Source: an uncultured Eubacteriales bacterium (GTDB lineage Bacteria > Bacillota > Clostridia > TANB77 > CAG-508). Taken from it: 64,000 nucleotides of DNA. Below the pieces are notes generated by a model, which saw only the letters and a program-made list of their open reading frames with translations, searched no databases and had not been told where the DNA came from. Below are positions 1 through 64,000 of this stretch, piece by piece (positions within the stretch are counted from its first letter, which is position 1; each line of letters opens with the position of its first letter). A program made the translations under genes and the position numbers. The stretch is from contig CASFHP010000021.1 in assembly GCA_949294555.1 (NCBI GenBank), positions 1,860-65,859 on the forward strand, written 5' to 3'.

Positions 1-1625
1 CAGAAAAAGGGATTACGATATTGGTTTTAGTTATAACAATAATTGTATTGTTAATATTAGCCGGAATAACAATAAGTGCAATAACATCAGACAATGGAAT
101 TATCCAAAATGCGGGAAGGGCAAAAGAGGAAACAGAGATTACCAATGAGAAAGAAGTATTAGAAAAGGCAACAGTTCAAGCAATGGGAAACAACAAATAC
201 GGAAATATTGTGAAAGATGAATTACAAAATGCATTAGATAAGGAAACAGGAGAAGGAAAAACAGAAACCTCTGAAATAGGGGAAGAAATAGAGGTAGTAT
301 TTATCGAAAGCGATAGATATTATACAGTAGATAGAGATGGAAATGTAACACAGATAATAACAGAAGAAAATGTGGCAGAAACACCAGTTTACTGGGAAAA
401 GACAAGTAAGACAGATGAAGAATGGTATAGCTATGCAGATATATCTAATGGAGACAAAGAAGTAAAGGTAAATGAACCAAAATTAAGAGGGGCTATGACA
501 GCCATAAAATATGTGGGAGAAGATGCAGAAAGTCAAACAGGAAGTAAATGGGCAAATGCCATAACGCAAGATGGAAGTATGTGGGTATGGATACCAAGAT
601 ATGCATATAAAATAACAAGTGGATATCATCAGAGTGGAACAGATACAACAAGGGGAACAATAGAAGTTGCTTTTATTGATATAAATAATCAATTTTTAAA
701 TGGAGAAACAGGCACAATTGTAACAGAGCCAAGTGAAGTTACTTATACAGAAGATGGAAATGGAGAACAAGTGCAAAATGAATGGCTAGTCCATCCAGCT
801 TTCACAAGTAATGCAGAAAATGGAGGAGGATTTGGAGAATTAACTGGTATATGGGTAGGAAAGTTTGAAACGACAGGAAGTTATGATAGTACAACGGGAG
901 AGAGAATTATAATGATATTACCTGGAATCATAGGTGATTTAAGTAGTATGACGGTAAATGAACAATATCAGTTAGCTAAAAGTGCAACATTTGAAGAAAA
1001 TGTGACAATTAATAGTCATATGGCAAAAAATAGTGAATGGGGAGCAATAGCCTATTTGACGCAAAGTAAATATGGAATTAATGGAAAAGAACTTAAGGCA
1101 ACTGGCAATACTTCTGTCGCAGGAACAGGAGGAACTAGTAATTTAAAAACGATATATGCAACGAATAAGACACAAAGTACAACTAATAATGCTTATGGTG
1201 TCTATGATATGAGTGGTGGACTATGGGAAAATGTGGCATCTTATGTAAATTCTATTAGTACAGAATCGGTTAATCAAGATATAGGAGGATATGGAGAAGA
1301 AGAAAGTTTATTAGGAAAAAATGAGGCTGAAAAATCAAAGAGTACAGCCTATAAAACCGTATATGAGGCTGGAAGCAATCAGATAAATTCCTATAATTTA
1401 ACAGAAAATAGAAAAGGAGATGCAATATGGGAAACATCAGTTTATGCAAAGACTGCATGGTTTAATGCAGAGATAGCATATCCAAGTGGAGATTCTGGCT
1501 TTTTTAGTAGAGGAGGGTGTTATCAAAATAATCTTGGAATTTTTACTTATTATTTTTTTGGTGGATATAATAAAAAGGGTCCAATGGGACAAGGTACAAC
1601 ATTTCGTACAATTCTTGCATTTTAA
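1..1625 (+). CDS. Pilin-like hydrophobic N-terminus fused to an FGE/SUMF1-like (sulfatase-modifying-factor-type) domain; 5' end cut by the window edge
   Basis: The frame is open from nt 3. The N-terminus KGITILVLVITIIVLLILAGITISAI parallels the N-terminus of the ORF at 51517. C-terminal motifs WVWIPRYAYK, SEWGAIAYL, YGVYDMSGGLWENV and FFSRGG resemble FGE-sulfatase signatures (recognised by eye). Confidence 0.55.
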   Translation, partial: EKGITILVLVITIIVLLILAGITISAITSDNGIIQNAGRAKEETEITNEKEVLEKATVQAMGNNKYGNIVKDELQNALDKETGEGKTETSEIGEEIEVVFIESDRYYTVDRDGNVTQIITEENVAETPVYWEKTSKTDEEWYSYADISNGDKEVKVNEPKLRGAMTAIKYVGEDAESQTGSKWANAITQDGSMWVWIPRYAYKITSGYHQSGTDTTRGTIEVAFIDINNQFLNGETGTIVTEPSEVTYTEDGNGEQVQNEWLVHPAFTSNAENGGGFGELTGIWVGKFETTGSYDSTTGERIIMILPGIIGDLSSMTVNEQYQLAKSATFEENVTINSHMAKNSEWGAIAYLTQSKYGINGKELKATGNTSVAGTGGTSNLKTIYATNKTQSTTNNAYGVYDMSGGLWENVASYVNSISTESVNQDIGGYGEEESLLGKNEAEKSKSTAYKTVYEAGSNQINSYNLTENRKGDAIWETSVYAKTAWFNAEIAYPSGDSGFFSRGGCYQNNLGIFTYYFFGGYNKKGPMGQGTTFRTILAF

Positions 1626-1832
1626 ATAATGTTGAAATTAAAAATATTAGCATGTGAATTAAAAAAGTATTTTTATAAAGTGATATAGTAAATAGAAAAA
1701 ACTATATCACTTATATTTATTAATAAATATGCAAAAATTTGTATCCCGATGAAAAAGAAAAAACTTGAATGTAACTAAAAAATATAATAAAATATGGAAA
1801 AATACAAATAATAAAATGTAAGAGGTAAAAAT

Positions 1833-2591
1833 ATGAAAGTTTTAATCACAGGAGCTTCATCAGGAATAGGAAAAGACATGGTAAGAGTAATGGCTAAAAA
1901 AGTAGATGAATTAGTTTTAGTTGCAAGAGATGTAACCAAATTAGAAGAAGTCAAAAAAGAATTAGAAAATGATGTAAAAATAGAAATTATATCTAAAGAT
2001 TTAAGTGTAGAAGAAAATTGCAAAGAAATCCACAATCAGGTACAAAATGTGGATATCTTAATCAATAATGCAGGATTTGGAGATTGTGGAAACTTTACAA
2101 AGACAAGTTTAGAAAAAGACTTGAATATGATAAAAACCAATATTATCGCTTATCATATATTAACAAAGTTATATTTAACAGATATGAAAGAAAAAAATAG
2201 TGGGAAAATCTTAAATGTAGCATCTATTGCAGGTTTTATGCCAGGACCATTAATGGCAACATATTATGCAACCAAAAATTACGTTGTCAAATTATCAGAA
2301 GCCATCCGAGAAGAATTGAAAAAAGAACATTCTAAAGTACAAATTAGCATATTATGTCCAGGACCAGTTGAAACCAATTTTAATAAAGTGGCAAATGTGG
2401 ATTTTCATTTAAGAGAAGCAAACAGTATGGATGTAGCAAAATATGCAATTAAAAAACTACAAAAAGGTAAGTTTTATATTGTACCAGGAATTGATGTAAA
2501 AATATCAAGATTAGGAGCTAAGCTATTACCTACAAATATCATGAGTAAATTTGCATATATGGCACAAAAAAGAAAATTGGGTGGAGCATAA
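1833..2591 (+). CDS. Short-chain dehydrogenase/reductase (SDR) family oxidoreductase
   Basis: TGASSGIG cofactor motif, NNAG, and the YxxxK catalytic motif (YYATK). RBS gtaagaggt lies upstream. Confidence 0.85.
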   Translation: MKVLITGASSGIGKDMVRVMAKKVDELVLVARDVTKLEEVKKELENDVKIEIISKDLSVEENCKEIHNQVQNVDILINNAGFGDCGNFTKTSLEKDLNMIKTNIIAYHILTKLYLTDMKEKNSGKILNVASIAGFMPGPLMATYYATKNYVVKLSEAIREELKKEHSKVQISILCPGPVETNFNKVANVDFHLREANSMDVAKYAIKKLQKGKFYIVPGIDVKISRLGAKLLPTNIMSKFAYMAQKRKLGGA

Positions 2592-2708
2592 GAGGTTATG
2601 CAAAAAATGCTTTTTGGAACTTTAGAATTAATTATTTTAAAAGTTTTAAAAAGCATAAAATTTATTGACAAAACCAAACATTTATTCTATAATGTAGCTG
2701 GTGATAAT

Positions 2709-3926
2709 ATGGAACGTCAAATATTACATGTAGATGTCAATAATGCTTTTTTAAGTTGGACAGCCTTAGATATGTTAAAAAATGGTAGTGAAATAGATAT
2801 TAGAGAAATACCAGCTGTTATTGGGGGAGATGAATCTAAAAGGTCTGGAATTGTCTTAGCCAAAAGCATGAAAGCAAAAGAATGTGGTGTAAAAACAGCA
2901 GAGACCATTTATCAAGCAAGAATGAAATGTCCAGGCTTAAAAGTGTTTCCTTCCAATTTTAAAATTTATAGAAAGTATTCTAATCAACTATATCAATTAT
3001 TGCTAGAATATACTGATAAAATTGAAAGATTTAGCATTGACGAATGTTTTTTAGACATGACACAATATTTAATGAATGATACCTTATTACAAAAAGGGAA
3101 AGAAATTAATAGAAGAGTAAAAGAAGAATTAGGATTTACAGTAAATGTAGGTGTAGCGCATAATAAATTATTAGCAAAAATGGCTTCTGACTTTACAAAA
3201 CCAGATAGGGTACATACCCTTTTTGAAGAAGAGATACCAGATAAAATGTGGACATTACCAATTTCAGAGCTATTTATGTTAGGAAAACGTACAGTTCCTA
3301 AGTTATATAATATGCAAATAAGAACAATTGGAGATTTAGCAAAATCCAATAAAAAGATATTACAAGATAAATTTGGAAAACATGGTGTGATGATGTGGGA
3401 ATATGCTAATGGAATTGACAATTCAGAGGTAAAATATCTTAAAGAAAAACCAAAAGGTATTGGAAATTCTGTTACATTACCAGAAGATATTACAGAAATT
3501 GAAAAATTGGATGAAATTTTATTGGCTTTAGCAGAACATGTGGCTTATCGATTAAGAAAAGAGAAGATGTTAGCAAAAGTTGTAAATGTACAATTACGTA
3601 ATAATAATTTTGTAGATACGTCACATCAAAAAAAATTAGGAAATGCGACAGATAGTACAAAAGAAATTTTTGAAACAGCTAAAGAACTTTTAGAGCAGAT
3701 GTACAGAAAAGGCACACCAATTAGATTGGTAGGGCTTAGAGTAGATGACTTAACAGATGAAGAAGAAATGCAAATCTCTTTATTTCAACCCCAAAAAGAC
3801 GAAAAACAGGAAAAATTAGATAAAACAATTGACAAACTAAAAGAAAAATATGGATATCACTTAATTACAAGAGCAGGAAATATGCAGACAGAAGATTTTG
3901 TGAAATTTAAAAAAGAAGAAATATAA
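2709..3926 (+). CDS. dinB: DNA polymerase IV (Y-family)
   Basis: MERQILHVDVNNAFLS and SIDECFLDMT are typical Y-family motifs. I prefer the in-frame ATG at 2709 over the ORF-track start at 2598. Confidence 0.9.
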   Translation: MERQILHVDVNNAFLSWTALDMLKNGSEIDIREIPAVIGGDESKRSGIVLAKSMKAKECGVKTAETIYQARMKCPGLKVFPSNFKIYRKYSNQLYQLLLEYTDKIERFSIDECFLDMTQYLMNDTLLQKGKEINRRVKEELGFTVNVGVAHNKLLAKMASDFTKPDRVHTLFEEEIPDKMWTLPISELFMLGKRTVPKLYNMQIRTIGDLAKSNKKILQDKFGKHGVMMWEYANGIDNSEVKYLKEKPKGIGNSVTLPEDITEIEKLDEILLALAEHVAYRLRKEKMLAKVVNVQLRNNNFVDTSHQKKLGNATDSTKEIFETAKELLEQMYRKGTPIRLVGLRVDDLTDEEEMQISLFQPQKDEKQEKLDKTIDKLKEKYGYHLITRAGNMQTEDFVKFKKEEI

Positions 3927-3931
3927 TTATT

Positions 3932-4140
3932 GTTCTGGTATAGGAAAAATCACTTTTCCTATACCAGAACGTCGCTTCGCTCTAACGATTGCACACAAAT
4001 TTTACTTGCGTAAAATTTGGCGCACGAACATTTCTTAGCTGTGCGAAACGAAGTGAGCTACAGATAAGTTATACAACGGAATGACGCGGGCCTTAAAAGG
4101 TTATAAACAGAGAAAATGTTTAAGAAAGCCCGCTATTGTT
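3932..4140 (+). repeat. Composite structured intergenic element, copy C1 (16-bp TATAGGAAA hairpin + ATTGCACA module + GC hairpin + TATTGTTC end)
   Basis: Hairpin gttctggtataggaaa/tttcctataccagaac at 3932-3970. The same module order recurs at 40685-40853. The last ~60 nt recur at 6692-6750. Confidence 0.6.
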
Positions 4141-4217
4141 CTTTAATCAAAATTGTGATATAGTAGCAATAGCAAACAAAGAAAGTCATAAATAATAAAA
4201 ATAGTGGGAGGTAAAAT

Positions 4218-4835
4218 ATGGTAGAAGTATTATGTCATAGTAGTATAAGAATAGAAGAAGGGATTGTTATATATATTGACCCATTCAAAATTAATAAAGA
4301 TTATCATGACGCAGATTATATCTTTTTTACACATTCTCATTATGACCATTTTTCTCCAGAAGATATAGAAAAAGTAAAAAAAGAAAATACAATATTTGTG
4401 GTAACACAAGATTTAAAAGAAAAAGCAGAAACATTATTTAGTAAAGAAAATATATTTGTTGTTAAACCAGGAGAAAACTATCAAATTCAAGGGTTAGAAG
4501 TCGAAACCACCTATGCGTATAATGAAAATAAAGCATTTCATCCTAAGCAAAATCAATGGGTAGGATATATAATTAATGCAAATGATAAAAAATATTATAT
4601 AGCAGGAGATACAGATAATATTGAAGAAATTCAAAATATAGAGTGTGATGTAGCCTTGCTTCCAATTGGTGGAACTTATACAATGGATTATCAAGAAGCA
4701 GCGCAATTGGCAAATCATATAAAAGCAATCACTATAATTCCAACACATTATGGTAGTATTGTTGGAAACAAAGAAGATGCTACAAAATTCAAAAATTTAA
4801 TAATAAATAAAGAAGTAAAAATCTTCCCGTTATAA
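4218..4835 (+). CDS. MBL-fold metallo-hydrolase
   Basis: HSHYDHF (HxHxDH) motif; RBS gggaggt. Confidence 0.8.
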   Translation: MVEVLCHSSIRIEEGIVIYIDPFKINKDYHDADYIFFTHSHYDHFSPEDIEKVKKENTIFVVTQDLKEKAETLFSKENIFVVKPGENYQIQGLEVETTYAYNENKAFHPKQNQWVGYIINANDKKYYIAGDTDNIEEIQNIECDVALLPIGGTYTMDYQEAAQLANHIKAITIIPTHYGSIVGNKEDATKFKNLIINKEVKIFPL

Positions 4836-4947
4836 GAATTGGCATTTTCTATTGTATAAAGCAAATTAAGCATATATGAGAAAATAAAAAAATATATACC
4901 TCTCATAATAAATACAATCGTAGAGGCAAGAAAGGGATGAAACAAAA

Positions 4948-6690
4948 ATGGTTAATGAAACAGAGAAAAAACTATATGAAATACTTAATCAAATTCCCAT
5001 TACAGAGAAAAATAGGGAAAAAATTGAAGATATAAAAATAGCAATACAAGATGGAGACTATAAAGAAGCATTATCAAAATTACAAGAATTAGACGATGAA
5101 ATCGAGGAAAAAAGAAAAGAACAAGCAAGATTAAAAGAAGAGAGCGAAGAGGTGGAAGAAACATTTCCTGTAAAATTGCGTAATACAAAAATAGAATATA
5201 TTTATATGGGACTGCTATTAGAAAATCCGAAATCTATTTCTAGATATTATTTCTTATATAATGAATGTTATTTTCAGGATGATAAAATCTTAAATGTATA
5301 TAAAAGTGTATTATTTACTGAAGGAGGAAGATACACACCAGAAATTGCTAAAGAAGGCTTTAATTTTTCTAGAGATTCAGAAGAAGTTTATAGATTTAAA
5401 AATGAATTGAAAAAAAACGTAAAAGATAAAGACTATGATATGGAGGAAATTTATACAGAATTAAAAAAACTATTCATTTTGAGAAAAGCCTATATGGGTA
5501 ATCCCATTAAAAATATACAAGACAAGATTATTGAAATTATAGATTATACACTATATGATGAAATGTCAGTAGAAGAGGTAGAATCAGCAATTAATCAAGT
5601 AACAGTAACAGATAAATTCAAACAAGCAATCTTAAATAAAAATTTAACAAAATTTCTTGAAGATGGTTCAAGCAATTTAACCAATGGATTGCCATTACCA
5701 TTTCCAATATTAACACAAATATTTAAAGGAATCAGAAAAGGAGAAACCATGGCATATGCAATGCCATCAAACTCCGGAAAGAGTAGACTAGCCATAAATT
5801 TAGCTGCATATACAGCATTTGTAAATAAAAAGAAAGTATTATTAATTTCAAATGAAATGTCTGAAGAAAAAATGAGGTTATGCTTAATTACTACGATTGT
5901 GAACAATCCAGAAATTCAAAAAATTCATGGACAGCAGTTGCATATTACAGAAAATGAGATTTTAGCATTACAATTTAAAGCAGATGACCCTAAAAAAGTG
6001 AAAGTAGATGAACAAGGACATATTTTAAGAGAGAAAGATGAAAAACAAAAAGATTTCATAAAACGATTAGAAAAAGAATCATCAGAATTTAATAAAGTGA
6101 TTGCGGTTACAGATTGGATTAATAAAGAAATTAATAATTCTATTTATTTTATGAATATAACAGACCATACAAATGATGAACTAAGAAAGGTTATTATGAA
6201 CTATTATTATAAAGAAAAGATAGAATATGTATTTTATGATACATTAAAAACAGATACAGCTAATATTGGAAATGCTGAAGAAATAAAGAAGACAGCTACA
6301 ATTTTATCTAATATAGCACAAAACTTTGGGATTTTTATTTGTTCTTCTTTACAATTAGCAGAGAGTTCTACATTACCAATCAATTTGGATGTGAATGATT
6401 TAGCAGTAAGTAGAACTGTAAAAGAAGTTTTAGATACGCTATATTTAATGAAACAGATTAATAGAGACAATTTACAAGATTATGAATATTCATTAAAAGA
6501 AATTGATAATACGTTTTATGATTTAGAAAAATCTGAAGACCCAGATGTTCGATATTATGCATGTGTTGTAGATAAAAACAGAGCAGGTCCAAAACCAAAA
6601 TTGGTATTTCGTCTAAATTTGGCATATAATTATTGGGAAGAACTAGGATATTTGCGATTAAAACAATCAACTACTGAAGAAAATTTGTGA
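4948..6690 (+). CDS. DnaB-family helicase-like protein with an N-terminal coiled-coil extension
   Basis: Walker A PSNSGKS, SSLQLAES, and VVDKNRAGPKPK (DnaB C-terminal-like). The first ~75 aa are a K/E-rich coiled coil. Confidence 0.6.
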   Translation: MVNETEKKLYEILNQIPITEKNREKIEDIKIAIQDGDYKEALSKLQELDDEIEEKRKEQARLKEESEEVEETFPVKLRNTKIEYIYMGLLLENPKSISRYYFLYNECYFQDDKILNVYKSVLFTEGGRYTPEIAKEGFNFSRDSEEVYRFKNELKKNVKDKDYDMEEIYTELKKLFILRKAYMGNPIKNIQDKIIEIIDYTLYDEMSVEEVESAINQVTVTDKFKQAILNKNLTKFLEDGSSNLTNGLPLPFPILTQIFKGIRKGETMAYAMPSNSGKSRLAINLAAYTAFVNKKKVLLISNEMSEEKMRLCLITTIVNNPEIQKIHGQQLHITENEILALQFKADDPKKVKVDEQGHILREKDEKQKDFIKRLEKESSEFNKVIAVTDWINKEINNSIYFMNITDHTNDELRKVIMNYYYKEKIEYVFYDTLKTDTANIGNAEEIKKTATILSNIAQNFGIFICSSLQLAESSTLPINLDVNDLAVSRTVKEVLDTLYLMKQINRDNLQDYEYSLKEIDNTFYDLEKSEDPDVRYYACVVDKNRAGPKPKLVFRLNLAYNYWEELGYLRLKQSTTEENL

Positions 6691-6691
6691 T

Positions 6692-6750
6692 AACGCAGGC
6701 TTTAAAATATCATAAACAAAGAAAATATTAAAAAAGCCCACTATTGTTCA
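6692..6750 (+). repeat. Partial copy (C2) of the 3' ~60 nt of element C1
   Basis: aacgcaggctttaaaatatcataaacaaagaaaatattaaaaaagcccactattgttc aligns with 4083-4140 at roughly 80% identity by eye. Confidence 0.55.
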
Positions 6751-7078
6751 TGAAATATGCATTTCTTAAAATATAAAAATGGTATAATGAAAAAAAGAAA
6801 TAGTAGTAATGAAAACAAAAATACTTTACTACTATTTTTAAATAGGAAAATAGAAAAATGGGTTTTTGAAATCCAAATTGTAAATTTAAAATTAGTATAC
6901 AACAAACCAAATGTCAAAATCCATCGAATATTGTAAAAAGAAAAAATTAGAAATAAACATTAAGAAAAATAGGGTCGAAAAAAATAAAATCACAGAAAAA
7001 ACAGTAGAAATATGTAAAAAAATGCGATGAAAAGTTCTTGCAAAGTGAGTCTCTTCATAGTATTATGGAAAAGTACGA

Positions 7079-7426
7079 ATGAAAAAGGGGAAAGGAATGA
7101 TAGTGAAGATGAGAACTTTTTTTGGTGGTAAATTTATAGAAAGGGAAAAATTAATAGAGGCAGGAATTTCTTATCCGATTAAATTAGAATATTATAAAAA
7201 GATAAATGAAGATCAATTTATTAAAAAAGAAAATGCAAAATTTGGCATTGCAGTTGTCAAAACAGAATATATACCAGACAATACTAAGATTGAAAATAAA
7301 GAAATTACTTATTTATCAAATGATGAACAAAAAGTAGAGAAAATTTTAAAACTATTTAAAGAAAATGAAGTAACACCAATAGGTGTGGAGGACATATTAG
7401 CAGATTTAAGTAAGGAATTATTTTAA
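7079..7426 (+). CDS. Hypothetical protein
   Basis: 115-aa ORF downstream of a TTGCAA-N17-TATTAT promoter-like site. No recognisable motif. Confidence 0.4.
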   Translation: MKKGKGMIVKMRTFFGGKFIEREKLIEAGISYPIKLEYYKKINEDQFIKKENAKFGIAVVKTEYIPDNTKIENKEITYLSNDEQKVEKILKLFKENEVTPIGVEDILADLSKELF

Positions 7427-7579
7427 ATAATATATTGCCATTTTAGCCCGTCTCCTTTGACAACCTTTGGAAACTTCGGCAATTTGTTGTTAAAAAAACT
7501 TGCAAAATATGTTCTTTTAAGCTAGAATACTATATATGGAATAAGAAAATAATTGAAAAAATAAATGGAGGAACTCTAG

Positions 7580-9712
7580 ATGGCTGATAAATTAATCATT
7601 GTGGAGTCACCAGCAAAGGCAAATACGATTAAAAAGTTTTTAGGTGGCAGTACAAAAGTTGTAGCGTCAATGGGACATATTCGAGATTTACCAAAATCGA
7701 AAATGGGAATTGATATAGAACATGATTTTGAACCAGAATACATTAATATTAGAGGAAAAGGAGATTTAATAAAATCTCTAAAAAAAGAGGCAAAGCAAGC
7801 AAAAAAAATATATATTGCAACTGACCCTGACCGTGAAGGAGAAGCAATTGCATGGCATTTAGCCAAAATTTTAGAAGATGAAAAAGATAAAATTGTAAGG
7901 GTAACTTTTAATGAGATCACAAAAACCGCTGTACAAAAAGCAATTAAAGAGCCTAGAGATATTGATATAAATTTAGTAGATGCACAACAAGCAAGAAGAG
8001 TATTAGACAGAATTGTGGGATATAAAATTAGCCCTGTTTTATGGAAAAAAGTAAGAAGAGGGCTATCTGCTGGAAGAGTGCAATCTGTTGCCGTAAAATT
8101 AATTGTTGACAGAGAAAATGAAATCGAAAAATTCATTCCAGAAGAATATTGGAATATCTATGCAAACTTAGAAGATATGAAAACAAAAAAAGAATTTGAG
8201 GCACATTTTTATGGTAAAGATGGAAAGAAATTAGAAATTCATTCAAATGATGAAGTTCAAGAAATTTTAGACAATATAAAAAATGCAAAATATATCGTAA
8301 CAGATGTGAAAAAAGGAGAAAAGAAAAGAACACCAGCACCACCATTTACAACAAGTACAATGCAACAAGAAGCTTCAAGAAAATTAGGATTTACATTAAA
8401 GAAAACCATGTCGATTGCACAAGGCTTGTATGAGGGTGTTAAAATACCTGAAAAGGGAACAGTCGGATTAATTACTTATATGAGAACTGACTCAACAAGA
8501 ATATCTGAAGAAGCAAGAGCAGTGGCAAAAACACAAATTACAAAATTGTATGGCGAAAATTATTATGAAAATCGATATTACAAAACTAAAAAAGATGCAC
8601 AAGATGCGCATGAAGCGATTAGACCAACTTATATTGACATAGAACCAGATAGTATTAAAGACAGTTTAACAAATGACCAATATAAATTATATAAATTGGT
8701 ATATAATCGATTTTTAGCAAGCCAAATGGCACCAGCAATTTTCGATACCATGAATGTTAATATAAAAGCAAATGCATATGATTTTAAAGCAAATGGGCAA
8801 ACACTAAAGTTTAAAGGATTTATGACTTTATATGTAGAAGGAACAGACAAAGAAGAAAATGAAGAAGAAGGAATGCTTCCTGAACTTGTAGAAAATCAAG
8901 AAGTAAAATTGAAAAAAATAAATCCAAAGCAAAGCTTTACAGAGCCACCACCAAGATATACAGAGGCAAGTTTAGTAAAGGCTCTAGAAGAAAAAGGAAT
9001 AGGAAGACCAAGTACCTATTCTCCAACAATTACAACCATCCTAGAAAGAAGATATATTGAGAAAGACAAAAAACAATTATATCCAACAGAATTAGGAAAA
9101 GTTGTAAATAAATTATTAACAGAAAATTTCACAGATGTCATCAATGTAGAATTTACAGCAAAAATAGAAAACGAATTTGATGAAATTGCAGAAGGACATG
9201 AAAAATGGAAAAAAATGATTAGAGAATTTTATGGACCATTTGAAAAAGAAGTTGAAAAGGTAGAAAAAGAACTAGAACATGTAGAAATGGTTGATGAAGT
9301 TTCAGATGTAAAATGTGAAAAATGTGGAAGAATGATGGTATATAAATATGGAAAATATGGAAAATTCTTGGCATGTCCAGGATATCCAGAATGTAAAAAT
9401 GCAAAACCAATTATAGAGACCATTGATGTCCCATGTCCAAAATGTGGAGCAACAGTACAAATCAGAAAAACTAAAAGAGGAAGACCTTATTATATTTGTG
9501 AAAACAATCCAAAATCATGTGACTATATTTCATGGAATAAACCAAAAGTAGGGGAAGAATGGAACCCAGAAGAGAAAGAAGAATTTGAAAAAACAGAGAA
9601 AACTTCTCAAAAGAAAAAAACAACCAAAACGGCTAAAACAACGAAAGGCAAAACAACAAAAACGACAAAGAAAACAACAACTAAAAAAGCAACATCACAA
9701 AAAAATAAGTAA
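7580..9712 (+). CDS. topA: DNA topoisomerase I
   Basis: Toprim N-terminus (LIIVESPAKA, DPDREGE), C-terminal CxxC zinc ribbons, and a lysine-rich tail. Confidence 0.95.
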   Translation: MADKLIIVESPAKANTIKKFLGGSTKVVASMGHIRDLPKSKMGIDIEHDFEPEYINIRGKGDLIKSLKKEAKQAKKIYIATDPDREGEAIAWHLAKILEDEKDKIVRVTFNEITKTAVQKAIKEPRDIDINLVDAQQARRVLDRIVGYKISPVLWKKVRRGLSAGRVQSVAVKLIVDRENEIEKFIPEEYWNIYANLEDMKTKKEFEAHFYGKDGKKLEIHSNDEVQEILDNIKNAKYIVTDVKKGEKKRTPAPPFTTSTMQQEASRKLGFTLKKTMSIAQGLYEGVKIPEKGTVGLITYMRTDSTRISEEARAVAKTQITKLYGENYYENRYYKTKKDAQDAHEAIRPTYIDIEPDSIKDSLTNDQYKLYKLVYNRFLASQMAPAIFDTMNVNIKANAYDFKANGQTLKFKGFMTLYVEGTDKEENEEEGMLPELVENQEVKLKKINPKQSFTEPPPRYTEASLVKALEEKGIGRPSTYSPTITTILERRYIEKDKKQLYPTELGKVVNKLLTENFTDVINVEFTAKIENEFDEIAEGHEKWKKMIREFYGPFEKEVEKVEKELEHVEMVDEVSDVKCEKCGRMMVYKYGKYGKFLACPGYPECKNAKPIIETIDVPCPKCGATVQIRKTKRGRPYYICENNPKSCDYISWNKPKVGEEWNPEEKEEFEKTEKTSQKKKTTKTAKTTKGKTTKTTKKTTTKKATSQKNK

Positions 9713-9842
9713 CTTGAAAAATGAAATGTTTTACAAAAATGAATACGCTTTATGAAATTTAGTAAGTGAGGTTCATAAAAGCAATCAAAGCTAATTTTTC
9801 TATTTTAAAAAGTAATTAATTATATAAAAGAAGGAAAAAAGT

Positions 9843-11309
9843 ATGAACAAATATAAACTAGAAATAACAGTATTTTTTAGTGGTGCATTAACAATGATGT
9901 TAGAATTAATAGCAGCAAGAATCTTATCGCCATATGTAGGAAGTTCTAATTTAATATGGACCACAATTATAGGAATTATGCTAATTAGTATGAGCATAGG
10001 CTATTGGTTTGGTGGAAAGATAGCAGATAAGAATAAAGAAAATGACAGTAGAATATTATCCAATTATTTATTAATTTCTGCCATAGCCACAAGTTTGATA
10101 CCAATCTTAGAAGTAGAATTTATAGAGGTATTATCACAAATTTCAGATAATTTGATTTTTGTTGCTATTATTTGTGCAGCAGTTACCTTTGGAATACCAA
10201 GCTTTCTATTAGCTACTGTATCTCCAATTGCTGTAAAAATAAAAAATAATAGTATAGACAGTGTTGGAGCAACATCAGGGAAAATATCATCCTTATCAAC
10301 GATAGGAAGTATATTTGGAACATTTTTTGCAGGATTTATCCTAATACCAAATTTAGGAGTAAGAAATATCATATTGGGTGCTTCTATTTTGCTATGGATA
10401 TTATCTGTTTACCTATTTGATAAAAAAGATAAAAAATATTTTCTACTTGTTATAGTAGAACTAATTGTAATTATTGGATTAAACCTTATAGGCGGATTTC
10501 TTTTCCAAAAGAATCATCCAGAAATATTACAAGATGTTGACTCAGAATATAGTAGAATATGGGTAAGAGAAGCACAAGCAGGAGAAACTACATACAAAAC
10601 GTTACAAGTGGATACAGGATTAGAATCATATATAGACCAAGAAACAGGCGAAATGGGTGCAAGATATCTATATTATTATGATTTATTTGAATATTATAAC
10701 CAAGAAGCAAAAGATGCATTGATGATAGGTGGAGCAGCATACACTTATCCAATGCATTATTTACAAAAATATGAAGATAAAACCATTGATGTCGTAGAAA
10801 TAGATGAAACCATGACACAAATTGCGGAAGAGCAATTTGGATTAGATAAAAATAATCCACATTTGGGCTTAATTACCCAAGATGGAAGAAGCTATTTAAA
10901 TTATAATGAAAAGAAATATGACACCATTTTCATAGATGCATTTAAAGGACTAAATGCACCATTTGAATTAACAACATATGAAGCCATGCAAAAGGCATAT
11001 GATAGTTTAAATGAAAATGGAACAGTAATAACGAATATCATTTCATCACTTGAAGGAGAAGACACAGACTTTATAGAATATGAATATACTACTTACAAAG
11101 CTATATTTGACGATGTAAAAGTATTTAAAGTAAATCCAGACCGTGCAAATGATGAAGAACAAAATGTGATATTAATAGGCATTAAGGGAAATGGAAATAT
11201 CAGTGCAGAAAAGGAAGAAGAATATAAGGATTTGCTAAATAATGAAATAAAAGATTTTACAAGTGATAAACCAATTGTTACAGATGATTATGCACCAATA
11301 GGAGATTAA
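9843..11309 (+). CDS. Fused membrane / spermidine-synthase-like protein
   Basis: Multi-TM N-terminal half. The C-terminal half has methyltransferase-fold spermidine-synthase-like motifs (MIGGAAYT, IFIDAF). Confidence 0.7.
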   Translation: MNKYKLEITVFFSGALTMMLELIAARILSPYVGSSNLIWTTIIGIMLISMSIGYWFGGKIADKNKENDSRILSNYLLISAIATSLIPILEVEFIEVLSQISDNLIFVAIICAAVTFGIPSFLLATVSPIAVKIKNNSIDSVGATSGKISSLSTIGSIFGTFFAGFILIPNLGVRNIILGASILLWILSVYLFDKKDKKYFLLVIVELIVIIGLNLIGGFLFQKNHPEILQDVDSEYSRIWVREAQAGETTYKTLQVDTGLESYIDQETGEMGARYLYYYDLFEYYNQEAKDALMIGGAAYTYPMHYLQKYEDKTIDVVEIDETMTQIAEEQFGLDKNNPHLGLITQDGRSYLNYNEKKYDTIFIDAFKGLNAPFELTTYEAMQKAYDSLNENGTVITNIISSLEGEDTDFIEYEYTTYKAIFDDVKVFKVNPDRANDEEQNVILIGIKGNGNISAEKEEEYKDLLNNEIKDFTSDKPIVTDDYAPIGD

Positions 11310-11365
11310 AAGAACAACAGGTTACCGTTTAGCGGCAAAAGTCAATACAATATAAACAAAAAGTC

Positions 11366-11394
11366 TTGACTTTTGCCAATATATTTGGTATTAT
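11366..11394 (+). promoter_or_regulatory. Sigma-A type promoter for the tRNA pair
   Basis: TTGACT (11366-11371), 17-nt spacer, TATTAT (11389-11394), about 13 nt before tRNA-Gly. Confidence 0.6.
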
Positions 11395-11407
11395 ATTATT
11401 TGCAAAT

Positions 11408-11483
11408 GCGGGAATAGCTCAGTTGATAGAGCGCTGCCTTGCCAAGGCAGAGGTCGCGGGTTTGAGCCCCGTTTCCCGCTCCA
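11408..11483 (+). tRNA. tRNA-Gly (anticodon GCC), encoded CCA
   Basis: Hand-folded cloverleaf: acceptor gcgggaa/ttcccgc, anticodon stem ctgcc/ggcag, loop ttGCCaa. Confidence 0.9.
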
Positions 11484-11564
11484 ATTTTTGTTCCAAATAA
11501 AAAATTAAAGACTTTTATATAGATAGTCATTGTTTATAAAATGGAAACATATAATTTACTATAT

Positions 11565-11639
11565 GGCGACATAGCCAAGTGGCTAAGGCACGAGTCTGCA
11601 AAACTCTGATCCCCGGTTCGAATCCGGGTGTCGCCTCCA
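11565..11639 (+). tRNA. tRNA-Cys (anticodon GCA), encoded CCA
   Basis: Acceptor ggcgaca/tgtcgcc, T arm cccgg-ttcgaat-ccggg, anticodon loop ctGCAaa. Confidence 0.85.
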
Positions 11640-11751
11640 ACGACGTTTCTGTTCGAACTTTTATGAACAGTAGATACAAATATCATTCTGAAAAAGGATG
11701 GTATTTTTTTGTTGCAAAAATATCATCCGAAAAGAAGGGATGGTGTTTTAA

Positions 11752-12021
11752 ATGAAGATAATTAAGCAAGAACTAGAATTTGAGGAATGTCTGAAACAAC
11801 GACTTGAGTTTATATGTGAGTTCTCTAAAGTTAGCCCTACTTTTATAAATGGTAGTATTAGAAAATTAGAGAGAACTAATCTTACATATATTGAGCCACA
11901 TAGAATGATTATTAAAAATATTACTTTTTTAGTTTTCAATTATTCTAATGACATCTATATTTCTAACTTAACTAAAAAGATTAAATTATCAGAGTTAGAA
12001 GAATATTTGAAAAATATATAA
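11752..12021 (+). CDS. Hypothetical protein at the left end of the mobile element
   Basis: 89-aa ORF following two tandem hairpin terminators. No motif recognised. Confidence 0.35.
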   Translation: MKIIKQELEFEECLKQRLEFICEFSKVSPTFINGSIRKLERTNLTYIEPHRMIIKNITFLVFNYSNDIYISNLTKKIKLSELEEYLKNI

Positions 12022-12032
12022 TTTGTAAATAT

Positions 12033-12060
12033 TTGACATTTCTTTAAATCGTGGTATAAT
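12033..12060 (+). promoter_or_regulatory. Near-consensus promoter for the recombinase gene
   Basis: TTGACA (12033-12038), 16-nt spacer with TG at 12052-12053 (extended -10), TATAAT (12055-12060). Confidence 0.6.
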
Positions 12061-12237
12061 GTACTCAATAAAATATCTATATCAGTTCGGAAAAAATATA
12101 TAGATATATGAGTACTTTGAAAAAATTATATTATATTGCATTATTATATTTTAGTTTATGATAAATGGATTTAAGAGATGTCAAGGGTACTCATGTACTT
12201 TGATGTCTCTTTTTGTTTTATAAGGAGGTTTTAAAAA

Positions 12238-14167
<1,930 letters not shown>

Positions 14168-14222
14168 CGTTGCACGTTTTGTTTTTGCTTTTGCAAAAAT
14201 GAAAGTGGCGATAGTTAATTTG

Positions 14223-14335
14223 AATAAATTTTGTCCCTTATGGGAGAAAATTTATTGCCTCGCAGAGCCCCCATGTTTTGATATGATGTCAAAACATATA
14301 GGGGGTTAGGAATATTGACTAAAGTCAAATTCCTA
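14223..14335 (+). promoter_or_regulatory. Candidate oriT / mob control region (three inverted repeats)
   Basis: IRs aataaatttt...aaaatttatt (14223-14256), cccccatgttttga...tcaaaacatataggggg (14268-14305) and taggaatattgac...gtcaaattccta (14307-14335), directly upstream of the relaxase gene. Confidence 0.4.
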
Positions 14336-14368
14336 TGCTACGAAGTTCGAGCGAAAGGAGGAAAAAAG

Positions 14369-15760
14369 ATGAGCGAAGAATTAGCATATTCTATTCACTT
14401 GGGTAGTGATAAAAATAAAACAGCAAAAGCAAAACACATTGCAAAAAATAATCCATCTGGAGAAACATCATTTGCGAATAATGGAATACAAAATGCTACA
14501 CAGTTATCAAAAGTGAATAAACACAATTTGAGAGATTATGATAATAATAAAGATAATATTTATATTTTGTATGGAACAGATAACTTATATCAAGATGTTC
14601 AAGATTTATATTTACAAGAGTTTGAACAAGCAAGACTAGAATATAACAATAAACAGACTCGTGAAGATAGAAAAATTGACAACTATTTTAAACACATATC
14701 ACAAGATAAACAAAAAGACTTGGCTTGCGAACTAATAATAGAACTTGGAGATATGGACTTTTGGGATGATAAAAGTTTAAATTATAAAATGAATATGAGA
14801 TATGTTTTTAATGAACAAGTACAAGACTTAATGAGAATTGTACCAGAATTTAAAGTTGCAAATGCAGTAATACATTTTGATGAACTATCTCCACATCTAC
14901 ATTTAGTTGGTGTTCCTGTAAAAGATGATTATAAAAAAGGTATGAGAAAGCAACCTGCAAAATCAAAAGTATTTACAAAAGAGTCTTTAGGTCGAATACA
15001 AGATGAAATGAGAGTTTGTTGTATAAAATCGTATAATAAGCATTATGAAAAGACCTCAATACTAAAACAAAAGAAAAAAGGCAGAAATCAAGATATAGAT
15101 GTCAAAGATATGGGAGATTATAGGCAAATAAAAAAGCAACTAGAACAGAAAGAGAAAAAACTTGCTGAAGCCAATAATCAAACTAAAAAACTAGATAATA
15201 CAACTAAAGATATAAACATAATACTAGACAATCTAAAACCTACTAAACTAAATAAAAATAATATGATTATTTCAAGCAAGGATGTCCAAATAATAAAAGA
15301 TTACACAAATAATGTAAAAGATACCACTAAAACTATTAGAAGTGTTAATGACTTAAATATGGCGATTAAAGATTTTGAACATAGTTCTTTTGAAATAAGA
15401 CAAGAAAATCGTTCTTTAAAATATCAATTAGAATTAAAAGATGATGAAATAAGCAGTTTAAAAGGTGAATTATCAACTAAAGACAAGATTATAGATAAGT
15501 TACGAACTGAAAAAGAAAAAATAAAACAAGAATTACAGAAATTTAAAGGCTTTTGGCATAGTATTATGAGCCATTTTCACAAAAGAATTTGCTATGATAA
15601 AGATAATAACTATAAAATTGTTAGTGATGACCTATATAAAAATGGCATATTTGACAATAACGATAATGAAATCGCTAATAATATTTATAGAAAAGTAACT
15701 ATACTAGATGAAAACAAGCAAACTAAGAACAAAAAGAAAAATAATGATACCAGATTTTAA
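14369..15760 (+). CDS. MobV-family (Mob/Pre) relaxase
   Basis: HFDELSPHLHLVGVP matches the HxDExxPHxH relaxase motif. Long coiled-coil C-terminus. I prefer ATG 14369 after RBS gaaaggagg over the track start at 14315. Confidence 0.85.
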   Translation: MSEELAYSIHLGSDKNKTAKAKHIAKNNPSGETSFANNGIQNATQLSKVNKHNLRDYDNNKDNIYILYGTDNLYQDVQDLYLQEFEQARLEYNNKQTREDRKIDNYFKHISQDKQKDLACELIIELGDMDFWDDKSLNYKMNMRYVFNEQVQDLMRIVPEFKVANAVIHFDELSPHLHLVGVPVKDDYKKGMRKQPAKSKVFTKESLGRIQDEMRVCCIKSYNKHYEKTSILKQKKKGRNQDIDVKDMGDYRQIKKQLEQKEKKLAEANNQTKKLDNTTKDINIILDNLKPTKLNKNNMIISSKDVQIIKDYTNNVKDTTKTIRSVNDLNMAIKDFEHSSFEIRQENRSLKYQLELKDDEISSLKGELSTKDKIIDKLRTEKEKIKQELQKFKGFWHSIMSHFHKRICYDKDNNYKIVSDDLYKNGIFDNNDNEIANNIYRKVTILDENKQTKNKKKNNDTRF

Positions 15761-15775
15761 AAGGAGAAAAAAGTT

Positions 15776-16165
15776 ATGAATAACGAATTACCAAAAACAA
15801 AAATTGATGAAACAACAGGTATTGAATACCATTTAGAGGGGGATTATTATATACCAAACCTAGCAATGCCTAAACAAGAAAAAATTACTTTAAATAAATA
15901 TGGAAGAATGAGATTAAAATATTTGAAAGAACACAAAAAAGCAGAATATACTATAATGCTAATGGATGGAACATTAAATACACATTTAAAAGAAATACAA
16001 GAAATAGCAGATATTAGAGTACAACAGATTATTAGTGAGTTAAAAGCTAAAAGTGATTTGACAGAAGATATGAAAAATACAGATATGCTTTATTGGGTTG
16101 GTACTATAAACTCGATTAAGGCTCAAGCAGAAGAAATTGTTTTTAGCCAATTGATATATATTTGA
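15776..16165 (+). CDS. tnpV: TnpV-like transposon protein
   Basis: The N-terminal pattern TGIEYHLEGDYYIPNLAMPKQE...YGRMRLKYLKEHK is typical of TnpV from Tn4451-type elements (recalled, not searched). Confidence 0.7.
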   Translation: MNNELPKTKIDETTGIEYHLEGDYYIPNLAMPKQEKITLNKYGRMRLKYLKEHKKAEYTIMLMDGTLNTHLKEIQEIADIRVQQIISELKAKSDLTEDMKNTDMLYWVGTINSIKAQAEEIVFSQLIYI

Positions 16166-16334
16166 AAAGTTTTTAAAAGCAAAGGAACTTTAAAAATCAT
16201 TGCTTTTATGCTATTATTCAGCCAGTAAAACTTGCAATATTATGTAAAATATAGTATAATATAAGAAGTATTATCGAAAAGATATACTCTGAAACAGGAA
16301 ATCTAACGTTTAATCAATTTAAGGAGGACAAATT

Positions 16335-16910
16335 ATGAGTTACGATTCACAGTTAGAAGGTATGTTGGCATTGGCTATTGCAATGGCTTCTGGTAATGCA
16401 TCCGAAGGACTCGAAACGGTTCAAAATGATGAACAGAGCAGAGTAAGAAATTCAAGCAGACTACCTCGAGATATGAGACCGAGTCAAGCAGCTTTTGAAG
16501 CACTTGGATTTACTTTCACTGATACAGGTGATGATGTTTTGTTTGAGGCAACTTTGCCTGAAGGTTGGTCAACACAGGAAACTCCTGGCTCAAGTATTTT
16601 GTGGGAAAATCTGGTTGACGATAAAGGTCGTGTACGTGGTAACTACTGCTATAAAGGAGCATTCTATGATCGATATGGTCATATGAGTTTATCTTGTAGG
16701 TATCACTCAACCTATCAGCATACTGACCCTGATAATTATGACAGTCCCATAAATGTTGTTGTTACAGATGCAGATGGTTCCGTTATTTTTAATGCTGGTC
16801 AGTGCAAAGAAGCTTATTCAGAGGAGTATGATAAGCTCGTTGCAAAAGCTGAAGAGTACCTTAAGTCTAACTATCCTGAATGGAAAGATGTTACGAAATA
16901 CTGGGACTAA
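16335..16910 (+). CDS. Hypothetical cargo protein (GC-richer than its surroundings)
   Basis: 191-aa ORF with its own TTGCAA-N17-TATAAT promoter (16232-16260), RBS aaggagg, and a hairpin terminator ctaccaccaa...ttggtggtag plus T-run at ~16943-16980. Confidence 0.55.
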   Translation: MSYDSQLEGMLALAIAMASGNASEGLETVQNDEQSRVRNSSRLPRDMRPSQAAFEALGFTFTDTGDDVLFEATLPEGWSTQETPGSSILWENLVDDKGRVRGNYCYKGAFYDRYGHMSLSCRYHSTYQHTDPDNYDSPINVVVTDADGSVIFNAGQCKEAYSEEYDKLVAKAEEYLKSNYPEWKDVTKYWD

Positions 16911-17519
16911 CTAGTCTCTTCTCGTAATCTTTCTATGTGATAACTACCACCAATTGAAAAACTGGTGGTAGTTGTTTTTTTATAATTTTTATTGCAATTT
17001 ATGAAAAATATGATATACTTTAATAAATTGATTGATATTTGTATCAATTGTTAAGAGAAAAAAGTTGTAAATAACTACGACGTTCGCTCCAATTTGAATA
17101 AGTTTAGACGGTTATTATAGAGTGTTATATAACATCGTAGTCAAGAAATTTTGAACATAAAAAATAATATTTGACATATAATAATTAATGTAGTATACTA
17201 TATTTAGCTTATAAGCAAATTAATTTGATGTATAACATTTGTGAAAATGTAACACTGGAAAAAGACTAACAGGGCAAAAAGGTTAGTCTTTTTCCATTAT
17301 AAAAGACTAGGAGGGCAAATCCTAGTCTTTTTCTGTCTAATCATCTAATTCTTTTAAAATCAAAAGAATAATGATTAATGCAATCAATTTGATGTATTTT
17401 TTCATTTGTGCAAATAACACCTCCTTTCTAGCTTATTGCCGAAAGGCTATTTTAATATACAATATTTTACAATAAAAAACAAGCGAACATAGTAAAAATT
17501 TACAAGTAATTTATAATCT

Positions 17520-17969
17520 TTATTTCCAATAATATTTTCCATTAACATCACAATAACAATCCAATTTCAAATAATTTTTATCATGATGAAAATAAAATTG
17601 CTCAATAAACATTTTATCGCTTTCCACAATATTGTCAGCCTTTTTAATTTCATCTAAAGTAAACCATTTAGTTTGAAATTCAGGATTTGAAATAACTAGT
17701 TCTTTTTTCATATTTAAAAGACAAATATATAAAAAACTAGTAACATTTTTATCGTGCATAATTTCAGTAGCAGTTCCCAATAATTTTACAAATTCCATGG
17801 AAACACCAATTTCTTCACGCATTTCTCTTATAATAGCGTTATCCAAATGTTCACATTCTTCAACCTTTCCACCAGGAATAGCCCATAAATTAATAAAATC
17901 ACCACGTTCTCTTTTTACCAACAATATTTTGTTCTCTTTTTCCACAATTCCTAAAACAACATTAACCAT
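17520..17969 (-). CDS. NUDIX hydrolase
   Basis: NUDIX box GGKVEECEHLDNAIIREMREEIGV. Confidence 0.85.
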   Translation of the reverse strand: MVNVVLGIVEKENKILLVKRERGDFINLWAIPGGKVEECEHLDNAIIREMREEIGVSMEFVKLLGTATEIMHDKNVTSFLYICLLNMKKELVISNPEFQTKWFTLDEIKKADNIVESDKMFIEQFYFHHDKNYLKLDCYCDVNGKYYWK

Positions 17970-18055
17970 TTTTTAAGCTCACATCCTTATAAATAATCAT
18001 TAGAAATATTAATATACTAATAAAATAAATTTGTCAATAAATTTATAAAAAACTA

Positions 18056-18115
18056 TTGACAATTGAATGATTATTCAACTATAATATAGTAAAGAATAAT
18101 TGAATGTATATTCAA
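18056..18115 (+). promoter_or_regulatory. cad operon promoter with two ArsR/CadC-type palindromic operators
   Basis: TTGACA (18056-18061) and TATAAT (18080-18085). TTGAATGATTATTCAA (18063-18078) lies between -35 and -10. A second copy TTGAATGTATATTCAA lies at 18100-18115. Confidence 0.5.
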
Positions 18116-18139
18116 CTGTATATGGAAAGGAGAAAAAAT

Positions 18140-18502
18140 ATGGTTGCAAGAATAGAAATGTGTGATTGTAATAGTATTCATCAAGATGTGGTTGATACAG
18201 TTAAAGACCATATGTTATCAGATAAAAAAATAGAAGCTTTAGCAAACTTTTATAAAATATTTAGTGATGCGACAAAAATAAAAATCTTATGGGCATTAGA
18301 TGTTCATGAAATGTGTGTATGTGATTTAGCAGTCTTAACAAATATGACAAAATCAGCGATTTCACATCAACTAAAAGCATTGAAAGAATCAAATCTTGTA
18401 AAATACCGAAGAGAAGGTAAAAATGTATATTATGCACTATCAGATACTTGTACTCGTAACATTATAGAAAAAGGTATTTTACATACAATCAACAAAGAAT
18501 GA
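18140..18502 (+). CDS. cadC: ArsR/SmtB-family metal-sensing repressor (CadC-like)
   Basis: N-terminal CDC and the ELxVCDL-type motif EMCVCDLA. wHTH region SAISHQLKALK. I prefer the start at ATG 18140 after RBS ggaaaggag. Confidence 0.8.
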   Translation: MVARIEMCDCNSIHQDVVDTVKDHMLSDKKIEALANFYKIFSDATKIKILWALDVHEMCVCDLAVLTNMTKSAISHQLKALKESNLVKYRREGKNVYYALSDTCTRNIIEKGILHTINKE

Positions 18503-18593
18503 GAAATGTAATTAGAAAATTTGTAATATCCTAACATGAAAGTTTATTTTACAAATAAAGAAAATAGAAAAAGAGAAAGGAAAATAGATATTT

Positions 18594-18815
18594 ATGAAAA
18601 AGAATTATATATCAGAAGATTTAGATTGTGCAAATTGTGCAGCAAAAATAGAAGATGGCGTAAAAAACATAGAAGGTGTTTTAGAATGTTCAGTAAGTTT
18701 CATAACAGAAAAAATGATTGTAGAAATTGAAGAAGGAAAAGAAAAAGAAGTAGAGAAACAAATTAAAAAAGTTGTTAAAAAAATTGAGCCAGATACCACA
18801 CTAAGAGAAGCATAA
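18594..18815 (+). CDS. Heavy-metal-associated (HMA) domain protein / metallochaperone
   Basis: CANCAAKIE CxxC motif in a 73-aa ferredoxin-like ORF. Confidence 0.8.
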   Translation: MKKNYISEDLDCANCAAKIEDGVKNIEGVLECSVSFITEKMIVEIEEGKEKEVEKQIKKVVKKIEPDTTLREA

Positions 18816-18887
18816 AAAGTGAGTTTCAAATGAAAAAGTTTAATTTTGTAAATTTAGTCGACAACGTAAGAAGGGAGAAACATAAAA

Positions 18888-20756
18888 ATGAAAAAAAAAT
18901 TGAGAAAAATTATTATCTCAGCTATCATTTTTTTAATAGCTGTTCTAATAGAGAAAATAAATTTTATGAATATAGATGAACAAATTATTTCAACAATACA
19001 AATTATTTTATATGTACTAAGTTACTTAATTGCTGGATTTGAAGTATTAAAAGAAGCGGTTATCAATATTTTTCATGGCGAATTTTTTGATGAAAATTTT
19101 TTAATGAGCATTGCAACGATTGGAGCATTTGCCATTCAAGAATTTCCAGAAGCAGTAGCAGTTATGCTATTTTATCAAGTAGGAGAGTATTTCCAAAGTT
19201 ATGCAGTAAAAAAATCTAGAAAGTCAATAGCAAGTTTAATGGATATCAGGCCAGATTATGCAAATGTAAAAGCGGATGGGAAGGTTGAAAAGAAATCTCC
19301 AGAAGAAGTAAAAATTGGAGATACCATTGTTGTAAAACCAGGGGAAAAAGTTCCGCTAGACGGAATTGTGATGGAAGGAACTTCTATGTTAGACACAGCA
19401 GCTCTTACAGGAGAATCTGTGCCACGAGAAGTAACTGTAAATGATAAAATATTAAGTGGATGTATTAACTTAAATGGTGTTCTAGAAGTAAAAGTAGAAA
19501 AAGAATTTGGAGAATCAACAGTTAGTAAAATATTAGATTTGGTTGAAAATGCAACAAACAAAAAAGCAAAAACAGAAAATTTTATTACAAAATTTTCAAA
19601 ATATTATACACCAATTGTTGTATTTTTAGCGTTAATTATAGCTTTTATCCCACCGATTGTAACCAAAACAGATATGTTAGATTGGGTATATAGAGCCCTT
19701 ACATTTTTAGTGGTATCTTGCCCATGTGCATTAGTCATATCTGTTCCACTAAGCTTCTTTAGCGGAATTGGTGCAGCATCTAAAAAGGGAATATTGGTTA
19801 AAGGAAGCAACTATTTAGAATTATTATCTAAAACAGAAATTGCGGTATTTGATAAAACAGGAACATTGACAGAAGGTGTTTTTGATGTACAGAAAATTGC
19901 AAATGAAAAGCAAATTAGTCAAGAAGAATTATTAGAATTAGCAGCATATTGTGAAAGCTATTCAAATCATCCAATATCACTTTCTATTCAAAAAGCGTAT
20001 GGAAAAGAAATTAATAAAAAGCGAATTCTTGACAGTAAAGAATTCGCAGGAAAAGGGATTATCAGCAAAATTGACGAAAAGCAAGTCGCTTGTGGGAATA
20101 TAAAATTAATGAAGGAATTGAATCTAGAAAATGTAAAACCAGTAGAAGAAATGGGAACTGTGATTTATGTAGCAATTGATAAAAAATATGCTGGCTATAT
20201 CTTAATTAGTGATAAAATAAAAGAAGATTCTAAGAAAGCAATTCAAGAATTAAAGCAGGCAGGCGTGAAAAAAACAGTTATGCTAACAGGAGATAATAAA
20301 GATGTTGCAAAAAAAGTAAATCAAGAATTAAATTTAGATGTAGTATATAGCGAATTACTTCCAGTAGATAAAGTAAATAAATTAGAGGAATTATTGAAAA
20401 ATAAAAATGAAGAAGCAAAATTAGCTTTTATTGGAGATGGTATCAATGACGCGCCAGTACTAGCAAGAGCAGATATAGGAATTGCAATGGGAGGCTTGGG
20501 ATCAGATGCAGCAATAGAAGCAGCAGACATTGTTATAATGACAGATGAACCATCTAAAATTGCAACAGCTATGAAAATATCAAGAAAGACGTTAAAAATT
20601 GTATATCAAAATATTAGTTTTGCATTAATTGTAAAAATTGGCGTTTTAATATTAAGTGCATTTGGATTGACTTCTATGTGGGCTGCAGTATTTGCAGATG
20701 TAGGGGTTACAGTATTAGCAGTACTAAATTCGTTTAGAGCATTAAAATCAAAATAA
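18888..20756 (+). CDS. cadA: P1B-type heavy-metal (Cd/Zn-type) translocating ATPase
   Basis: CPC motif (SCPCALVISVP), DKTGTLT phosphorylation site, GDGINDAP hinge. Confidence 0.9.
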   Translation: MKKKLRKIIISAIIFLIAVLIEKINFMNIDEQIISTIQIILYVLSYLIAGFEVLKEAVINIFHGEFFDENFLMSIATIGAFAIQEFPEAVAVMLFYQVGEYFQSYAVKKSRKSIASLMDIRPDYANVKADGKVEKKSPEEVKIGDTIVVKPGEKVPLDGIVMEGTSMLDTAALTGESVPREVTVNDKILSGCINLNGVLEVKVEKEFGESTVSKILDLVENATNKKAKTENFITKFSKYYTPIVVFLALIIAFIPPIVTKTDMLDWVYRALTFLVVSCPCALVISVPLSFFSGIGAASKKGILVKGSNYLELLSKTEIAVFDKTGTLTEGVFDVQKIANEKQISQEELLELAAYCESYSNHPISLSIQKAYGKEINKKRILDSKEFAGKGIISKIDEKQVACGNIKLMKELNLENVKPVEEMGTVIYVAIDKKYAGYILISDKIKEDSKKAIQELKQAGVKKTVMLTGDNKDVAKKVNQELNLDVVYSELLPVDKVNKLEELLKNKNEEAKLAFIGDGINDAPVLARADIGIAMGGLGSDAAIEAADIVIMTDEPSKIATAMKISRKTLKIVYQNISFALIVKIGVLILSAFGLTSMWAAVFADVGVTVLAVLNSFRALKSK

Positions 20757-20813
20757 ATAAAGAATGGGAACGTGCCAAATTGTTTCATCTTGAAATGATT
20801 TGACACGTTCCTA

Positions 20814-21650
20814 TTATTTTACAATTTTTATAAAATTATATTCATATCCTGAAACCGTATTATTATCGTATTTGTATCCTTTATAAATACCACCATCATC
20901 TCCACTTAAATCTACTTGAAGTCTTACTGGACAAATAAATTCTTCATTTAAATTATTAATAATATGAATTGTAAAATTCAAAGAATAATTTACATCATTC
21001 AAATCAATGCCAGCTTCTTGTAATACTTTACCATTGAAAGAAATCGTATTGGAATCAGAAGAAGTAGCATAATTTGTGACGATATTCTCATTCATATATT
21101 CTAAAGTAATTGGATTTGAACAATCTGTGTAAAATGTTGGTGTTTCATAGTCTGTATTATTATTTTCATCATTTGTATTGACGATATGATATTCTATTTT
21201 ACTGCTGTTGGTTTCATCAATTTCTGTATATTTTGCAAAATCTAATGCATTTTTGTAATTTATATATTGGTGACCTTTATCAGAACCAGTTGAAATACTG
21301 ATATTGTCAATATATAATTCTTTTACAGTATTTTCATTTGTAATATCATAAACTGTACTGGTATTATCTAAGTATATTGCAATATCGCTATATTGCAATA
21401 TACTTAAATCTTGCAAAGATTCATTTTCACTTGTATCAATAGCATTTGCACTGCTATATACAATAATTCTTTGAATTTTAAATATAGGATTTTCATTTTG
21501 CTCGGCAATTTTTTCCATTTGTGTAGAAAATTCATCTTTTGCATAGGTTACTCTGAAAATCAAATCATAATACAAAAATGATAACACACATAATAGTAAT
21601 ATCAAAATTGTAAAAATAGTTTTATGATGTTTAATTTTTATCTTTTTCAT
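20814..21650 (-). CDS. Hypothetical membrane-anchored protein
   Basis: N-terminal TM segment after MKKIKIKHHK. Lies in an operon with the downstream hydrolase. Confidence 0.5.
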   Translation of the reverse strand: MKKIKIKHHKTIFTILILLLCVLSFLYYDLIFRVTYAKDEFSTQMEKIAEQNENPIFKIQRIIVYSSANAIDTSENESLQDLSILQYSDIAIYLDNTSTVYDITNENTVKELYIDNISISTGSDKGHQYINYKNALDFAKYTEIDETNSSKIEYHIVNTNDENNNTDYETPTFYTDCSNPITLEYMNENIVTNYATSSDSNTISFNGKVLQEAGIDLNDVNYSLNFTIHIINNLNEEFICPVRLQVDLSGDDGGIYKGYKYDNNTVSGYEYNFIKIVK

Positions 21651-21662
21651 AAGGACTCCTTT

Positions 21663-23093
21663 TTAGCTAAGTCTATCATATAACATTTCCATGTAAGAAT
21701 ATACTTTTGTATGCCAATCTGGGTCACTTGCATATCTTTGGTTAACACCTTCTACTGTAGGACCATTATAATACCAAGCAGTTGCTGTTTGTCCATCATA
21801 AATTTTTGTTCCAGCAGGGTTTAAATAATTTTTAACTAATGTTTTTGTTACAGTTTCGATACCATCTGCAAATGAATCAAATTCATAAGAAGATTCATAA
21901 GGTGTTTCGTCATAAGAACCATAACCAAACAAATTATTTTTGTCTTCCGCAATTTGTGATGTACCCCAACCGCTTTCATGGATAGCAATTGCAGCGATAA
22001 AGATACCATTTACATTATACTTCTTGTCCATGTTATAAAAGACTTCTGCATTTTCTTCAAAAATTCCAGTTGTATCATTTGGTAAGTTTGTAAAGATTTT
22101 TTGGTAATCTTTTAATGTTAATCCTGTGGATTTATTTAATTCCATTTCAATATTAACATTCATTAAAATTCTTTGAATTCTATTTTTTTCAATAATGCTT
22201 GGTGTTTTACTAGATGAAGTTAGTACACTAGTAGGTAAATAGCCTTCAACTGTATCAAAAGATACTTTACACCAATCTTCACTTGGTAATTCAAGAAGTT
22301 TTACATCTATGTAATTTTGAATTTCTGCAACTTCTTCAGACGTTTCAGAAGCTTCTTTTCTTAAAGTTGCATTTTTGTTTAAATAAACTGTATCTCCAAT
22401 ATGTATATTTAGATCTGCTAAGAAATCTGAAGTTCCAATATCCAAAATCTGAGGTGTTGGTTCTTCAATGGTTTCTTTTGATAAAATGATTTCTTCTGTA
22501 AATTCTCCATTTTCATATGTTTTTACTAAAGAAACATTTTCTTTACCCATAACACCTTCTTGTAAAACAACTTGTTCTCCTCTTGGAAGTGTTGGATTTT
22601 GTTGGGTCTGAATTTCATATTCAATTTCTCTTTCCTCAGAAACTTGTTCTTTTACTTTTTCAAAGCTTGAGTTTTCAGAAATGATTTTTTGCATATTTAA
22701 TGCTCGTCTATTTATTTCAATATCAGTAGGAATAGATGCCGTTTCTACAACTTCTTCAGAATCTTCTGCAGTATCCCCTGTTTCAACTGAAAATACATTC
22801 ATAGGAAATATAGCAATAATGACTAAGACGAGAATAACGAAAACAATTAACAAGTTAGAAAGTTTTACACCTTTTTTGCTATCAAAAGATATGTCATTAC
22901 TATCAACAAAAGAAACTCTTGCCTTTGGTCTAGTTTGTTTATTTGTTTTAGATTTTTGCTTAGGCGTTGAAGATGTAGGTGTAGATGTTTGATTTGTGCC
23001 AGAATATCGAATTTCTTGTAACTCTCTAAAAACGTCAGACAAATTTCTGTTATCTTGCCCATTATTCATTAAGTTATTTTTATCATCTAACAT
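21663..23093 (-). CDS. Cell-wall hydrolase: TM anchor + G5-like + SH3b-like + glucosaminidase (GH73/LytD-type) domain
   Basis: C-terminal IAIHESGWGTSQIAEDKNNLFGYG. G5-like PRGEQVVLQEGVMGKENV. I prefer the start at ATG 23093 (RBS agtgaggaa). Confidence 0.8.
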   Translation of the reverse strand: MLDDKNNLMNNGQDNRNLSDVFRELQEIRYSGTNQTSTPTSSTPKQKSKTNKQTRPKARVSFVDSNDISFDSKKGVKLSNLLIVFVILVLVIIAIFPMNVFSVETGDTAEDSEEVVETASIPTDIEINRRALNMQKIISENSSFEKVKEQVSEEREIEYEIQTQQNPTLPRGEQVVLQEGVMGKENVSLVKTYENGEFTEEIILSKETIEEPTPQILDIGTSDFLADLNIHIGDTVYLNKNATLRKEASETSEEVAEIQNYIDVKLLELPSEDWCKVSFDTVEGYLPTSVLTSSSKTPSIIEKNRIQRILMNVNIEMELNKSTGLTLKDYQKIFTNLPNDTTGIFEENAEVFYNMDKKYNVNGIFIAAIAIHESGWGTSQIAEDKNNLFGYGSYDETPYESSYEFDSFADGIETVTKTLVKNYLNPAGTKIYDGQTATAWYYNGPTVEGVNQRYASDPDWHTKVYSYMEMLYDRLS

Positions 23094-23349
23094 CTTAATT
23101 TCCTCACTTTCATAAAATTCTACATCCCTATTATACAATAACAAAATGAACTTGTCTACAAAAAAATGCAAAAAAAAGCAAAGTAGCAAAAATTTCTAAA
23201 AATAAATGAATAAATCCTTAAATTGCTTGCAAAATCCATAAAATGGTATATAATAGAAACATAAAGTTAGAGAAAAGATTTGGTTGGAAAAAGACTTATA
23301 ATTGGAATAAATAAATCAAACTTAATACAGGAAGGAAAAGCGAAAAAAT

Positions 23350-24024
23350 ATGAATTTAGAAAAAATAGAAAAGGAAATAGGGTATACCTTTCAAAACAAA
23401 GAATTGCTAAAAACAGCATTAACCCACACATCTTATGCATATGAAAGACATATAGATAGCAATGAAAAGCTAGAATTTTTAGGAGATAGTATCTTAGAAT
23501 TTTTATCAAGTAGATATTTATATACACATTACACAAACTTAAGAGAAGGCGAAATGACAAAGGTTAGAGCAACAGTTGTGTGTGAAAAAAGTTTATATAA
23601 AGTAGCAACAAAGCATCATTTTGGAGACTATTTATTATTAGGAAAATCTGAGAAAATAAATGGTGGAAATAAAAGACCAGCTATATTAGCAGATAGTGTA
23701 GAAGCTGTAATTGCTGCAATCTACTTAGATGGTGGATTAGAACCAGTAAATACATTTATTATCAAAAATTTAAAAGAAGCAATAGAAGAAGCAAGTCAAC
23801 ATGTAGGAGATAAAGATTACAAGACAGTTTTACAAGAAAAATTGCAAGAAGCTGGAGATGTTAAAATAGAATATGAGATTATAAAAGAAAGCGGACCAGA
23901 CCATGATAAAAGCTTTGAAGCACAAGTTCGATTTAACGGAAAAGTTTTGGCAAAAGGTTCTGGAAAAAGCAAAAAAGGAGCAGAAATGCAAGCTGCGAAA
24001 AAAGCACTAGAAAATTTAAAATAG
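23350..24024 (+). CDS. rnc: Ribonuclease III
   Basis: NEKLEFLGDSILE signature and a C-terminal dsRBD. Confidence 0.95.
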   Translation: MNLEKIEKEIGYTFQNKELLKTALTHTSYAYERHIDSNEKLEFLGDSILEFLSSRYLYTHYTNLREGEMTKVRATVVCEKSLYKVATKHHFGDYLLLGKSEKINGGNKRPAILADSVEAVIAAIYLDGGLEPVNTFIIKNLKEAIEEASQHVGDKDYKTVLQEKLQEAGDVKIEYEIIKESGPDHDKSFEAQVRFNGKVLAKGSGKSKKGAEMQAAKKALENLK

Positions 24025-24039
24025 AAAAGAGGTAAGTCT

Positions 24040-25131
24040 ATGAAACATCAATATATCATACCGATATTTGTACCACATTTGGGATGTCCAAATGATTGCA
24101 TTTTTTGTAATCAGAAATCGATTAGTGGTCAAAAAAAGAATATGACAAAAGAAGAAGCCAAAAAAATAATAGATAATTACCTAAAAAACGTAAAAGATGA
24201 CCAAGCACAAATTGAAATTGCCTTTTTTGGAGGCAGTTTTACAGCAATAGAAGAAACATTACAAAATGAACTATTAGAATTAGCTTATGAATATGTGAAA
24301 GAAGGAAAAGTAGAAAGTATAAGAATATCCACAAGACCAGATTGTATTAATAAAGACATTTTAAAAAGACTAAAAAAATATAAAGTAAAAACCATTGAAT
24401 TAGGGGTACAATCTTCAAATGATTATATCTTAAACAGAGCCAATAGAGGACATACATTTGCAGATGTCAAAAAAGCGTCAAAATTAATTCGATTTTATGG
24501 TTTTAAATTAGGACATCAAATGATGGTGGGATTACCAGAAAGTACTAGAATTGATGAAATCAATACTGCAAAAGCATTGATAAAATTAAAACCTAAAATG
24601 GTAAGAATTTATCCAGTATTAGTGGTAAAAAATACAAAGTTAGAAAAAGAATACAAAGAAGGCATTTATGAACCATTACCATTGCCACAAGCTATTGAAA
24701 CATGTAAAGAATTGGTTAGAATGTTTGCAGACAAAAAAATTGATATTATACGTGTAGGATTGCAAAGCACAGATGAAATTGCAGACCCTAGCAAAGAAGA
24801 AAGTGAAGTGGTTGCAGGACCATATCATCCAGCATTTAGACAATTGGTGGAATCTGCTATGTGGTATGATGCGATTGTTGGAAAGATTAAGAAATTAAAC
24901 GTAAAAGTAAAAGAAGTGGAAGTAAAAGTAAATCCAATTGATGCTAATAATGTGATTGGTCATAAAAAAGAAAATGTTAAAAAATTAAAGGAAATTTATG
25001 ATGTAGATTTAATTTTAAAACAAGATGAAAATATAAAACAAGGAAAGTCTAAAATTGAGGTTACGAAAACATTTAAAGATTTTGCTTATGAAGAAAAAGA
25101 AGAAGAGAAAAAAGAGTTAAGCAAAAAGTAA
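24040..25131 (+). CDS. Radical SAM protein
   Basis: CPNDCIFCN (CxxxCxxC) near the N-terminus. Lies immediately downstream of rnc. Confidence 0.85.
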   Translation: MKHQYIIPIFVPHLGCPNDCIFCNQKSISGQKKNMTKEEAKKIIDNYLKNVKDDQAQIEIAFFGGSFTAIEETLQNELLELAYEYVKEGKVESIRISTRPDCINKDILKRLKKYKVKTIELGVQSSNDYILNRANRGHTFADVKKASKLIRFYGFKLGHQMMVGLPESTRIDEINTAKALIKLKPKMVRIYPVLVVKNTKLEKEYKEGIYEPLPLPQAIETCKELVRMFADKKIDIIRVGLQSTDEIADPSKEESEVVAGPYHPAFRQLVESAMWYDAIVGKIKKLNVKVKEVEVKVNPIDANNVIGHKKENVKKLKEIYDVDLILKQDENIKQGKSKIEVTKTFKDFAYEEKEEEKKELSKK

Positions 25132-25161
25132 ATATATATCTTTAGTTCATAATGAAAAATG

Positions 25162-25324
25162 GAAAGCTATTATTATATTTTTCGCTATCCCAACACTTTA
25201 CATACTCTAACTAAATCAGCTCCCATGGGACTATCGCTGATTTAATAAGAGTATGTAGCGTGTCGGTCCAGTATGTAGCGTGTCGGTCCCCACGAAACCC
25301 GCTTAAAATATAATAATAGCTTTC
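25162..25324 (+). repeat. Family-A element, copy 1: ~123-nt conserved core inside a 20-bp perfect palindrome
   Basis: Arms 25162-25181 and 25305-25324 are exact reverse complements. The core 25182-25304 matches the reverse complement of 56958-57060. It contains a 20-nt tandem duplication (25250-25269 and 25270-25289). Confidence 0.8.
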
Positions 25325-25415
25325 TACTTTTTAATAACAAATAAATATAAATAAACTAAAGTTAGAATAAAAACACCTGAATTTACCAATAATAGTAATA
25401 AAGGTGATTTTTATT

Positions 25416-26276
25416 ATGAGCGGAAAAGAAAAAATCCAAATAAAAAAAATAATGATAGAAGTATTAGGAACTATTTTAGGAGCATTTGTTATTGCAGTTG
25501 CTGTATCTTTGTTTTTATTGCCCAATAAATTATCTTCTGGAGGGGTAGCCGGAATTGCAACAATAACATATTATTTGTTAAATTTACCAATGGGAATTAC
25601 AATGTTAATTATAAATATTCCATTATTTTTAATGTCTATATTAAAAATAGGGAAAACATTTTTTGTGAAATCAATCATAGGAACGGTTAGTTTGTCTTTA
25701 TTTATAGACATATTAGATAAAGTAACGCCATTAACGAGCGATAAATTTTTAGCTTGTATTTATGGTGGGATTTTAATGGGTGTCGGAACGGCAATACTAT
25801 TAAAAGTAAATAGTTCAACAGGGGGAACGGATTTATTTAGTTATATAGCCAAAATTTATAAACCAACAATTAAAGTTGGAGAAATTATTTTTTTGATAGA
25901 CATTGCCATTGTGACTTTAAATATGATTTTTTTAGGAGAAATCGAAATTGGTTTGTATTCTGCTATTGCTATTTATTTAATGGGAAAAATCATTGACATC
26001 TTATTTGAAGGTATCTATTTTACAAAGTTGATTTATATTGTTTCTGACAAGGCAGAAGAAATTGCAAAAGAAATTGGAAAACAAATTGGAAGAGGAACAA
26101 CAGGAATTTATGGAAAAGGTATGTATACCAATTCTGATAAATTAATTTTGATGTGTGCTGTTACAAGAAAAGATGTAGGACATACCATACAAATTATAAG
26201 GAAAATTGATAAAAAAGGCTTTGTGATTATAACCAATTCAAGAGAAGTGTTAGGGTTAGGATTTAAGAATGAATAG
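25416..26276 (+). CDS. YitT-family (DUF2179) membrane protein
   Basis: Multi-TM with GGVAGIATI and GGTDL motifs and a C-terminal DUF2179-like domain. Confidence 0.75.
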   Translation: MSGKEKIQIKKIMIEVLGTILGAFVIAVAVSLFLLPNKLSSGGVAGIATITYYLLNLPMGITMLIINIPLFLMSILKIGKTFFVKSIIGTVSLSLFIDILDKVTPLTSDKFLACIYGGILMGVGTAILLKVNSSTGGTDLFSYIAKIYKPTIKVGEIIFLIDIAIVTLNMIFLGEIEIGLYSAIAIYLMGKIIDILFEGIYFTKLIYIVSDKAEEIAKEIGKQIGRGTTGIYGKGMYTNSDKLILMCAVTRKDVGHTIQIIRKIDKKGFVIITNSREVLGLGFKNE

Positions 26277-26341
26277 AAAAATATATACTTTATTTGTATA
26301 TTAAAGACATTTATGATAAGATTAAAAAAAGGAGAAACGAT

Positions 26342-27016
26342 ATGACAAAGACCATATTAATTGTAGAAGATAATACGGATATTCATAATTATATAAAAGA
26401 AGTATTAGAAAAAGAAAACTATACAGTACTAGACAGTTATTCAGGAACAGAAGCTTTAATGATTTTAGAAAAGGAAACAGTAGATTTAATTTTATTAGAC
26501 CTAATGTTGCCAGGATTAAATGGAGAAAAAATTATAAAACAAGTAAAAGATATTCCCATTATCGTCATGAGTGCAAAAATTTCTTTAGAAGATAAAGTCA
26601 ATGTTTTATTAAGTGGTGCAAATGATTATCTTACAAAACCATTTTCAACAGAAGAATTATTGGCTAGAATACAAGTACAATTCAGAATGCTTAAAGGTAA
26701 AAAAGAAAATACAAAAAATAGAAAATTAAAGTATAAACAGATGGTGTTAAATCTAGAAAATCATACAGTATGTATCGAAAACCAGGAAATATATTTAACA
26801 AAAACAGAATTTGCAATCTTAAAACAATTGATAATAAATCCTAACCAAGTGATAACGAAATCAAAACTTCTAGAATTAATTGCTGAAGATACATTAGATT
26901 GTGACGAAAATTCTCTAAAAGTACATATTAGTAACATTAGAAAGAAAATTAGACAAGTAACAGAAGAAGAATATATTGAATCTGTTTGGGGGATTGGATT
27001 TAAAATGTGTATTTAA
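26342..27016 (+). CDS. OmpR-family response regulator
   Basis: Receiver domain (ILIVEDN, DLILLDLMLPG, KPF) plus a winged-helix C-terminus (VWGIGFK). Confidence 0.9.
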   Translation: MTKTILIVEDNTDIHNYIKEVLEKENYTVLDSYSGTEALMILEKETVDLILLDLMLPGLNGEKIIKQVKDIPIIVMSAKISLEDKVNVLLSGANDYLTKPFSTEELLARIQVQFRMLKGKKENTKNRKLKYKQMVLNLENHTVCIENQEIYLTKTEFAILKQLIINPNQVITKSKLLELIAEDTLDCDENSLKVHISNIRKKIRQVTEEEYIESVWGIGFKMCI

Positions 27017-27028
27017 AAAAGTAAAATA

Positions 27029-27076
27029 AAATTAACGAAATCTTAACGATTTTCTTAACCGATTTCTTAACAATTT
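27029..27076 (+). promoter_or_regulatory. Tandem 12-bp direct repeats upstream of the ABC operon (candidate response-regulator binding site)
   Basis: TCTTAACGATTT, TCTTAACCGATT and TCTTAACAATTT at 27041-27076, preceded by a degenerate copy. They lie about 30 nt upstream of the RBS of the 27108 gene. Confidence 0.4.
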
Positions 27077-27107
27077 TATTGTAAAGTAAATAGGAAAGGA
27101 GGAGGTT

Positions 27108-28022
27108 ATGGAATATATTTTAGAGACCAATCAAATTGAAAAACGATATAATCGTTTTAAAGCAATTGACAATCTTAGCATACATGTACCAAAAGGGGCT
27201 ATATATGGACTTATTGGGAAAAATGGAGCAGGAAAAACTACTTTAATTCGTTTGATTTGTGATTTACAAAAACCAACAAGTGGAAGTTATACGATATATG
27301 GTATAAAAAATACAGATAAACGAATTCTAGAAGCTAGAAAAAGAATGGGAGCTATTATAGAAACCCCGTCTATTCGATTAGAGGCAACTGCTGAGGATAA
27401 TCTAAAAGAACAATATAGAATTGTAGGATTGCCTAGTTTCGACAATTTACAAGAAATATTAAAACTTGTTGGGCTAATAGACACTGGAAAGAAAAAGGCT
27501 AAACATTTTTCTTTAGGAATGAAACAAAGGTTAGGAATTGCAATTGCATTAGTTGGAAATCCAGATTTTTTAATTTTAGATGAGCCAATCAATGGACTAG
27601 ACCCAGAAGGCATTATTGAAATAAGAGAATTAATCTTAAAATTGAACAAAGAAAAGGGAATTACTGTTTTAATTTCAAGTCATTATTTAGATGAATTGTC
27701 TAAAATTGCAACAGACTATGGCTTTATTGAAAAAGGCCATATGGTGCAAGAAATTTGTAAAGAAACATTAGAAGAAAAATGCAAGAAACGAGTAGAACTT
27801 GAAGTTAGTAATGTCAAAGAATGTGTAAAATATTTTGAAGAAAAGCAACTATCTTATGAAGTTATCTCAGATAAATGCATAAATCTATATGATGAAATAA
27901 ATATTACAGAATTGGCAGTTGCACTTTTAAAAAGAGACTGCGTCATAGATAAATTTCAAGAAAAAGAAGAATCCCTTGAAAGTTATTATATCAACTTGAT
28001 GGGAGGTGGCAATAATGTATAG
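27108..28022 (+). CDS. ABC transporter ATP-binding protein
   Basis: Walker A GKNGAGKT, signature FSLGMKQR, Walker B LILDEP. Confidence 0.9.
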   Translation: MEYILETNQIEKRYNRFKAIDNLSIHVPKGAIYGLIGKNGAGKTTLIRLICDLQKPTSGSYTIYGIKNTDKRILEARKRMGAIIETPSIRLEATAEDNLKEQYRIVGLPSFDNLQEILKLVGLIDTGKKKAKHFSLGMKQRLGIAIALVGNPDFLILDEPINGLDPEGIIEIRELILKLNKEKGITVLISSHYLDELSKIATDYGFIEKGHMVQEICKETLEEKCKKRVELEVSNVKECVKYFEEKQLSYEVISDKCINLYDEINITELAVALLKRDCVIDKFQEKEESLESYYINLMGGGNNV

Positions 28023-28875
28023 ATTATTAAAAGCAAATTTTTTTAGATTGCTAAAAAACAAAATCTTTTGGGGAATTGTCATCATCACAATTATGATAGC
28101 TAGCTTTTTAGTAGTAAATACCATTTTGAATCATCAAGGAGAAACAAAAGAAGGAATTGATAGGCTATTGGTAATATATATGAATATTATTGGTATTTTC
28201 ATAGCCATATTTACCAGCTTATTTGTGGGAACAGAATATTCAGATGGAAGTGTTAGAAATAAAATTATTATAGGACATAGCAGAAAAAATATTTATTTGG
28301 TAAATTTGATAACAAGTATTGTAGTAGGGGTATGTATAGAATGCGTATATTTACTTATTGTTGCTATTATAGGAATTCCTACAATGGGAACTTTACAAAT
28401 GACAGCGGATAAGTTTATGTTCATTCTAGTAGATATTTTTTTCATTATGGTTGCATATGCTTCCATATTTACTTGTATTACTTTATTGTGCTCAGATATT
28501 ACAGTATCAACGGTAACTTGCATGATTTTAGTATTGATTATGTTTGTAGCTACGATTGCTTTATCATCAACAGCAAATGCTTCAAAATATCATGAAACAT
28601 ATATAACGAAAGATAATGGCGAAATCGAAGTTCATCAAGAGTTAAACTTAAATTATCCAGGAGATTTCCCAAAAGCAGTAGCCAAAACAATTTTATATTG
28701 TATACCAACAGGACAAGCCTATGAAATTGTAAGTCAAGTAGGTAAGCATCCACTTCAAATAGCAGACTATATGTCAGATAAAGATATGAAAATGGCTTCT
28801 TTGTATTCCTTAGCTGTCATAGGAATTGTAAATGGAATGGGTATGTATTGTTTCAAAAGAAAAGATCTAAAATAG
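28006..28875 (+). CDS. ABC-2-type transporter permease
   Basis: Six or so TM segments. Overlaps the ATPase gene stop by 17 nt. Confidence 0.7.
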   Translation: MAIMYRLLKANFFRLLKNKIFWGIVIITIMIASFLVVNTILNHQGETKEGIDRLLVIYMNIIGIFIAIFTSLFVGTEYSDGSVRNKIIIGHSRKNIYLVNLITSIVVGVCIECVYLLIVAIIGIPTMGTLQMTADKFMFILVDIFFIMVAYASIFTCITLLCSDITVSTVTCMILVLIMFVATIALSSTANASKYHETYITKDNGEIEVHQELNLNYPGDFPKAVAKTILYCIPTGQAYEIVSQVGKHPLQIADYMSDKDMKMASLYSLAVIGIVNGMGMYCFKRKDLK

Positions 28876-28920
28876 GGTAACAGTAAAAACGTGTGATAAA
28901 AGAGAAAGGAATTGATACGT

Positions 28921-29793
28921 ATGTGGGTATATATCAGCATGGGAATTTTATTTGTCTTGATACTTTTTATAGGAATAAAATTATATGTTATAAAAAAATC
29001 CATAAAAGAAATTCAAATAGAACTAGACAAAATAGTAACAACAGATACTAATCAATTGCTTACGATATCTTCATCAGATAAGGTAATGAAACAGCTAGCA
29101 AATGACCTAAATAAAGAATTGAAAATTTTAAGAAACGAGAAATTACAATATCAAAATGGAAATCAGGAATTAAAGAAAATACTTACCAATATTTCTCATG
29201 ATATGCGAACACCACTTACAGCCATTAGAGGATATATGGATTTGATAAGGGAAAATAAAGAAAGGCAAAAAGATTATGTGGAAATTGTAGAGAAAAAGAT
29301 AGAAGAATTGACAGTGCTTACAGATGAATTGTTTGACTTTTCTAAAACAATGGATATCGGTGTGAAAATTGAAAAAGAAAGATGTTGTATTAATGAAATT
29401 TTAGAAGAAACTTTAGCAAACATGTATTATCTTTTTAAAGAAAAACAAATAGAACCCAATATCAAAATATGTGAACAAAAAATTTACCGAGATTTAGATA
29501 AACATAGAATGATTCGTGTATTTGAGAATATTTTATCAAATGCTTGTAAATATAGTAATGGAGATTTGAATGTGACACTTGACGAAACGGGAAAGCTTAT
29601 ATTTTCTAATAAAGCGACATCCTTGGATGCTACAACAGTACAAAAGATTTTTGATAGATATTTCACAGTTGAAAATGCTAAAAAATCAACAGGATTGGGG
29701 TTATCTATTAGCAAACAACTCGTGGAATTAAATGGGGGAAATATATTTGCTAAATATAAAAATCCATATTTAACTATACAGATAAAATTTTAA
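28921..29793 (+). CDS. Sensor histidine kinase
   Basis: H-box SHDMRTPLTAIRGY and a GLGLSI G2 box. A single short N-terminal TM region. Confidence 0.85.
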   Translation: MWVYISMGILFVLILFIGIKLYVIKKSIKEIQIELDKIVTTDTNQLLTISSSDKVMKQLANDLNKELKILRNEKLQYQNGNQELKKILTNISHDMRTPLTAIRGYMDLIRENKERQKDYVEIVEKKIEELTVLTDELFDFSKTMDIGVKIEKERCCINEILEETLANMYYLFKEKQIEPNIKICEQKIYRDLDKHRMIRVFENILSNACKYSNGDLNVTLDETGKLIFSNKATSLDATTVQKIFDRYFTVENAKKSTGLGLSISKQLVELNGGNIFAKYKNPYLTIQIKF

Positions 29794-29978
29794 AATGTTC
29801 AATGTCTCTAAACATTAAAAATATAATGTCTACAAATTTACGAAAAGCCATAAAATTTGTATAAATTTTATGGCTTTCCGATTTGTTCTATGATATAATT
29901 TAATCTAGACAGAAAAGAAGGAAAGTGCTAAATCAAATTCATTATTTTTTAAACTAGATTGAAGGAATGAAATAAAAA

Positions 29979-30848
29979 ATGAAAGAGCAACAATACATAT
30001 TAAAGAACCCAGAAACTTTTCATTTAAAAGACATATTTGAATGTGGACAATGCTTTCGATGGAATGAGCAAGAAGACGGAAGTTATACAGGAATATGGAA
30101 AGAAAATGTGGTCAATGTAAAAAAAGAAGGACAAGATTATATATTTACTGGTATATGTAAAACTGAAAATTTAGAAGAAGAAATACACACATATTTTGAT
30201 ATGGATAGAAATTATGAAGAAATAAAAGAAAATCTATCTCACATTGACAACTATATGAAAGATAGTATTCAATATGGTAAAGGTATTAGAATTTTAAATC
30301 AAGACTTGTGGGAAACCATTATATCTTTTATCATATCTGCTAATAACAATATACCAAGAATAAAAGGGATTATCGAAAGACTATCCAAAACATATGGAAA
30401 GCCAATAGAATGGAATGGAAAAATATATTATACATTCCCAACACCAGGAGAATTGAAAAATGTTACTGTGGAGCAATATCGAGCATTAGGATTAGGTTTT
30501 AGAGATATTCGTTTGTATGAAACTACAAAAATGATATTGGAAGGTAAAGTGAACTTACAGGAGTTAGAAGAAAATCCAAACACAATAGAAGTAAGAGAAA
30601 AACTATTGACCCTTTCAGGTGTGGGACCAAAAGTTGCAGATTGCATATTATTGTTTTCTGACTTAAAACGTTTAGAGGTATTTCCAATAGATGTGTGGGT
30701 AAGAAGAGTAATGAATGATTTATATATCAAAAACGAAGATGAAACAAAGGTGAACAAAAAACAAATTGAAAAAATGGCTAAAGAAAAATTTGGAGATTTA
30801 GCAGGATTAGCACAACAATATTTGTTTTATTGGAGAAGAGAAGCATAA
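29979..30848 (+). CDS. 8-oxoguanine DNA glycosylase / HhH-GPD glycosylase
   Basis: HhH-GPD motif LLTLSGVGPKVADCILLF followed by a catalytic Asp (PIDVW). Confidence 0.8.
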   Translation: MKEQQYILKNPETFHLKDIFECGQCFRWNEQEDGSYTGIWKENVVNVKKEGQDYIFTGICKTENLEEEIHTYFDMDRNYEEIKENLSHIDNYMKDSIQYGKGIRILNQDLWETIISFIISANNNIPRIKGIIERLSKTYGKPIEWNGKIYYTFPTPGELKNVTVEQYRALGLGFRDIRLYETTKMILEGKVNLQELEENPNTIEVREKLLTLSGVGPKVADCILLFSDLKRLEVFPIDVWVRRVMNDLYIKNEDETKVNKKQIEKMAKEKFGDLAGLAQQYLFYWRREA

Positions 30849-30997
30849 CTTCTATCGGAAAAAGTTTTTTGAAGTATATTACCTAAATAATTACGTAAAT
30901 TTATTGACTTGCTATTTTTGTTTTGGTATAATAAAAAAAGATATAACTTTATAGGAGACATGCAAAGTAAATCGAAAAGGGGAATGGAGTGAAATAA

Positions 30998-32002
30998 ATG
31001 GAAGAAAATGTACAAAAAAATCAATCAAAAAGAGAAGAAATGATTGAAATATATACAAAGAGAGAAGATTTAATTAAAAGTAAATTTCCTGAAATTTCAA
31101 AAGCACCAGCTAGTATACAACAAGAATATTATGCATTAAATACATTAATAGATTCTTTAAAAACGTCTCGTAGAGAAATTAATGGAAAAACAGTTTCTTC
31201 TGATGGATGTGAAATTGATAAATTCGTTGCAGAAAAATATGAAGAGGCACTAAAAAAATATACAACATTAAATAAGGAAAACGAACAATATATAACTGCT
31301 GAAGAAGAAAAAAATTATGAGAAAGCACAAGAAGAACAATCAAAAATTAATGAAAAAATAGAAACATGTATTCGTAGACAAGCAGTTATAAAAAGTAAAT
31401 TTCCTGAAATTTCAGAAGCACCAGTTAGTATACAACAAGAATACTATGCATTAAACTCATTAGTAGATTCTTTAAAGACTTCTCGTAGAGAAATTAGGGG
31501 AAAGACGACCTCATCAGATGGTTATCAAATCGATGGATTTGTTGCAGAAAAATATGAAAATGCATTAGAAAAAGTTAATGCAGTGAGTGAAGAAAATAGA
31601 CAATATATTTCAATTGAAGATGAAGAAAATTTTCAATATCCAGAAATAGATTTTAATGCTTTGACAAGAGAAGCTCGTCTAATGCAAACAAAAGAACAAT
31701 ATAATGAATTGTATAGAAGAATAACAGAACTTACATTAGAACCGTTACCAGAAGCAACAAAGGCTAGATTGAGTAATATACAAAAACAAATGAATGAAAC
31801 GCTTTACAAAGGCTTAATAAAAGATCAGAAAAAAGTTCAAAAACCAGAAATGGTACAACCTGTAACCGTGACCCAGTCAAAGTTTGCACAAATTTATCAA
31901 AAAGCAAAAGGAAGAATTAGAGAAGCTTTTTCTAAAATTAAGACTATGATTAAAGACAAGACAAAAGATAATGAAATGGATAAGGATGAAGAACAAAAGT
32001 AA
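30998..32002 (+). CDS. Hypothetical protein with an internal ~314-nt duplication
   Basis: KSKFPEISxAPxSIQQEYYALNxLxDSLKTSRREIxGKT...VAEKYExALxK occurs twice (about 31077-31262 and 31391-31573). Confidence 0.5.
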   Translation: MEENVQKNQSKREEMIEIYTKREDLIKSKFPEISKAPASIQQEYYALNTLIDSLKTSRREINGKTVSSDGCEIDKFVAEKYEEALKKYTTLNKENEQYITAEEEKNYEKAQEEQSKINEKIETCIRRQAVIKSKFPEISEAPVSIQQEYYALNSLVDSLKTSRREIRGKTTSSDGYQIDGFVAEKYENALEKVNAVSEENRQYISIEDEENFQYPEIDFNALTREARLMQTKEQYNELYRRITELTLEPLPEATKARLSNIQKQMNETLYKGLIKDQKKVQKPEMVQPVTVTQSKFAQIYQKAKGRIREAFSKIKTMIKDKTKDNEMDKDEEQK

Positions 32003-32022
32003 AACGTTAACGGAGGTATACA

Positions 32023-32481
32023 ATGGATGAAATTTATAAACAGGCATTTGCAGAGGCTTTAGAGGTTTTACAAAACACAGATGAAAATATATTGAAAAAA
32101 ATACCAGAGCAATTTATCACATTTTTAAATCAAAACAAAGACAATCAATATCAGGTAAATATTGATTTTGCAAATGCTAATTGGGAAGATATGGTAAAAC
32201 CAGAGACACAAGCTATTTTGGCATTAATATATAGAGATTATATTGTTTCTCCTGAAGAACGAGAAAAACTATTGAAAGAAGAAAAAGAAGAACAAATTAA
32301 AATTGAGAAAGAACTAAGAGAAAAATACAATCCAGATAATATATTTAAAACTAAAAAGGTGGCAACGCCGAACGAAATACAAAAAACAGAAACGATTACA
32401 CAGCTAACTGAAATCCCGAAATATCCATGGTATAAAAGAATATGGAATAAAATATTAGAAATTTTCGGAACAAAACATTAA
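32023..32481 (+). CDS. Hypothetical protein
   Basis: 152-aa ORF with RBS acggaggt. No motif recognised. Confidence 0.45.
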   Translation: MDEIYKQAFAEALEVLQNTDENILKKIPEQFITFLNQNKDNQYQVNIDFANANWEDMVKPETQAILALIYRDYIVSPEEREKLLKEEKEEQIKIEKELREKYNPDNIFKTKKVATPNEIQKTETITQLTEIPKYPWYKRIWNKILEIFGTKH

Positions 32482-32616
32482 TAGCAAGAAAATATCTTGC
32501 TATTTTTTTTATTGTAGTATAAAATTTACAAGGGATCATCTAAAAGGAAAGGTTGAAGATTTGACATAAAAATGTCTCAAAAAGAAACGTCCCCAATTGG
32601 ACAAAAGGAGAATTTT

Positions 32617-35600
32617 ATGGGATTAAGAATTATTTATGGAAAAACAGGAACAGGAAAAAGCAGTTTTTGTTTTTCAGAAATTGCAAAGTTAATAGAAAAA
32701 GAAGAAAATATATATTATATAACCCCAGAACAATTTTCATTTACAGCAGAGAAAAATTTAATGGGGTTTTTAAAAGAAAAAGCGGTTATGAATGCAGAGG
32801 TTATAACATTTAGTAGAATGGCAAATAGAGCATTAAATGAAATTGGCGGAAGAAATAAAACCAATCTATCAAAGTGTGGAAAAGCCATGCTGATTTATTC
32901 GATTTTATCAAAACATCAAAATGATTTTCAATTTTTAGGAAAAAGTGATGAAAATATTGAAATTGGAATTCAAAGTATAACAGAATTCAAAAAACATGGT
33001 ATTACTTTAGAAACACTAAATAATGAGATAGAAACCATTGAGGATAAATACTTAAAAACAAAGTTAGAAGATATCCGATGTATTTATCAAAATTATGAGG
33101 AACAAATTTCACAAAATTATATTGAGGAAACCGATTTATTAGATTTTCTAGCAAAGAATATAGAGAATTTAAGTTGGATTAAAAACAGTATTATATATAT
33201 TGATGAATTTTCAGGATTTACAGCACAAGAATATGAAGTAATAAAACAATTTATCAAATATGCAAAACAAGTTAATATAACCATGTGTATTGATAATTTG
33301 GAAAGAGATACCAATCCAGATATAGATATATTTTATTCTAATAAACAAACATTAAAAAAGCTAGTTAGAATTGTCGATGAAAATCACTTTAAATTAGAAG
33401 AACCAGTGGAATTACAAAAACAATATCGATTAAAAAGTGAAGAATTACAGGTGTTAAGTCAAAATTTATATAGTACAAAATCCACAAAATATGCAAAAGA
33501 TGTGGAAAACATACATCTATTTTTAGCAAAAAACAGGTATTCAGAGATTGAAAATGTAGCAAAAACCATTTGTAAAATGGTAAGAGAAAACCAGTTACAA
33601 TATAGAGATATGGCAGTGATTACTAAAAATATAGATATGTATTCTTCACTTGTAAGAAGTATTTTTGCAAAATATGATATTCCTGTATTTATTGATGAAA
33701 AAAGAGATTTGAACCAAAATATTATTGTGCAATATGTGCTTTCTATTTTAGACATTTTTACAACCAATTATGCAAATGAAGCAATGTTCAATTATATCAA
33801 ACTAGGATTTTTAGATATAGAAGATGACGAAATTTTTAAGCTAGAAAATTATTGTACAAAATGGGGCATTAAGCGAAATAAATGGAAAGAAGATTTCAAA
33901 TATGAAATGGAGGATGAGAATAAGAAACAAGAGATTGAAAGACTAAATGAAATTAGAAAACAAATTATAGAGCCATTAATCACTTTAAAAAAGAATATTG
34001 ATAAAGAAAAAACAGCGATAAATATTACTAAACAAATCTATGGATTTTTGCAAGAACAAAATATAGAAGAAAAGATTTCTAAAAAAGTAAAAGACTTAGA
34101 AGAGATGGGACTAATTGATTTAGCAAATGAATATATGGAAAGTTATCATATCATTTTAGAAGTTTTTGATGAAATCGTTTTGGTCTTTAAAGAAGACAAA
34201 ATGAATATAGATACATATAGTAAAATTCTAAAAATTGGATTGAAAAATAGTGAATTGGGTAAAATTCCAGCAACACAGGACCAAGTGACTTTAGGAGATG
34301 TCGATAGAACGAGAAGTCATAAGGTAGAGGTTGTGTTTGTCATTGGCTTAAATGATGGTGTTTTCCCAAGTGTGAATAAAGATGAAGGATTTTTAAATGA
34401 TACAGATAGAGAACACTTAAAAAATGATGGCATAGAATTAGCCAATGGTACACTAGAAAATCTATATGAGGAAAATTTTAATATTTATAAAGTGTTTACA
34501 ACTGCGGAACAAGAAATGTATTTATCATATGCCTCATCAGATGGAGAGGGAAAAGCATTAAGACCATCTATTTTAATTCATAAAATGAAAAAGATTTTTC
34601 CAAAATTAGAAGAACAAAGTGATGTTATAACCAAGCAATATGAAGTTGTTAATCAAGATATTACATATGAAGAATTGCTAGAAAAAATATATCAACTAAA
34701 AAATAAAGAAAACATAGAAAATTTATGGTATGCAGTATATGCTTGGTATAAACAAAATTCGAAATGGAATACAAGGCTAGAGCAAGATATGGAAGGGTTA
34801 GCCTATACCAATGTACCCCAAAAATTGAAAAAAGAAAACATGGATAAACTATATGGCAATACTTTGCATACGAGTGTATCAAGATTAGAGCAGTATCGAA
34901 GATGTCCGTTTTCATATTATCTACAATATGGATTAAAAGTAAAACCAAAAGAAGAGTTGAAAATTCAAAGTTTTAATACAGGTTCTTTTATGCATGAAAC
35001 AATTGACGAATTTTTTAAGTATGTACATGAAAATAGTTTGAATTTAGCAGAATTAGAAGAAATAGATATTCAAAAAATTGTATCAAAAATTATTGATGAA
35101 GATTTGGAATTGTCAAAAAACTATATCTTTAAAGCAACGGTAAAATACAATATTCTTGTAAGAAGATTAAAAAAGATTGTTAGCAAAGCTTTAAAATATA
35201 TTATTCAAACCCTGATTTATAGTGATTTTACGATTAAAGGAACAGAGGTAGAATTTGATACAAAAGGAGAATATAAGCCAATACAATTGGAATTAGAAGA
35301 TGGAAAAAGAATTGAAATTACAGGTAAAATTGATAGGATTGACATGGCAAAAGAAGAGGATGGAAATTATTTAAGAATTATTGATTATAAATCTTCAAGT
35401 AAAAATATCGACTTAAATGAGGTATATGCAGGATTGCAAATACAGTTATTAACTTATGCAGACGCTGTATGCAAAGAAGAAGACCTAATTCCAGCAGGGA
35501 TATTCTATTTTTCACTATTAGAGCAAATGATAAAAGCAGATAAAAAAATAGAAGACGAAGAAATAGAAGAATTAATCAGAAAAAACTTTAAAATGAAAGG

Positions 35601-35979
35601 ACTAATTATAGCAGATGTAAAAGTGATTAAAATGAATGATAATTCACTAACAACAGGAACTTCTAAAATGGTCCCAGCAGCTATTAGCAAGTCTGGTGAG
35701 GTTATTGAAAAATGGACAAATGGTGTAAAACAAGAAGAATTTAGCATATTACAAAAATATATTTATCAAACGATAAAAGAAATTGGAAAAGAAATTTTTA
35801 ATGGAAATATTGATTTAAAGCCATATTACAAAAATGGAAAAACACCATGCGAATATTGCGAATATAAATCTATATGCACCTTTGACCCAAGAAGAAAAGA
35901 AAATACATATCAATATATTAACAAATTGACAAAAGATGATATAATAAGGAAAATGAAAAAAGAAATCCATGAAGCTTAA
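32617..35979 (+). CDS. addB: ATP-dependent helicase/nuclease subunit B (AddB/RexB)
   Basis: N-terminal GKTGTGKS and C-terminal nuclease/Fe-S cysteines (CPFSYY ... CEYCEYKSIC). I prefer the start at ATG 32617 after RBS aaaggaga. Confidence 0.9.
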   Translation: MGLRIIYGKTGTGKSSFCFSEIAKLIEKEENIYYITPEQFSFTAEKNLMGFLKEKAVMNAEVITFSRMANRALNEIGGRNKTNLSKCGKAMLIYSILSKHQNDFQFLGKSDENIEIGIQSITEFKKHGITLETLNNEIETIEDKYLKTKLEDIRCIYQNYEEQISQNYIEETDLLDFLAKNIENLSWIKNSIIYIDEFSGFTAQEYEVIKQFIKYAKQVNITMCIDNLERDTNPDIDIFYSNKQTLKKLVRIVDENHFKLEEPVELQKQYRLKSEELQVLSQNLYSTKSTKYAKDVENIHLFLAKNRYSEIENVAKTICKMVRENQLQYRDMAVITKNIDMYSSLVRSIFAKYDIPVFIDEKRDLNQNIIVQYVLSILDIFTTNYANEAMFNYIKLGFLDIEDDEIFKLENYCTKWGIKRNKWKEDFKYEMEDENKKQEIERLNEIRKQIIEPLITLKKNIDKEKTAINITKQIYGFLQEQNIEEKISKKVKDLEEMGLIDLANEYMESYHIILEVFDEIVLVFKEDKMNIDTYSKILKIGLKNSELGKIPATQDQVTLGDVDRTRSHKVEVVFVIGLNDGVFPSVNKDEGFLNDTDREHLKNDGIELANGTLENLYEENFNIYKVFTTAEQEMYLSYASSDGEGKALRPSILIHKMKKIFPKLEEQSDVITKQYEVVNQDITYEELLEKIYQLKNKENIENLWYAVYAWYKQNSKWNTRLEQDMEGLAYTNVPQKLKKENMDKLYGNTLHTSVSRLEQYRRCPFSYYLQYGLKVKPKEELKIQSFNTGSFMHETIDEFFKYVHENSLNLAELEEIDIQKIVSKIIDEDLELSKNYIFKATVKYNILVRRLKKIVSKALKYIIQTLIYSDFTIKGTEVEFDTKGEYKPIQLELEDGKRIEITGKIDRIDMAKEEDGNYLRIIDYKSSSKNIDLNEVYAGLQIQLLTYADAVCKEEDLIPAGIFYFSLLEQMIKADKKIEDEEIEELIRKNFKMKGLIIADVKVIKMNDNSLTTGTSKMVPAAISKSGEVIEKWTNGVKQEEFSILQKYIYQTIKEIGKEIFNGNIDLKPYYKNGKTPCEYCEYKSICTFDPRRKENTYQYINKLTKDDIIRKMKKEIHEA

Positions 35980-36038
35980 AATGCTAAATCGGTTCAAAGA
36001 AAGGAGAAAAGACTATTATATAGTCTATATCAGAAATT

Positions 36039-36956
36039 ATGAAAGATTTATCAAATAAAAATGTGCTTCACATAAGAGACAAAAACATAGAATATTTACA
36101 ATTTAGAAAATTGTTAGAATATAAGGATGTTATTCGTCATGCATATGCATTAGGTTTGGATGTGGGATTTAAAACAACTACAGTAGACCAAAAATCAGCG
36201 CCAATGGAAAGAATAGAATTGGCTAAACAATCCTATAAAAAGTTATGTAGTTGTATAGAGAGCGATTATGCCCATATCGTGCAAGCAAACCAAAACCATA
36301 CAGATGTTGTAAAAATTGTTGAAGAGAAAGTAAATAGAAATGAACCAGACTTTAGTTTGACAGAAGAAGGCATAGAAGATGGACTAATCACGAATCAAAA
36401 GAATTTAATGCTAGCAACAACAAATGCAGATTGTATTTTATTACTATTTTTTGACCCAGTAAAACATGTGATTAGTAATACACATTCTGGTTGGAAAGGC
36501 ACTTTGCAAAGAATATCAGTTAAAACGGTTCAAAAAATGGTAAAAGAATTTGGAAGCAATCCACAAGATATCATTTGTTGCATTTGTCCAAGTATTAGAA
36601 AATGCCATTTTGAAGTAGATAAAGATGTTAAAGACATGTTTGAAAATGAATTTCATGATTTAGAGAATGCCAAATTCATAGATATAGAAGATGGAAATAA
36701 AGAAAAGGTAATTCAGCCAAAAGATTTTATAGAGGAAAAAATAGAAAATGCAAAATGGAATATAGATACGGTTTTGATTAATAAAATTCTTCTTCAAAAA
36801 GAAGGATTAAAGCCAGAAAATATTATCGATTCAGGAATTTGTAGTGTTTGTAATTCAGACATAATACACTCTTATAGAATTGAAAAGAAAAATTATAATA
36901 CAGAAACAGCGATTATTGAATTAAAAGTTACAATTGACAGCCAATTTATAAAATAA
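36039..36956 (+). CDS. YfiH/PgeF-family (DUF152, laccase-domain) protein
   Basis: Motifs NQNHTD, TNADC and HSGWKGT. Confidence 0.8.
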   Translation: MKDLSNKNVLHIRDKNIEYLQFRKLLEYKDVIRHAYALGLDVGFKTTTVDQKSAPMERIELAKQSYKKLCSCIESDYAHIVQANQNHTDVVKIVEEKVNRNEPDFSLTEEGIEDGLITNQKNLMLATTNADCILLLFFDPVKHVISNTHSGWKGTLQRISVKTVQKMVKEFGSNPQDIICCICPSIRKCHFEVDKDVKDMFENEFHDLENAKFIDIEDGNKEKVIQPKDFIEEKIENAKWNIDTVLINKILLQKEGLKPENIIDSGICSVCNSDIIHSYRIEKKNYNTETAIIELKVTIDSQFIK

Positions 36957-36960
36957 TCTC

Positions 36961-37146
36961 AAAGCAGTAATATATAAATATTTTATTCATTAAATGGCTG
37001 GCATTACAAAATATACAAATTCTAACATTATAAAGCAGGCACCTCTCACAGCAAGTCTGAGATTCTCCTACTTGATAATGTAAGAATTTGTAATATTTCT
37101 TCATTAGCACATTTAATTTCATAAAATATTTATATATTACTGCTTT
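36961..37146 (+). repeat. Family-B element, copy 1: 136-nt core inside a 25-bp perfect palindrome
   Basis: Arms 36961-36985 and 37122-37146 are exact reverse complements. The core begins ttcattaaatggctggcattac and shares about 90 nt, nearly identical, with copy 2. Confidence 0.8.
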
Positions 37147-37239
37147 TGGGTTTAAGTAAGATAATTATAACTGTGAATTGTAACAATAAAAAATAGAAAG
37201 TAAAAAATAGAAAATAAAAAATAGAAGGATGTAATAAAA

Positions 37240-37794
37240 ATGTTTAAAACATGGGAAGAATTAGAAGAATCAATTATAAATTGTCAAAAATGTAAATTAT
37301 GTAAGACAAGACAACATATCGTATTTGGAACAGGAAACAAGGAAGCAAGATTGATGTTTATTGGAGAAGGACCAGGGGCAGACGAGGATAGATTAGGAGA
37401 ACCATTTGTAGGAAGAGCAGGAAAATTAATGGATTTAGCTTTTGAAACATTAGGTATTGATAGAAAAAAAGTATATATTGCAAATGTTGTAAAATGTAGA
37501 CCACCTGCAAATCGAAATCCAGAAGAAGATGAAGCAGTAGCTTGTTTAGATTATTTAAGAAATCAAGTAATCCTTATACAACCAGAAGTGATTGTCTTAT
37601 TAGGCAGTGTGGCTTTAAAAAATATTTTGGGAAAAGAATATGGCATCACAGCTTCTAGAGGAAAATGGGTAGAGAAAAAAGGTATCAAATATATGCCAAC
37701 CTGGCATCCAGCAGCTTTGTTGCGAGACGAAACGAAAAAAATTGATTTTATAAAAGATTTGCAAAAAGTGGTAGAAGAAATGGAACTCAAATAA
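37240..37794 (+). CDS. Family-4 uracil-DNA glycosylase (Fe-S type)
   Basis: CxxCxLC cysteines at the N-terminus, the GEGPGADED motif, and HPAALLR. Confidence 0.9.
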   Translation: MFKTWEELEESIINCQKCKLCKTRQHIVFGTGNKEARLMFIGEGPGADEDRLGEPFVGRAGKLMDLAFETLGIDRKKVYIANVVKCRPPANRNPEEDEAVACLDYLRNQVILIQPEVIVLLGSVALKNILGKEYGITASRGKWVEKKGIKYMPTWHPAALLRDETKKIDFIKDLQKVVEEMELK

Positions 37795-37854
37795 AACAGG
37801 AATATTGCAATCCATAGTTAGTAGTTACAATTTATGATTATTATTTAAAACCAG

Positions 37855-37991
37855 AATTATATTACTATATTTTATTCATTAAATGGCTGGCATTACGAAA
37901 TATACAAATTCTAACATTATAAAGCAGGCACCTCTCACAGCAAGTCTGAGATTCTCCTACTTGAAATTTCATAAAATATAGTAATATAATT
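37855..37991 (+). repeat. Family-B element, copy 2: 97-nt core inside a 20-bp perfect palindrome
   Basis: Arms 37855-37874 and 37972-37991 are exact reverse complements. Same orientation as copy 1. It lacks the 39 nt present at 37074-37112 in copy 1. Confidence 0.8.
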
Positions 37992-38184
37992 TCGGTTAAT
38001 TAGATGAATTTCTGATATGAATTGTAATGAATTATTTATGAAAAACTTATCTATTAAGTCAGTTTTATTGACGATGGGATTTAAACAGTGTAAAATATAA
38101 AAAATGAGAATAATCAGTTTTTCATTATAGAAAATTACATTTTGATAGTAAAAGATAAAGTTAATACTGAAAAGAGGCGGAAAA

Positions 38185-39444
38185 ATGATAAAAGAAATAG
38201 AAGAAAAAGTCAATTATTGCTTAAATTGTAAGGTAAGACCATGTTCTTTAAAAGGTTGTCCATTAAATAATCGTATACCAGATTTTATACAGGCATTAAA
38301 AAAAGAGGAATATTTTGAAGCGTATAAAATCTTATCAGAAACAACGGTGTTGCCAGGTGTGTGTGGAAGAATTTGTCCTCATGAGAAACAATGTCAAGGT
38401 TCTTGTGTAAGAGGAATTAAAGGAGAGCCTGTTTCAATAGGCGAGCTAGAAGCATATACATTTGATAAAGCACATGAATTAGGATATCATTTATCAGATT
38501 GCTATGAAAAAGTTGAAAAGAAAGATAAGAAAGTAGCAGTTATTGGAGGAGGACCAGCAGGACTAACCTGTGCAGGTTTTTTAGCAAAAGAAGGTATACA
38601 AGTTACAATTTATGAAAAGTACAATTATTTAGGTGGATTATTGATGTTTGGAATTCCAGATTTTCGATTACCAAAAGAAATTGTAGAAAATACTGTAAAA
38701 GATATTCTAGATTTAGGAATAGAAGTAAAATATAATCAAGAACTTGAAAAAGATTTTACTTTAAAAGATATAGAAAATGAATATGACGCCATATTTTTAA
38801 GCATTGGTGCAAATGTTTCTTCTAAAATGGGTGTAGAAGGAGAAGAGTTGAAAGGCGTTTATGGCGGAAATGAGTTACTTGAATATAATTTACATCCAGA
38901 TTACAAAGATAAAAAAGTAATTGTAACAGGTGGCGGAAATGTTGCAATGGATTGTGCCAGAACAATTAATAAATTAGGTGCAAAAGAAGTAACTGTTGTT
39001 TATAGAAGAGCAGAAGAACAAATGCCAGCAGAAAAAAAAGAAATAGCAGACGCCAAAGCAGAAGGTGTGAAGTTTGCTTTTCAAAACAATATTGTTAAAA
39101 TTTTAGGAAACGAAAAAGTAGAAAAAGTAGAATTAATCAAAACAAAATTAGTACAAAAAGAAGGGGAAAGCAGATTATCTCCTGTTAACATCGAAAATAG
39201 CAATTATCAGGTAGATGTTGACTACATCGTCATGGCATTAGGGTCAAAACCACAAGAATATGTAAAAGATTTAGGCTTAACATTGAATAAGTGGGGCAAT
39301 ATAGAAGTAAACGAAGAATATAAAACTTCTAATCCTAAGATTTTTGCAGGTGGAGATTTGGCAGGAATGAAAGGAACTGTTGCATGGGCAGCAAAATCAG
39401 GAAGAGAAGCCGCAAGAAACATTATTAAGAATATAACAAACTGA
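38185..39444 (+). CDS. Glutamate-synthase small-subunit-like NAD(P)H oxidoreductase (Fe-S + FAD/NAD binding)
   Basis: N-terminal Cys clusters (CxxC..C, CGRICPHEKQCQGSC) and two Rossmann motifs (VIGGGPAG, VTGGGNVAMD). Confidence 0.85.
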   Translation: MIKEIEEKVNYCLNCKVRPCSLKGCPLNNRIPDFIQALKKEEYFEAYKILSETTVLPGVCGRICPHEKQCQGSCVRGIKGEPVSIGELEAYTFDKAHELGYHLSDCYEKVEKKDKKVAVIGGGPAGLTCAGFLAKEGIQVTIYEKYNYLGGLLMFGIPDFRLPKEIVENTVKDILDLGIEVKYNQELEKDFTLKDIENEYDAIFLSIGANVSSKMGVEGEELKGVYGGNELLEYNLHPDYKDKKVIVTGGGNVAMDCARTINKLGAKEVTVVYRRAEEQMPAEKKEIADAKAEGVKFAFQNNIVKILGNEKVEKVELIKTKLVQKEGESRLSPVNIENSNYQVDVDYIVMALGSKPQEYVKDLGLTLNKWGNIEVNEEYKTSNPKIFAGGDLAGMKGTVAWAAKSGREAARNIIKNITN

Positions 39445-39470
39445 AGTTACCATCTTTGGTAACTTCAGTT

Positions 39471-40574
39471 TTATATATCATTATTTTCAGTTTGAGAAGA
39501 TTTTCCTAAAATTAATCGTTTAATGGTTTTAAATAAAGAAAGAATTTTTCCTTCACTTTTTGTTTTTAGATTGATAGCCGTTTCAATTCCCCCATTTTCT
39601 AACACATTATATTTATGTTCTAACTGTGCCATTTTTTCAACATAATAATCATTAAAAAATGTATAACCTTCAGAAAAGCCTAAATAAGCTTTCATACCAT
39701 ATAGTTTTTTTCTATAATTCTCTAATTCTTCTAAATTTTTTATATTTAGAAAAGCTTTATCAAAATAACTAGAAACAATTAAGTTTTGGGTTCTTAAAAA
39801 CGTTAATTTGATTTTTTCTTTTAAGTCATCAATTTTCTTTACCATGTCATCTACTTTTTTATTTCTGTCATCTATAGAAGCAATTTTATTATTTAGTTTA
39901 ATAATATCTTCCTCTGCAAACAAAATATCATCAATCGCATTTTGTATTGCCATAAAAGCTTTTGGAGAAGTTAATTCAGAAAACTTTAATTTAAAATTAT
40001 CATCACTAAACAAAGTACTTTTAAATAGGACATCTTCTCCCGTAATATATGCTAATTGATTAACCAAGCAACATTCTAAAGGATAATATGAAGGACTTGT
40101 AGTTTCAAAACTAACCCCAAAGTATTTTACATAGTCCTTTGGAATACCAATTACTTTTGAAGACATTAATTGAACAGCTGCTTCATTTAGGCCTAAGCCA
40201 TAAATTTTAAATTCGGTATAATCACATAATCCCATTTTTAAAAGATAATTTCTTTTATCTTTTACTTCTTGAAGATAATGTATGCATTCATGAATAGCAA
40301 ATTCTTCCATATCTTCCTCAGGAATATGTTCATTAAAATAAATAGATGTATTTTTATAATAATAATTTGCTTCTGCCATTCCTTCAGGCATTTTTGCTTT
40401 ATACATATCTAGTCTAGATAATTTGATGAATAATTCATTTTCTTTTAATCCATAAGAAGGAAACGTTTCACATAATTTAGAAGCAATATTTTTAGCAATG
40501 GAATTGATTTTTAAGGTATCTAATTTTTGGGTTACTTCAATGCCATCTTTCTTTAAATCAGATTTTATACTCAT
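39471..40574 (-). CDS. Hypothetical protein with an HExxH zincin-like motif
   Basis: HECIHYLQ. I prefer the start at ATG 40574, 6 nt after RBS aaggaga. Confidence 0.5.
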   Translation of the reverse strand: MSIKSDLKKDGIEVTQKLDTLKINSIAKNIASKLCETFPSYGLKENELFIKLSRLDMYKAKMPEGMAEANYYYKNTSIYFNEHIPEEDMEEFAIHECIHYLQEVKDKRNYLLKMGLCDYTEFKIYGLGLNEAAVQLMSSKVIGIPKDYVKYFGVSFETTSPSYYPLECCLVNQLAYITGEDVLFKSTLFSDDNFKLKFSELTSPKAFMAIQNAIDDILFAEEDIIKLNNKIASIDDRNKKVDDMVKKIDDLKEKIKLTFLRTQNLIVSSYFDKAFLNIKNLEELENYRKKLYGMKAYLGFSEGYTFFNDYYVEKMAQLEHKYNVLENGGIETAINLKTKSEGKILSLFKTIKRLILGKSSQTENNDI

Positions 40575-40684
40575 TCTAATTCTCCTTAGTATATACTTAT
40601 CTAACCATATTATACTATATGACAAGAGAAAAAATATTTCAATCTTATTAAATATTAATTACAGTTTGATTACAAAAAAATGTT

Positions 40685-40853
40685 TTTTTACATTATAGGA
40701 AATTACATTTCCTATAATGTAAAAAACAAATTGCACAGAAAAATTGTTTCACAATTTTTCGCACAACAAATCTTATACGCTTCTTGCTAGACCTTAAGTT
40801 AATATAGCAAATATAAAAAGTAGAGAAAATGTCTAGCGAAGCTAGATTTGTTC
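40685..40853 (+). repeat. Composite structured intergenic element, copy C3
   Basis: A 19-bp hairpin containing TATAGGAAAT at 40685-40725. An ATTGCACA module follows, with a hairpin that covaries relative to copy C1. It ends with a GC hairpin tctagcgaagctaga plus atttgttc. Confidence 0.55.
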
Positions 40854-40998
40854 TTGCATTCAAATAGTCTCTATAAGATTGTCAAAATCAAATGTATTCA
40901 TAAAAATATAAATCACAATGTAGAAATTTGTCGAAAAGTTTTTGTTGACATTTAATATTTTTGAATATATAATATCACAAAAAGAAAGGAGGGAAAGA

Positions 40999-41651
40999 AT
41001 GAATAACACTAATAATGAACTTTTACTAAAAATCTATGAAGAAGTGAAAAATACAAAAGAATTAGTAGGAAAACTTGAAATAGAACAAAAAGAAAACAAA
41101 GTAGAAATACAAAAGATTAGTGAGTTAGTAGGAAAACTTGAGATAGAACAGAAAGAAAACAAAGTAGAATTACGAAGACTTAGTGATTTAGTAGGAAAAC
41201 TTGAGATAGAGCAGAAAGAAAACAAAGTAGAAATACGAAGAATTAGTGATTTAGTAGCAAAACTTGAAACAGCACAAAAAGAAAACAAAGTAGAAATACG
41301 AAGAATTAGTGATAAGAAAACAAAGTAGAAATACGAAGACTTAGTGATTTAGTAGGAAAACTTGAAATAGAACAAAAAGAAAACAAAGTAGAAATACGAA
41401 GAATTAGTGATTTAGTAGCAAAACTTGAAATAGAACAAAAAGAAAACAAAGTAGAATTACGAAAGATTAGTGGTTCAGTAGCAAGAATTGAAGTAGAACA
41501 TGGAGAAAAATTAGTAGCTTTATTTGACGCCTTTAAAGTAAATACTGAAAAGATAGAAGAACAAAATGAAAGAATTACAAAATGTGAAAATAAAATAGAA
41601 AAACATGATGACCAAATATATTTTTTAAATTCAAAAGTTCAAAACGCATAA
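40999..41651 (+). pseudogene. Coiled-coil protein built from 21-aa repeats; the frame is broken by a truncated repeat unit
   Basis: The ORF from ATG 40999 stops at 41328. Translation continues in another frame to 41651 with no start codon. The break coincides with a 35-nt unit (41314-41348) in a 63-nt array. Confidence 0.6.
41062..41474 (+). repeat. Tandem 63-bp coding repeat (6 full units + one 35-bp unit)
   Basis: Units start at 41062, 41125, 41188, 41251, [41314, 35 nt], 41349 and 41412. The consensus encodes LVGKLEIEQKENKVEIRRISD. Confidence 0.9.
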
Positions 41652-41917
41652 AAGCCTATTGATGTGCTTTTATAAATATTAATAGGCTTTCAATAAATTT
41701 TTTAATCATATTAATATCAAATAAATTTCTATATATCTAGGAAAAAGAATAATTCGTTAATATTTTTTAATCTCTAAAATTTTATTCTAAATCTTAAATT
41801 TTCATTATAATATGTATACAATGATAAAGTAGAGAAAATGAAACATAGTAATCTATATATTTTTTCGACTTGAAAACAAAATAGAAACGTGGTAGAATCG
41901 CAGTTGAGGTGTAAAAA

Positions 41918-42703
41918 ATGATAGATTTAGAAAAGGCAGAAAATGAATTTATTGCGTATACAAAAAAATTTGATTTAGAAAATAAACGATTAAAGGGAAA
42001 ACAAGAACACTCTTTAAGAGTTCGAGATATTTCTAAAAGAATTGCTGAAAATTTGCAATTAGATAATAAAGAAATACAATTAGCAACACTAATTGGCTTA
42101 TTACATGACATTGCAAGATTTGAGCAATATACACAATATGGAACTTTTAGAGATAGAGAAAGTGTTGACCACGGAGATTTAGGCGTAGAAATTTTAAAGA
42201 AAAATGATTATATAAAAAAATATATTGAAAACGAAGAGGATATTCATATCCTATATTTGGCAATCAAAAATCATAATAAATATCAAATAGAAACAGGGCT
42301 AAACGATAGGGAAAATCAATTTTGTAAGATAATAAGAGACGCGGATAAAATCGATATTTTCTATGAAGCATCAGAAATTTTTTATACAGAGAAAGAAATT
42401 GAAGAAATCAATCAATCCATTATAAATGATGAGATTGTTTCAAAAATGTATGAAAAATCTTTGATTGATAGAAATCAATTTAAGAAAAAAGAAAAACTAA
42501 CTGAGATATTTGTTTTTTTAGCCTTTCTATTTGATATTAATTATAAAGCCTCTTATCAAATTATTTATCAAGAAGAATATATTAATAAAATCTTTCAAAG
42601 ATTTCATTTTGAAGATGAACATACAAAACAAGAAATGCAAAAACTACAAGCATTTTTAAATCAGTATGTTAAAGATAAAATACAAAATGAAAGTATTAAA
42701 TAA
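41918..42703 (+). CDS. HD-domain phosphohydrolase
   Basis: HSLRV ... LLHDIAR ... DADKID. Confidence 0.8.
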   Translation: MIDLEKAENEFIAYTKKFDLENKRLKGKQEHSLRVRDISKRIAENLQLDNKEIQLATLIGLLHDIARFEQYTQYGTFRDRESVDHGDLGVEILKKNDYIKKYIENEEDIHILYLAIKNHNKYQIETGLNDRENQFCKIIRDADKIDIFYEASEIFYTEKEIEEINQSIINDEIVSKMYEKSLIDRNQFKKKEKLTEIFVFLAFLFDINYKASYQIIYQEEYINKIFQRFHFEDEHTKQEMQKLQAFLNQYVKDKIQNESIK

Positions 42704-42764
42704 ATAAGTTTATAGGTACAAGCTGATAAAAACCTAAATATAGAGTAAGGAAAGAATTATAAAA

Positions 42765-44762
42765 TTGAGCAAAAAATTAATTATAACAGAAAAACCATCA
42801 GTTGCAATGGAATTTGCAAAAGCATTAAAAATAACAACCAGTAGAAAAAATGGATATTTAGAATCTAATGATTGGATTATTACTTGGTGTGTGGGACATT
42901 TAGTGACAATGAGCTATCCAGAAAAATATGATGAAAAACTAAAATTTTGGACATTAGACACACTACCATTTATTCCCAAAGACTGGAAATACGAAATCAT
43001 CCCACAAGTGCAAAATCAATTTAATATTGTACAACAACTATTGCAAAGAGAAGATGTAGAAGAAATATATAATGCAGGAGACTCTGGAAGAGAAGGAGAA
43101 TACATACAAAGACTAGTCTTTATGATGGCAAAGCCAAATCCAAAAGCAAAAATGAAAAGGGTTTGGATAGACTCTCAAACAGAAGAAGAAATTTTGAGAG
43201 GAATTCGTGAAGCAAAAGATATGAGTGCATATGATAGTTTGTCAGATAGTGCTTATTTAAGGGCAAAAGAGGATTACTTAATCGGAATCAATTTTTCAAG
43301 ACTACTTTCTATCATATTTGGAAGAAGATTGGCACAAAATATTCATGAAGATAGAGCGTCTATCTCAGTTGGAAGGGTTATGACTTGTGTATTAGGAATG
43401 GTCGTATCACGAGAAAGAGAAATTAGAAATTTTGTAAAAACCAAATACTATAAAATTGTAGGAGAATTTGGAGAAGAAGTATCTTCCTTTAAAGCAGATT
43501 GGAAGGCAACAGAAAAATCCACAGTATGGGAATCTCCTAAATTATATAATGAAACAGGATTTAAAAAGGAAAAAGACGCTAAAGAATTTATACTAAGTTT
43601 AAGTAATAAAAAAGCAGTTATAACAGAATTAAAAAAATCAAAACAAAAAGAAAATGCGCCATTGCTATTTAACTTAGCAGAAATTCAAAATGAATGTACC
43701 AAACGATTTAAAATCAAGCCAGATGAAACTTTGGAAATTATTCAAAATTTGTATGAGAAAAAGTTGGTTACCTATCCTAGAACAGATGCTAGAGTGTTAT
43801 CAACTGCAGTTAGTAAAGAAATCAATAAAAACTTAAATGGAATTGCGAAAGGCTGTAAAAATGAAGAAATTCAAGGATATATCAAAAAGATGGTAGATGA
43901 AAAATATTCTACTAATTTAGCTAAGACGAAATATGTTAATGATAGCAAAATTACAGACCACTATGCGATTATTCCAACAGGACAAGGATATGAAAATTTC
44001 AATAGTTTACCACAATTGCAAAAAGATATTTATCTTGTAATTGTAAAGCGTTTTCTAGCGATTTTTTATCCACCAGCAGAATATAATAAAATTCAATTAA
44101 CCATAGAAGTAGAAATGGATAAAGAAAAGAAAGAAACATTTACAACAAGCGGAAGAGTATGCGTAAAACAAGGATTTTTGGAAATTTTAAAACCAATTGA
44201 TAAACAGGAAAATAAAAAGAAAAAATCCACAAACAGTGAGCAAGGTGTGGAAAACAAAGAAGAAGAAAATAAGAATAGTGAAAATAAATCTGCAGACTTA
44301 GAAATTTTGAAAAAATTGAAAAAAGGACAAGAAGTTTTGATTAAAAATTTTGAAATCAAAGAAGCAGAAACTTCACCACCAAATAGATATAATTCTGGTT
44401 CGATTATTTTGGCTATGGAAAATGCAGGAAAGTTAATAGAAGAAGAGGAACTAAGAGAGCAAATCAAAGGTGCAGGAATTGGAACTAGTGCAACAAGAGG
44501 AGAAATCATCAAAAAATTAGAAAAAATTAATTATATAGAAATTAATAATAAAACACAAATAATTACCCCAAGCCAAAAAGGAGAATATATTTACGATATT
44601 GTAATGCAATCAATGCCAGATATGTTAAACCCTAAATTAACAGCTAGTTGGGAAAAGGGCTTAGACATGGTAGCAAAAAAAGAAATTAAGCCAGATGAAT
44701 TCATGACAAAATTAGAGAACTATATCAATAGTAAATTTAATAAATTGGTAGTAAAGATGTGA
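42765..44762 (+). CDS. topB: DNA topoisomerase III-like type IA topoisomerase
   Basis: Toprim N-terminus LIITEKPSVA, DSGREGE and YPRTD. TTG start. No C-terminal zinc fingers. Confidence 0.85.
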   Translation: MSKKLIITEKPSVAMEFAKALKITTSRKNGYLESNDWIITWCVGHLVTMSYPEKYDEKLKFWTLDTLPFIPKDWKYEIIPQVQNQFNIVQQLLQREDVEEIYNAGDSGREGEYIQRLVFMMAKPNPKAKMKRVWIDSQTEEEILRGIREAKDMSAYDSLSDSAYLRAKEDYLIGINFSRLLSIIFGRRLAQNIHEDRASISVGRVMTCVLGMVVSREREIRNFVKTKYYKIVGEFGEEVSSFKADWKATEKSTVWESPKLYNETGFKKEKDAKEFILSLSNKKAVITELKKSKQKENAPLLFNLAEIQNECTKRFKIKPDETLEIIQNLYEKKLVTYPRTDARVLSTAVSKEINKNLNGIAKGCKNEEIQGYIKKMVDEKYSTNLAKTKYVNDSKITDHYAIIPTGQGYENFNSLPQLQKDIYLVIVKRFLAIFYPPAEYNKIQLTIEVEMDKEKKETFTTSGRVCVKQGFLEILKPIDKQENKKKKSTNSEQGVENKEEENKNSENKSADLEILKKLKKGQEVLIKNFEIKEAETSPPNRYNSGSIILAMENAGKLIEEEELREQIKGAGIGTSATRGEIIKKLEKINYIEINNKTQIITPSQKGEYIYDIVMQSMPDMLNPKLTASWEKGLDMVAKKEIKPDEFMTKLENYINSKFNKLVVKM

Positions 44763-44941
44763 ATAATTAGTGTTGTGTATATTTATGCTAAAAGAGAAAT
44801 ATGTGTTATATAAAAGAAATAAAAAGAAAATAAAATATTTTTTTATGATAATAGACTAGAATAAAAAAGATAAGTAAAAATTGGAAAAGCCTCTCTATGA
44901 CAGAGAGACTTTTCTTTTCGGAGGTTCAGCTAAGCAGAAAC

Positions 44942-45649
44942 TTAGCTGAATTTCTGGCAGGCCCAGGCTCGCCGAATGTTCCTGAATAAATCGTATATGT
45001 TTACTTCTCTGAGGGAATGTGAAGAAGTTGTCGTCATAACAGCTTTTTCACCTTCTATTCTCCAAATGATGACACATTCATTGGTCATCATATAAGGGGA
45101 TGGAAAATAATGTAATCATGCAGAAGAAACCAATGCAATTACAGGTCTCTGTAATGTTACGGATTCACACAAATTGAAAATGGACGGTTGAATTTGTGTT
45201 CTCACGTGATATTTTTCTAACACCTTATCAAACGCAATCCACAACGTACCATTGAATCGAGTGCGAAATCCGTTGTCTACTAATACCTTTCCAAGCGTCT
45301 CCAATGATTTTGGAGAAGTTCGAAAATAATCTAATATAGACATGAAGGCACATGGGACTGTGCCTCCATCCGACATGGTCTTATACCCATCTGGTAAACT
45401 TTCATCTGCACGTAGGACTCTGCACTCACGATAGTCGTAGACTATCGTAGTAAAGTCATGTTGACAATACGGCGTGGGAATAAACTCGTTTTTAATTCCT
45501 CCACCCTTAAAACTAATTTGGCAAGTTTCTAAAAAATGAAGAGATTGTTTCCAACTTTCATCAAAAGCTGTAAGCTCTTCTTTGTATCGGGTGTATGCCG
45601 ATGGCTCTAACCGAGCCTGGTATCCTGTGCCAATGAGTGATTTCATCAT
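44942..45649 (-). pseudogene. GC-richer foreign gene remnant (papain/C39-like peptidase guess) interrupted by an in-frame TGA
   Basis: The ORF MMKSLIGTGYQ...ALVSSA stops at TGA (45118-45116). The same frame continues LHYFPSPYMMTNECVIIW... to TAA (44944-44942). Composition clearly differs from the neighbours. The functional guess rests only on DGGTVPCAFMSILDYF. Confidence 0.45.
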
Positions 45650-45951
45650 ATATTTTTCCTCCATTTTTCCTCGAGGGAATTTCTCCCTCTTTGTTGTAAA
45701 GTTATCAAGTGACATATTTATTATACCATAAAATGGCCATAAATTCAATGAAAATGAGGCAATATAGAGGTTTTACGATAAAAGACTTACTATTAGACCT
45801 GTGTACACAAGTGGGAACAGTTAAATAAAAGAAAAATATATTTTGCAAAACTATTTATATTTTCTTAAAAAAGTAGTATAATATAGAAATCAACCAAATT
45901 TATGTTACGAGGAAGGAATACAAATAAACATGAATACCATATTAGGAGAAC

Positions 45952-48900
45952 TTGGAAAATCTCGGAAAGTTTGTAACACTGGTAAATCAAATAGAAAACG
46001 AAAAAAGTCCGATAATGATATCGGGCTTAACTGGCGTGGGAATGGTAGAATTATTAGCCAGTATCAACGAATATGCCAAAAGGCCAATGTTAATAGTTAC
46101 ATACAATGAGGTTCAAGCAAAAGAAATAGCAGGAAATATAAAAGCATTTATTGATAAAGGCGATATATTCCCCAAAAAAGAAATTGTAACTTATGACTAT
46201 ATTGCAGAAAGTAAAGACTTGCCTTATGAAAGAATAGAAGTATTAAGTAAGATAAAAGAAAAAAGAAACCCAATCATTGTGACGACCATAGAAGCTTTAA
46301 TGCAAAAATTACCACCAAGAGATGTATTATTTAAAAACTTGCTACACTTCAAAGTGGGCGATGTTTATTCATTAGAAGATATCAAGAAAACCCTAGTAAA
46401 TTTAGGGTATGTGAGATGTGACCTAATTGAAGGAAGAGGGCAATTTAGTATTAGAGGTGGCATTTTAGATATTTCTGTTTCAGAAAAAGTTGGTGTTAGA
46501 ATTGAGTTCTGGGGAGATGAAGTAGACTCTATTAGGAATTTTGCAATTGTTAGTCAGAGGTCAATTAACACATTGGAAAAAGTGGAGATTTATCCAGCAC
46601 ATGAATACATATTAGAGCAACCAATAGAGCAAGTATGTAAAAATATCAGAGATGTATTTTTTAATAAAAATCAGCAAGAAATTGTAGAAGAAGATATAGA
46701 GCAAATTGTCGGTGGAAATTATATTAGTAAAATTGATAAATATTTTGATTGCTTTTATACACATACATCTACATTATTAGATTATTTATCAGACAAATAT
46801 ATTATTGCATTAGATGAAGAAAGAAAAATAAAACAAAGAACAGAAAATATCAAGCAAGATAGAAAAAATTTGATTGACGCTTTAGTGGAAAAAGAAAAAA
46901 TAGTGCCTCAAAGCTTAGAAAATACAATTGAATATGATGAAATAGAAAGTATTTTAGAAAATGGAAAACGAAATCTTATCTATTTAGAAAAACAAGATAG
47001 CGTAACCAATAAACAAGCAGAAAAATATGTTTTTGAATACAGAGAGGTGAATTTCTATAAAAGCGAAATTGAAAGTCTATTTCAAGAACTAAAAGAAGCA
47101 TTAAAACACAAAAAAAGTGTATATATTTTAGTTGAGAGCAAAGAAAAGGCAAAAAAGCTAAAAGAAATATTAGAAAAAGAAGAAATTATTTGTAAGATTG
47201 AAGAAAAATTAGACAAGACAATTGTGGTAAAAACAGTTGAAAAAATTGTAACAATTGGAATTGGAAAAGTAACTTCTGGATTTGAAAATTATGAAATTAA
47301 TCAATTGGTTATTTCAGCAGATGAATTAATTAGTGGAGAAAAGAAAAAAAGAAAAGCTGTCCATTCAGCATATGCAGAAGGGGAAAAGGTTGTATTTGCC
47401 GATTTAAAGATAGGGGATTATGTCGTTCATAGAACCTATGGAATTGGTATCTATATTGGTGTGAATACCATTAAAGCAGATGGAACCATTAAGGATTATA
47501 TCAAGATAAAATACCAAAATGACGATATTTTATATGTCCCAACAAATCAAATGGACATGATTAGAAAATATGTTGGTGGAGATACCATTCATCCAAAAAT
47601 CAATCGATTAGGAAGTAAAGAATGGGAAAATACCAAAACCAAAGTAAAGAAAAACTTAAGAGAAGTGGCAAGAGACTTAATCGAATTGTATGCCAAAAGA
47701 GAAAAGTCACAAGGATTTAGTTTTAGTAAAGACACCCCTTGGCAAAATGAATTTGAAGCAAAATTTCCATATCAAGAAACCGACGACCAATTACGTTGTA
47801 TAGAAGAGGTCAAAAAAGATATGGAAAACGATAAACCGATGGACAGATTGTTATGTGGAGATGTTGGATATGGTAAAACAGAAGTCGCCATAAGAGCAGC
47901 ATTTAAGGCGGTCATGGACCATAAACAAGTAGCATATTTAGCACCAACAACCGTTTTAGCAGAACAACAATATCAAGAATTTAAAGAAAGAATGAAAGAT
48001 TACCCAATCAAAGTAGAAATCTTAAACAGATTTAAGACTGCTAAATATCAAAAAGAAGTGATAAAAGGTTTAAAACTAGGAGAAGTGGACATTGTGGTTG
48101 GAACGCATAGAATTCTAAGTAAAGATGTGGAATTCAGAGATTTAGGGTTATTAATCATTGATGAAGAGCATCGATTTGGTGTAAAAGATAAAGAAAAAAT
48201 AAAACAATACAAAACAAATGTAGATGTATTAACCATGACAGCAACACCAATTCCTAGAACTTTACACATGTCTATTGTAGGTGTAAGAGATATGTCTGTT
48301 ATCTATGAACCACCACAAAATAGGAGACCTGTACAGACTTATGTACTAGAATATGATAGAGAAGTAGTAAGAGAAGCCATTACAAAAGAATTGGAAAGAG
48401 ATGGACAAGTATTTTACATTTTTAACAATGTAGAAAATATCCAGCGAAAAGCAGATGAAATAGCAAATCTTGTACCAGAAGCAGAAGTTTCTTATGCACA
48501 TGGGCAAATGTCAGGAAATCAAATTGAAGAAATCATGGATGACTTCATTCAAAAAAAATCAAATGTATTGGTATGTACAACCATTTTGGAATCTGGAATC
48601 GATATCCCAAATGCCAATACGATTATAGTAGAAAATGCAGACAGAATGGGATTAGCACAGCTATATCAAATTCGAGGAAGAGTTGGTAGAAGTGATAGGC
48701 AAGCATATGCGTATATTACCTATAAACGAGACAAATTACTATCAGAAGTTGCAGACAAGCGATTAAAAGCTATAAAAGAATTCACAGAATTTGGTTCAGG
48801 ATTTAAAATTGCAATGCGTGACTTGGAAATCAGAGGAGCAGGAAGTTTGCTAGGAGAAATCCAATCAGGACACTTAGAACAAGTAGGATATGATACGTAT

Positions 48901-49407
48901 TGCAACCTGTTAGATGAAGTTGTAAAAGAAATAAAAGGTATAGAAGTAAAACCAGAAGTCGATATTCAAATAGACCTAAATGTAACCAGCTATATTCCAG
49001 AAGAGTATATCTCAGATGCTAACCAAAAAATTGAAATATATCAAGATATTGCATTATGCAAAAGTGAAGAAGATATCCAAAATGTTATTGATGAAATTAT
49101 TGATAGATTTGGTAACATGCCAGCAGAATTGGAAAACTTAATCGATATTGCACGAATTAAATATTTAGCAAAAGCATTAAATATATCAAAAATTGCAAGC
49201 AAGAAAACAGCCGTTGTCTTCACTTTTGAAGAAAGTCAATTTCCATATGATGTAGCAAAACTTGTAAAAGAATATGGAAATAGTTTAAAATTCTCAGCAG
49301 GTATTAAACCGATGATTACACTAGAGATTGGAACAAATAATGAAATGAAAATTTTAAATGATGTGACAGAATTTTTGAAGACTTTGGGGAAATATAAAAG
49401 TGAATAA
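45952..49407 (+). CDS. mfd: Transcription-repair coupling factor
   Basis: Helicase motifs GDVGYGKTEVA, DEEHRFG, TATPIPRT and QLYQIRGRVGRS. The TTG at 45952 lies only 2 nt after its AGGAGA. The N-terminus may instead start at ATG 45930 and join via a +1 shift at CGG 45963-45965. Confidence 0.95.
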   Translation: MENLGKFVTLVNQIENEKSPIMISGLTGVGMVELLASINEYAKRPMLIVTYNEVQAKEIAGNIKAFIDKGDIFPKKEIVTYDYIAESKDLPYERIEVLSKIKEKRNPIIVTTIEALMQKLPPRDVLFKNLLHFKVGDVYSLEDIKKTLVNLGYVRCDLIEGRGQFSIRGGILDISVSEKVGVRIEFWGDEVDSIRNFAIVSQRSINTLEKVEIYPAHEYILEQPIEQVCKNIRDVFFNKNQQEIVEEDIEQIVGGNYISKIDKYFDCFYTHTSTLLDYLSDKYIIALDEERKIKQRTENIKQDRKNLIDALVEKEKIVPQSLENTIEYDEIESILENGKRNLIYLEKQDSVTNKQAEKYVFEYREVNFYKSEIESLFQELKEALKHKKSVYILVESKEKAKKLKEILEKEEIICKIEEKLDKTIVVKTVEKIVTIGIGKVTSGFENYEINQLVISADELISGEKKKRKAVHSAYAEGEKVVFADLKIGDYVVHRTYGIGIYIGVNTIKADGTIKDYIKIKYQNDDILYVPTNQMDMIRKYVGGDTIHPKINRLGSKEWENTKTKVKKNLREVARDLIELYAKREKSQGFSFSKDTPWQNEFEAKFPYQETDDQLRCIEEVKKDMENDKPMDRLLCGDVGYGKTEVAIRAAFKAVMDHKQVAYLAPTTVLAEQQYQEFKERMKDYPIKVEILNRFKTAKYQKEVIKGLKLGEVDIVVGTHRILSKDVEFRDLGLLIIDEEHRFGVKDKEKIKQYKTNVDVLTMTATPIPRTLHMSIVGVRDMSVIYEPPQNRRPVQTYVLEYDREVVREAITKELERDGQVFYIFNNVENIQRKADEIANLVPEAEVSYAHGQMSGNQIEEIMDDFIQKKSNVLVCTTILESGIDIPNANTIIVENADRMGLAQLYQIRGRVGRSDRQAYAYITYKRDKLLSEVADKRLKAIKEFTEFGSGFKIAMRDLEIRGAGSLLGEIQSGHLEQVGYDTYCNLLDEVVKEIKGIEVKPEVDIQIDLNVTSYIPEEYISDANQKIEIYQDIALCKSEEDIQNVIDEIIDRFGNMPAELENLIDIARIKYLAKALNISKIASKKTAVVFTFEESQFPYDVAKLVKEYGNSLKFSAGIKPMITLEIGTNNEMKILNDVTEFLKTLGKYKSE

Positions 49408-49544
49408 AAATACAAAAATTTTTATAACAAAAAGGCATATCTAAAAATAGGTATGCCTTTTTGTTGATATTAATGACTTACATAGTATAAAACTATGGAC
49501 ACTAATGTAATTATAGTATATGATGAAATTAAGAATATATGCAA

Positions 49545-49619
49545 TAAAAAACGATAGCCTTTTAGCTATCGGATTAATAATGATTACGTTCCTTTCGGAA
49601 CGGACACTAATGTTTTATT
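49545..49619 (-). ncRNA. Candidate ~75-nt small RNA
   Basis: Minus-strand promoter TTGACT (49654-49649), 17-nt spacer, TAAAAT (49631-49626). GAAA-tetraloop hairpin (49587-49602). Intrinsic terminator hairpin (49552-49571) plus a 6-U run. Confidence 0.4.
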
Positions 49620-49902
49620 AAATTTATTTTAACTGTTAATTAGAAAAAAGTCAAGAATTTTTTAAAAACTTATTCATTTTTTAATGGTCGTAATCTATAT
49701 AAGGTTTCAAGTTGGGAATTTATATTGCTCCAATCGTTTTGTGAAATTGTAACTAAATTCCCGAAATATAAAGAAATTATATTGAATAAACAAGAAAAAA
49801 GTTATAAAATACAAGCATATTTATATAGTTTATTTCAAAAGTAGATTATATCAACTATTAAATAAAATATTTTAAAATTTACTTTTAAATCAATATAAAC
49901 TA

Positions 49903-49931
49903 TTGACTTTGCATGTAATAGTATATATAAT
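49903..49931 (+). promoter_or_regulatory. Consensus promoter of the small-toxin transcript
   Basis: TTGACT (49903-49908), 17-nt spacer, TATAAT (49926-49931). Confidence 0.6.
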
Positions 49932-50007
49932 TACATATGAAGTAAGAGAGTAAACAAGGAATAGTGGCTATCATCTCTAATTCCAAAGGATGAGGAGGTG
50001 ATGCTAT

Positions 50008-50121
50008 ATGGTAAATATATTAATTAAATTATTACATATTTTAATTTTTTCTAATATATGTTTTATCATAGTAGTTATTGCCTTAATAATTGTGATAATA
50101 TTATTAATAAGCGATAAATAA
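50008..50121 (+). CDS. 37-aa hydrophobic peptide, type I toxin-like
   Basis: GAGGAGG RBS 8 nt upstream of the ATG. The peptide is MVNILIKLLHILIFSNICFIIVVIALIIVIILLISDK (one TM helix with a short polar tail). It is below the ORF-track size cut-off. Confidence 0.55.
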   Translation: MVNILIKLLHILIFSNICFIIVVIALIIVIILLISDK

Positions 50122-50215
50122 AAAAGCCACACCCTTGATTCCGCCATCGGGGTGTGGTAATAACACCAATAAGATGAGATGGTAGCCACTATTTGAAAGT
50201 GGTCTCCTTACTTCT
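50120..50215 (-). ncRNA. Candidate antisense antitoxin RNA, convergent with and overlapping the toxin 3' UTR
   Basis: Minus-strand extended -10 TGATATAAT (50230-50222). A GC-rich hairpin (50127-50157) is followed by a U-run only on the minus strand, ending at the toxin stop codon. Confidence 0.5.
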
Positions 50216-50295
50216 ATTTATATTATATCATAAAATTGTATAAAGTAAATAGAATTTGAAAAAATAAATTATATAAATAAAATCTGGAGGCCGTT

Positions 50296-51108
50296 ATGCA
50301 AGTAATATCAAGTAAAGATAATGAATTTATTAAACATGTAAAAAAATTAAAAGACAAAAAATATAGAGACTTGAACAATGAATATATCATTGAAGGCATT
50401 AAAATTATAGAAGAAGCCATCAATGAAAAAGCGAATATCAAACAAGTCGTTATTTGTGATGATTGCGAAAAAACATCCAATATTCCTAAAGACTTAATGT
50501 ATGAAATTGCAAAACAAGAATGTGTATATGTAACAAGCAAATTATTTGAAAGTTTAACAGATGTTGCAAATCCACAAGGAATATTGGCAATTGTGGAGAA
50601 AAATACAGTAAAGTCGCAAACAGCAGGCAATGAGGAACAAGAACTCGATTATACTCAAGATATTATAGTAGCCTTAGATGATATTCAAGACCCAGGAAAC
50701 CTAGGCACTATTTTAAGAACAGTAGATAGTATAGGGCTTAGTCAAATATTGGTATCAAAAGGAACAGCAGATAGCTATAATCCAAAGGTTGTAAGGTCTA
50801 CAATGGGAGCCATATTTAGAGTTAAAATTATCGAATGTGCAGACTTAGAAAAAACACTAAAAGAAATCAAAAAACATAAATTTGAAATTGTTGTAACGTC
50901 ATTACAAACAAAAAATAGTATTTATGACATTCATTACAAGAAAAAAGTAATTGTCATCGGAAATGAAGCAAATGGGGTAGAAGAAAAAATACAAAAACTA
51001 GCAGACAAAAAAGTAAAAATACCAATGCTTGGAAAAACAGAAAGCTTAAACGCTTCTGTTGCAACAGGTATCATATTATATGAATATGTGAGACAAAAAA
51101 TTGAATAA
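50296..51108 (+). CDS. TrmH/SpoU-family RNA 2'-O-methyltransferase
   Basis: SpoU motifs DDIQDPGNLGTILRT, VIGNEANGV and ESLNASVA. Confidence 0.9.
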   Translation: MQVISSKDNEFIKHVKKLKDKKYRDLNNEYIIEGIKIIEEAINEKANIKQVVICDDCEKTSNIPKDLMYEIAKQECVYVTSKLFESLTDVANPQGILAIVEKNTVKSQTAGNEEQELDYTQDIIVALDDIQDPGNLGTILRTVDSIGLSQILVSKGTADSYNPKVVRSTMGAIFRVKIIECADLEKTLKEIKKHKFEIVVTSLQTKNSIYDIHYKKKVIVIGNEANGVEEKIQKLADKKVKIPMLGKTESLNASVATGIILYEYVRQKIE

Positions 51109-51516
51109 AAAACAAAAATTTTCTTAGAGTTCAATACTCTAAGAAAAAAATAATATTTTTAACAAACCAAAAAAATCTGAAACATTAAATATACTAAGTG
51201 TTTCAGGTTTTTTGTGTTTTCTTAGAGTATTGAAATCCAAGTAAAACAAGAAATAAAATACGACAACATGTTAACTTAACTCAAAATAATAGATAAAATA
51301 AAAATGTAAAAAAATGATTTTAATTGAGAATAAGAATATTTAAAATACATATTATTGGAATAAAAAGTAAAAAAATGTGAATACGATTTATGAAAGTTAA
51401 AAGAAAACTAGAAGTTAAAGAATAGATAAAAAACTCTAAGAAAAGAAGAAAATGTACACAAATGAAACATTACATAAATTAAGCATAAGAAAACAAAAGA
51501 AGGGAGATTTTAAGGA

Positions 51517-64000: not shown

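Follow-up and report, generated by a model that had tools for sequence, protein, structure and literature searches.

The window, a stretch of 64,000 nucleotides from an uncultured Clostridia MAG (G000; 1.9 Mb, 28.5% G+C, 68 contigs), carries two closely similar segments in opposite orientation, each centred in an inverted repeat, and we asked what kind of element they represent and how their arms come to look copy-specific and yet remain complementary. A sequence-only reading had proposed either a small non-autonomous element that targets the apex of hairpin terminators or a structured RNA whose outer helix covaries. The two cores, their perfect arms and the 20-nt tandem duplication in copy 1 were all found at the positions given in that reading (Table 1).

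The cores of copy 1 and copy 2 share 96-97% identity. The core of copy 1 is an imperfect hairpin whose internal loop is asymmetric and conserved (5' TCGCTATCCCAAC, 3' GTCGGTCCCCACGAAACCCGCTT); the inner 14 nt of its left arm correspond to the inner arm conserved throughout the family, and positions 25327-25345, the partner of its tentative outer arm, now pair poorly with it. The arms of copy 2 pair between 56923-56957 and 57061-57095 (31 bp perfect, 35 bp with one mismatch), pairing on the low-coordinate side being perfect over 56927-56957 with one mismatch out to 56923, while the outermost ~12 nt of the high-coordinate arm (tagatttgaaaa) are decayed. Copy 2 has arms of the family consensus type while copy 1 has a short atypical shell. 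Both units fold as a single long hairpin (z = -12.6 as RNA and -8.7 as DNA), none of 200 shuffles being as stable. In the sister genome G010 the orthologue of copy 2 has its core in unchanged orientation. A tandem duplication, of 52 nt, was also seen in another G000 copy, C26:15349-15503.

Table 1. Parts of the two family-A copies in the window
Feature	Position	Strand	Remarks
Copy 1, left inverted-repeat arm	25160..25181	+	tggaaagctattattatatttt; pairs with 25305-25326 (22 bp, 20-21 bp perfect)
Copy 1, family-A core	25182..25304	+	123 nt, the 103-nt consensus being lengthened by an internal tandem duplication of 20 nt
Copy 1, exact tandem duplication (2 x 20 nt) in the core	25250..25289	+	agtatgtagcgtgtcggtcc; 25250-25269 = 25270-25289
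Copy 1, right inverted-repeat arm	25305..25326	+	complementary to the left arm
Copy 1, left arm, decayed outer part (tentative)	25141..25159	unassigned	agttcataatgaaaaa...; read by eye, weak
Copy 2, arm on the low-coordinate side (right arm in element orientation)	56911..56957	-	family-type terminus GTTATTGTTCAGTCTGCAATTCC... plus inner arm
Copy 2, family-A core	56958..57060	-	103 nt; orientation opposite to that of copy 1
Copy 2, arm on the high-coordinate side (left arm in element orientation)	57061..57107	-	paired as far as 57095

A whole-genome count with alignment of cores and flanks, a check that had been named from the sequence alone, gave 8 full copies of the repeat, here termed family A, in G000, together with a truncated copy, solo arms, an internal-deletion derivative and a right-end fragment adjoining tRNA genes. 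A BLAST-type search recovered the core from 9 of the 99 genomes sampled within the genus of G000, while an exact core 19-mer identified 86 loci in ~22 species-level MAGs and 2 chance matches in unrelated bacteria. The MAGs with family A are labelled uncultured Clostridia, Clostridium or Eubacteriales, some of them from chicken gut, and carry 1-12 copies per genome. BLAST searches of plasmid and phage collections with the full element returned no match, and a search of viral contigs with two core motifs returned a single chance match in a GC-rich contig. Family A, a repeat with multiple dispersed copies, occurs in only one clade of an uncultured gut Clostridia genus. Palindromes of the family-A type break MAG assemblies; in G025 the shared termini were found ~200 nt from five contig ends.

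Alignment of the arms of 91 distinct copies to one consensus contradicted the earlier statement that the flanks differ completely between copies. The arm length has its mode at 40-48 nt, and three zones can be recognised. The outer zone carries the terminus (GTTACA)GTTCAGTGT, i.e. 5'-GTTAC(A)GTTCAGTGT ... ACACTGAACTGTAAC-3'; the middle zone, of ~15-18 nt, is variable, its most frequent form being CCAATTCCTCGAAGG; and the inner zone, TATATATATTATATTTT, is almost invariant and abuts the core. Many non-orthologous copies differ from the master arm GTTCAGTGTCCAATTCCTCGAAGG by 1-4 changes. The termini are conserved at 50-80%, i.e. less than the core, which is the opposite of the usual MITE pattern. 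The unit of ~197 bp is non-coding with no ORF of note, and family A is probably a MITE in which a ~47-bp terminal inverted repeat (TIR), a core of 103 nt and a second ~47-bp repeat follow one another.

Target-site duplications (TSDs) were sought with the GTT...AAC termini as anchor, taking one copy per orthologous group (22 loci), of which 10 have termini 44-49 nt from the core so that the anchor coincides with the true end. The 8-nt flanks of these 10 loci match at 8/8 positions in three (GAATTTTC, ATAAAAGT and AATTTTTA), at 7/8 in one and at 6/8 in two, while the next 8 nt outward, taken as control, reach 6/8 at no locus; at one further locus with 6/8 the terminus is misplaced. Over the 22 independent loci the mean identity of the 8-nt flanks is 4.0, as compared with 2.66 in shuffled pairings, none of 2000 of which reaches the observed value. 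The TSD sequences vary from locus to locus, and clear TSDs are found in a minority of copies only, being decayed in many. The sequence-only reading had described the repeat as lacking TIRs and TSDs, whereas the arms possess conserved termini in common and the well-preserved copies are bordered by 8-bp direct duplications.

Regions of 1.7 kb around six G000 copies were compared with five close relatives. At G000 loci C10, C3 and C18 the whole element is missing from the sister genome G010, together with its arms, the flanks of the empty C18 site being 98-99% identical, and G073, G082 and G077 lack the element at C24, where ACATAAT(TTT) is single in the empty sites and is found on both sides of the element in G000. 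These four loci bear out the idea of a small non-autonomous mobile element. Empty orthologous sites, for which a search had been suggested, were thus found, but the uninterrupted palindrome was absent from them, the arms being gone as well, and for the present-day copies the proposed targeting of the apex of hairpin terminators was not upheld. Since neither arm is present in the empty C18 site, the arms were not copied from the target, and their formation by copying of the target flank was rejected.

The 8-bp TSDs point to a transposase making staggered cuts, and family A appears to be transposed in trans by a DDE-type transposase with 8-bp staggered cuts. Neither G000 nor the fetched loci nor 100 genomes of the genus yielded an autonomous element with family-A termini, these being draft MAGs in which IS are often unassembled, and searches for long-spacer inverted repeats with the TATTTT/AAAATA junction, or for termini 0.2-6 kb apart, likewise yielded no autonomous element. 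In G000, just an ISL3 remnant, a split IS256-type gene and two RAYT-like genes were seen to resemble transposase genes, and this genome lacks IS1595-type and IS4/IS5-type domains. The broken ISL3-type gene and the IS256-type gene, which is split by ~1.9 kb, were both rejected as partners because neither has family-type termini within 1.5 kb. The family-A termini resemble GGTTCTGTTGCAAAG, which we take to be a terminus of the IS6/IS26 type. A partner of the IS6/IS26 type, suspected from the termini and the 8-bp TSD, was nevertheless discarded, PF13610 being absent in every family-A genome. The sequence-only reading had allowed that the core might prove to be part of a known IS with ordinary TIRs and TSDs; the TIRs and TSDs are there, while the parent IS was not found.

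Genes of the Y1/RAYT-like type are widespread, occurring in 80 of 100 genomes of the genus, and the suspected Y1 transposase has a counterpart in G000 insofar as two such genes are present (C5:17056-17388 and C13:12942-13277). Both are flanked, however, by two other palindromic families and neither by the family-A repeat, and near the Y1 genes of relatives the family-A termini gave chance-level matches only. The link to IS200/IS605 was not borne out by these neighbourhoods.

The arms of each copy change together. Mismatched arm pairs within copies amount to 54 of 2877, the mismatches comprising 25 G-T/T-G and 15 A-C/C-A, non-independent orthologues included. An alignment of 74 units gave a single hairpin of 66 pairs as consensus, with compensatory changes at 42 of the 66; 96.8% of the cells are paired as compared with at most 48% when the partner is slid by 1-3 columns, and cells changed on both sides number 605 as compared with 89-148 in the slid controls. 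Between orthologous copies of different genomes, 52 positions have both arms changed to a new complementary pair, while 69 are changed in one arm only, some of the latter being indel artefacts. Independent evolution of the arms would be expected to give almost no double changes, against the 52 seen. The covariation of the outer helix that had been suggested is therefore real, both in the alignment and in place at orthologous loci. Ectopic gene conversion was rejected as the origin of odd mid-arms, as no unusual mid-arm recurs at a non-orthologous locus. The variable mid-arm was also considered as a guide matching the target and was discarded, the longest word in common with the flanks being 6.67 as compared with 6.50 in shuffled pairs.

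Conservation is highest next to the core and within it. In orthologous pairs the identity is 87% for flanks 50-100 nt away, 81% for the mid-arms, 95.5% for the core and 99% for the inner arms, part of this conservation perhaps being a matter of ascertainment since most loci were found by the exact core 19-mer. Cores cluster by locus and not by genome (30 versus 10), which makes strong concerted evolution of the cores unlikely. The unpaired motifs ATCCCAAC and GTCGGTCCCCACGAAA are kept across subfamilies with unrelated apical loops and also in a distant family in G042 and G048, which retains only the loop motifs (CTCCCAAC / TGTCGGTCCCCACGAAA). The median distance of the copies is 30 nt from the stop codon upstream and 112 nt from the start that follows. 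Where the neighbouring genes are in tandem, the plus strand of the core runs with the genes at 27 loci and against them at 8, while 5 are mixed (binomial p = 0.002).

These properties could be read as those of structured ncRNA genes or 3'-UTR modules, in which the helix would be under RNA selection, for example as an RNase III-type substrate, with the C-rich unpaired motifs as functional surface. The very stable consensus hairpin with compensatory changes at so many of its pairs, a core more conserved than its flanks, the conservation of the unpaired motifs (UCCC-type) and the agreement of the core plus strand with flanking genes at 27 of 35 fixed loci are all in keeping with such a role. On the other hand, an Rfam 15 scan of the copy 1 region with E up to 10 matched no family and returned only spurious sub-threshold miRNA-hairpin matches, a scan detected no promoter at the window copies, and the apical loops are wholly different between subfamilies. 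Mismatches compatible with G-U are not significantly favoured over A-C (25:15, non-independent orthologues included), so that the arm mismatches give no clear strand-specific RNA signal. Selection, moreover, cannot plausibly police each pair of a 47-bp helix, and insertion polymorphism, TSDs and termini in common are properties of mobile DNA. The part of the structured-RNA reading that concerned covariation is retained, but with this mismatch spectrum and a documented DNA-level mechanism an RNA is not needed to account for it, and we regard an RNA-selected helix as very unlikely.

Comparison of orthologous loci revealed that the core itself may be inverted. Among 19 orthologous groups defined by flanking DNA, the orientation of the core relative to the flanks is opposite in 14 of 44 cross-genome orthologous pairs. 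The core of locus L079 is the exact reverse complement of that of L069, with 0 mismatches, and the core of L122 is that of L091 reverse-complemented with 1 mismatch; in both pairs the 150-nt flanks on each side are near-identical and the arms are identical but for one base. In the CALYAB subfamily the outer arms are unpaired and both core orientations nevertheless occur, across a 20-bp inner repeat. Both orientations were seen between genomes only. A few family-A copies have perfect arms reaching 77-100 nt.

Replication template switching at inverted repeats, or quasipalindrome correction, was reportedly described by Ripley in 1982. Template switching between inverted-repeat arms leads to homogenisation of the arms and to reversible inversion of the spacer (PMC8604942) and, according to two further reports, can create, maintain and expand hairpins (PMC8794818, PMC13100816). 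Following insertion of a family-A unit, template switching during replication between the closely spaced arms would recopy one arm from the other; the mid-arm, free of sequence constraint, would then drift while its complementarity stays perfect, and the core could be flipped reversibly by template switching or by recombination between the arms. Self-correcting arms, a flipping spacer and long-armed copies would all match template switching, which by keeping the arms matched would explain why they look copy-specific yet are perfect. The same static pattern would result if the arms recombined with each other or if a dedicated invertase were at work. Template switching at inverted repeats that are long and closely spaced best accounts for both the appearance of the arms and the variation in core orientation.

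If a dedicated site-specific recombinase flipped the core, the copies would be invertible switches (invertons) altering the expression of neighbouring genes, for instance through read-through or stability of the upstream transcript. The exact inversion of the core between near-identical loci, with orientation differing in at least 6 of the 19 orthologous groups, would suit such a switch, as would the two orientations across the 20-bp inner repeat of CALYAB where the outer arms are unpaired, the 99% invariant inner arms, the position of the copies shortly past a stop codon and ahead of a start, and the 27:8 orientation bias to gene direction in spite of frequent flipping. Simple consensus scans for promoters and terminators in and around both window copies, however, gave signals at background level only, and no site of the intrinsic terminator type (G+C-rich hairpin plus U tract) was found at either copy, so that an intrinsic terminator was rejected for both. 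No recombinase is linked to the copies either: one family-A copy lies ~1 kb from a gene read from its sequence as a probable tyrosine recombinase, and the other copies do not. As inversion and arm homogenisation are explicable without a recombinase (PMC8604942), we consider dedicated switches of this kind distinctly improbable.

G000 harbors at least three core families (A, B and C), each placed between ...TATTTT and AAAATA... and centred in inverted arms, as well as short internal-deletion derivatives. The termini of family A were also identified in genomes without family A and were absent from a reversed-pattern control. In G025 they bound a 51-bp element with a TSD of its own and also an 81-bp element. 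The repeats at the G025 contig ends, at first sight ends of an IS, proved to be long nested MITEs bounded by these termini, with a family-C-like core that occurs in both orientations, and in further MAGs the termini enclose other cores. Since these termini are common to several elements, they indicate a wider MITE superfamily in which the A core is one of several interiors.

The copy-1 site, an interval from a radical-SAM gene to a YitT-type gene, was seen in four states. G077 and G055 have a short spacer without hairpin, G073 a bare 26-nt hairpin (aaagccagGTATATATATctggcttt), G010 a family-B element and G000 the A core in its short atypical shell. The family-A core is always at the exact centre of its palindromic shell, and ~15 A loci, judged by eye, have shells unlike the consensus; four of these are centred in palindromes of 70-100 nt. 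At the few copies centred in palindromes of 77-100 nt an asymmetric TSD is absent.

It was considered whether what moves or is exchanged is primarily the core together with its AT-rich inner arms, which would enter the exact apex of existing palindromes in a nested, 'Russian-doll' manner, perhaps through a HUH/Y1-type enzyme specific for single strands or through a recombinase that acts at the TATTTT/.../AAAATA junction, while the outer shell with the GTTACAG terminus would be a separate, older element. The common junction of the A, B and C cores inside inverted arms, the occurrence of a B core, a bare hairpin or nothing at the copy-1 site, the non-consensus shells and long palindromes around A cores, and the different cores within the same outer termini in other genomes all speak for such a module; so do the core boundaries, which are the most conserved part, and the distant G042/G048 family, which keeps the loop motifs only, and the 27:8 bias could be the outcome of strand-specific single-strand transposition. 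On the opposing side, neither G000 nor the fetched loci yielded an empty shell of the family-A type, the short shell candidates being internal-deletion derivatives with one arm truncated (C9:3546-3632 and L304), and the shell is missing too at every tested empty orthologous site. The divergence of core and arms scales together (4.4% and 19% in orthologues, 9% and 37.5% in paralogues), as if they travelled jointly, and the RAYT-like genes are tied to other repeats. We consider a core that moves as the primary module unlikely. A weaker form of the apex-insertion proposal survives, namely that cores enter, or are exchanged at, the centres of palindromes.

For the MITE interpretation, core conservation and the 27:8 bias call for additional comment, as a neutral, purely selfish element is not expected to give either. 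A bias that persists despite frequent flipping indicates that orientation matters, to replication or to transcripts. The extra constraint on core and inner arms might come from binding of the mobilising enzyme or from an effect on flanking transcripts that depends on orientation, and if any part of the element hides a function it would be the core, conserved and biased in orientation as it is. A more far-reaching scheme, which we offer as a speculation and think rather unlikely, is that the core is an orientation-sensitive functional module (a folded DNA/RNA binding site or a 3'-UTR element) selected at ~10 loci per genome and toggled by inversion between self-repairing 47-bp arms, the shells exchanging cores A, B and C. 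If this were true, MITEs would here make up a modular system of phase variation or cassette exchange that needs no recombinase.

Hairpin-folding MITEs of bacteria include Correia/CREE of Neisseria, RUP of pneumococcus, ERIC/IRU, bcr1 of the Bacillus cereus group, Nezha and Chunjie. Their best-known TSDs are TA or TTTAT, as compared with 8 bp in family A. As in these elements, family A is 100-200 bp long, non-coding and intergenic, has TIRs, a TSD and many dispersed copies, is polymorphic between close relatives and would form a stable hairpin if single-stranded or transcribed. Unlike in known MITEs, its TIRs are unusually long (~47 bp), with a middle third that drifts yet remains complementary, its interior is better conserved than its termini and flips orientation, and the termini carry several unrelated cores while the parent IS was not found. 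Family A represents a new family of MITEs, with TIRs and TSDs of the ordinary kind; bacterial MITEs are reviewed in PMC3184786 and PMC10969869.

With the REPIN-RAYT and IS200/IS605 palindromic elements family A has in common that it is short, palindromic and intergenic, folds into a long hairpin and shows an orientation bias; it differs from them in possessing TIRs and TSDs and in having neither a conserved target tetranucleotide nor a pair of subterminal hairpins. Invertons are invertible promoters flanked by inverted repeats, such as those of the Mpi regulon of Bacteroides and the RecV switches of Clostridioides difficile. Family A resembles them as a segment of 100-200 bp between inverted repeats that is found in one or the other orientation at several homologous loci of a genome, but neither a promoter nor a cognate invertase was found for it, and the whole unit is transposable, with TSDs. 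With cases of template switching it shares homogenised arms, a spacer that inverts reversibly and arms that occasionally grow. Published cases mostly concern arms of 7-20 bp with spacers of a few bases, while the arms and spacer of family A measure ~47 bp and 103 bp; unlike in those cases, the pattern recurs through a whole repeat family, and the mechanism is here an inferred one.

Family A would provide a natural example of template switching acting across a whole repeat family. If template switching is responsible, the 'covariation' of a perfect 47-bp helix and a flipped 103-nt spacer arise without selection at the RNA level and without a dedicated recombinase, and both covariation-based RNA discovery and inverton callers could be misled in AT-rich gut genomes. 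In these small-genome Clostridia, MITE termini serve as shells for interchangeable cores, and if the core has a function, family-A elements would represent a new route to switchable sites.

Analysis of the window's own genome (G000) revealed that the family B core (135-139 nt, ATTCATTAAATGGC...CATTTAATTTCAT, with two apex subtypes) is present in the window and in about 15 places besides, in both orientations, between inverted arms ending in ...ATATTTT / AAAATAT...; a hairpin on contig C53 (5686-5730) that resembles an empty shell was noted with this family. The family C core, of about 136 nt (TAAAGAATTCGAATGCGACCGG...), was also seen both ways round, and its 24-nt arms are almost the same between copies (agaatgttgatatataaatatttt). 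A core related to family C is enclosed by GTTACAGTTCAGTAT shells in the related genome G025.

Coordinates of the features (C, contigs of G000; L, fetched loci; G, genomes)
Feature	Position	Remark
Family B examples	C21:38820-39005; C4:47343-47541; C26:2304-2501	first = window 36961-37146
Family C copies	C34:8611-8794; C58:3636-3820; C51:1255-1436; C28:21494-21686; C8:2732-2922	
Repeat of ~200 nt, distinct family	C18:16090-16290; L018:190-400	first = L002, query 488-687
Identical 47-nt hairpin, four contig ends	C2:110234-110280; C16:19-65; C47:5838-5884; C58:18-64	
IS256-type (Transposase_mut) gene, two open halves	C1:20562-21146; C1:23004-23501	
RAYT-like Y1 genes (two)	C5:17056-17388; C13:12942-13277	
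Orthologues of window ~25132-25400	L128; L129; L130; L133	G045; G082; G061; G043, respectively

The ~200-nt repeat adjoins a family-A copy on C18, occurs in several copies in G055, G077 and G082, and is surrounded in G061 by family-type termini TTACAATTCAGTGTAGAATGC. The 47-nt hairpin, ccaaactagagagaataaaa-gtatatt-ttttattctctctggtttgg, marks an unassembled repeat at the four contig ends. The halves of the IS256-type gene are separated by about 1.86 kb, as if the gene had been interrupted by an insertion. Each of the two RAYT-like genes is flanked by palindromic repeats of a separate family, the gggacaggt...tttgtcg type and the ttggggacggagcaaaaaatcatc type.

In the four relatives, the spacer orthologous to that of copy 1 carries, instead of this copy, an additional gene of ~190 codons; the small protein that it encodes has a hydrophobic segment at its N-terminus.

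Among the family-A copies of G000, one (C26:15349-15503) harbors an internal tandem duplication of 52 nt; another (C9:3546-3632) has lost the right inner arm and almost all of the core, the residue being a hairpin with a 33-bp stem and the loop TATATTATATTTTTCGCTATC. A distant, shorter relative of the core, found between AT-rich inverted arms at three loci (L021, L029 and L030; genomes G048 and G042), retains the loop motifs CTCCCAAC and TGTCGGTCCCCACGAAA but nothing else of it. In the copies at L114, L063, L032 and L013 the perfect inverted repeats reach 70-100 nt and include GGGACGG-type motifs of a different repeat family; these copies result either from nested insertion at the centre of a palindrome or from growth of the arms.

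Follow-up and report, generated by a model that had tools for sequence, protein, structure and literature searches.

In the window (the whole 64,000-nt stretch of DNA analysed here), a uracil-DNA glycosylase gene (udg) lies between two nearly identical cores, each embedded in a palindrome, and the question raised by this locus is whether the gene is the cargo of a composite mobile unit, as the bracketing had led the first-pass annotation to propose, or whether the flanking copies were acquired on their own. The two cores are probably the innermost layer of a nested mobile repeat that is non-coding, forms hairpins, and was acquired twice independently, and udg is an ordinary resident gene, a bystander outside the element.

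Anatomy of the two units at udg

Direct repeats at 36978–37075 and 37867–37964 were 99% identical across 98 nt, with a single A/G difference and the same orientation, in agreement with the initial description. The junctions in both copies read ...ATATTTTA|TTCATTAAATGG...AATTTCA|TAAAATAT..., confirming for each that the core splits its palindrome at ATATTTTA|...|TAAAATAT. The standard form of core B has 136 nt, and the 39 nt that copy 2 lacks (TAATGTAAGAATTTGTAATATTTCTTCATTAGCACATTT, at 37075–37113 in copy 1, a shift of 1 nt from the 37074–37112 originally given) form the right half of the core's own ~46-nt imperfect inverted repeat, a deletion found in no other copy. The internal fold-back described for copy 1 is likewise real, the 17-mers named for it pairing at 16/17 positions. 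Each core was found to have its own palindrome, whereas the description of these palindromes as unrelated sequence did not fully hold, since the arms fall into a few families, and the arm family of copy 1, CAGTAATATATAAATATTTTA, recurs at C4:47316, C43:11236, C26:2273, and C27:7302 (at least four other loci).

Both structures are bracketed by an outer inverted repeat missed in the first-pass annotation, GTTACAATTCACAG, at 36927–37184 and, as a degenerate pair, at 37824–38028 (GTTACAATTTATGA at 37824–37837 and ATATGAATTGTAAT at 38015–38028, with 3 mismatches each), giving nested layers of a 14-bp terminal inverted repeat, a spacer, 20–26 bp arms, and a core, with a total length of ~210–260 bp (Table 1). 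The left target-site duplication of unit 1 spans the last codons of the yfiH/Cu-oxidase_4 gene, and in the relative G012 the target sequence is present once, followed directly by the yfiH stop codon and the udg ribosome-binding site. The flanks of unit 2 showed no clear target duplication. The 14-nt tandem repeat reaches from the right target duplication of unit 1 into the udg ribosome-binding site, and the sister species G010 has one repeat unit fewer. Folded as single-stranded DNA, unit 1 forms a single 260-nt rod (dG -52.5 kcal/mol, z -10.3), and unit 2 folds with a dG of -22.1 kcal/mol (z -3.3). The sole open reading frame in the units (213–258 bp), 58 codons long and on the minus strand, is attributable to chance.

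Table 1. Features at the udg locus, in window positions.
Feature	Coordinates	Strand	Remarks
Unit 1, complete shell-bounded nested hairpin, 258 bp	36927..37184	+	Ends GTTACAATTGACAG and CTGTGAATTGTAAC
Left target-site duplication of unit 1, AATTAAAA	36919..36926		Matches 37185–37192 at 7/8 positions
Right target-site duplication of unit 1, AATAAAAA	37185..37192		Pairs with 36919–36926
Left palindrome arm, unit 1	36961..36986		Arm family CAGTAATATATAAATATTTTA; 26 nt, 100% complementary to 37121–37146
Core B, full-length 136-nt form	36986..37121	+	Imperfect inverted ends of ~46 nt around conserved centre AAAGCAGGCACCTCTCACAGCAAGTCTGAGATTCTCCTACTTGA
Right palindrome arm, unit 1	37121..37146		26 nt, 100% complementary to 36961–36986
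14-nt tandem repeat, 3 copies: AAAAAATAGAAAGT, AAAAAATAGAAAAT, AAAAAATAGAAGGA	37188..37229	+	Read from the sequence
udg, uracil-DNA glycosylase superfamily	37240..37794	+	Pfam PF03167, E 1.4e-36
Unit 2, 213-bp segment missing in G010	37814..38026	+	Degenerate shell ends, arms, truncated core
Left palindrome arm, unit 2	37849..37875		27 nt, 93% complementary to 37971–37997; 21 nt perfect
Core B, 97-nt deletion derivative	37875..37971	+	Lacks the 39-nt right inverted end
Right palindrome arm, unit 2	37971..37997		Pairs with 37849–37875

The locus in related genomes

The genome carries one copy of udg, and in more than 15 members of the genus the gene lies at the same locus, between the same neighbours and without the elements, with a spacing to the next gene that is 250–400 nt shorter. 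Unit 1 is absent from G012 and G022, and is present in G010 with a 140-bp internal deletion. Unit 2 is missing from G010 (window 37814–38026), whose sequence across the site is TTGCAATTC|ATGAATTATTT, the breakpoint being ambiguous by 2 nt (AT). Of the other relatives in which the spacer was measurable, all but G012 and perhaps G023 are likewise without unit 2. Species differ in the presence of each complete shell-bounded unit on its own, and not of the two units together with udg; copy 1 is shared with G010 and copy 2 is not, and the two were gained at different times.

Census of cores, arms, and shells

A genome-wide census revealed a dispersed mobile repeat, with 26 core-B matches and ~49 related regions in the 1.9-Mb draft genome (G000). 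Of 69 cores from five species, 65 had perfectly inverted flanking sequence of 12 bp or more (median 24, maximum 40 bp), and complementarity outside the arms was at the chance level (5.5/15 positions). Since the 1.9-Mb genome has only 10 loopless perfect palindromes with arms of at least 12 bp, against 65/69 cores lying inside one, embedding in palindromes is far beyond chance; the arrangement is general, and family B therefore keeps palindromic flanks well beyond the udg locus, as had been anticipated. The arms co-vary, with AAAGCAGTAAT, AAACCAGTAAT, and AAACAGTAAT each perfectly paired with the partner arm, and the halves of the hairpin units show compensatory changes.

The shell repeat GTTACAATTCACAG was found at both ends of 16 paired units, with pairs enclosing 58 to 256 nt and conservation beginning exactly at GTTAC. 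The 8-nt flanks matched at 6/8 or more positions in 8/16 shell pairs (three at 8/8), compared with 3/240 in a cross-paired null, and the shell 14-mer occurred in 35/60 genus genomes, at up to 46 per genome, with 0 for the reversed control. The shell is thus MITE-like, having terminal inverted repeats and 8-bp target duplications. Some insertions have extra bases outside the terminal repeat, and at L061 the G010 insertion has an 8-bp duplication without recognisable shell ends, so the 14-mer may not be the sole determinant.

Turnover of the core layer

Cores at least 97% identical were found within arms only 60–83% alike. Comparison of orthologous loci showed a core flipped between G010 and G000 (L079 versus C4:100757, and probably also at L081), and cores exchanged for others, B versus A (L066/C43), B versus C (L060/C34), and B versus D (L069/window 25133). 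At window 25133–25353, the copy that the first-pass annotation had placed in its Family A, the sister species has a Family B core inside homologous arms. Core types A and B have ends in common, and C and D are unrelated; the shared target-centre motif noticed earlier extends to this wider set, in that unrelated cores have the same A/T-rich junction and appear interchangeable, and one insertion machinery for families A and B is plausible. Tip deletions are bounded by short direct repeats, and sister species differ in locus occupancy and in core type. Because like cores occur in unlike arms, and orthologous loci show flips, swaps, and tip erosion, the core layer turns over independently of the arms, in partial agreement with the first-pass annotation.

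Candidates for intact empty target palindromes (C2:56687, C27:9151, C53:5688, C3:75102, and 'empties' of REP-1 and of the shell) were rejected, as each either could have arisen through deletion between short direct repeats or contained core remnants, and most differences between G000 and G010 could be gains or losses. For the unit at C3:75102, the spacer of the G010 orthologue is too diverged for a clean empty site.

Search for the moving enzyme

A search of 60 plus 5 genomes yielded no autonomous element with shell ends, all paired ends being 60–520 bp apart; these genomes are draft MAGs, whose assemblies often miss insertion sequences. An IS630 partner was rejected, with DDE_3 present in only 1/60 genomes, as was an AAA-ATPase_like/PDDEXK_9 protein as the transposase, which has the 14-mer on both sides only in G042 and is missing from several 14-mer-rich genomes. 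An IS200/IS605 origin (PATE) was also discarded, the cores and unit 1 being without similarity to ten IS200/IS605-type loci of the genus.

An unassembled repeat with GTTACTATTCACAG ends occurs in at least four copies in G000 at contig ends, its interior being absent from the assembly. Exact-pattern scans of genome and metagenome contig collections for this interior returned 0 matches, related fragments in G022, G062, and G075 contained no transposase, and no 16S gene, looked for in case the repeat was an rRNA operon, was found in the drafts of G000 or five relatives.

Proposed mechanism and alternatives

Under the reading that we consider probable, the shell would be moved as a whole by a transposase encoded elsewhere, an enzyme that we infer. 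The second layer is a 20–40 bp palindrome whose arms stay perfectly complementary and differ between copies, and the third, at the hairpin tip, a core of ~135 nt, itself a hairpin and of several types. Cores would flip via recombination between the arms, give way to different cores at the same A/T-rich apex, and be eroded through slippage deletions at the hairpin tip. At the udg locus, unit 1 would have inserted one codon before the yfiH-like stop, in the common ancestor of G010 and the host species, parting the yfiH-like gene from udg and lengthening the yfiH-like frame by 9 codons, and unit 2 was most likely a later arrival downstream of udg, followed by loss of 39 nt from its core. The perfection of the arms is likely kept up by intrastrand template switching, by correction within the hairpin, or by a single-stranded hairpin intermediate as discussed for REPINs.

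A possible, though doubtful, alternative is that the cores are a new kind of gene-less mobile cassette, delivered specifically to the apex of A/T-rich palindromes (...TTTTA|TAAAA...), where unrelated cassettes compete and displace one another and a hairpin-templated process keeps or rebuilds perfect arms. Its enzyme would perhaps be structure-specific, or single-strand-specific, such as a RAYT-like HUH protein, and repeated tip insertions would have left the nested layers as their fossil record. We consider it unlikely that cores, arms, and shell are all copied in a REPIN-like manner by RAYT, a single-copy HUH tyrosine transposase, with complementarity arising from a single-stranded hairpin intermediate. 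The genome does encode two RAYT-like proteins (C5:16696–17424, NCBIfam REP_Tyr_transpos, 81.5 bits with a cut-off of 80, and C13:12570–13316, 69.8 bits), Y1_Tnp is present in 50/60 genus genomes, RAYT1 lies between inverted copies of a repeat, GAGACAATTCGGGCCAGGTT..TTTTGTCTC, whose doublets enclose A cores, and the compensatory arm changes match a trait reported across the halves of REPIN hairpins (Bertels and Rainey 2011, PMC3116915). However, the two RAYT genes are flanked by REP-1 and REP-2 instead of sequence from the shell, the arms, or the cores, neither REP was found around the two units at udg, and the shell makes 8-bp target duplications, unlike HUH single-strand transposition. A cores lie within REP-1 doublets at three to six loci, and every doublet of this kind contains a core or a remnant, an association for which hitch-hiking of cores in the doublets accounts without RAYT as the core enzyme.

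A structured element with a host function (an RNA, or a DNA hairpin serving as terminator, attenuator, or protein-binding site) that has a conserved apical domain and stems needing only to pair, and that spread secondarily, is very unlikely. At its centre, core B is ~95% conserved when G000 is compared with G014, G001, or G006, against ~78–82% identity of udg DNA, which could mean functional constraint instead of recent spread; the stems co-vary, copies are intergenic and often just 3' of stop codons, and unit 1 is a very stable rod. Against this, Rfam 15 gave only chance-level matches (E >1) across 36000–39000 at a permissive threshold (E up to 10), stem mismatches showed no excess of G:T wobble (20/365), both orientations occur and copies flip in place, many copies, copy 2 included, are truncated or tip-deleted, and occupancy and core type vary between sister species, with target duplications present. 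Invertons, with the arms serving as recombinase sites and the core as a switch that regulates neighbouring genes by flipping, are highly improbable: a 95–135 bp segment between perfect inverted arms, opposite in orthologous G000 and G010 loci at L079 and probably L081, has the expected shape, but promoter-like sites in the region number 10, compared with 9.8 in shuffled sequence, the arms vary by locus with no recombinase consensus beyond the A/T-rich inner end, and inversion between 25–40 bp perfect repeats requires no dedicated enzyme. Flipping also changes little, because the core is itself a near-palindrome. That udg moves with both flanking copies as a composite unit is barely credible. 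The bracketing of one gene by two 99% identical cores in the same orientation recalls such a unit, and in G042 a multi-copy protein-coding gene is bracketed by the same 14-bp ends, so that cargo-carrying units with these ends exist in principle; udg, however, is single-copy and resident in relatives without the elements, G012 is without unit 1 and G010 without unit 2 only, the flanking units encode nothing, and each has its own inverted ends, unit 1 also having its own target duplication. As arms and shells differ, the two units are not a matched pair.

Consequences and relation to known systems

For annotation, the udg locus contains two intergenic repeat insertions and a gene that is not mobile; one of the insertions changed the final codons of the adjacent gene and separated two genes that form a tight pair in relatives. 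More broadly, an uncultured genus of gut Clostridia has a nested palindromic repeat system, apparently undescribed, consisting of a shell that ends in 14-bp repeats and makes 8-bp target duplications, of repeats associated with RAYT, and of exchangeable hairpin-tip cores. These repeats break assemblies, alter gene ends, and turn over fast between sister species, and the system provides a natural test of the survival and perfection of long palindromes in bacteria, and of hairpin tips as insertion targets.

Bacterial MITEs include Correia/CREE of Neisseria, RUP of pneumococcus, Nezha, Chunjie, and MITEAba12. Like these, the units are short, non-coding, intergenic, present in many copies, and variable in presence between close relatives, with terminal inverted repeats and a target duplication of fixed length (8 bp here), and they fold as hairpins and can extend or interrupt neighbouring gene ends. 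The differences from these are that the 60 plus 5 genomes, which are draft MAGs, yielded no parent insertion sequence sharing the shell ends, the interior consists of nested palindromes with an exchangeable tip module instead of one conserved sequence, nearly every core lies in a perfect 20–40 bp palindrome whose sequence varies by locus, and the same ends bracket multi-copy protein genes in one species. Reviews of MITEs include PMC3184786 and PMC10969869. The resemblance to REPIN/RAYT systems lies in a long hairpin unit, persistent within a lineage, in which some parts are conserved and the stem varies in a compensating manner, and in RAYT genes flanked by their own repeats, with cores riding inside those doublets; the differences are that the RAYT-adjacent repeats are other families, absent from the udg units, that the shell has target duplications, and that the elements, rich in A/T, far exceed classical REPs in length.

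IS1397 and ISKpn1 are insertion sequences that target palindromes, in the loops of REPs. The core layer resembles such apex insertion into a pre-existing palindrome, with different cores at the same A/T-rich centre and cores that look younger than their arms, but the inserted pieces are gene-less hairpins of ~135 nt, and each candidate empty site is explicable as a deletion. Correction of quasipalindromes by intrastrand template switching occurs in E. coli, phage T4, and yeast, and its action here would explain arms that are perfect yet diverging between copies, as well as the abrupt end of complementarity, although it is a general replication error pathway and not an element family.

Nested organization of the repeat units beside udg

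The best-supported reading of the two units that flank udg, the UDG-superfamily gene, is that they belong to a family of nested, selfish repeats that form hairpins and are non-autonomous, in which the outermost layer would be a MITE-like shell, the middle layer would consist of self-correcting palindromic arms, and the tip would carry an exchangeable core. The features established here are the 14-bp/8-bp shell signature, the exchange of cores at orthologous loci and the pairing of RAYT genes with REP families; no published description of this nested system was found in a limited literature search, which is weak evidence that it is new.

The source genome (G000) is a 1.9-Mb draft in 68 contigs at ~28% GC, the window being part of contig C21, and all genomes compared were draft MAGs, one per species. 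The YfiH-like, UDG-superfamily and GltD-like genes named in the first-pass annotation were all found around the element copies. The cores of unit 1 (36927-37184) and unit 2 (37814-38026), copies 1 and 2 of core B, are near-identical as described, forming direct repeats of 99% identity (36978-37075 versus 37867-37964) that share the junction ATATTTTA / TTCATT...AATTTCA / TAAAATAT. The palindromes around them were likewise recovered, as perfect 26-nt inverted arms at copy 1 (36961-36986 and 37121-37146), and as 27-nt arms at 93%, including 21 nt perfect, at copy 2. The 39 nt reported as extra in copy 1 (37075-37113), missing from copy 2, make up the right-hand half of an imperfect inverted repeat of ~46 nt within the core itself. 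Unit 1 is bordered by AATTAAAA at left and AATAAAAA at right, an 8-nt target duplication. As ssDNA, it folds into a single 260-nt rod (dG -52.5 kcal/mol, z -10.3), and unit 2, with half of the core stem gone, folds weakly (dG -22.1, z -3.3).

Coordinates of genes and repeats in the window and on other contigs (C) of the source genome
Feature	Coordinates	Remark
Cu-oxidase_4/YfiH-like gene	36039-36956	
Outer 14-bp inverted repeat GTTACAATTCACAG, unit 1	36927-36940, 37171-37184	outside arms
UDG-superfamily gene (udg)	37240-37794	
Outer 14-bp inverted repeat, unit 2	37824-37837, 38015-38028	degenerate pair, outside arms
GltD-like oxidoreductase gene	start 38185	
REP-1, GAGACAATTCGGGCCAGGTT..TTTTGTCTC		beside one RAYT-like gene
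REP-2, GATGA..GGGGACGGAGCAAAAAATCATC		beside other RAYT-like gene
REP-3 doublets	C2:56620-56754, C6:12168-12287, C4:56388-56671	and others
GTTACTATTCACAG-bounded repeat, left type	C1:94360, C4:107721, C37:1-98, C50:1-97	
GTTACTATTCACAG-bounded repeat, right type	C2:110202, C16:85, C47:5806, C58:84	

History of the udg locus

The proposal that udg is the cargo of a composite unit did not hold: the gene is single-copy in the source genome, and the sister species G010 (92-94% identity) cleanly lacks 37814-38026 (junction TTGCAATTC / ATGAATTATTT), with udg and its flanks collinear. Unit 1 is present there, minus 36936-37075. In a further genome, G012, the YfiH-like gene ends ...GAATTAAAATAA and the udg ribosome-binding site follows directly; spacing is as tight in G022, and more than 15 genus members have 250-400 nt less than the window between udg and the following gene. 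Unit 1 was inserted one codon ahead of the YfiH-like stop, displacing it, and the frame, running on into the terminal repeat (36927-36956), gains the 9 codons VTIDSQFIK; the protein ends in VTI and then a stop in G010, and in ...ELK in G012. Most parsimoniously, unit 1 was acquired by the ancestor that G000 shares with G010, with unit 2 following afterwards; the alternative is that unit 2 was lost imprecisely in G010. Two independent copies flanking udg by happenstance is the best-supported reading of the locus.

Core types, arms and core turnover

Core B gave 26 matches in the source genome, and together with related cores ~49 regions, several at contig ends. The standard core B is 136 nt long, the 39-nt deletion being found in copy 2 only. 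Core A has ~46-nt ends in common with core B and a 40-nt centre that is different; core types C and D are unrelated. Family A of the first-pass annotation corresponds to core D (25133-25353 and 56913-57105), a GC-richer hairpin (TCGCTATCCCAACACTTTACATACTC...) whose two copies lie in opposite orientations, each in its own palindrome ending ...ATATTTT.

Among 69 A, B and D cores surveyed in five species, 65 were flanked by perfect inverted arms of at least 12 bp (median 24, maximum 40), and the palindromic setting thus holds outside the window, as against family copies lacking such flanks; the four exceptions were truncated or cut by contig ends, bar one with an 11-bp arm. Pairing stops with the arms, the next 15 positions having 5.5 paired on average (chance level). 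Arms form families and co-vary, with AAAGCAGTAAT, AAACCAGTAAT and AAACAGTAAT each perfectly matched in the partner arm, and their outer parts appear unrelated in other species. Compensatory stem evolution has been described for REPINs (PMC3116915), and the present repeats are similar. Core-stem mismatches were not enriched in G:T (20 of 365), and therefore carry no RNA-wobble signature.

The core layer turns over independently of the arms. Cores at least 97% identical, the udg pair included, have 30 flanking nt only 60-83% alike. Between G010 and the source genome, identical arms enclose the same A core in opposite orientations (L079 versus C4:100757), conserved shell ends enclose B in G010 and A, in arms of a different type, in the source genome (L066 versus C43:11236), a B core stands in place of a C core (L060 versus C34), and the D core at 25133-25353 is a B core in G010 within homologous arms. 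Core losses are deletions between short direct repeats, leaving ATGAA (C7:22160), a perfect palindrome (C2:56687) or a single arm (C6:12217). 'Empty' shells and REP-1 doublets showed no pristine unoccupied core target, holding remnants or being derivable by deletion; tip erosion is therefore common, and the direction of core-level events is one that we can only infer. The core-B centre (~43 nt, 37030-37073, compared with loci L093-L109) is ~95% conserved, against ~78-82% identity of udg DNA between species, which could reflect recent spread or between-species transfer, a binding site required for movement, or a function in the host.

Shell and candidate enzymes

The shell behaves like a MITE. 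Its 14-mer pairs enclose 58, 76, 104, 146, 183 and 251-256 nt across the source genome, a nested series, and sequence conservation begins exactly at GTTAC of the repeat. The 14-mer is present in 35 of 60 genus genomes (at most 46 exact copies each; reversed control pattern, 0). For 16 paired units, the 8-nt outer flanks matched at 8/8 positions in three, 7/8 in two and 6/8 in three, and cross-paired controls reached at least 6 of 8 in 3/240 comparisons. No autonomous partner was found among the paired ends of 65 genomes, because these are only 60-520 bp apart throughout.

At contig ends of another genome, G042 (L132-L139, e.g. C50:1-670 and C36:1-1130), GTTACAATTCACAG ends lie on either side of a ~560-codon gene present in multiple copies (AAA-ATPase_like with PDDEXK_9; 31 matches, many breaking contigs). 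It was rejected as the shell transposase and is read as cargo, since it lacks these ends outside G042 and is absent from several 14-mer-rich genomes. An unassembled repeat with at least 4 copies in the source genome, bounded by inverted GTTACTATTCACAG at contig ends, has one A/T-rich, promoter-like end and a strong terminator hairpin at the other; it may be the shell's autonomous partner, or else an rRNA operon. The G000 assembly contains no 16S gene.

The source genome carries two RAYT-like Y1 transposase genes (RAYT, the HUH tyrosine transposase of REPIN systems; C5:16696-17424 and C13:12570-13316), each with a repeat family of its own present as inverted copies on both sides, and Y1_Tnp matches occur in 50/60 genus genomes. 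A cores lie inside REP-1 doublets, and cores therefore also travel in REPIN-like units; REP-1- and REP-2-type flanks are absent at the udg units. An IS200/IS605 origin of the cores was discarded, as classical loci in the genus share nothing with them, and so was an IS630-type transposase as partner, being nearly absent. A third outer palindromic family, REP-3 (GTCCAATTGGGGACGTTTCTTTTTGAGACA), forms doublets of 120-311 bp, also enclosing arm-plus-core units.

Other features near udg

Past unit 1 and before the udg start lies a AAAAAATAGAAAGT-like 14-nt tandem repeat (37188-37229; three copies, two in G010), which shares bases with the right target duplication of unit 1 and with the udg ribosome-binding site. 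At the 39-nt deletion junction of copy 2, a near-consensus promoter-like site arises (37961-37990; TTGAAA, 18 nt, TATAAT; 11/12 positions, by consensus match alone) that faces the GltD-like gene. A dispersed family of perfect hairpins, TTTTTTACATTATAGGAAAT-nnn-ATTTCCTATAATGTAAAAAA (stems 20-22 bp), at 40684-40726 and also at C7:20074, C16:16923, C30:14824, C3:69999 and C26:18323, looks like a bidirectional terminator.

Follow-up and report, generated by a model that had tools for sequence, protein, structure and literature searches.

In an uncultured gut bacterium of the Clostridia (Eubacteriales), a cassette of 330 bases that varies between strains occupies the gap between mfd and a SpoU/TrmH-family methylase gene, and we asked what this cassette encodes. 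The window analyzed is the whole 64-kb stretch (64,000 nucleotides) around it, to which all positions refer. An earlier note had proposed an unannotated type I toxin–antitoxin-like locus in the mfd–trmH gap, and this placement was confirmed, with Mfd encoded on one side and the SpoU/TrmH-family methylase on the other. Because the cassette encodes a 37-residue membrane-helix peptide together with a convergent small antisense RNA, the locus resembles a type I toxin–antitoxin system, and plausibly is a new though unproven one, with a 3´-overlap layout and without homology to known families. A strain-variable chromosomal type I toxin–antitoxin-like cassette is probably the best explanation (with a probability of roughly 0.55). 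The sequence features named in the proposal are all at the coordinates given there and support a convergent peptide-gene/antisense-RNA module; selection at the peptide level and sequence similarity to a family were not found.

Each strand carries a promoter that matches the earlier description. On the plus strand, TTGACT-17-TATAAT (49903–49931) matches 11 of 12 consensus positions and predicts a start for the peptide mRNA at G49939; on the minus strand, TTTACT-16-TATAAT (50222–50249; 10 of 12) includes an extended -10 TG (TGATATAAT, 50230–50222) and would drive the antisense RNA. Both are among the best of 16 promoter-like sites in 49300–50700, three others of which also score 10/12, and the number of sites is not above that in shuffled sequence (12.4 expected). 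The plus-strand promoter is kept in the related haplotypes L099/L152, L136 and L098, and the minus-strand promoter has one variable position, in the spacer, over five haplotypes. As had been noted, a common block follows both promoters: GAAGTAAG begins 7 nt past each -10 hexamer, at 49939 (plus) and 50214 (minus), and GAAGTAAG-N14-AATAGTGGCTAYCATCTC is present as inverted copies. In the plus-strand leader, the first block (GAAGUAAG, 49939–49946) repeats the sequence with which the antisense RNA would begin, pairs with 50207–50214 and is predicted to form a single-stranded 5´ toehold. The second (AAUAGUGGCUAUCAUCUC, 49960–49977) includes an anti-Shine-Dalgarno (anti-SD) sequence and forms an inverted repeat with 50176–50193 (18 nt, 94% complementary; 0.05 matches expected by chance in the window). 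The claim that the first ~40 nt of the two transcripts are near-duplicates holds for these blocks (8/8 and 17/18 positions) but not as a uniform likeness, given the dissimilar 14-nt spacer between them.

The putative membrane toxin is a 37-aa plus-strand ORF (MVNILIKLLHILIFSNICFIIVVIALIIVIILLISDK, 50008–50121, with a TAA stop at 50119–50121). AlphaFold models it as a single helix (residues 2–36, pLDDT 96.6), in agreement with the single transmembrane segment proposed for it, and in size (<60 aa), hydrophobicity and predicted transmembrane helix the peptide conforms to what is expected of type I toxins. Its GRAVY of 2.45 is the highest among the 161 small ATG ORFs in the window, only four of which, this one included, have a Shine-Dalgarno (SD) sequence. 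Type I toxins usually carry a C-terminal cluster of charged residues (PMC6563280, PMC8309996); the C-terminus here (...LLISDK), with D36 and K37 as its only charged residues, is weaker in this respect than those of Fst, BsrG and the Clostridioides difficile toxins. A search of 1.84 billion protein representatives returned one homologue, an orthologue (P0121) with 92% identity, and an exact-peptide look-up gave no record. The peptide belongs to no Pfam, NCBIfam, PHROGs or PADLOC family, and the search for paralogues that had been suggested found none in the 64-kb window. A 61-aa ORF on the minus strand (50189–50004) was considered and rejected, as transcription would have to continue past the terminator, its SD is poorly spaced and it meets a stop after seven codons in L099.

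The signals on the minus strand predict a small RNA (sRNA) of ~94 nt (50214–50121), the putative antitoxin, in line with the ~95 nt proposed. The extended -10 promoter, a minus-only terminator and 94 nt of perfect complementarity to the region past the ORF together provide the sequence signals expected of a type I antisense RNA. The predicted terminator is a GC-rich hairpin (50126–50158, with CCACACCC/GGGTGTGG at 50127–50157) followed by a U-run at 50125–50120. This U-run corresponds to six A residues on the plus strand and so exists for the minus-strand RNA only, and it overlaps the TAA of the peptide ORF, bearing out the description of a minus-specific terminator that abuts the toxin stop. 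The hairpin was missed by a generic terminator scan because its loop is 15 nt. With a predicted folding energy of -28.1 kcal/mol (z -2.5), the whole RNA would consist of 8 unpaired nucleotides at the 5´ end, a 5´ hairpin of 9 bp, a linker that varies between haplotypes and the terminator. Its 5´ domain is nearly invariant over five haplotypes, and variation is confined to loops or the linker plus one stem substitution. That substitution, in the terminator hairpin of L135 and L136, keeps a G·U pair on the minus-strand RNA and gives C·A on the plus-strand RNA. Against the SD region, the sRNA can form nine Watson-Crick pairs and one G·U in 11 positions in the window haplotype only, and this match is lost in L099, L135 and L136. 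No plus-strand terminator was found between the ORF and SpoU, so that the "3´ UTR" of the peptide mRNA may be the intercistronic region of a peptide–SpoU transcript. In one strain (L135) the sRNA module stands alone behind a DUF362 gene, without the toxin, which suggests that the sRNA may have a role of its own.

Folding predictions suggest that translation of the peptide would be restrained by the mRNA itself. The proposed ribosome binding site, GAGGAGG, is at 49992–49998, 9 nt 5´ of the ATG at 50008. The structured leader described earlier proved to be a local hairpin (49964–50007) in which an anti-SD (AUCAUCUCU) would pair with AGGAGGUGAU and sequester the SD (-19.3 kcal/mol, z -3.15), the type of toxin mRNA structure seen in type I systems. 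The same fold is predicted for L098 and L099, making three haplotypes in all. The 3´-UTR segment at 50176–50214 is complementary both to the leader of the same mRNA (blocks 2´ and 1´) and to the 5´ domain of the sRNA. The leader–3´ UTR duplex is predicted at -47 kcal/mol, and in the full-length plus-strand RNA this 5´–3´ pairing gives the fold of minimum free energy (-90.7 kcal/mol, z -7.95), compared with -79.5 kcal/mol when the local hairpin is forced. For L152, 5´–3´ closure is again the minimum-free-energy structure (-87.5 kcal/mol). The pairing arms of this predicted long-distance interaction, which is of the aapA/IsoA and hok/sok type, are invariant, and since the stems do not vary, testing the sRNA and this helix for covariation carried no information. 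With the 3´ UTR absent or blocked, the predicted probability of an unpaired SD is ~0, and blocking the region targeted by the sRNA brings back full SD sequestration. The base-pairing arithmetic behind the suggested competition between leader and sRNA for the 3´ UTR stands, but with the SD mostly paired in both states it favors neither regulatory direction. We also considered the long-distance helix as an ON state, in which the 3´ UTR would open the SD; this was unsupported, as in either haplotype other partners keep most of the SD paired.

Comparison of the window with L099 revealed that conservation follows the functional elements predicted above. The spacers are 71–72% identical, with ~28% substitutions and indels, while the leader is 96%, the 5´ half of the ORF 100% and the 5´ domain of the sRNA, promoter included, 96% identical; together with the terminator, these elements are conserved at 92–100% against ~71% for the spacers. 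The cassette shows presence/absence polymorphism inside one species and even one sample, and the toxin has been lost independently in three haplotypes: by deletion of the RBS and 5´ part in L136, by deletion of the whole ORF in L135, and in L098 by replacement with a KilA-N fragment that lacks its N-terminus and comes from a mobilizable element. In these haplotypes the sRNA is either retained or gone along with the toxin. L098 thereby has the same promoter and leader in front of a different ORF. The converse derivation, with the short ORF as a stump of a KilA-N gene, was rejected, since the L098 KilA-N is itself truncated, lacking 38 N-terminal amino acids of a KilA-N/HTH_36/Mob_Pre mobilizable-element gene. 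Leader and truncated gene meet at a microhomology (ATATAT), which indicates that the leader followed by the short ORF came first.

Much of this pattern would also be expected if the peptide were a benign small membrane protein that modulates, for instance, a transporter or sensor, and its level were tuned by the antisense RNA and the SD hairpin. The architecture would be the same, the weakly charged C-terminus would fit, and loss haplotypes are equally expected of a dispensable gene. Still, we regard a benign product as unlikely. Silencing twice over, by a strong anti-SD hairpin and a constitutive-looking extended -10 antisense promoter, is typical of genes with harmful products, the hot spot in which the cassette lies also holds PemK, ParE and mobile-element remnants, and an intact ORF without the sRNA was not present in any haplotype compared.

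Whether the ORF is translated to any purpose is a separate matter. Only two ORF haplotypes are available; their four changed codons, three nonsynonymous and one synonymous, fall mostly in a predicted RNA loop and give no sign of purifying selection on the peptide, so that conservation of the ORF may be at the RNA level only. The first 66 nt of the ORF have no changes, compared with ~30% of identical-residue codons that differ, synonymously, between the window and L099 in the flanking SpoU gene. These observations could be explained by an RNA-only module or a decaying recombination scar, whose conserved parts would be the sRNA gene (50214–50121) and a leader/promoter module arisen by inverted duplication, with the 37-codon frame an incidental T-rich sequence kept by constraints on RNA structure. 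The resemblance of the last ~6 codons to empty-site intergenic sequence (TTATTAAAGAGCGAAAAA), the lone sRNA of L135 and the fusion of the leader to another ORF in L098 point the same way. Three features nevertheless make us consider this rather unlikely: the consensus SD, its optimal spacing and the dedicated anti-SD hairpin make sense only with a translated ORF; the frame is open and free of indels, unlike the spacers around it; and the hydrophobicity of the peptide is a genome outlier.

The position of the cassette, between a conserved SpoU promoter region (49764–49819) and the SpoU RBS, raises the further possibility of a cis-regulator of the methylase gene, controlling read-through by a leader-peptide/attenuation mechanism or by antisense interference. 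The lack of a plus-strand terminator ahead of SpoU, an upstream promoter-like region in common with insert-free relatives, and the distance of only 5 nt from the ORF stop to the hairpin are consistent with such control. SpoU does not need the cassette, however, since most close relatives with an identical or near-identical SpoU go without it. The hairpin has no plus-strand U-run in the window, and its substitution pattern favors the minus-strand RNA. A cis-regulator of SpoU is therefore improbable.

Nucleotide searches returned few relatives. A genome-collection scan with the 15-mer ATAGTGGCTAYCATC gave at least 120 stretches, almost all of them chance matches to a query that was too short, and BLAST of the matches listed identified two true relatives, L098 and L099. 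Scanning a metagenome collection (JGI) with AGTAAG-N12-16-ATAGTGGCTAYCATC gave one chance match in a GC-rich coding region (L121); viral-contig and plasmid scans gave no match, and the matches of a phage scan were limited to AT-rich stretches of 46 nt in Enterococcus phages and due to chance. A miniature inverted-repeat mobile element (MITE- or Correia-like) incidentally carrying promoters, as might be suggested by the inverted terminal-like blocks, the presence/absence polymorphism and AT-rich direct similarity at the flanks, is very improbable given that the 64-kb window has one copy only, that the genome-scan matches listed include only one contig per related MAG, that the viral, JGI metagenome and plasmid collections gave no true match, and that the filled allele takes the place of ~65 nt of the empty site and is not a clean insertion.

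Returning to the type I toxin–antitoxin-like reading, we compared the cassette with known systems. The assignment to the txpA/ratA and bsrG/SR4 class fits in layout, as the positions of promoters and terminator give convergent genes with the antitoxin over the 3´ end of the toxin mRNA, the overlap starting at the stop codon; it has no counterpart in sequence, Rfam or Pfam similarity. Searches of Pfam, NCBIfam, PHROGs, PADLOC and Rfam revealed no homology of the toxin or the RNA to bsrG/SR4, txpA/RatA or sprG/SprF. At the gathering threshold, Rfam detected two tRNAs only, and at E ≤ 10 it gave sub-threshold, unrelated matches, none of them to RatA or another antitoxin RNA family. For bsrG/SR4, of the Bacillus subtilis SPβ prophage, the antitoxin at the 3´ end triggers RNase III decay and remotely tightens the helix that sequesters the SD (PMC3834814, PMC8309996), SR4 thus inducing both SD sequestration and decay (PMC3834814). 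The cassette shares the class of peptide (~38 aa, hydrophobic), the convergent cis-antisense RNA over the 3´ end of the toxin mRNA and the predicted return of full SD sequestration once the 3´ region is blocked. It differs in having neither peptide nor RNA sequence similarity, an overlap past the stop codon, an sRNA 5´ domain that copies the toxin leader, a C-terminal SDK in place of a Lys-rich tail, and a location outside a prophage. With txpA/RatA and sprG/SprF it has in common convergent genes, an antitoxin whose sequence complements the 3´ part of the toxin mRNA and an expected duplex-dependent decay, but the sRNA matches neither RatA nor related RNAs in Rfam (E ≤ 10), and the peptide is unrelated to TxpA and shorter.

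Other parallels concern single features. Full-length AapA1 mRNA of Helicobacter pylori is held shut by pairing between its distant 5´ and 3´ parts and can be translated only poorly (PMC5416894), and as in aapA1/IsoA1 and hok/sok a 5´–3´ helix is the predicted minimum-free-energy structure of the mRNA here, in two haplotypes. In those systems, however, the antitoxin acts on the 5´ region or RBS of the processed mRNA and activation is by 3´ trimming, while the sRNA here is complementary to the 3´ region; covering the 3´ arm of the interaction, it necessarily mimics the 5´ arm. The mRNA here is not known to carry processing signals. As in par (Fst RNA I/RNA II), the mRNA for a small toxin (~33 aa in par) and a short RNA converge on a shared hairpin terminator, and each has a repeat close to its 5´ end; the hairpin here is bidirectional in the L135 and L136 haplotypes. 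In par the DNA repeats are direct, which makes the RNA 5´ ends complementary, whereas the repeats here are inverted and the two RNAs are consequently alike; there is also no Fst-like motif. Within the Clostridia, C. difficile type I toxins have an N-terminal transmembrane segment and no homologues outside their lineage and occur in convergent overlapping pairs (PMC6563280). CD2517.1-RCd8, CD0956.2-RCd10 and others resemble the cassette in convergent overlap, lineage restriction and the N-terminal transmembrane segment. Their toxins, of 50–53 aa where characterized in detail and 34–59 aa over the known modules, share a Lys-rich charged C-terminus, the systems are mostly in prophages or beside CRISPR arrays, and there is no sequence similarity.

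These comparisons suggest how the cassette might work as a type I toxin–antitoxin module. The strong promoter at 49903–49931 would give an mRNA for the single-helix membrane peptide, with its SD locked from the start by the anti-SD in the 5´ leader, as judged by folding. The convergent extended -10 promoter (50249–50222) would give the ~94-nt sRNA, which would end at the minus-strand-specific terminator next to the ORF stop and match the mRNA past the ORF perfectly. Like the antitoxins of bsrG/SR4 and txpA/RatA, the sRNA would pair with the 3´ part of its target mRNA, and the duplex would likely mark this mRNA for RNase III-type decay. As its 5´ domain copies the leader, the sRNA may also strip the leader from the 3´ UTR, and the leader would then refold into the SD-sequestering hairpin. 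The cassette lies at a hot spot of recombination, bounded by the mfd terminator and SpoU, and is gained, lost or decapitated strain by strain.

A bolder version, which we put forward tentatively and regard as unlikely, is that the antitoxin arose as a paralogue of the toxin's 5´ leader and mimics it at the molecular level, acting mainly as a competitive decoy that resets a conformational switch in the mRNA, not by RBS occlusion, and that the switch is also coupled to SpoU. Three RNA segments would then compete: the 3´ UTR would take the anti-SD of the leader via the long-distance helix, and the sRNA would win the same 3´-UTR site with the same 8-nt toehold, returning the anti-SD to the SD. With no plus-strand terminator before SpoU, the switch would couple expression of a housekeeping rRNA/tRNA 2´-O-methylase to the state of the module. 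The mimic version draws on the common start sequence GAAGUAAG and the common 17-nt core.

The locus introduces no new principle, and the whole case is made by sequence inference. [quoted passage not shown] It would be a compact natural case of an antitoxin that duplicates the toxin leader, and it would join two controls known separately, the 5´–3´ mRNA closure of aapA1 and hok and the 3´-end antisense RNA with remote SD sequestration of bsrG/SR4. The natural series of intact, decapitated, antitoxin-only, replaced and empty haplotypes would amount to a genetic dissection that predicts which parts are dispensable.

Reading of positions 49700-50450, together with a promoter and terminator scan, confirmed the promoters, Shine-Dalgarno (SD) sequence, ORF and hairpin that the earlier note had placed between the genes for Mfd (45952-49407) and a SpoU/TrmH-family methylase (SpoU, 50296-51108) in the window, whose G+C content is 28.6%. 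On the plus strand of this ~330-base locus, hereafter the cassette, a promoter for the peptide mRNA (TTGACT-17-TATAAT, 49903-49931, 11/12 matches) precedes an SD, GAGGAGG (49992-49998), located nine bases 5´ of the ATG at 50008 of a 37-aa ORF (50008-50121, product MVNILIKLLHILIFSNICFIIVVIALIIVIILLISDK). On the minus strand, an antisense promoter (TTTACT-16-TATAAT, 10/12 matches) has a TG before its -10 (TGATATAAT, 50230-50222). A GC-rich hairpin (CCACACCC/GGGTGTGG, 50127-50157) lies alongside the homopolymer A50120-A50125, which overlaps the TAA stop codon of the ORF and is a U-run for minus-strand RNA only, as had been claimed. The reported 7-nt spacing was also exact, with GAAGTAAG starting 7 nt after each -10 hexamer. 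The first ~40 nt of the two predicted transcripts, described before as near-duplicates, do have blocks in common (8/8 and 17/18), but the 14-nt spacer between these is dissimilar and the likeness is not continuous. We could thereby show two strong predicted convergent promoters, a putative minus-strand terminator that abuts the stop codon, and a predicted sRNA perfectly complementary to the sequence that follows the ORF.

Folded alone, the leader (49939-50012) forms a 14-bp hairpin in which AUCAUCUCU is paired to AGGAGGUGAU and the SD is buried (-19.3 kcal/mol, z -3.15), and the same fold was recovered for two other leader haplotypes; these models show an SD predicted to be locked by a leader anti-SD. 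The minimum-free-energy structure of the plus RNA 49939-50220 is a closed molecule (-90.7 kcal/mol, z -7.95) in which leader blocks 1 (49939-49946) and 2 (49960-49977) pair with 50207-50214 and 50176-50193, in line with the earlier proposal that the leader can pair with its own 3´ UTR. The closed fold beats the enforced local SD hairpin by 11 kcal/mol and is also the minimum-free-energy structure (-87.5 kcal/mol) for L152, a sister-species locus. For the predicted antisense RNA (50214 to ~50121), an 8-nt free 5´ end is followed by a 9-bp 5´ hairpin, a linker and the terminator. The leader and the sRNA have the same toehold and core, so either can pair with the same 3´ segment, and when the sRNA target region was made unavailable in folding, the SD hairpin re-formed, with a probability of ~0 for an unpaired SD. 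As the SD in the closed state is mostly paired with other partners (unpaired 0.02-0.45 in the window and 0.02-0.24 in L152), folding does not separate an activating from a further-silencing role of the long-distance helix.

In the mechanism we propose, the peptide would act as a membrane toxin, and the sRNA, produced in excess, would bind the mRNA 3´ region, set off duplex-dependent decay and displace the leader from the 3´ UTR, upon which the anti-SD would go back to the SD. Such decay combined with SD sequestration resembles SR4/bsrG, in which SR4, once bound to the 3´ end, favors RNase III decay and also lengthens an SD-sequestering helix (PMC3834814, PMC8309996), while the predicted closure of the peptide mRNA is reminiscent of the 5´–3´ closure of the aapA1 mRNA (PMC5416894).

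The peptide has a GRAVY of 2.45, the highest among the window's 161 ATG-initiated ORFs with 30-60 codons (mean 0.37, sd 0.74), only four of which, this one included, have an SD. It was modeled by AlphaFold2 as a single helix (residues 2-36, pLDDT 96.6). No match was found in the Pfam, NCBIfam, PHROGs and PADLOC families, and a complete HMMER search of 1.84 billion protein representatives gave a sole relative, P0121 (92% identity), the orthologue in L099, L148 and L152. Neither the window nor any of the retrieved loci has a paralogue, and no Rfam family matched either strand of the cassette. Elsewhere in the window, a 45-aa ORF with a GGAGG SD (58491-58628, plus strand), whose CxxC motif pairs recall rubredoxin, is probably also a genuine gene.

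The SpoU proteins of the window and L099 are 94% identical and their genes 87%, and 30% of the codons for identical residues differ. In the same comparison, identity is 71-72% in the upstream spacer, 86% in the promoter, 96% in the leader, 100% and 88-92% in the 5´ and 3´ halves of the ORF, 72% with indels in the linker from the hairpin to the sRNA 5´ hairpin, and 96% in the sRNA 5´ domain and its promoter. Neutral-looking stretches are interleaved with near-invariant ones over 450 nt, a pattern that a recent transfer of the cassette as a unit cannot have produced, and specific predicted elements are under constraint. The ORF frame remains open, without indels. It differs at four codons (V23S, V29T, I34M and a synonymous change), most of them in a predicted mRNA loop, and with nonsynonymous to synonymous changes at 3:1 this comparison gave no sign of purifying selection on the peptide. 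This tempers the type I toxin–antitoxin (TA) interpretation of the earlier note, which finds partial support overall. A benign regulated small membrane protein, the likeliest alternative, is in our judgment unlikely.

All variable positions in the sRNA lie in loops or the linker except one stem change, C→U in the minus-strand RNA, where a G·U pair is retained; on the plus strand it would give a C·A mismatch. This points to selection on the putative minus-strand transcript. Relatives, all uncultured Clostridia and some of them ~1.5-Mb single-contig genomes, were collected via SpoU homologues and their contigs. These show that the mfd–SpoU interval (window 49408-50295) is a recombination hot spot within this group: depending on the relative, it holds a DUF362 Fe-S protein, a 565-aa ORF, a reverse transcriptase (RVT_1), a PemK toxin, nothing or the cassette. 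Among L098 and L122-L156, an AAA_14/DUF4143 ATPase and a truncated KilA-N were also seen, and DUF362 is reduced to its last ~40 nt in L128. The complete cassette is present in L131, L132 and L133 (98% identity to the window) and, with an intact ORF, in L099, L148 and L152 from a sister species (87-91%). L136 retains the promoter and the leader up to AATAGT, and a ~100-nt deletion takes out the anti-SD, SD, ATG and ~20 codons, leaving the sRNA module intact. L135 has lost the promoter of the putative toxin together with its leader and ORF, and there the DUF362 gene end AAATAA abuts the hairpin, sRNA and sRNA promoter. L098 has the promoter, leader, SD, ATG and four codons (84% identity) joined to a KilA-N ORF, without the hairpin or the sRNA. 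L149-151 and L153-155 are empty alleles whose SpoU protein is identical to that of the filled L152, which comes from the same sample as the empty L149. The putative toxin gene was therefore destroyed in three independent events, with the sRNA kept in two and both lost in one, and an intact toxin without the sRNA was not found among these haplotypes. This asymmetry, for a small number of haplotypes, is what a TA pair would predict. An RNA-only module or a recombination scar is no likelier than a benign peptide.

The L098 fusion (1882-2658, minus strand, mouse-gut MAG) places KilA-N, minus its first 38 codons, in frame behind the cassette promoter, leader and ATG, and was formed at an ATATAT microhomology. 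The gene is 94.5% identical in nucleotides to one from a KilA-N/HTH_36/Mob_Pre mobilizable element (L143-L147), which is widespread (at least 97%-identical proteins on many contigs). Given that this KilA-N is a truncated element fragment, the leader with the short ORF is the older state, and we rejected the 37-aa ORF as a KilA-N stump. The mfd of L098 (2843-6299, minus strand) is in two ORFs of 710 and 366 aa, either a frameshift or pseudogene or else an assembly error.

The surrounding sequence has further features. Right behind the mfd stop, a GC hairpin (AAAAAGGCATATC...GGTATGCCTTTTT, 49430-49466) looks like a bidirectional intrinsic terminator, with an A-run upstream and a T-run downstream; the Enterococcus sRNA A9 gave a weak, sub-threshold Rfam match here. 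The minus strand at 49545-49654 may carry another small RNA gene (~70 nt), for which there are a promoter-like TTGACT-17-TAAAAT (49654-49626, 10/12 matches), a hairpin of small size (49588-49605) and the scan's sole terminator call (49571-49552, then a T-run); this candidate is limited to the window-type haplotypes L131-L133. Positions 49664-49762 match, at 99% identity, the end of an L135 gene for a PemK/MazF-like toxin of 161 aa (3´ end); the remainder of that gene (L135 100-564) is deleted in the window, leaving a type II toxin remnant beside the cassette. The empty allele of L149 (1925-1990) has its own hairpin, ACACACC...GGTGTGT, preceded by TTATTAAAGAGCGAAAAA, which is similar to the final six codons of the ORF for the 37-aa peptide (TTATTAATAAGCGATAAA; cf. 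window 50100-50160). The ORF 3´ end and terminator may descend from the spacer that ancestrally lay between DUF362 and SpoU; alternatively, the empty allele may have arisen by deletion. Downstream of SpoU (window 51139-53881), the content varies as well: cohesin-domain and DUF285/LRR proteins are encoded in the window and L131, in most relatives their place is taken by another SpoU-like gene (165 aa) together with an S1-domain protein, and a ParE toxin (L132) or an HTH gene (L138-141) also occurs.

No plus-strand terminator was called between the ORF and SpoU, and the cassette is flanked by the SpoU RBS on one side and, on the other, by a promoter-like region (49764-49819) that all relatives conserve, so the peptide mRNA may extend into SpoU. 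We nevertheless consider a SpoU cis-regulator improbable. The 18-nt inverted repeat (49960-49977/50176-50193), 94% complementary with 0.05 such matches expected by chance per window, makes the two RNAs alike, not complementary, at their 5´ ends, in contrast to the direct repeats of par/Fst. A MITE-like element is very improbable.

The cassette has, in its sequence, the generic type I features of a small TM peptide, an antisense RNA gene and SD sequestration. At the peptide C-terminus, where type I toxins usually have a cluster of charges, D36 and K37 are the only charged residues. The proposed match to the txpA/ratA and bsrG/SR4 class stands for the 3´-overlap design, also that of sprG/SprF, but not for family: homology was tested and none found, so that the cassette is not assignable to bsrG/SR4, txpA/RatA or sprG/SprF. 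C. difficile toxins differ in length and have a Lys-rich tail (PMC6563280) that the cassette peptide lacks. We favor, at a probability of roughly 0.55, a genuine lineage-restricted type I TA-like system, a new one of a known kind, whose putative antitoxin looks like a duplicated copy of the toxin leader.
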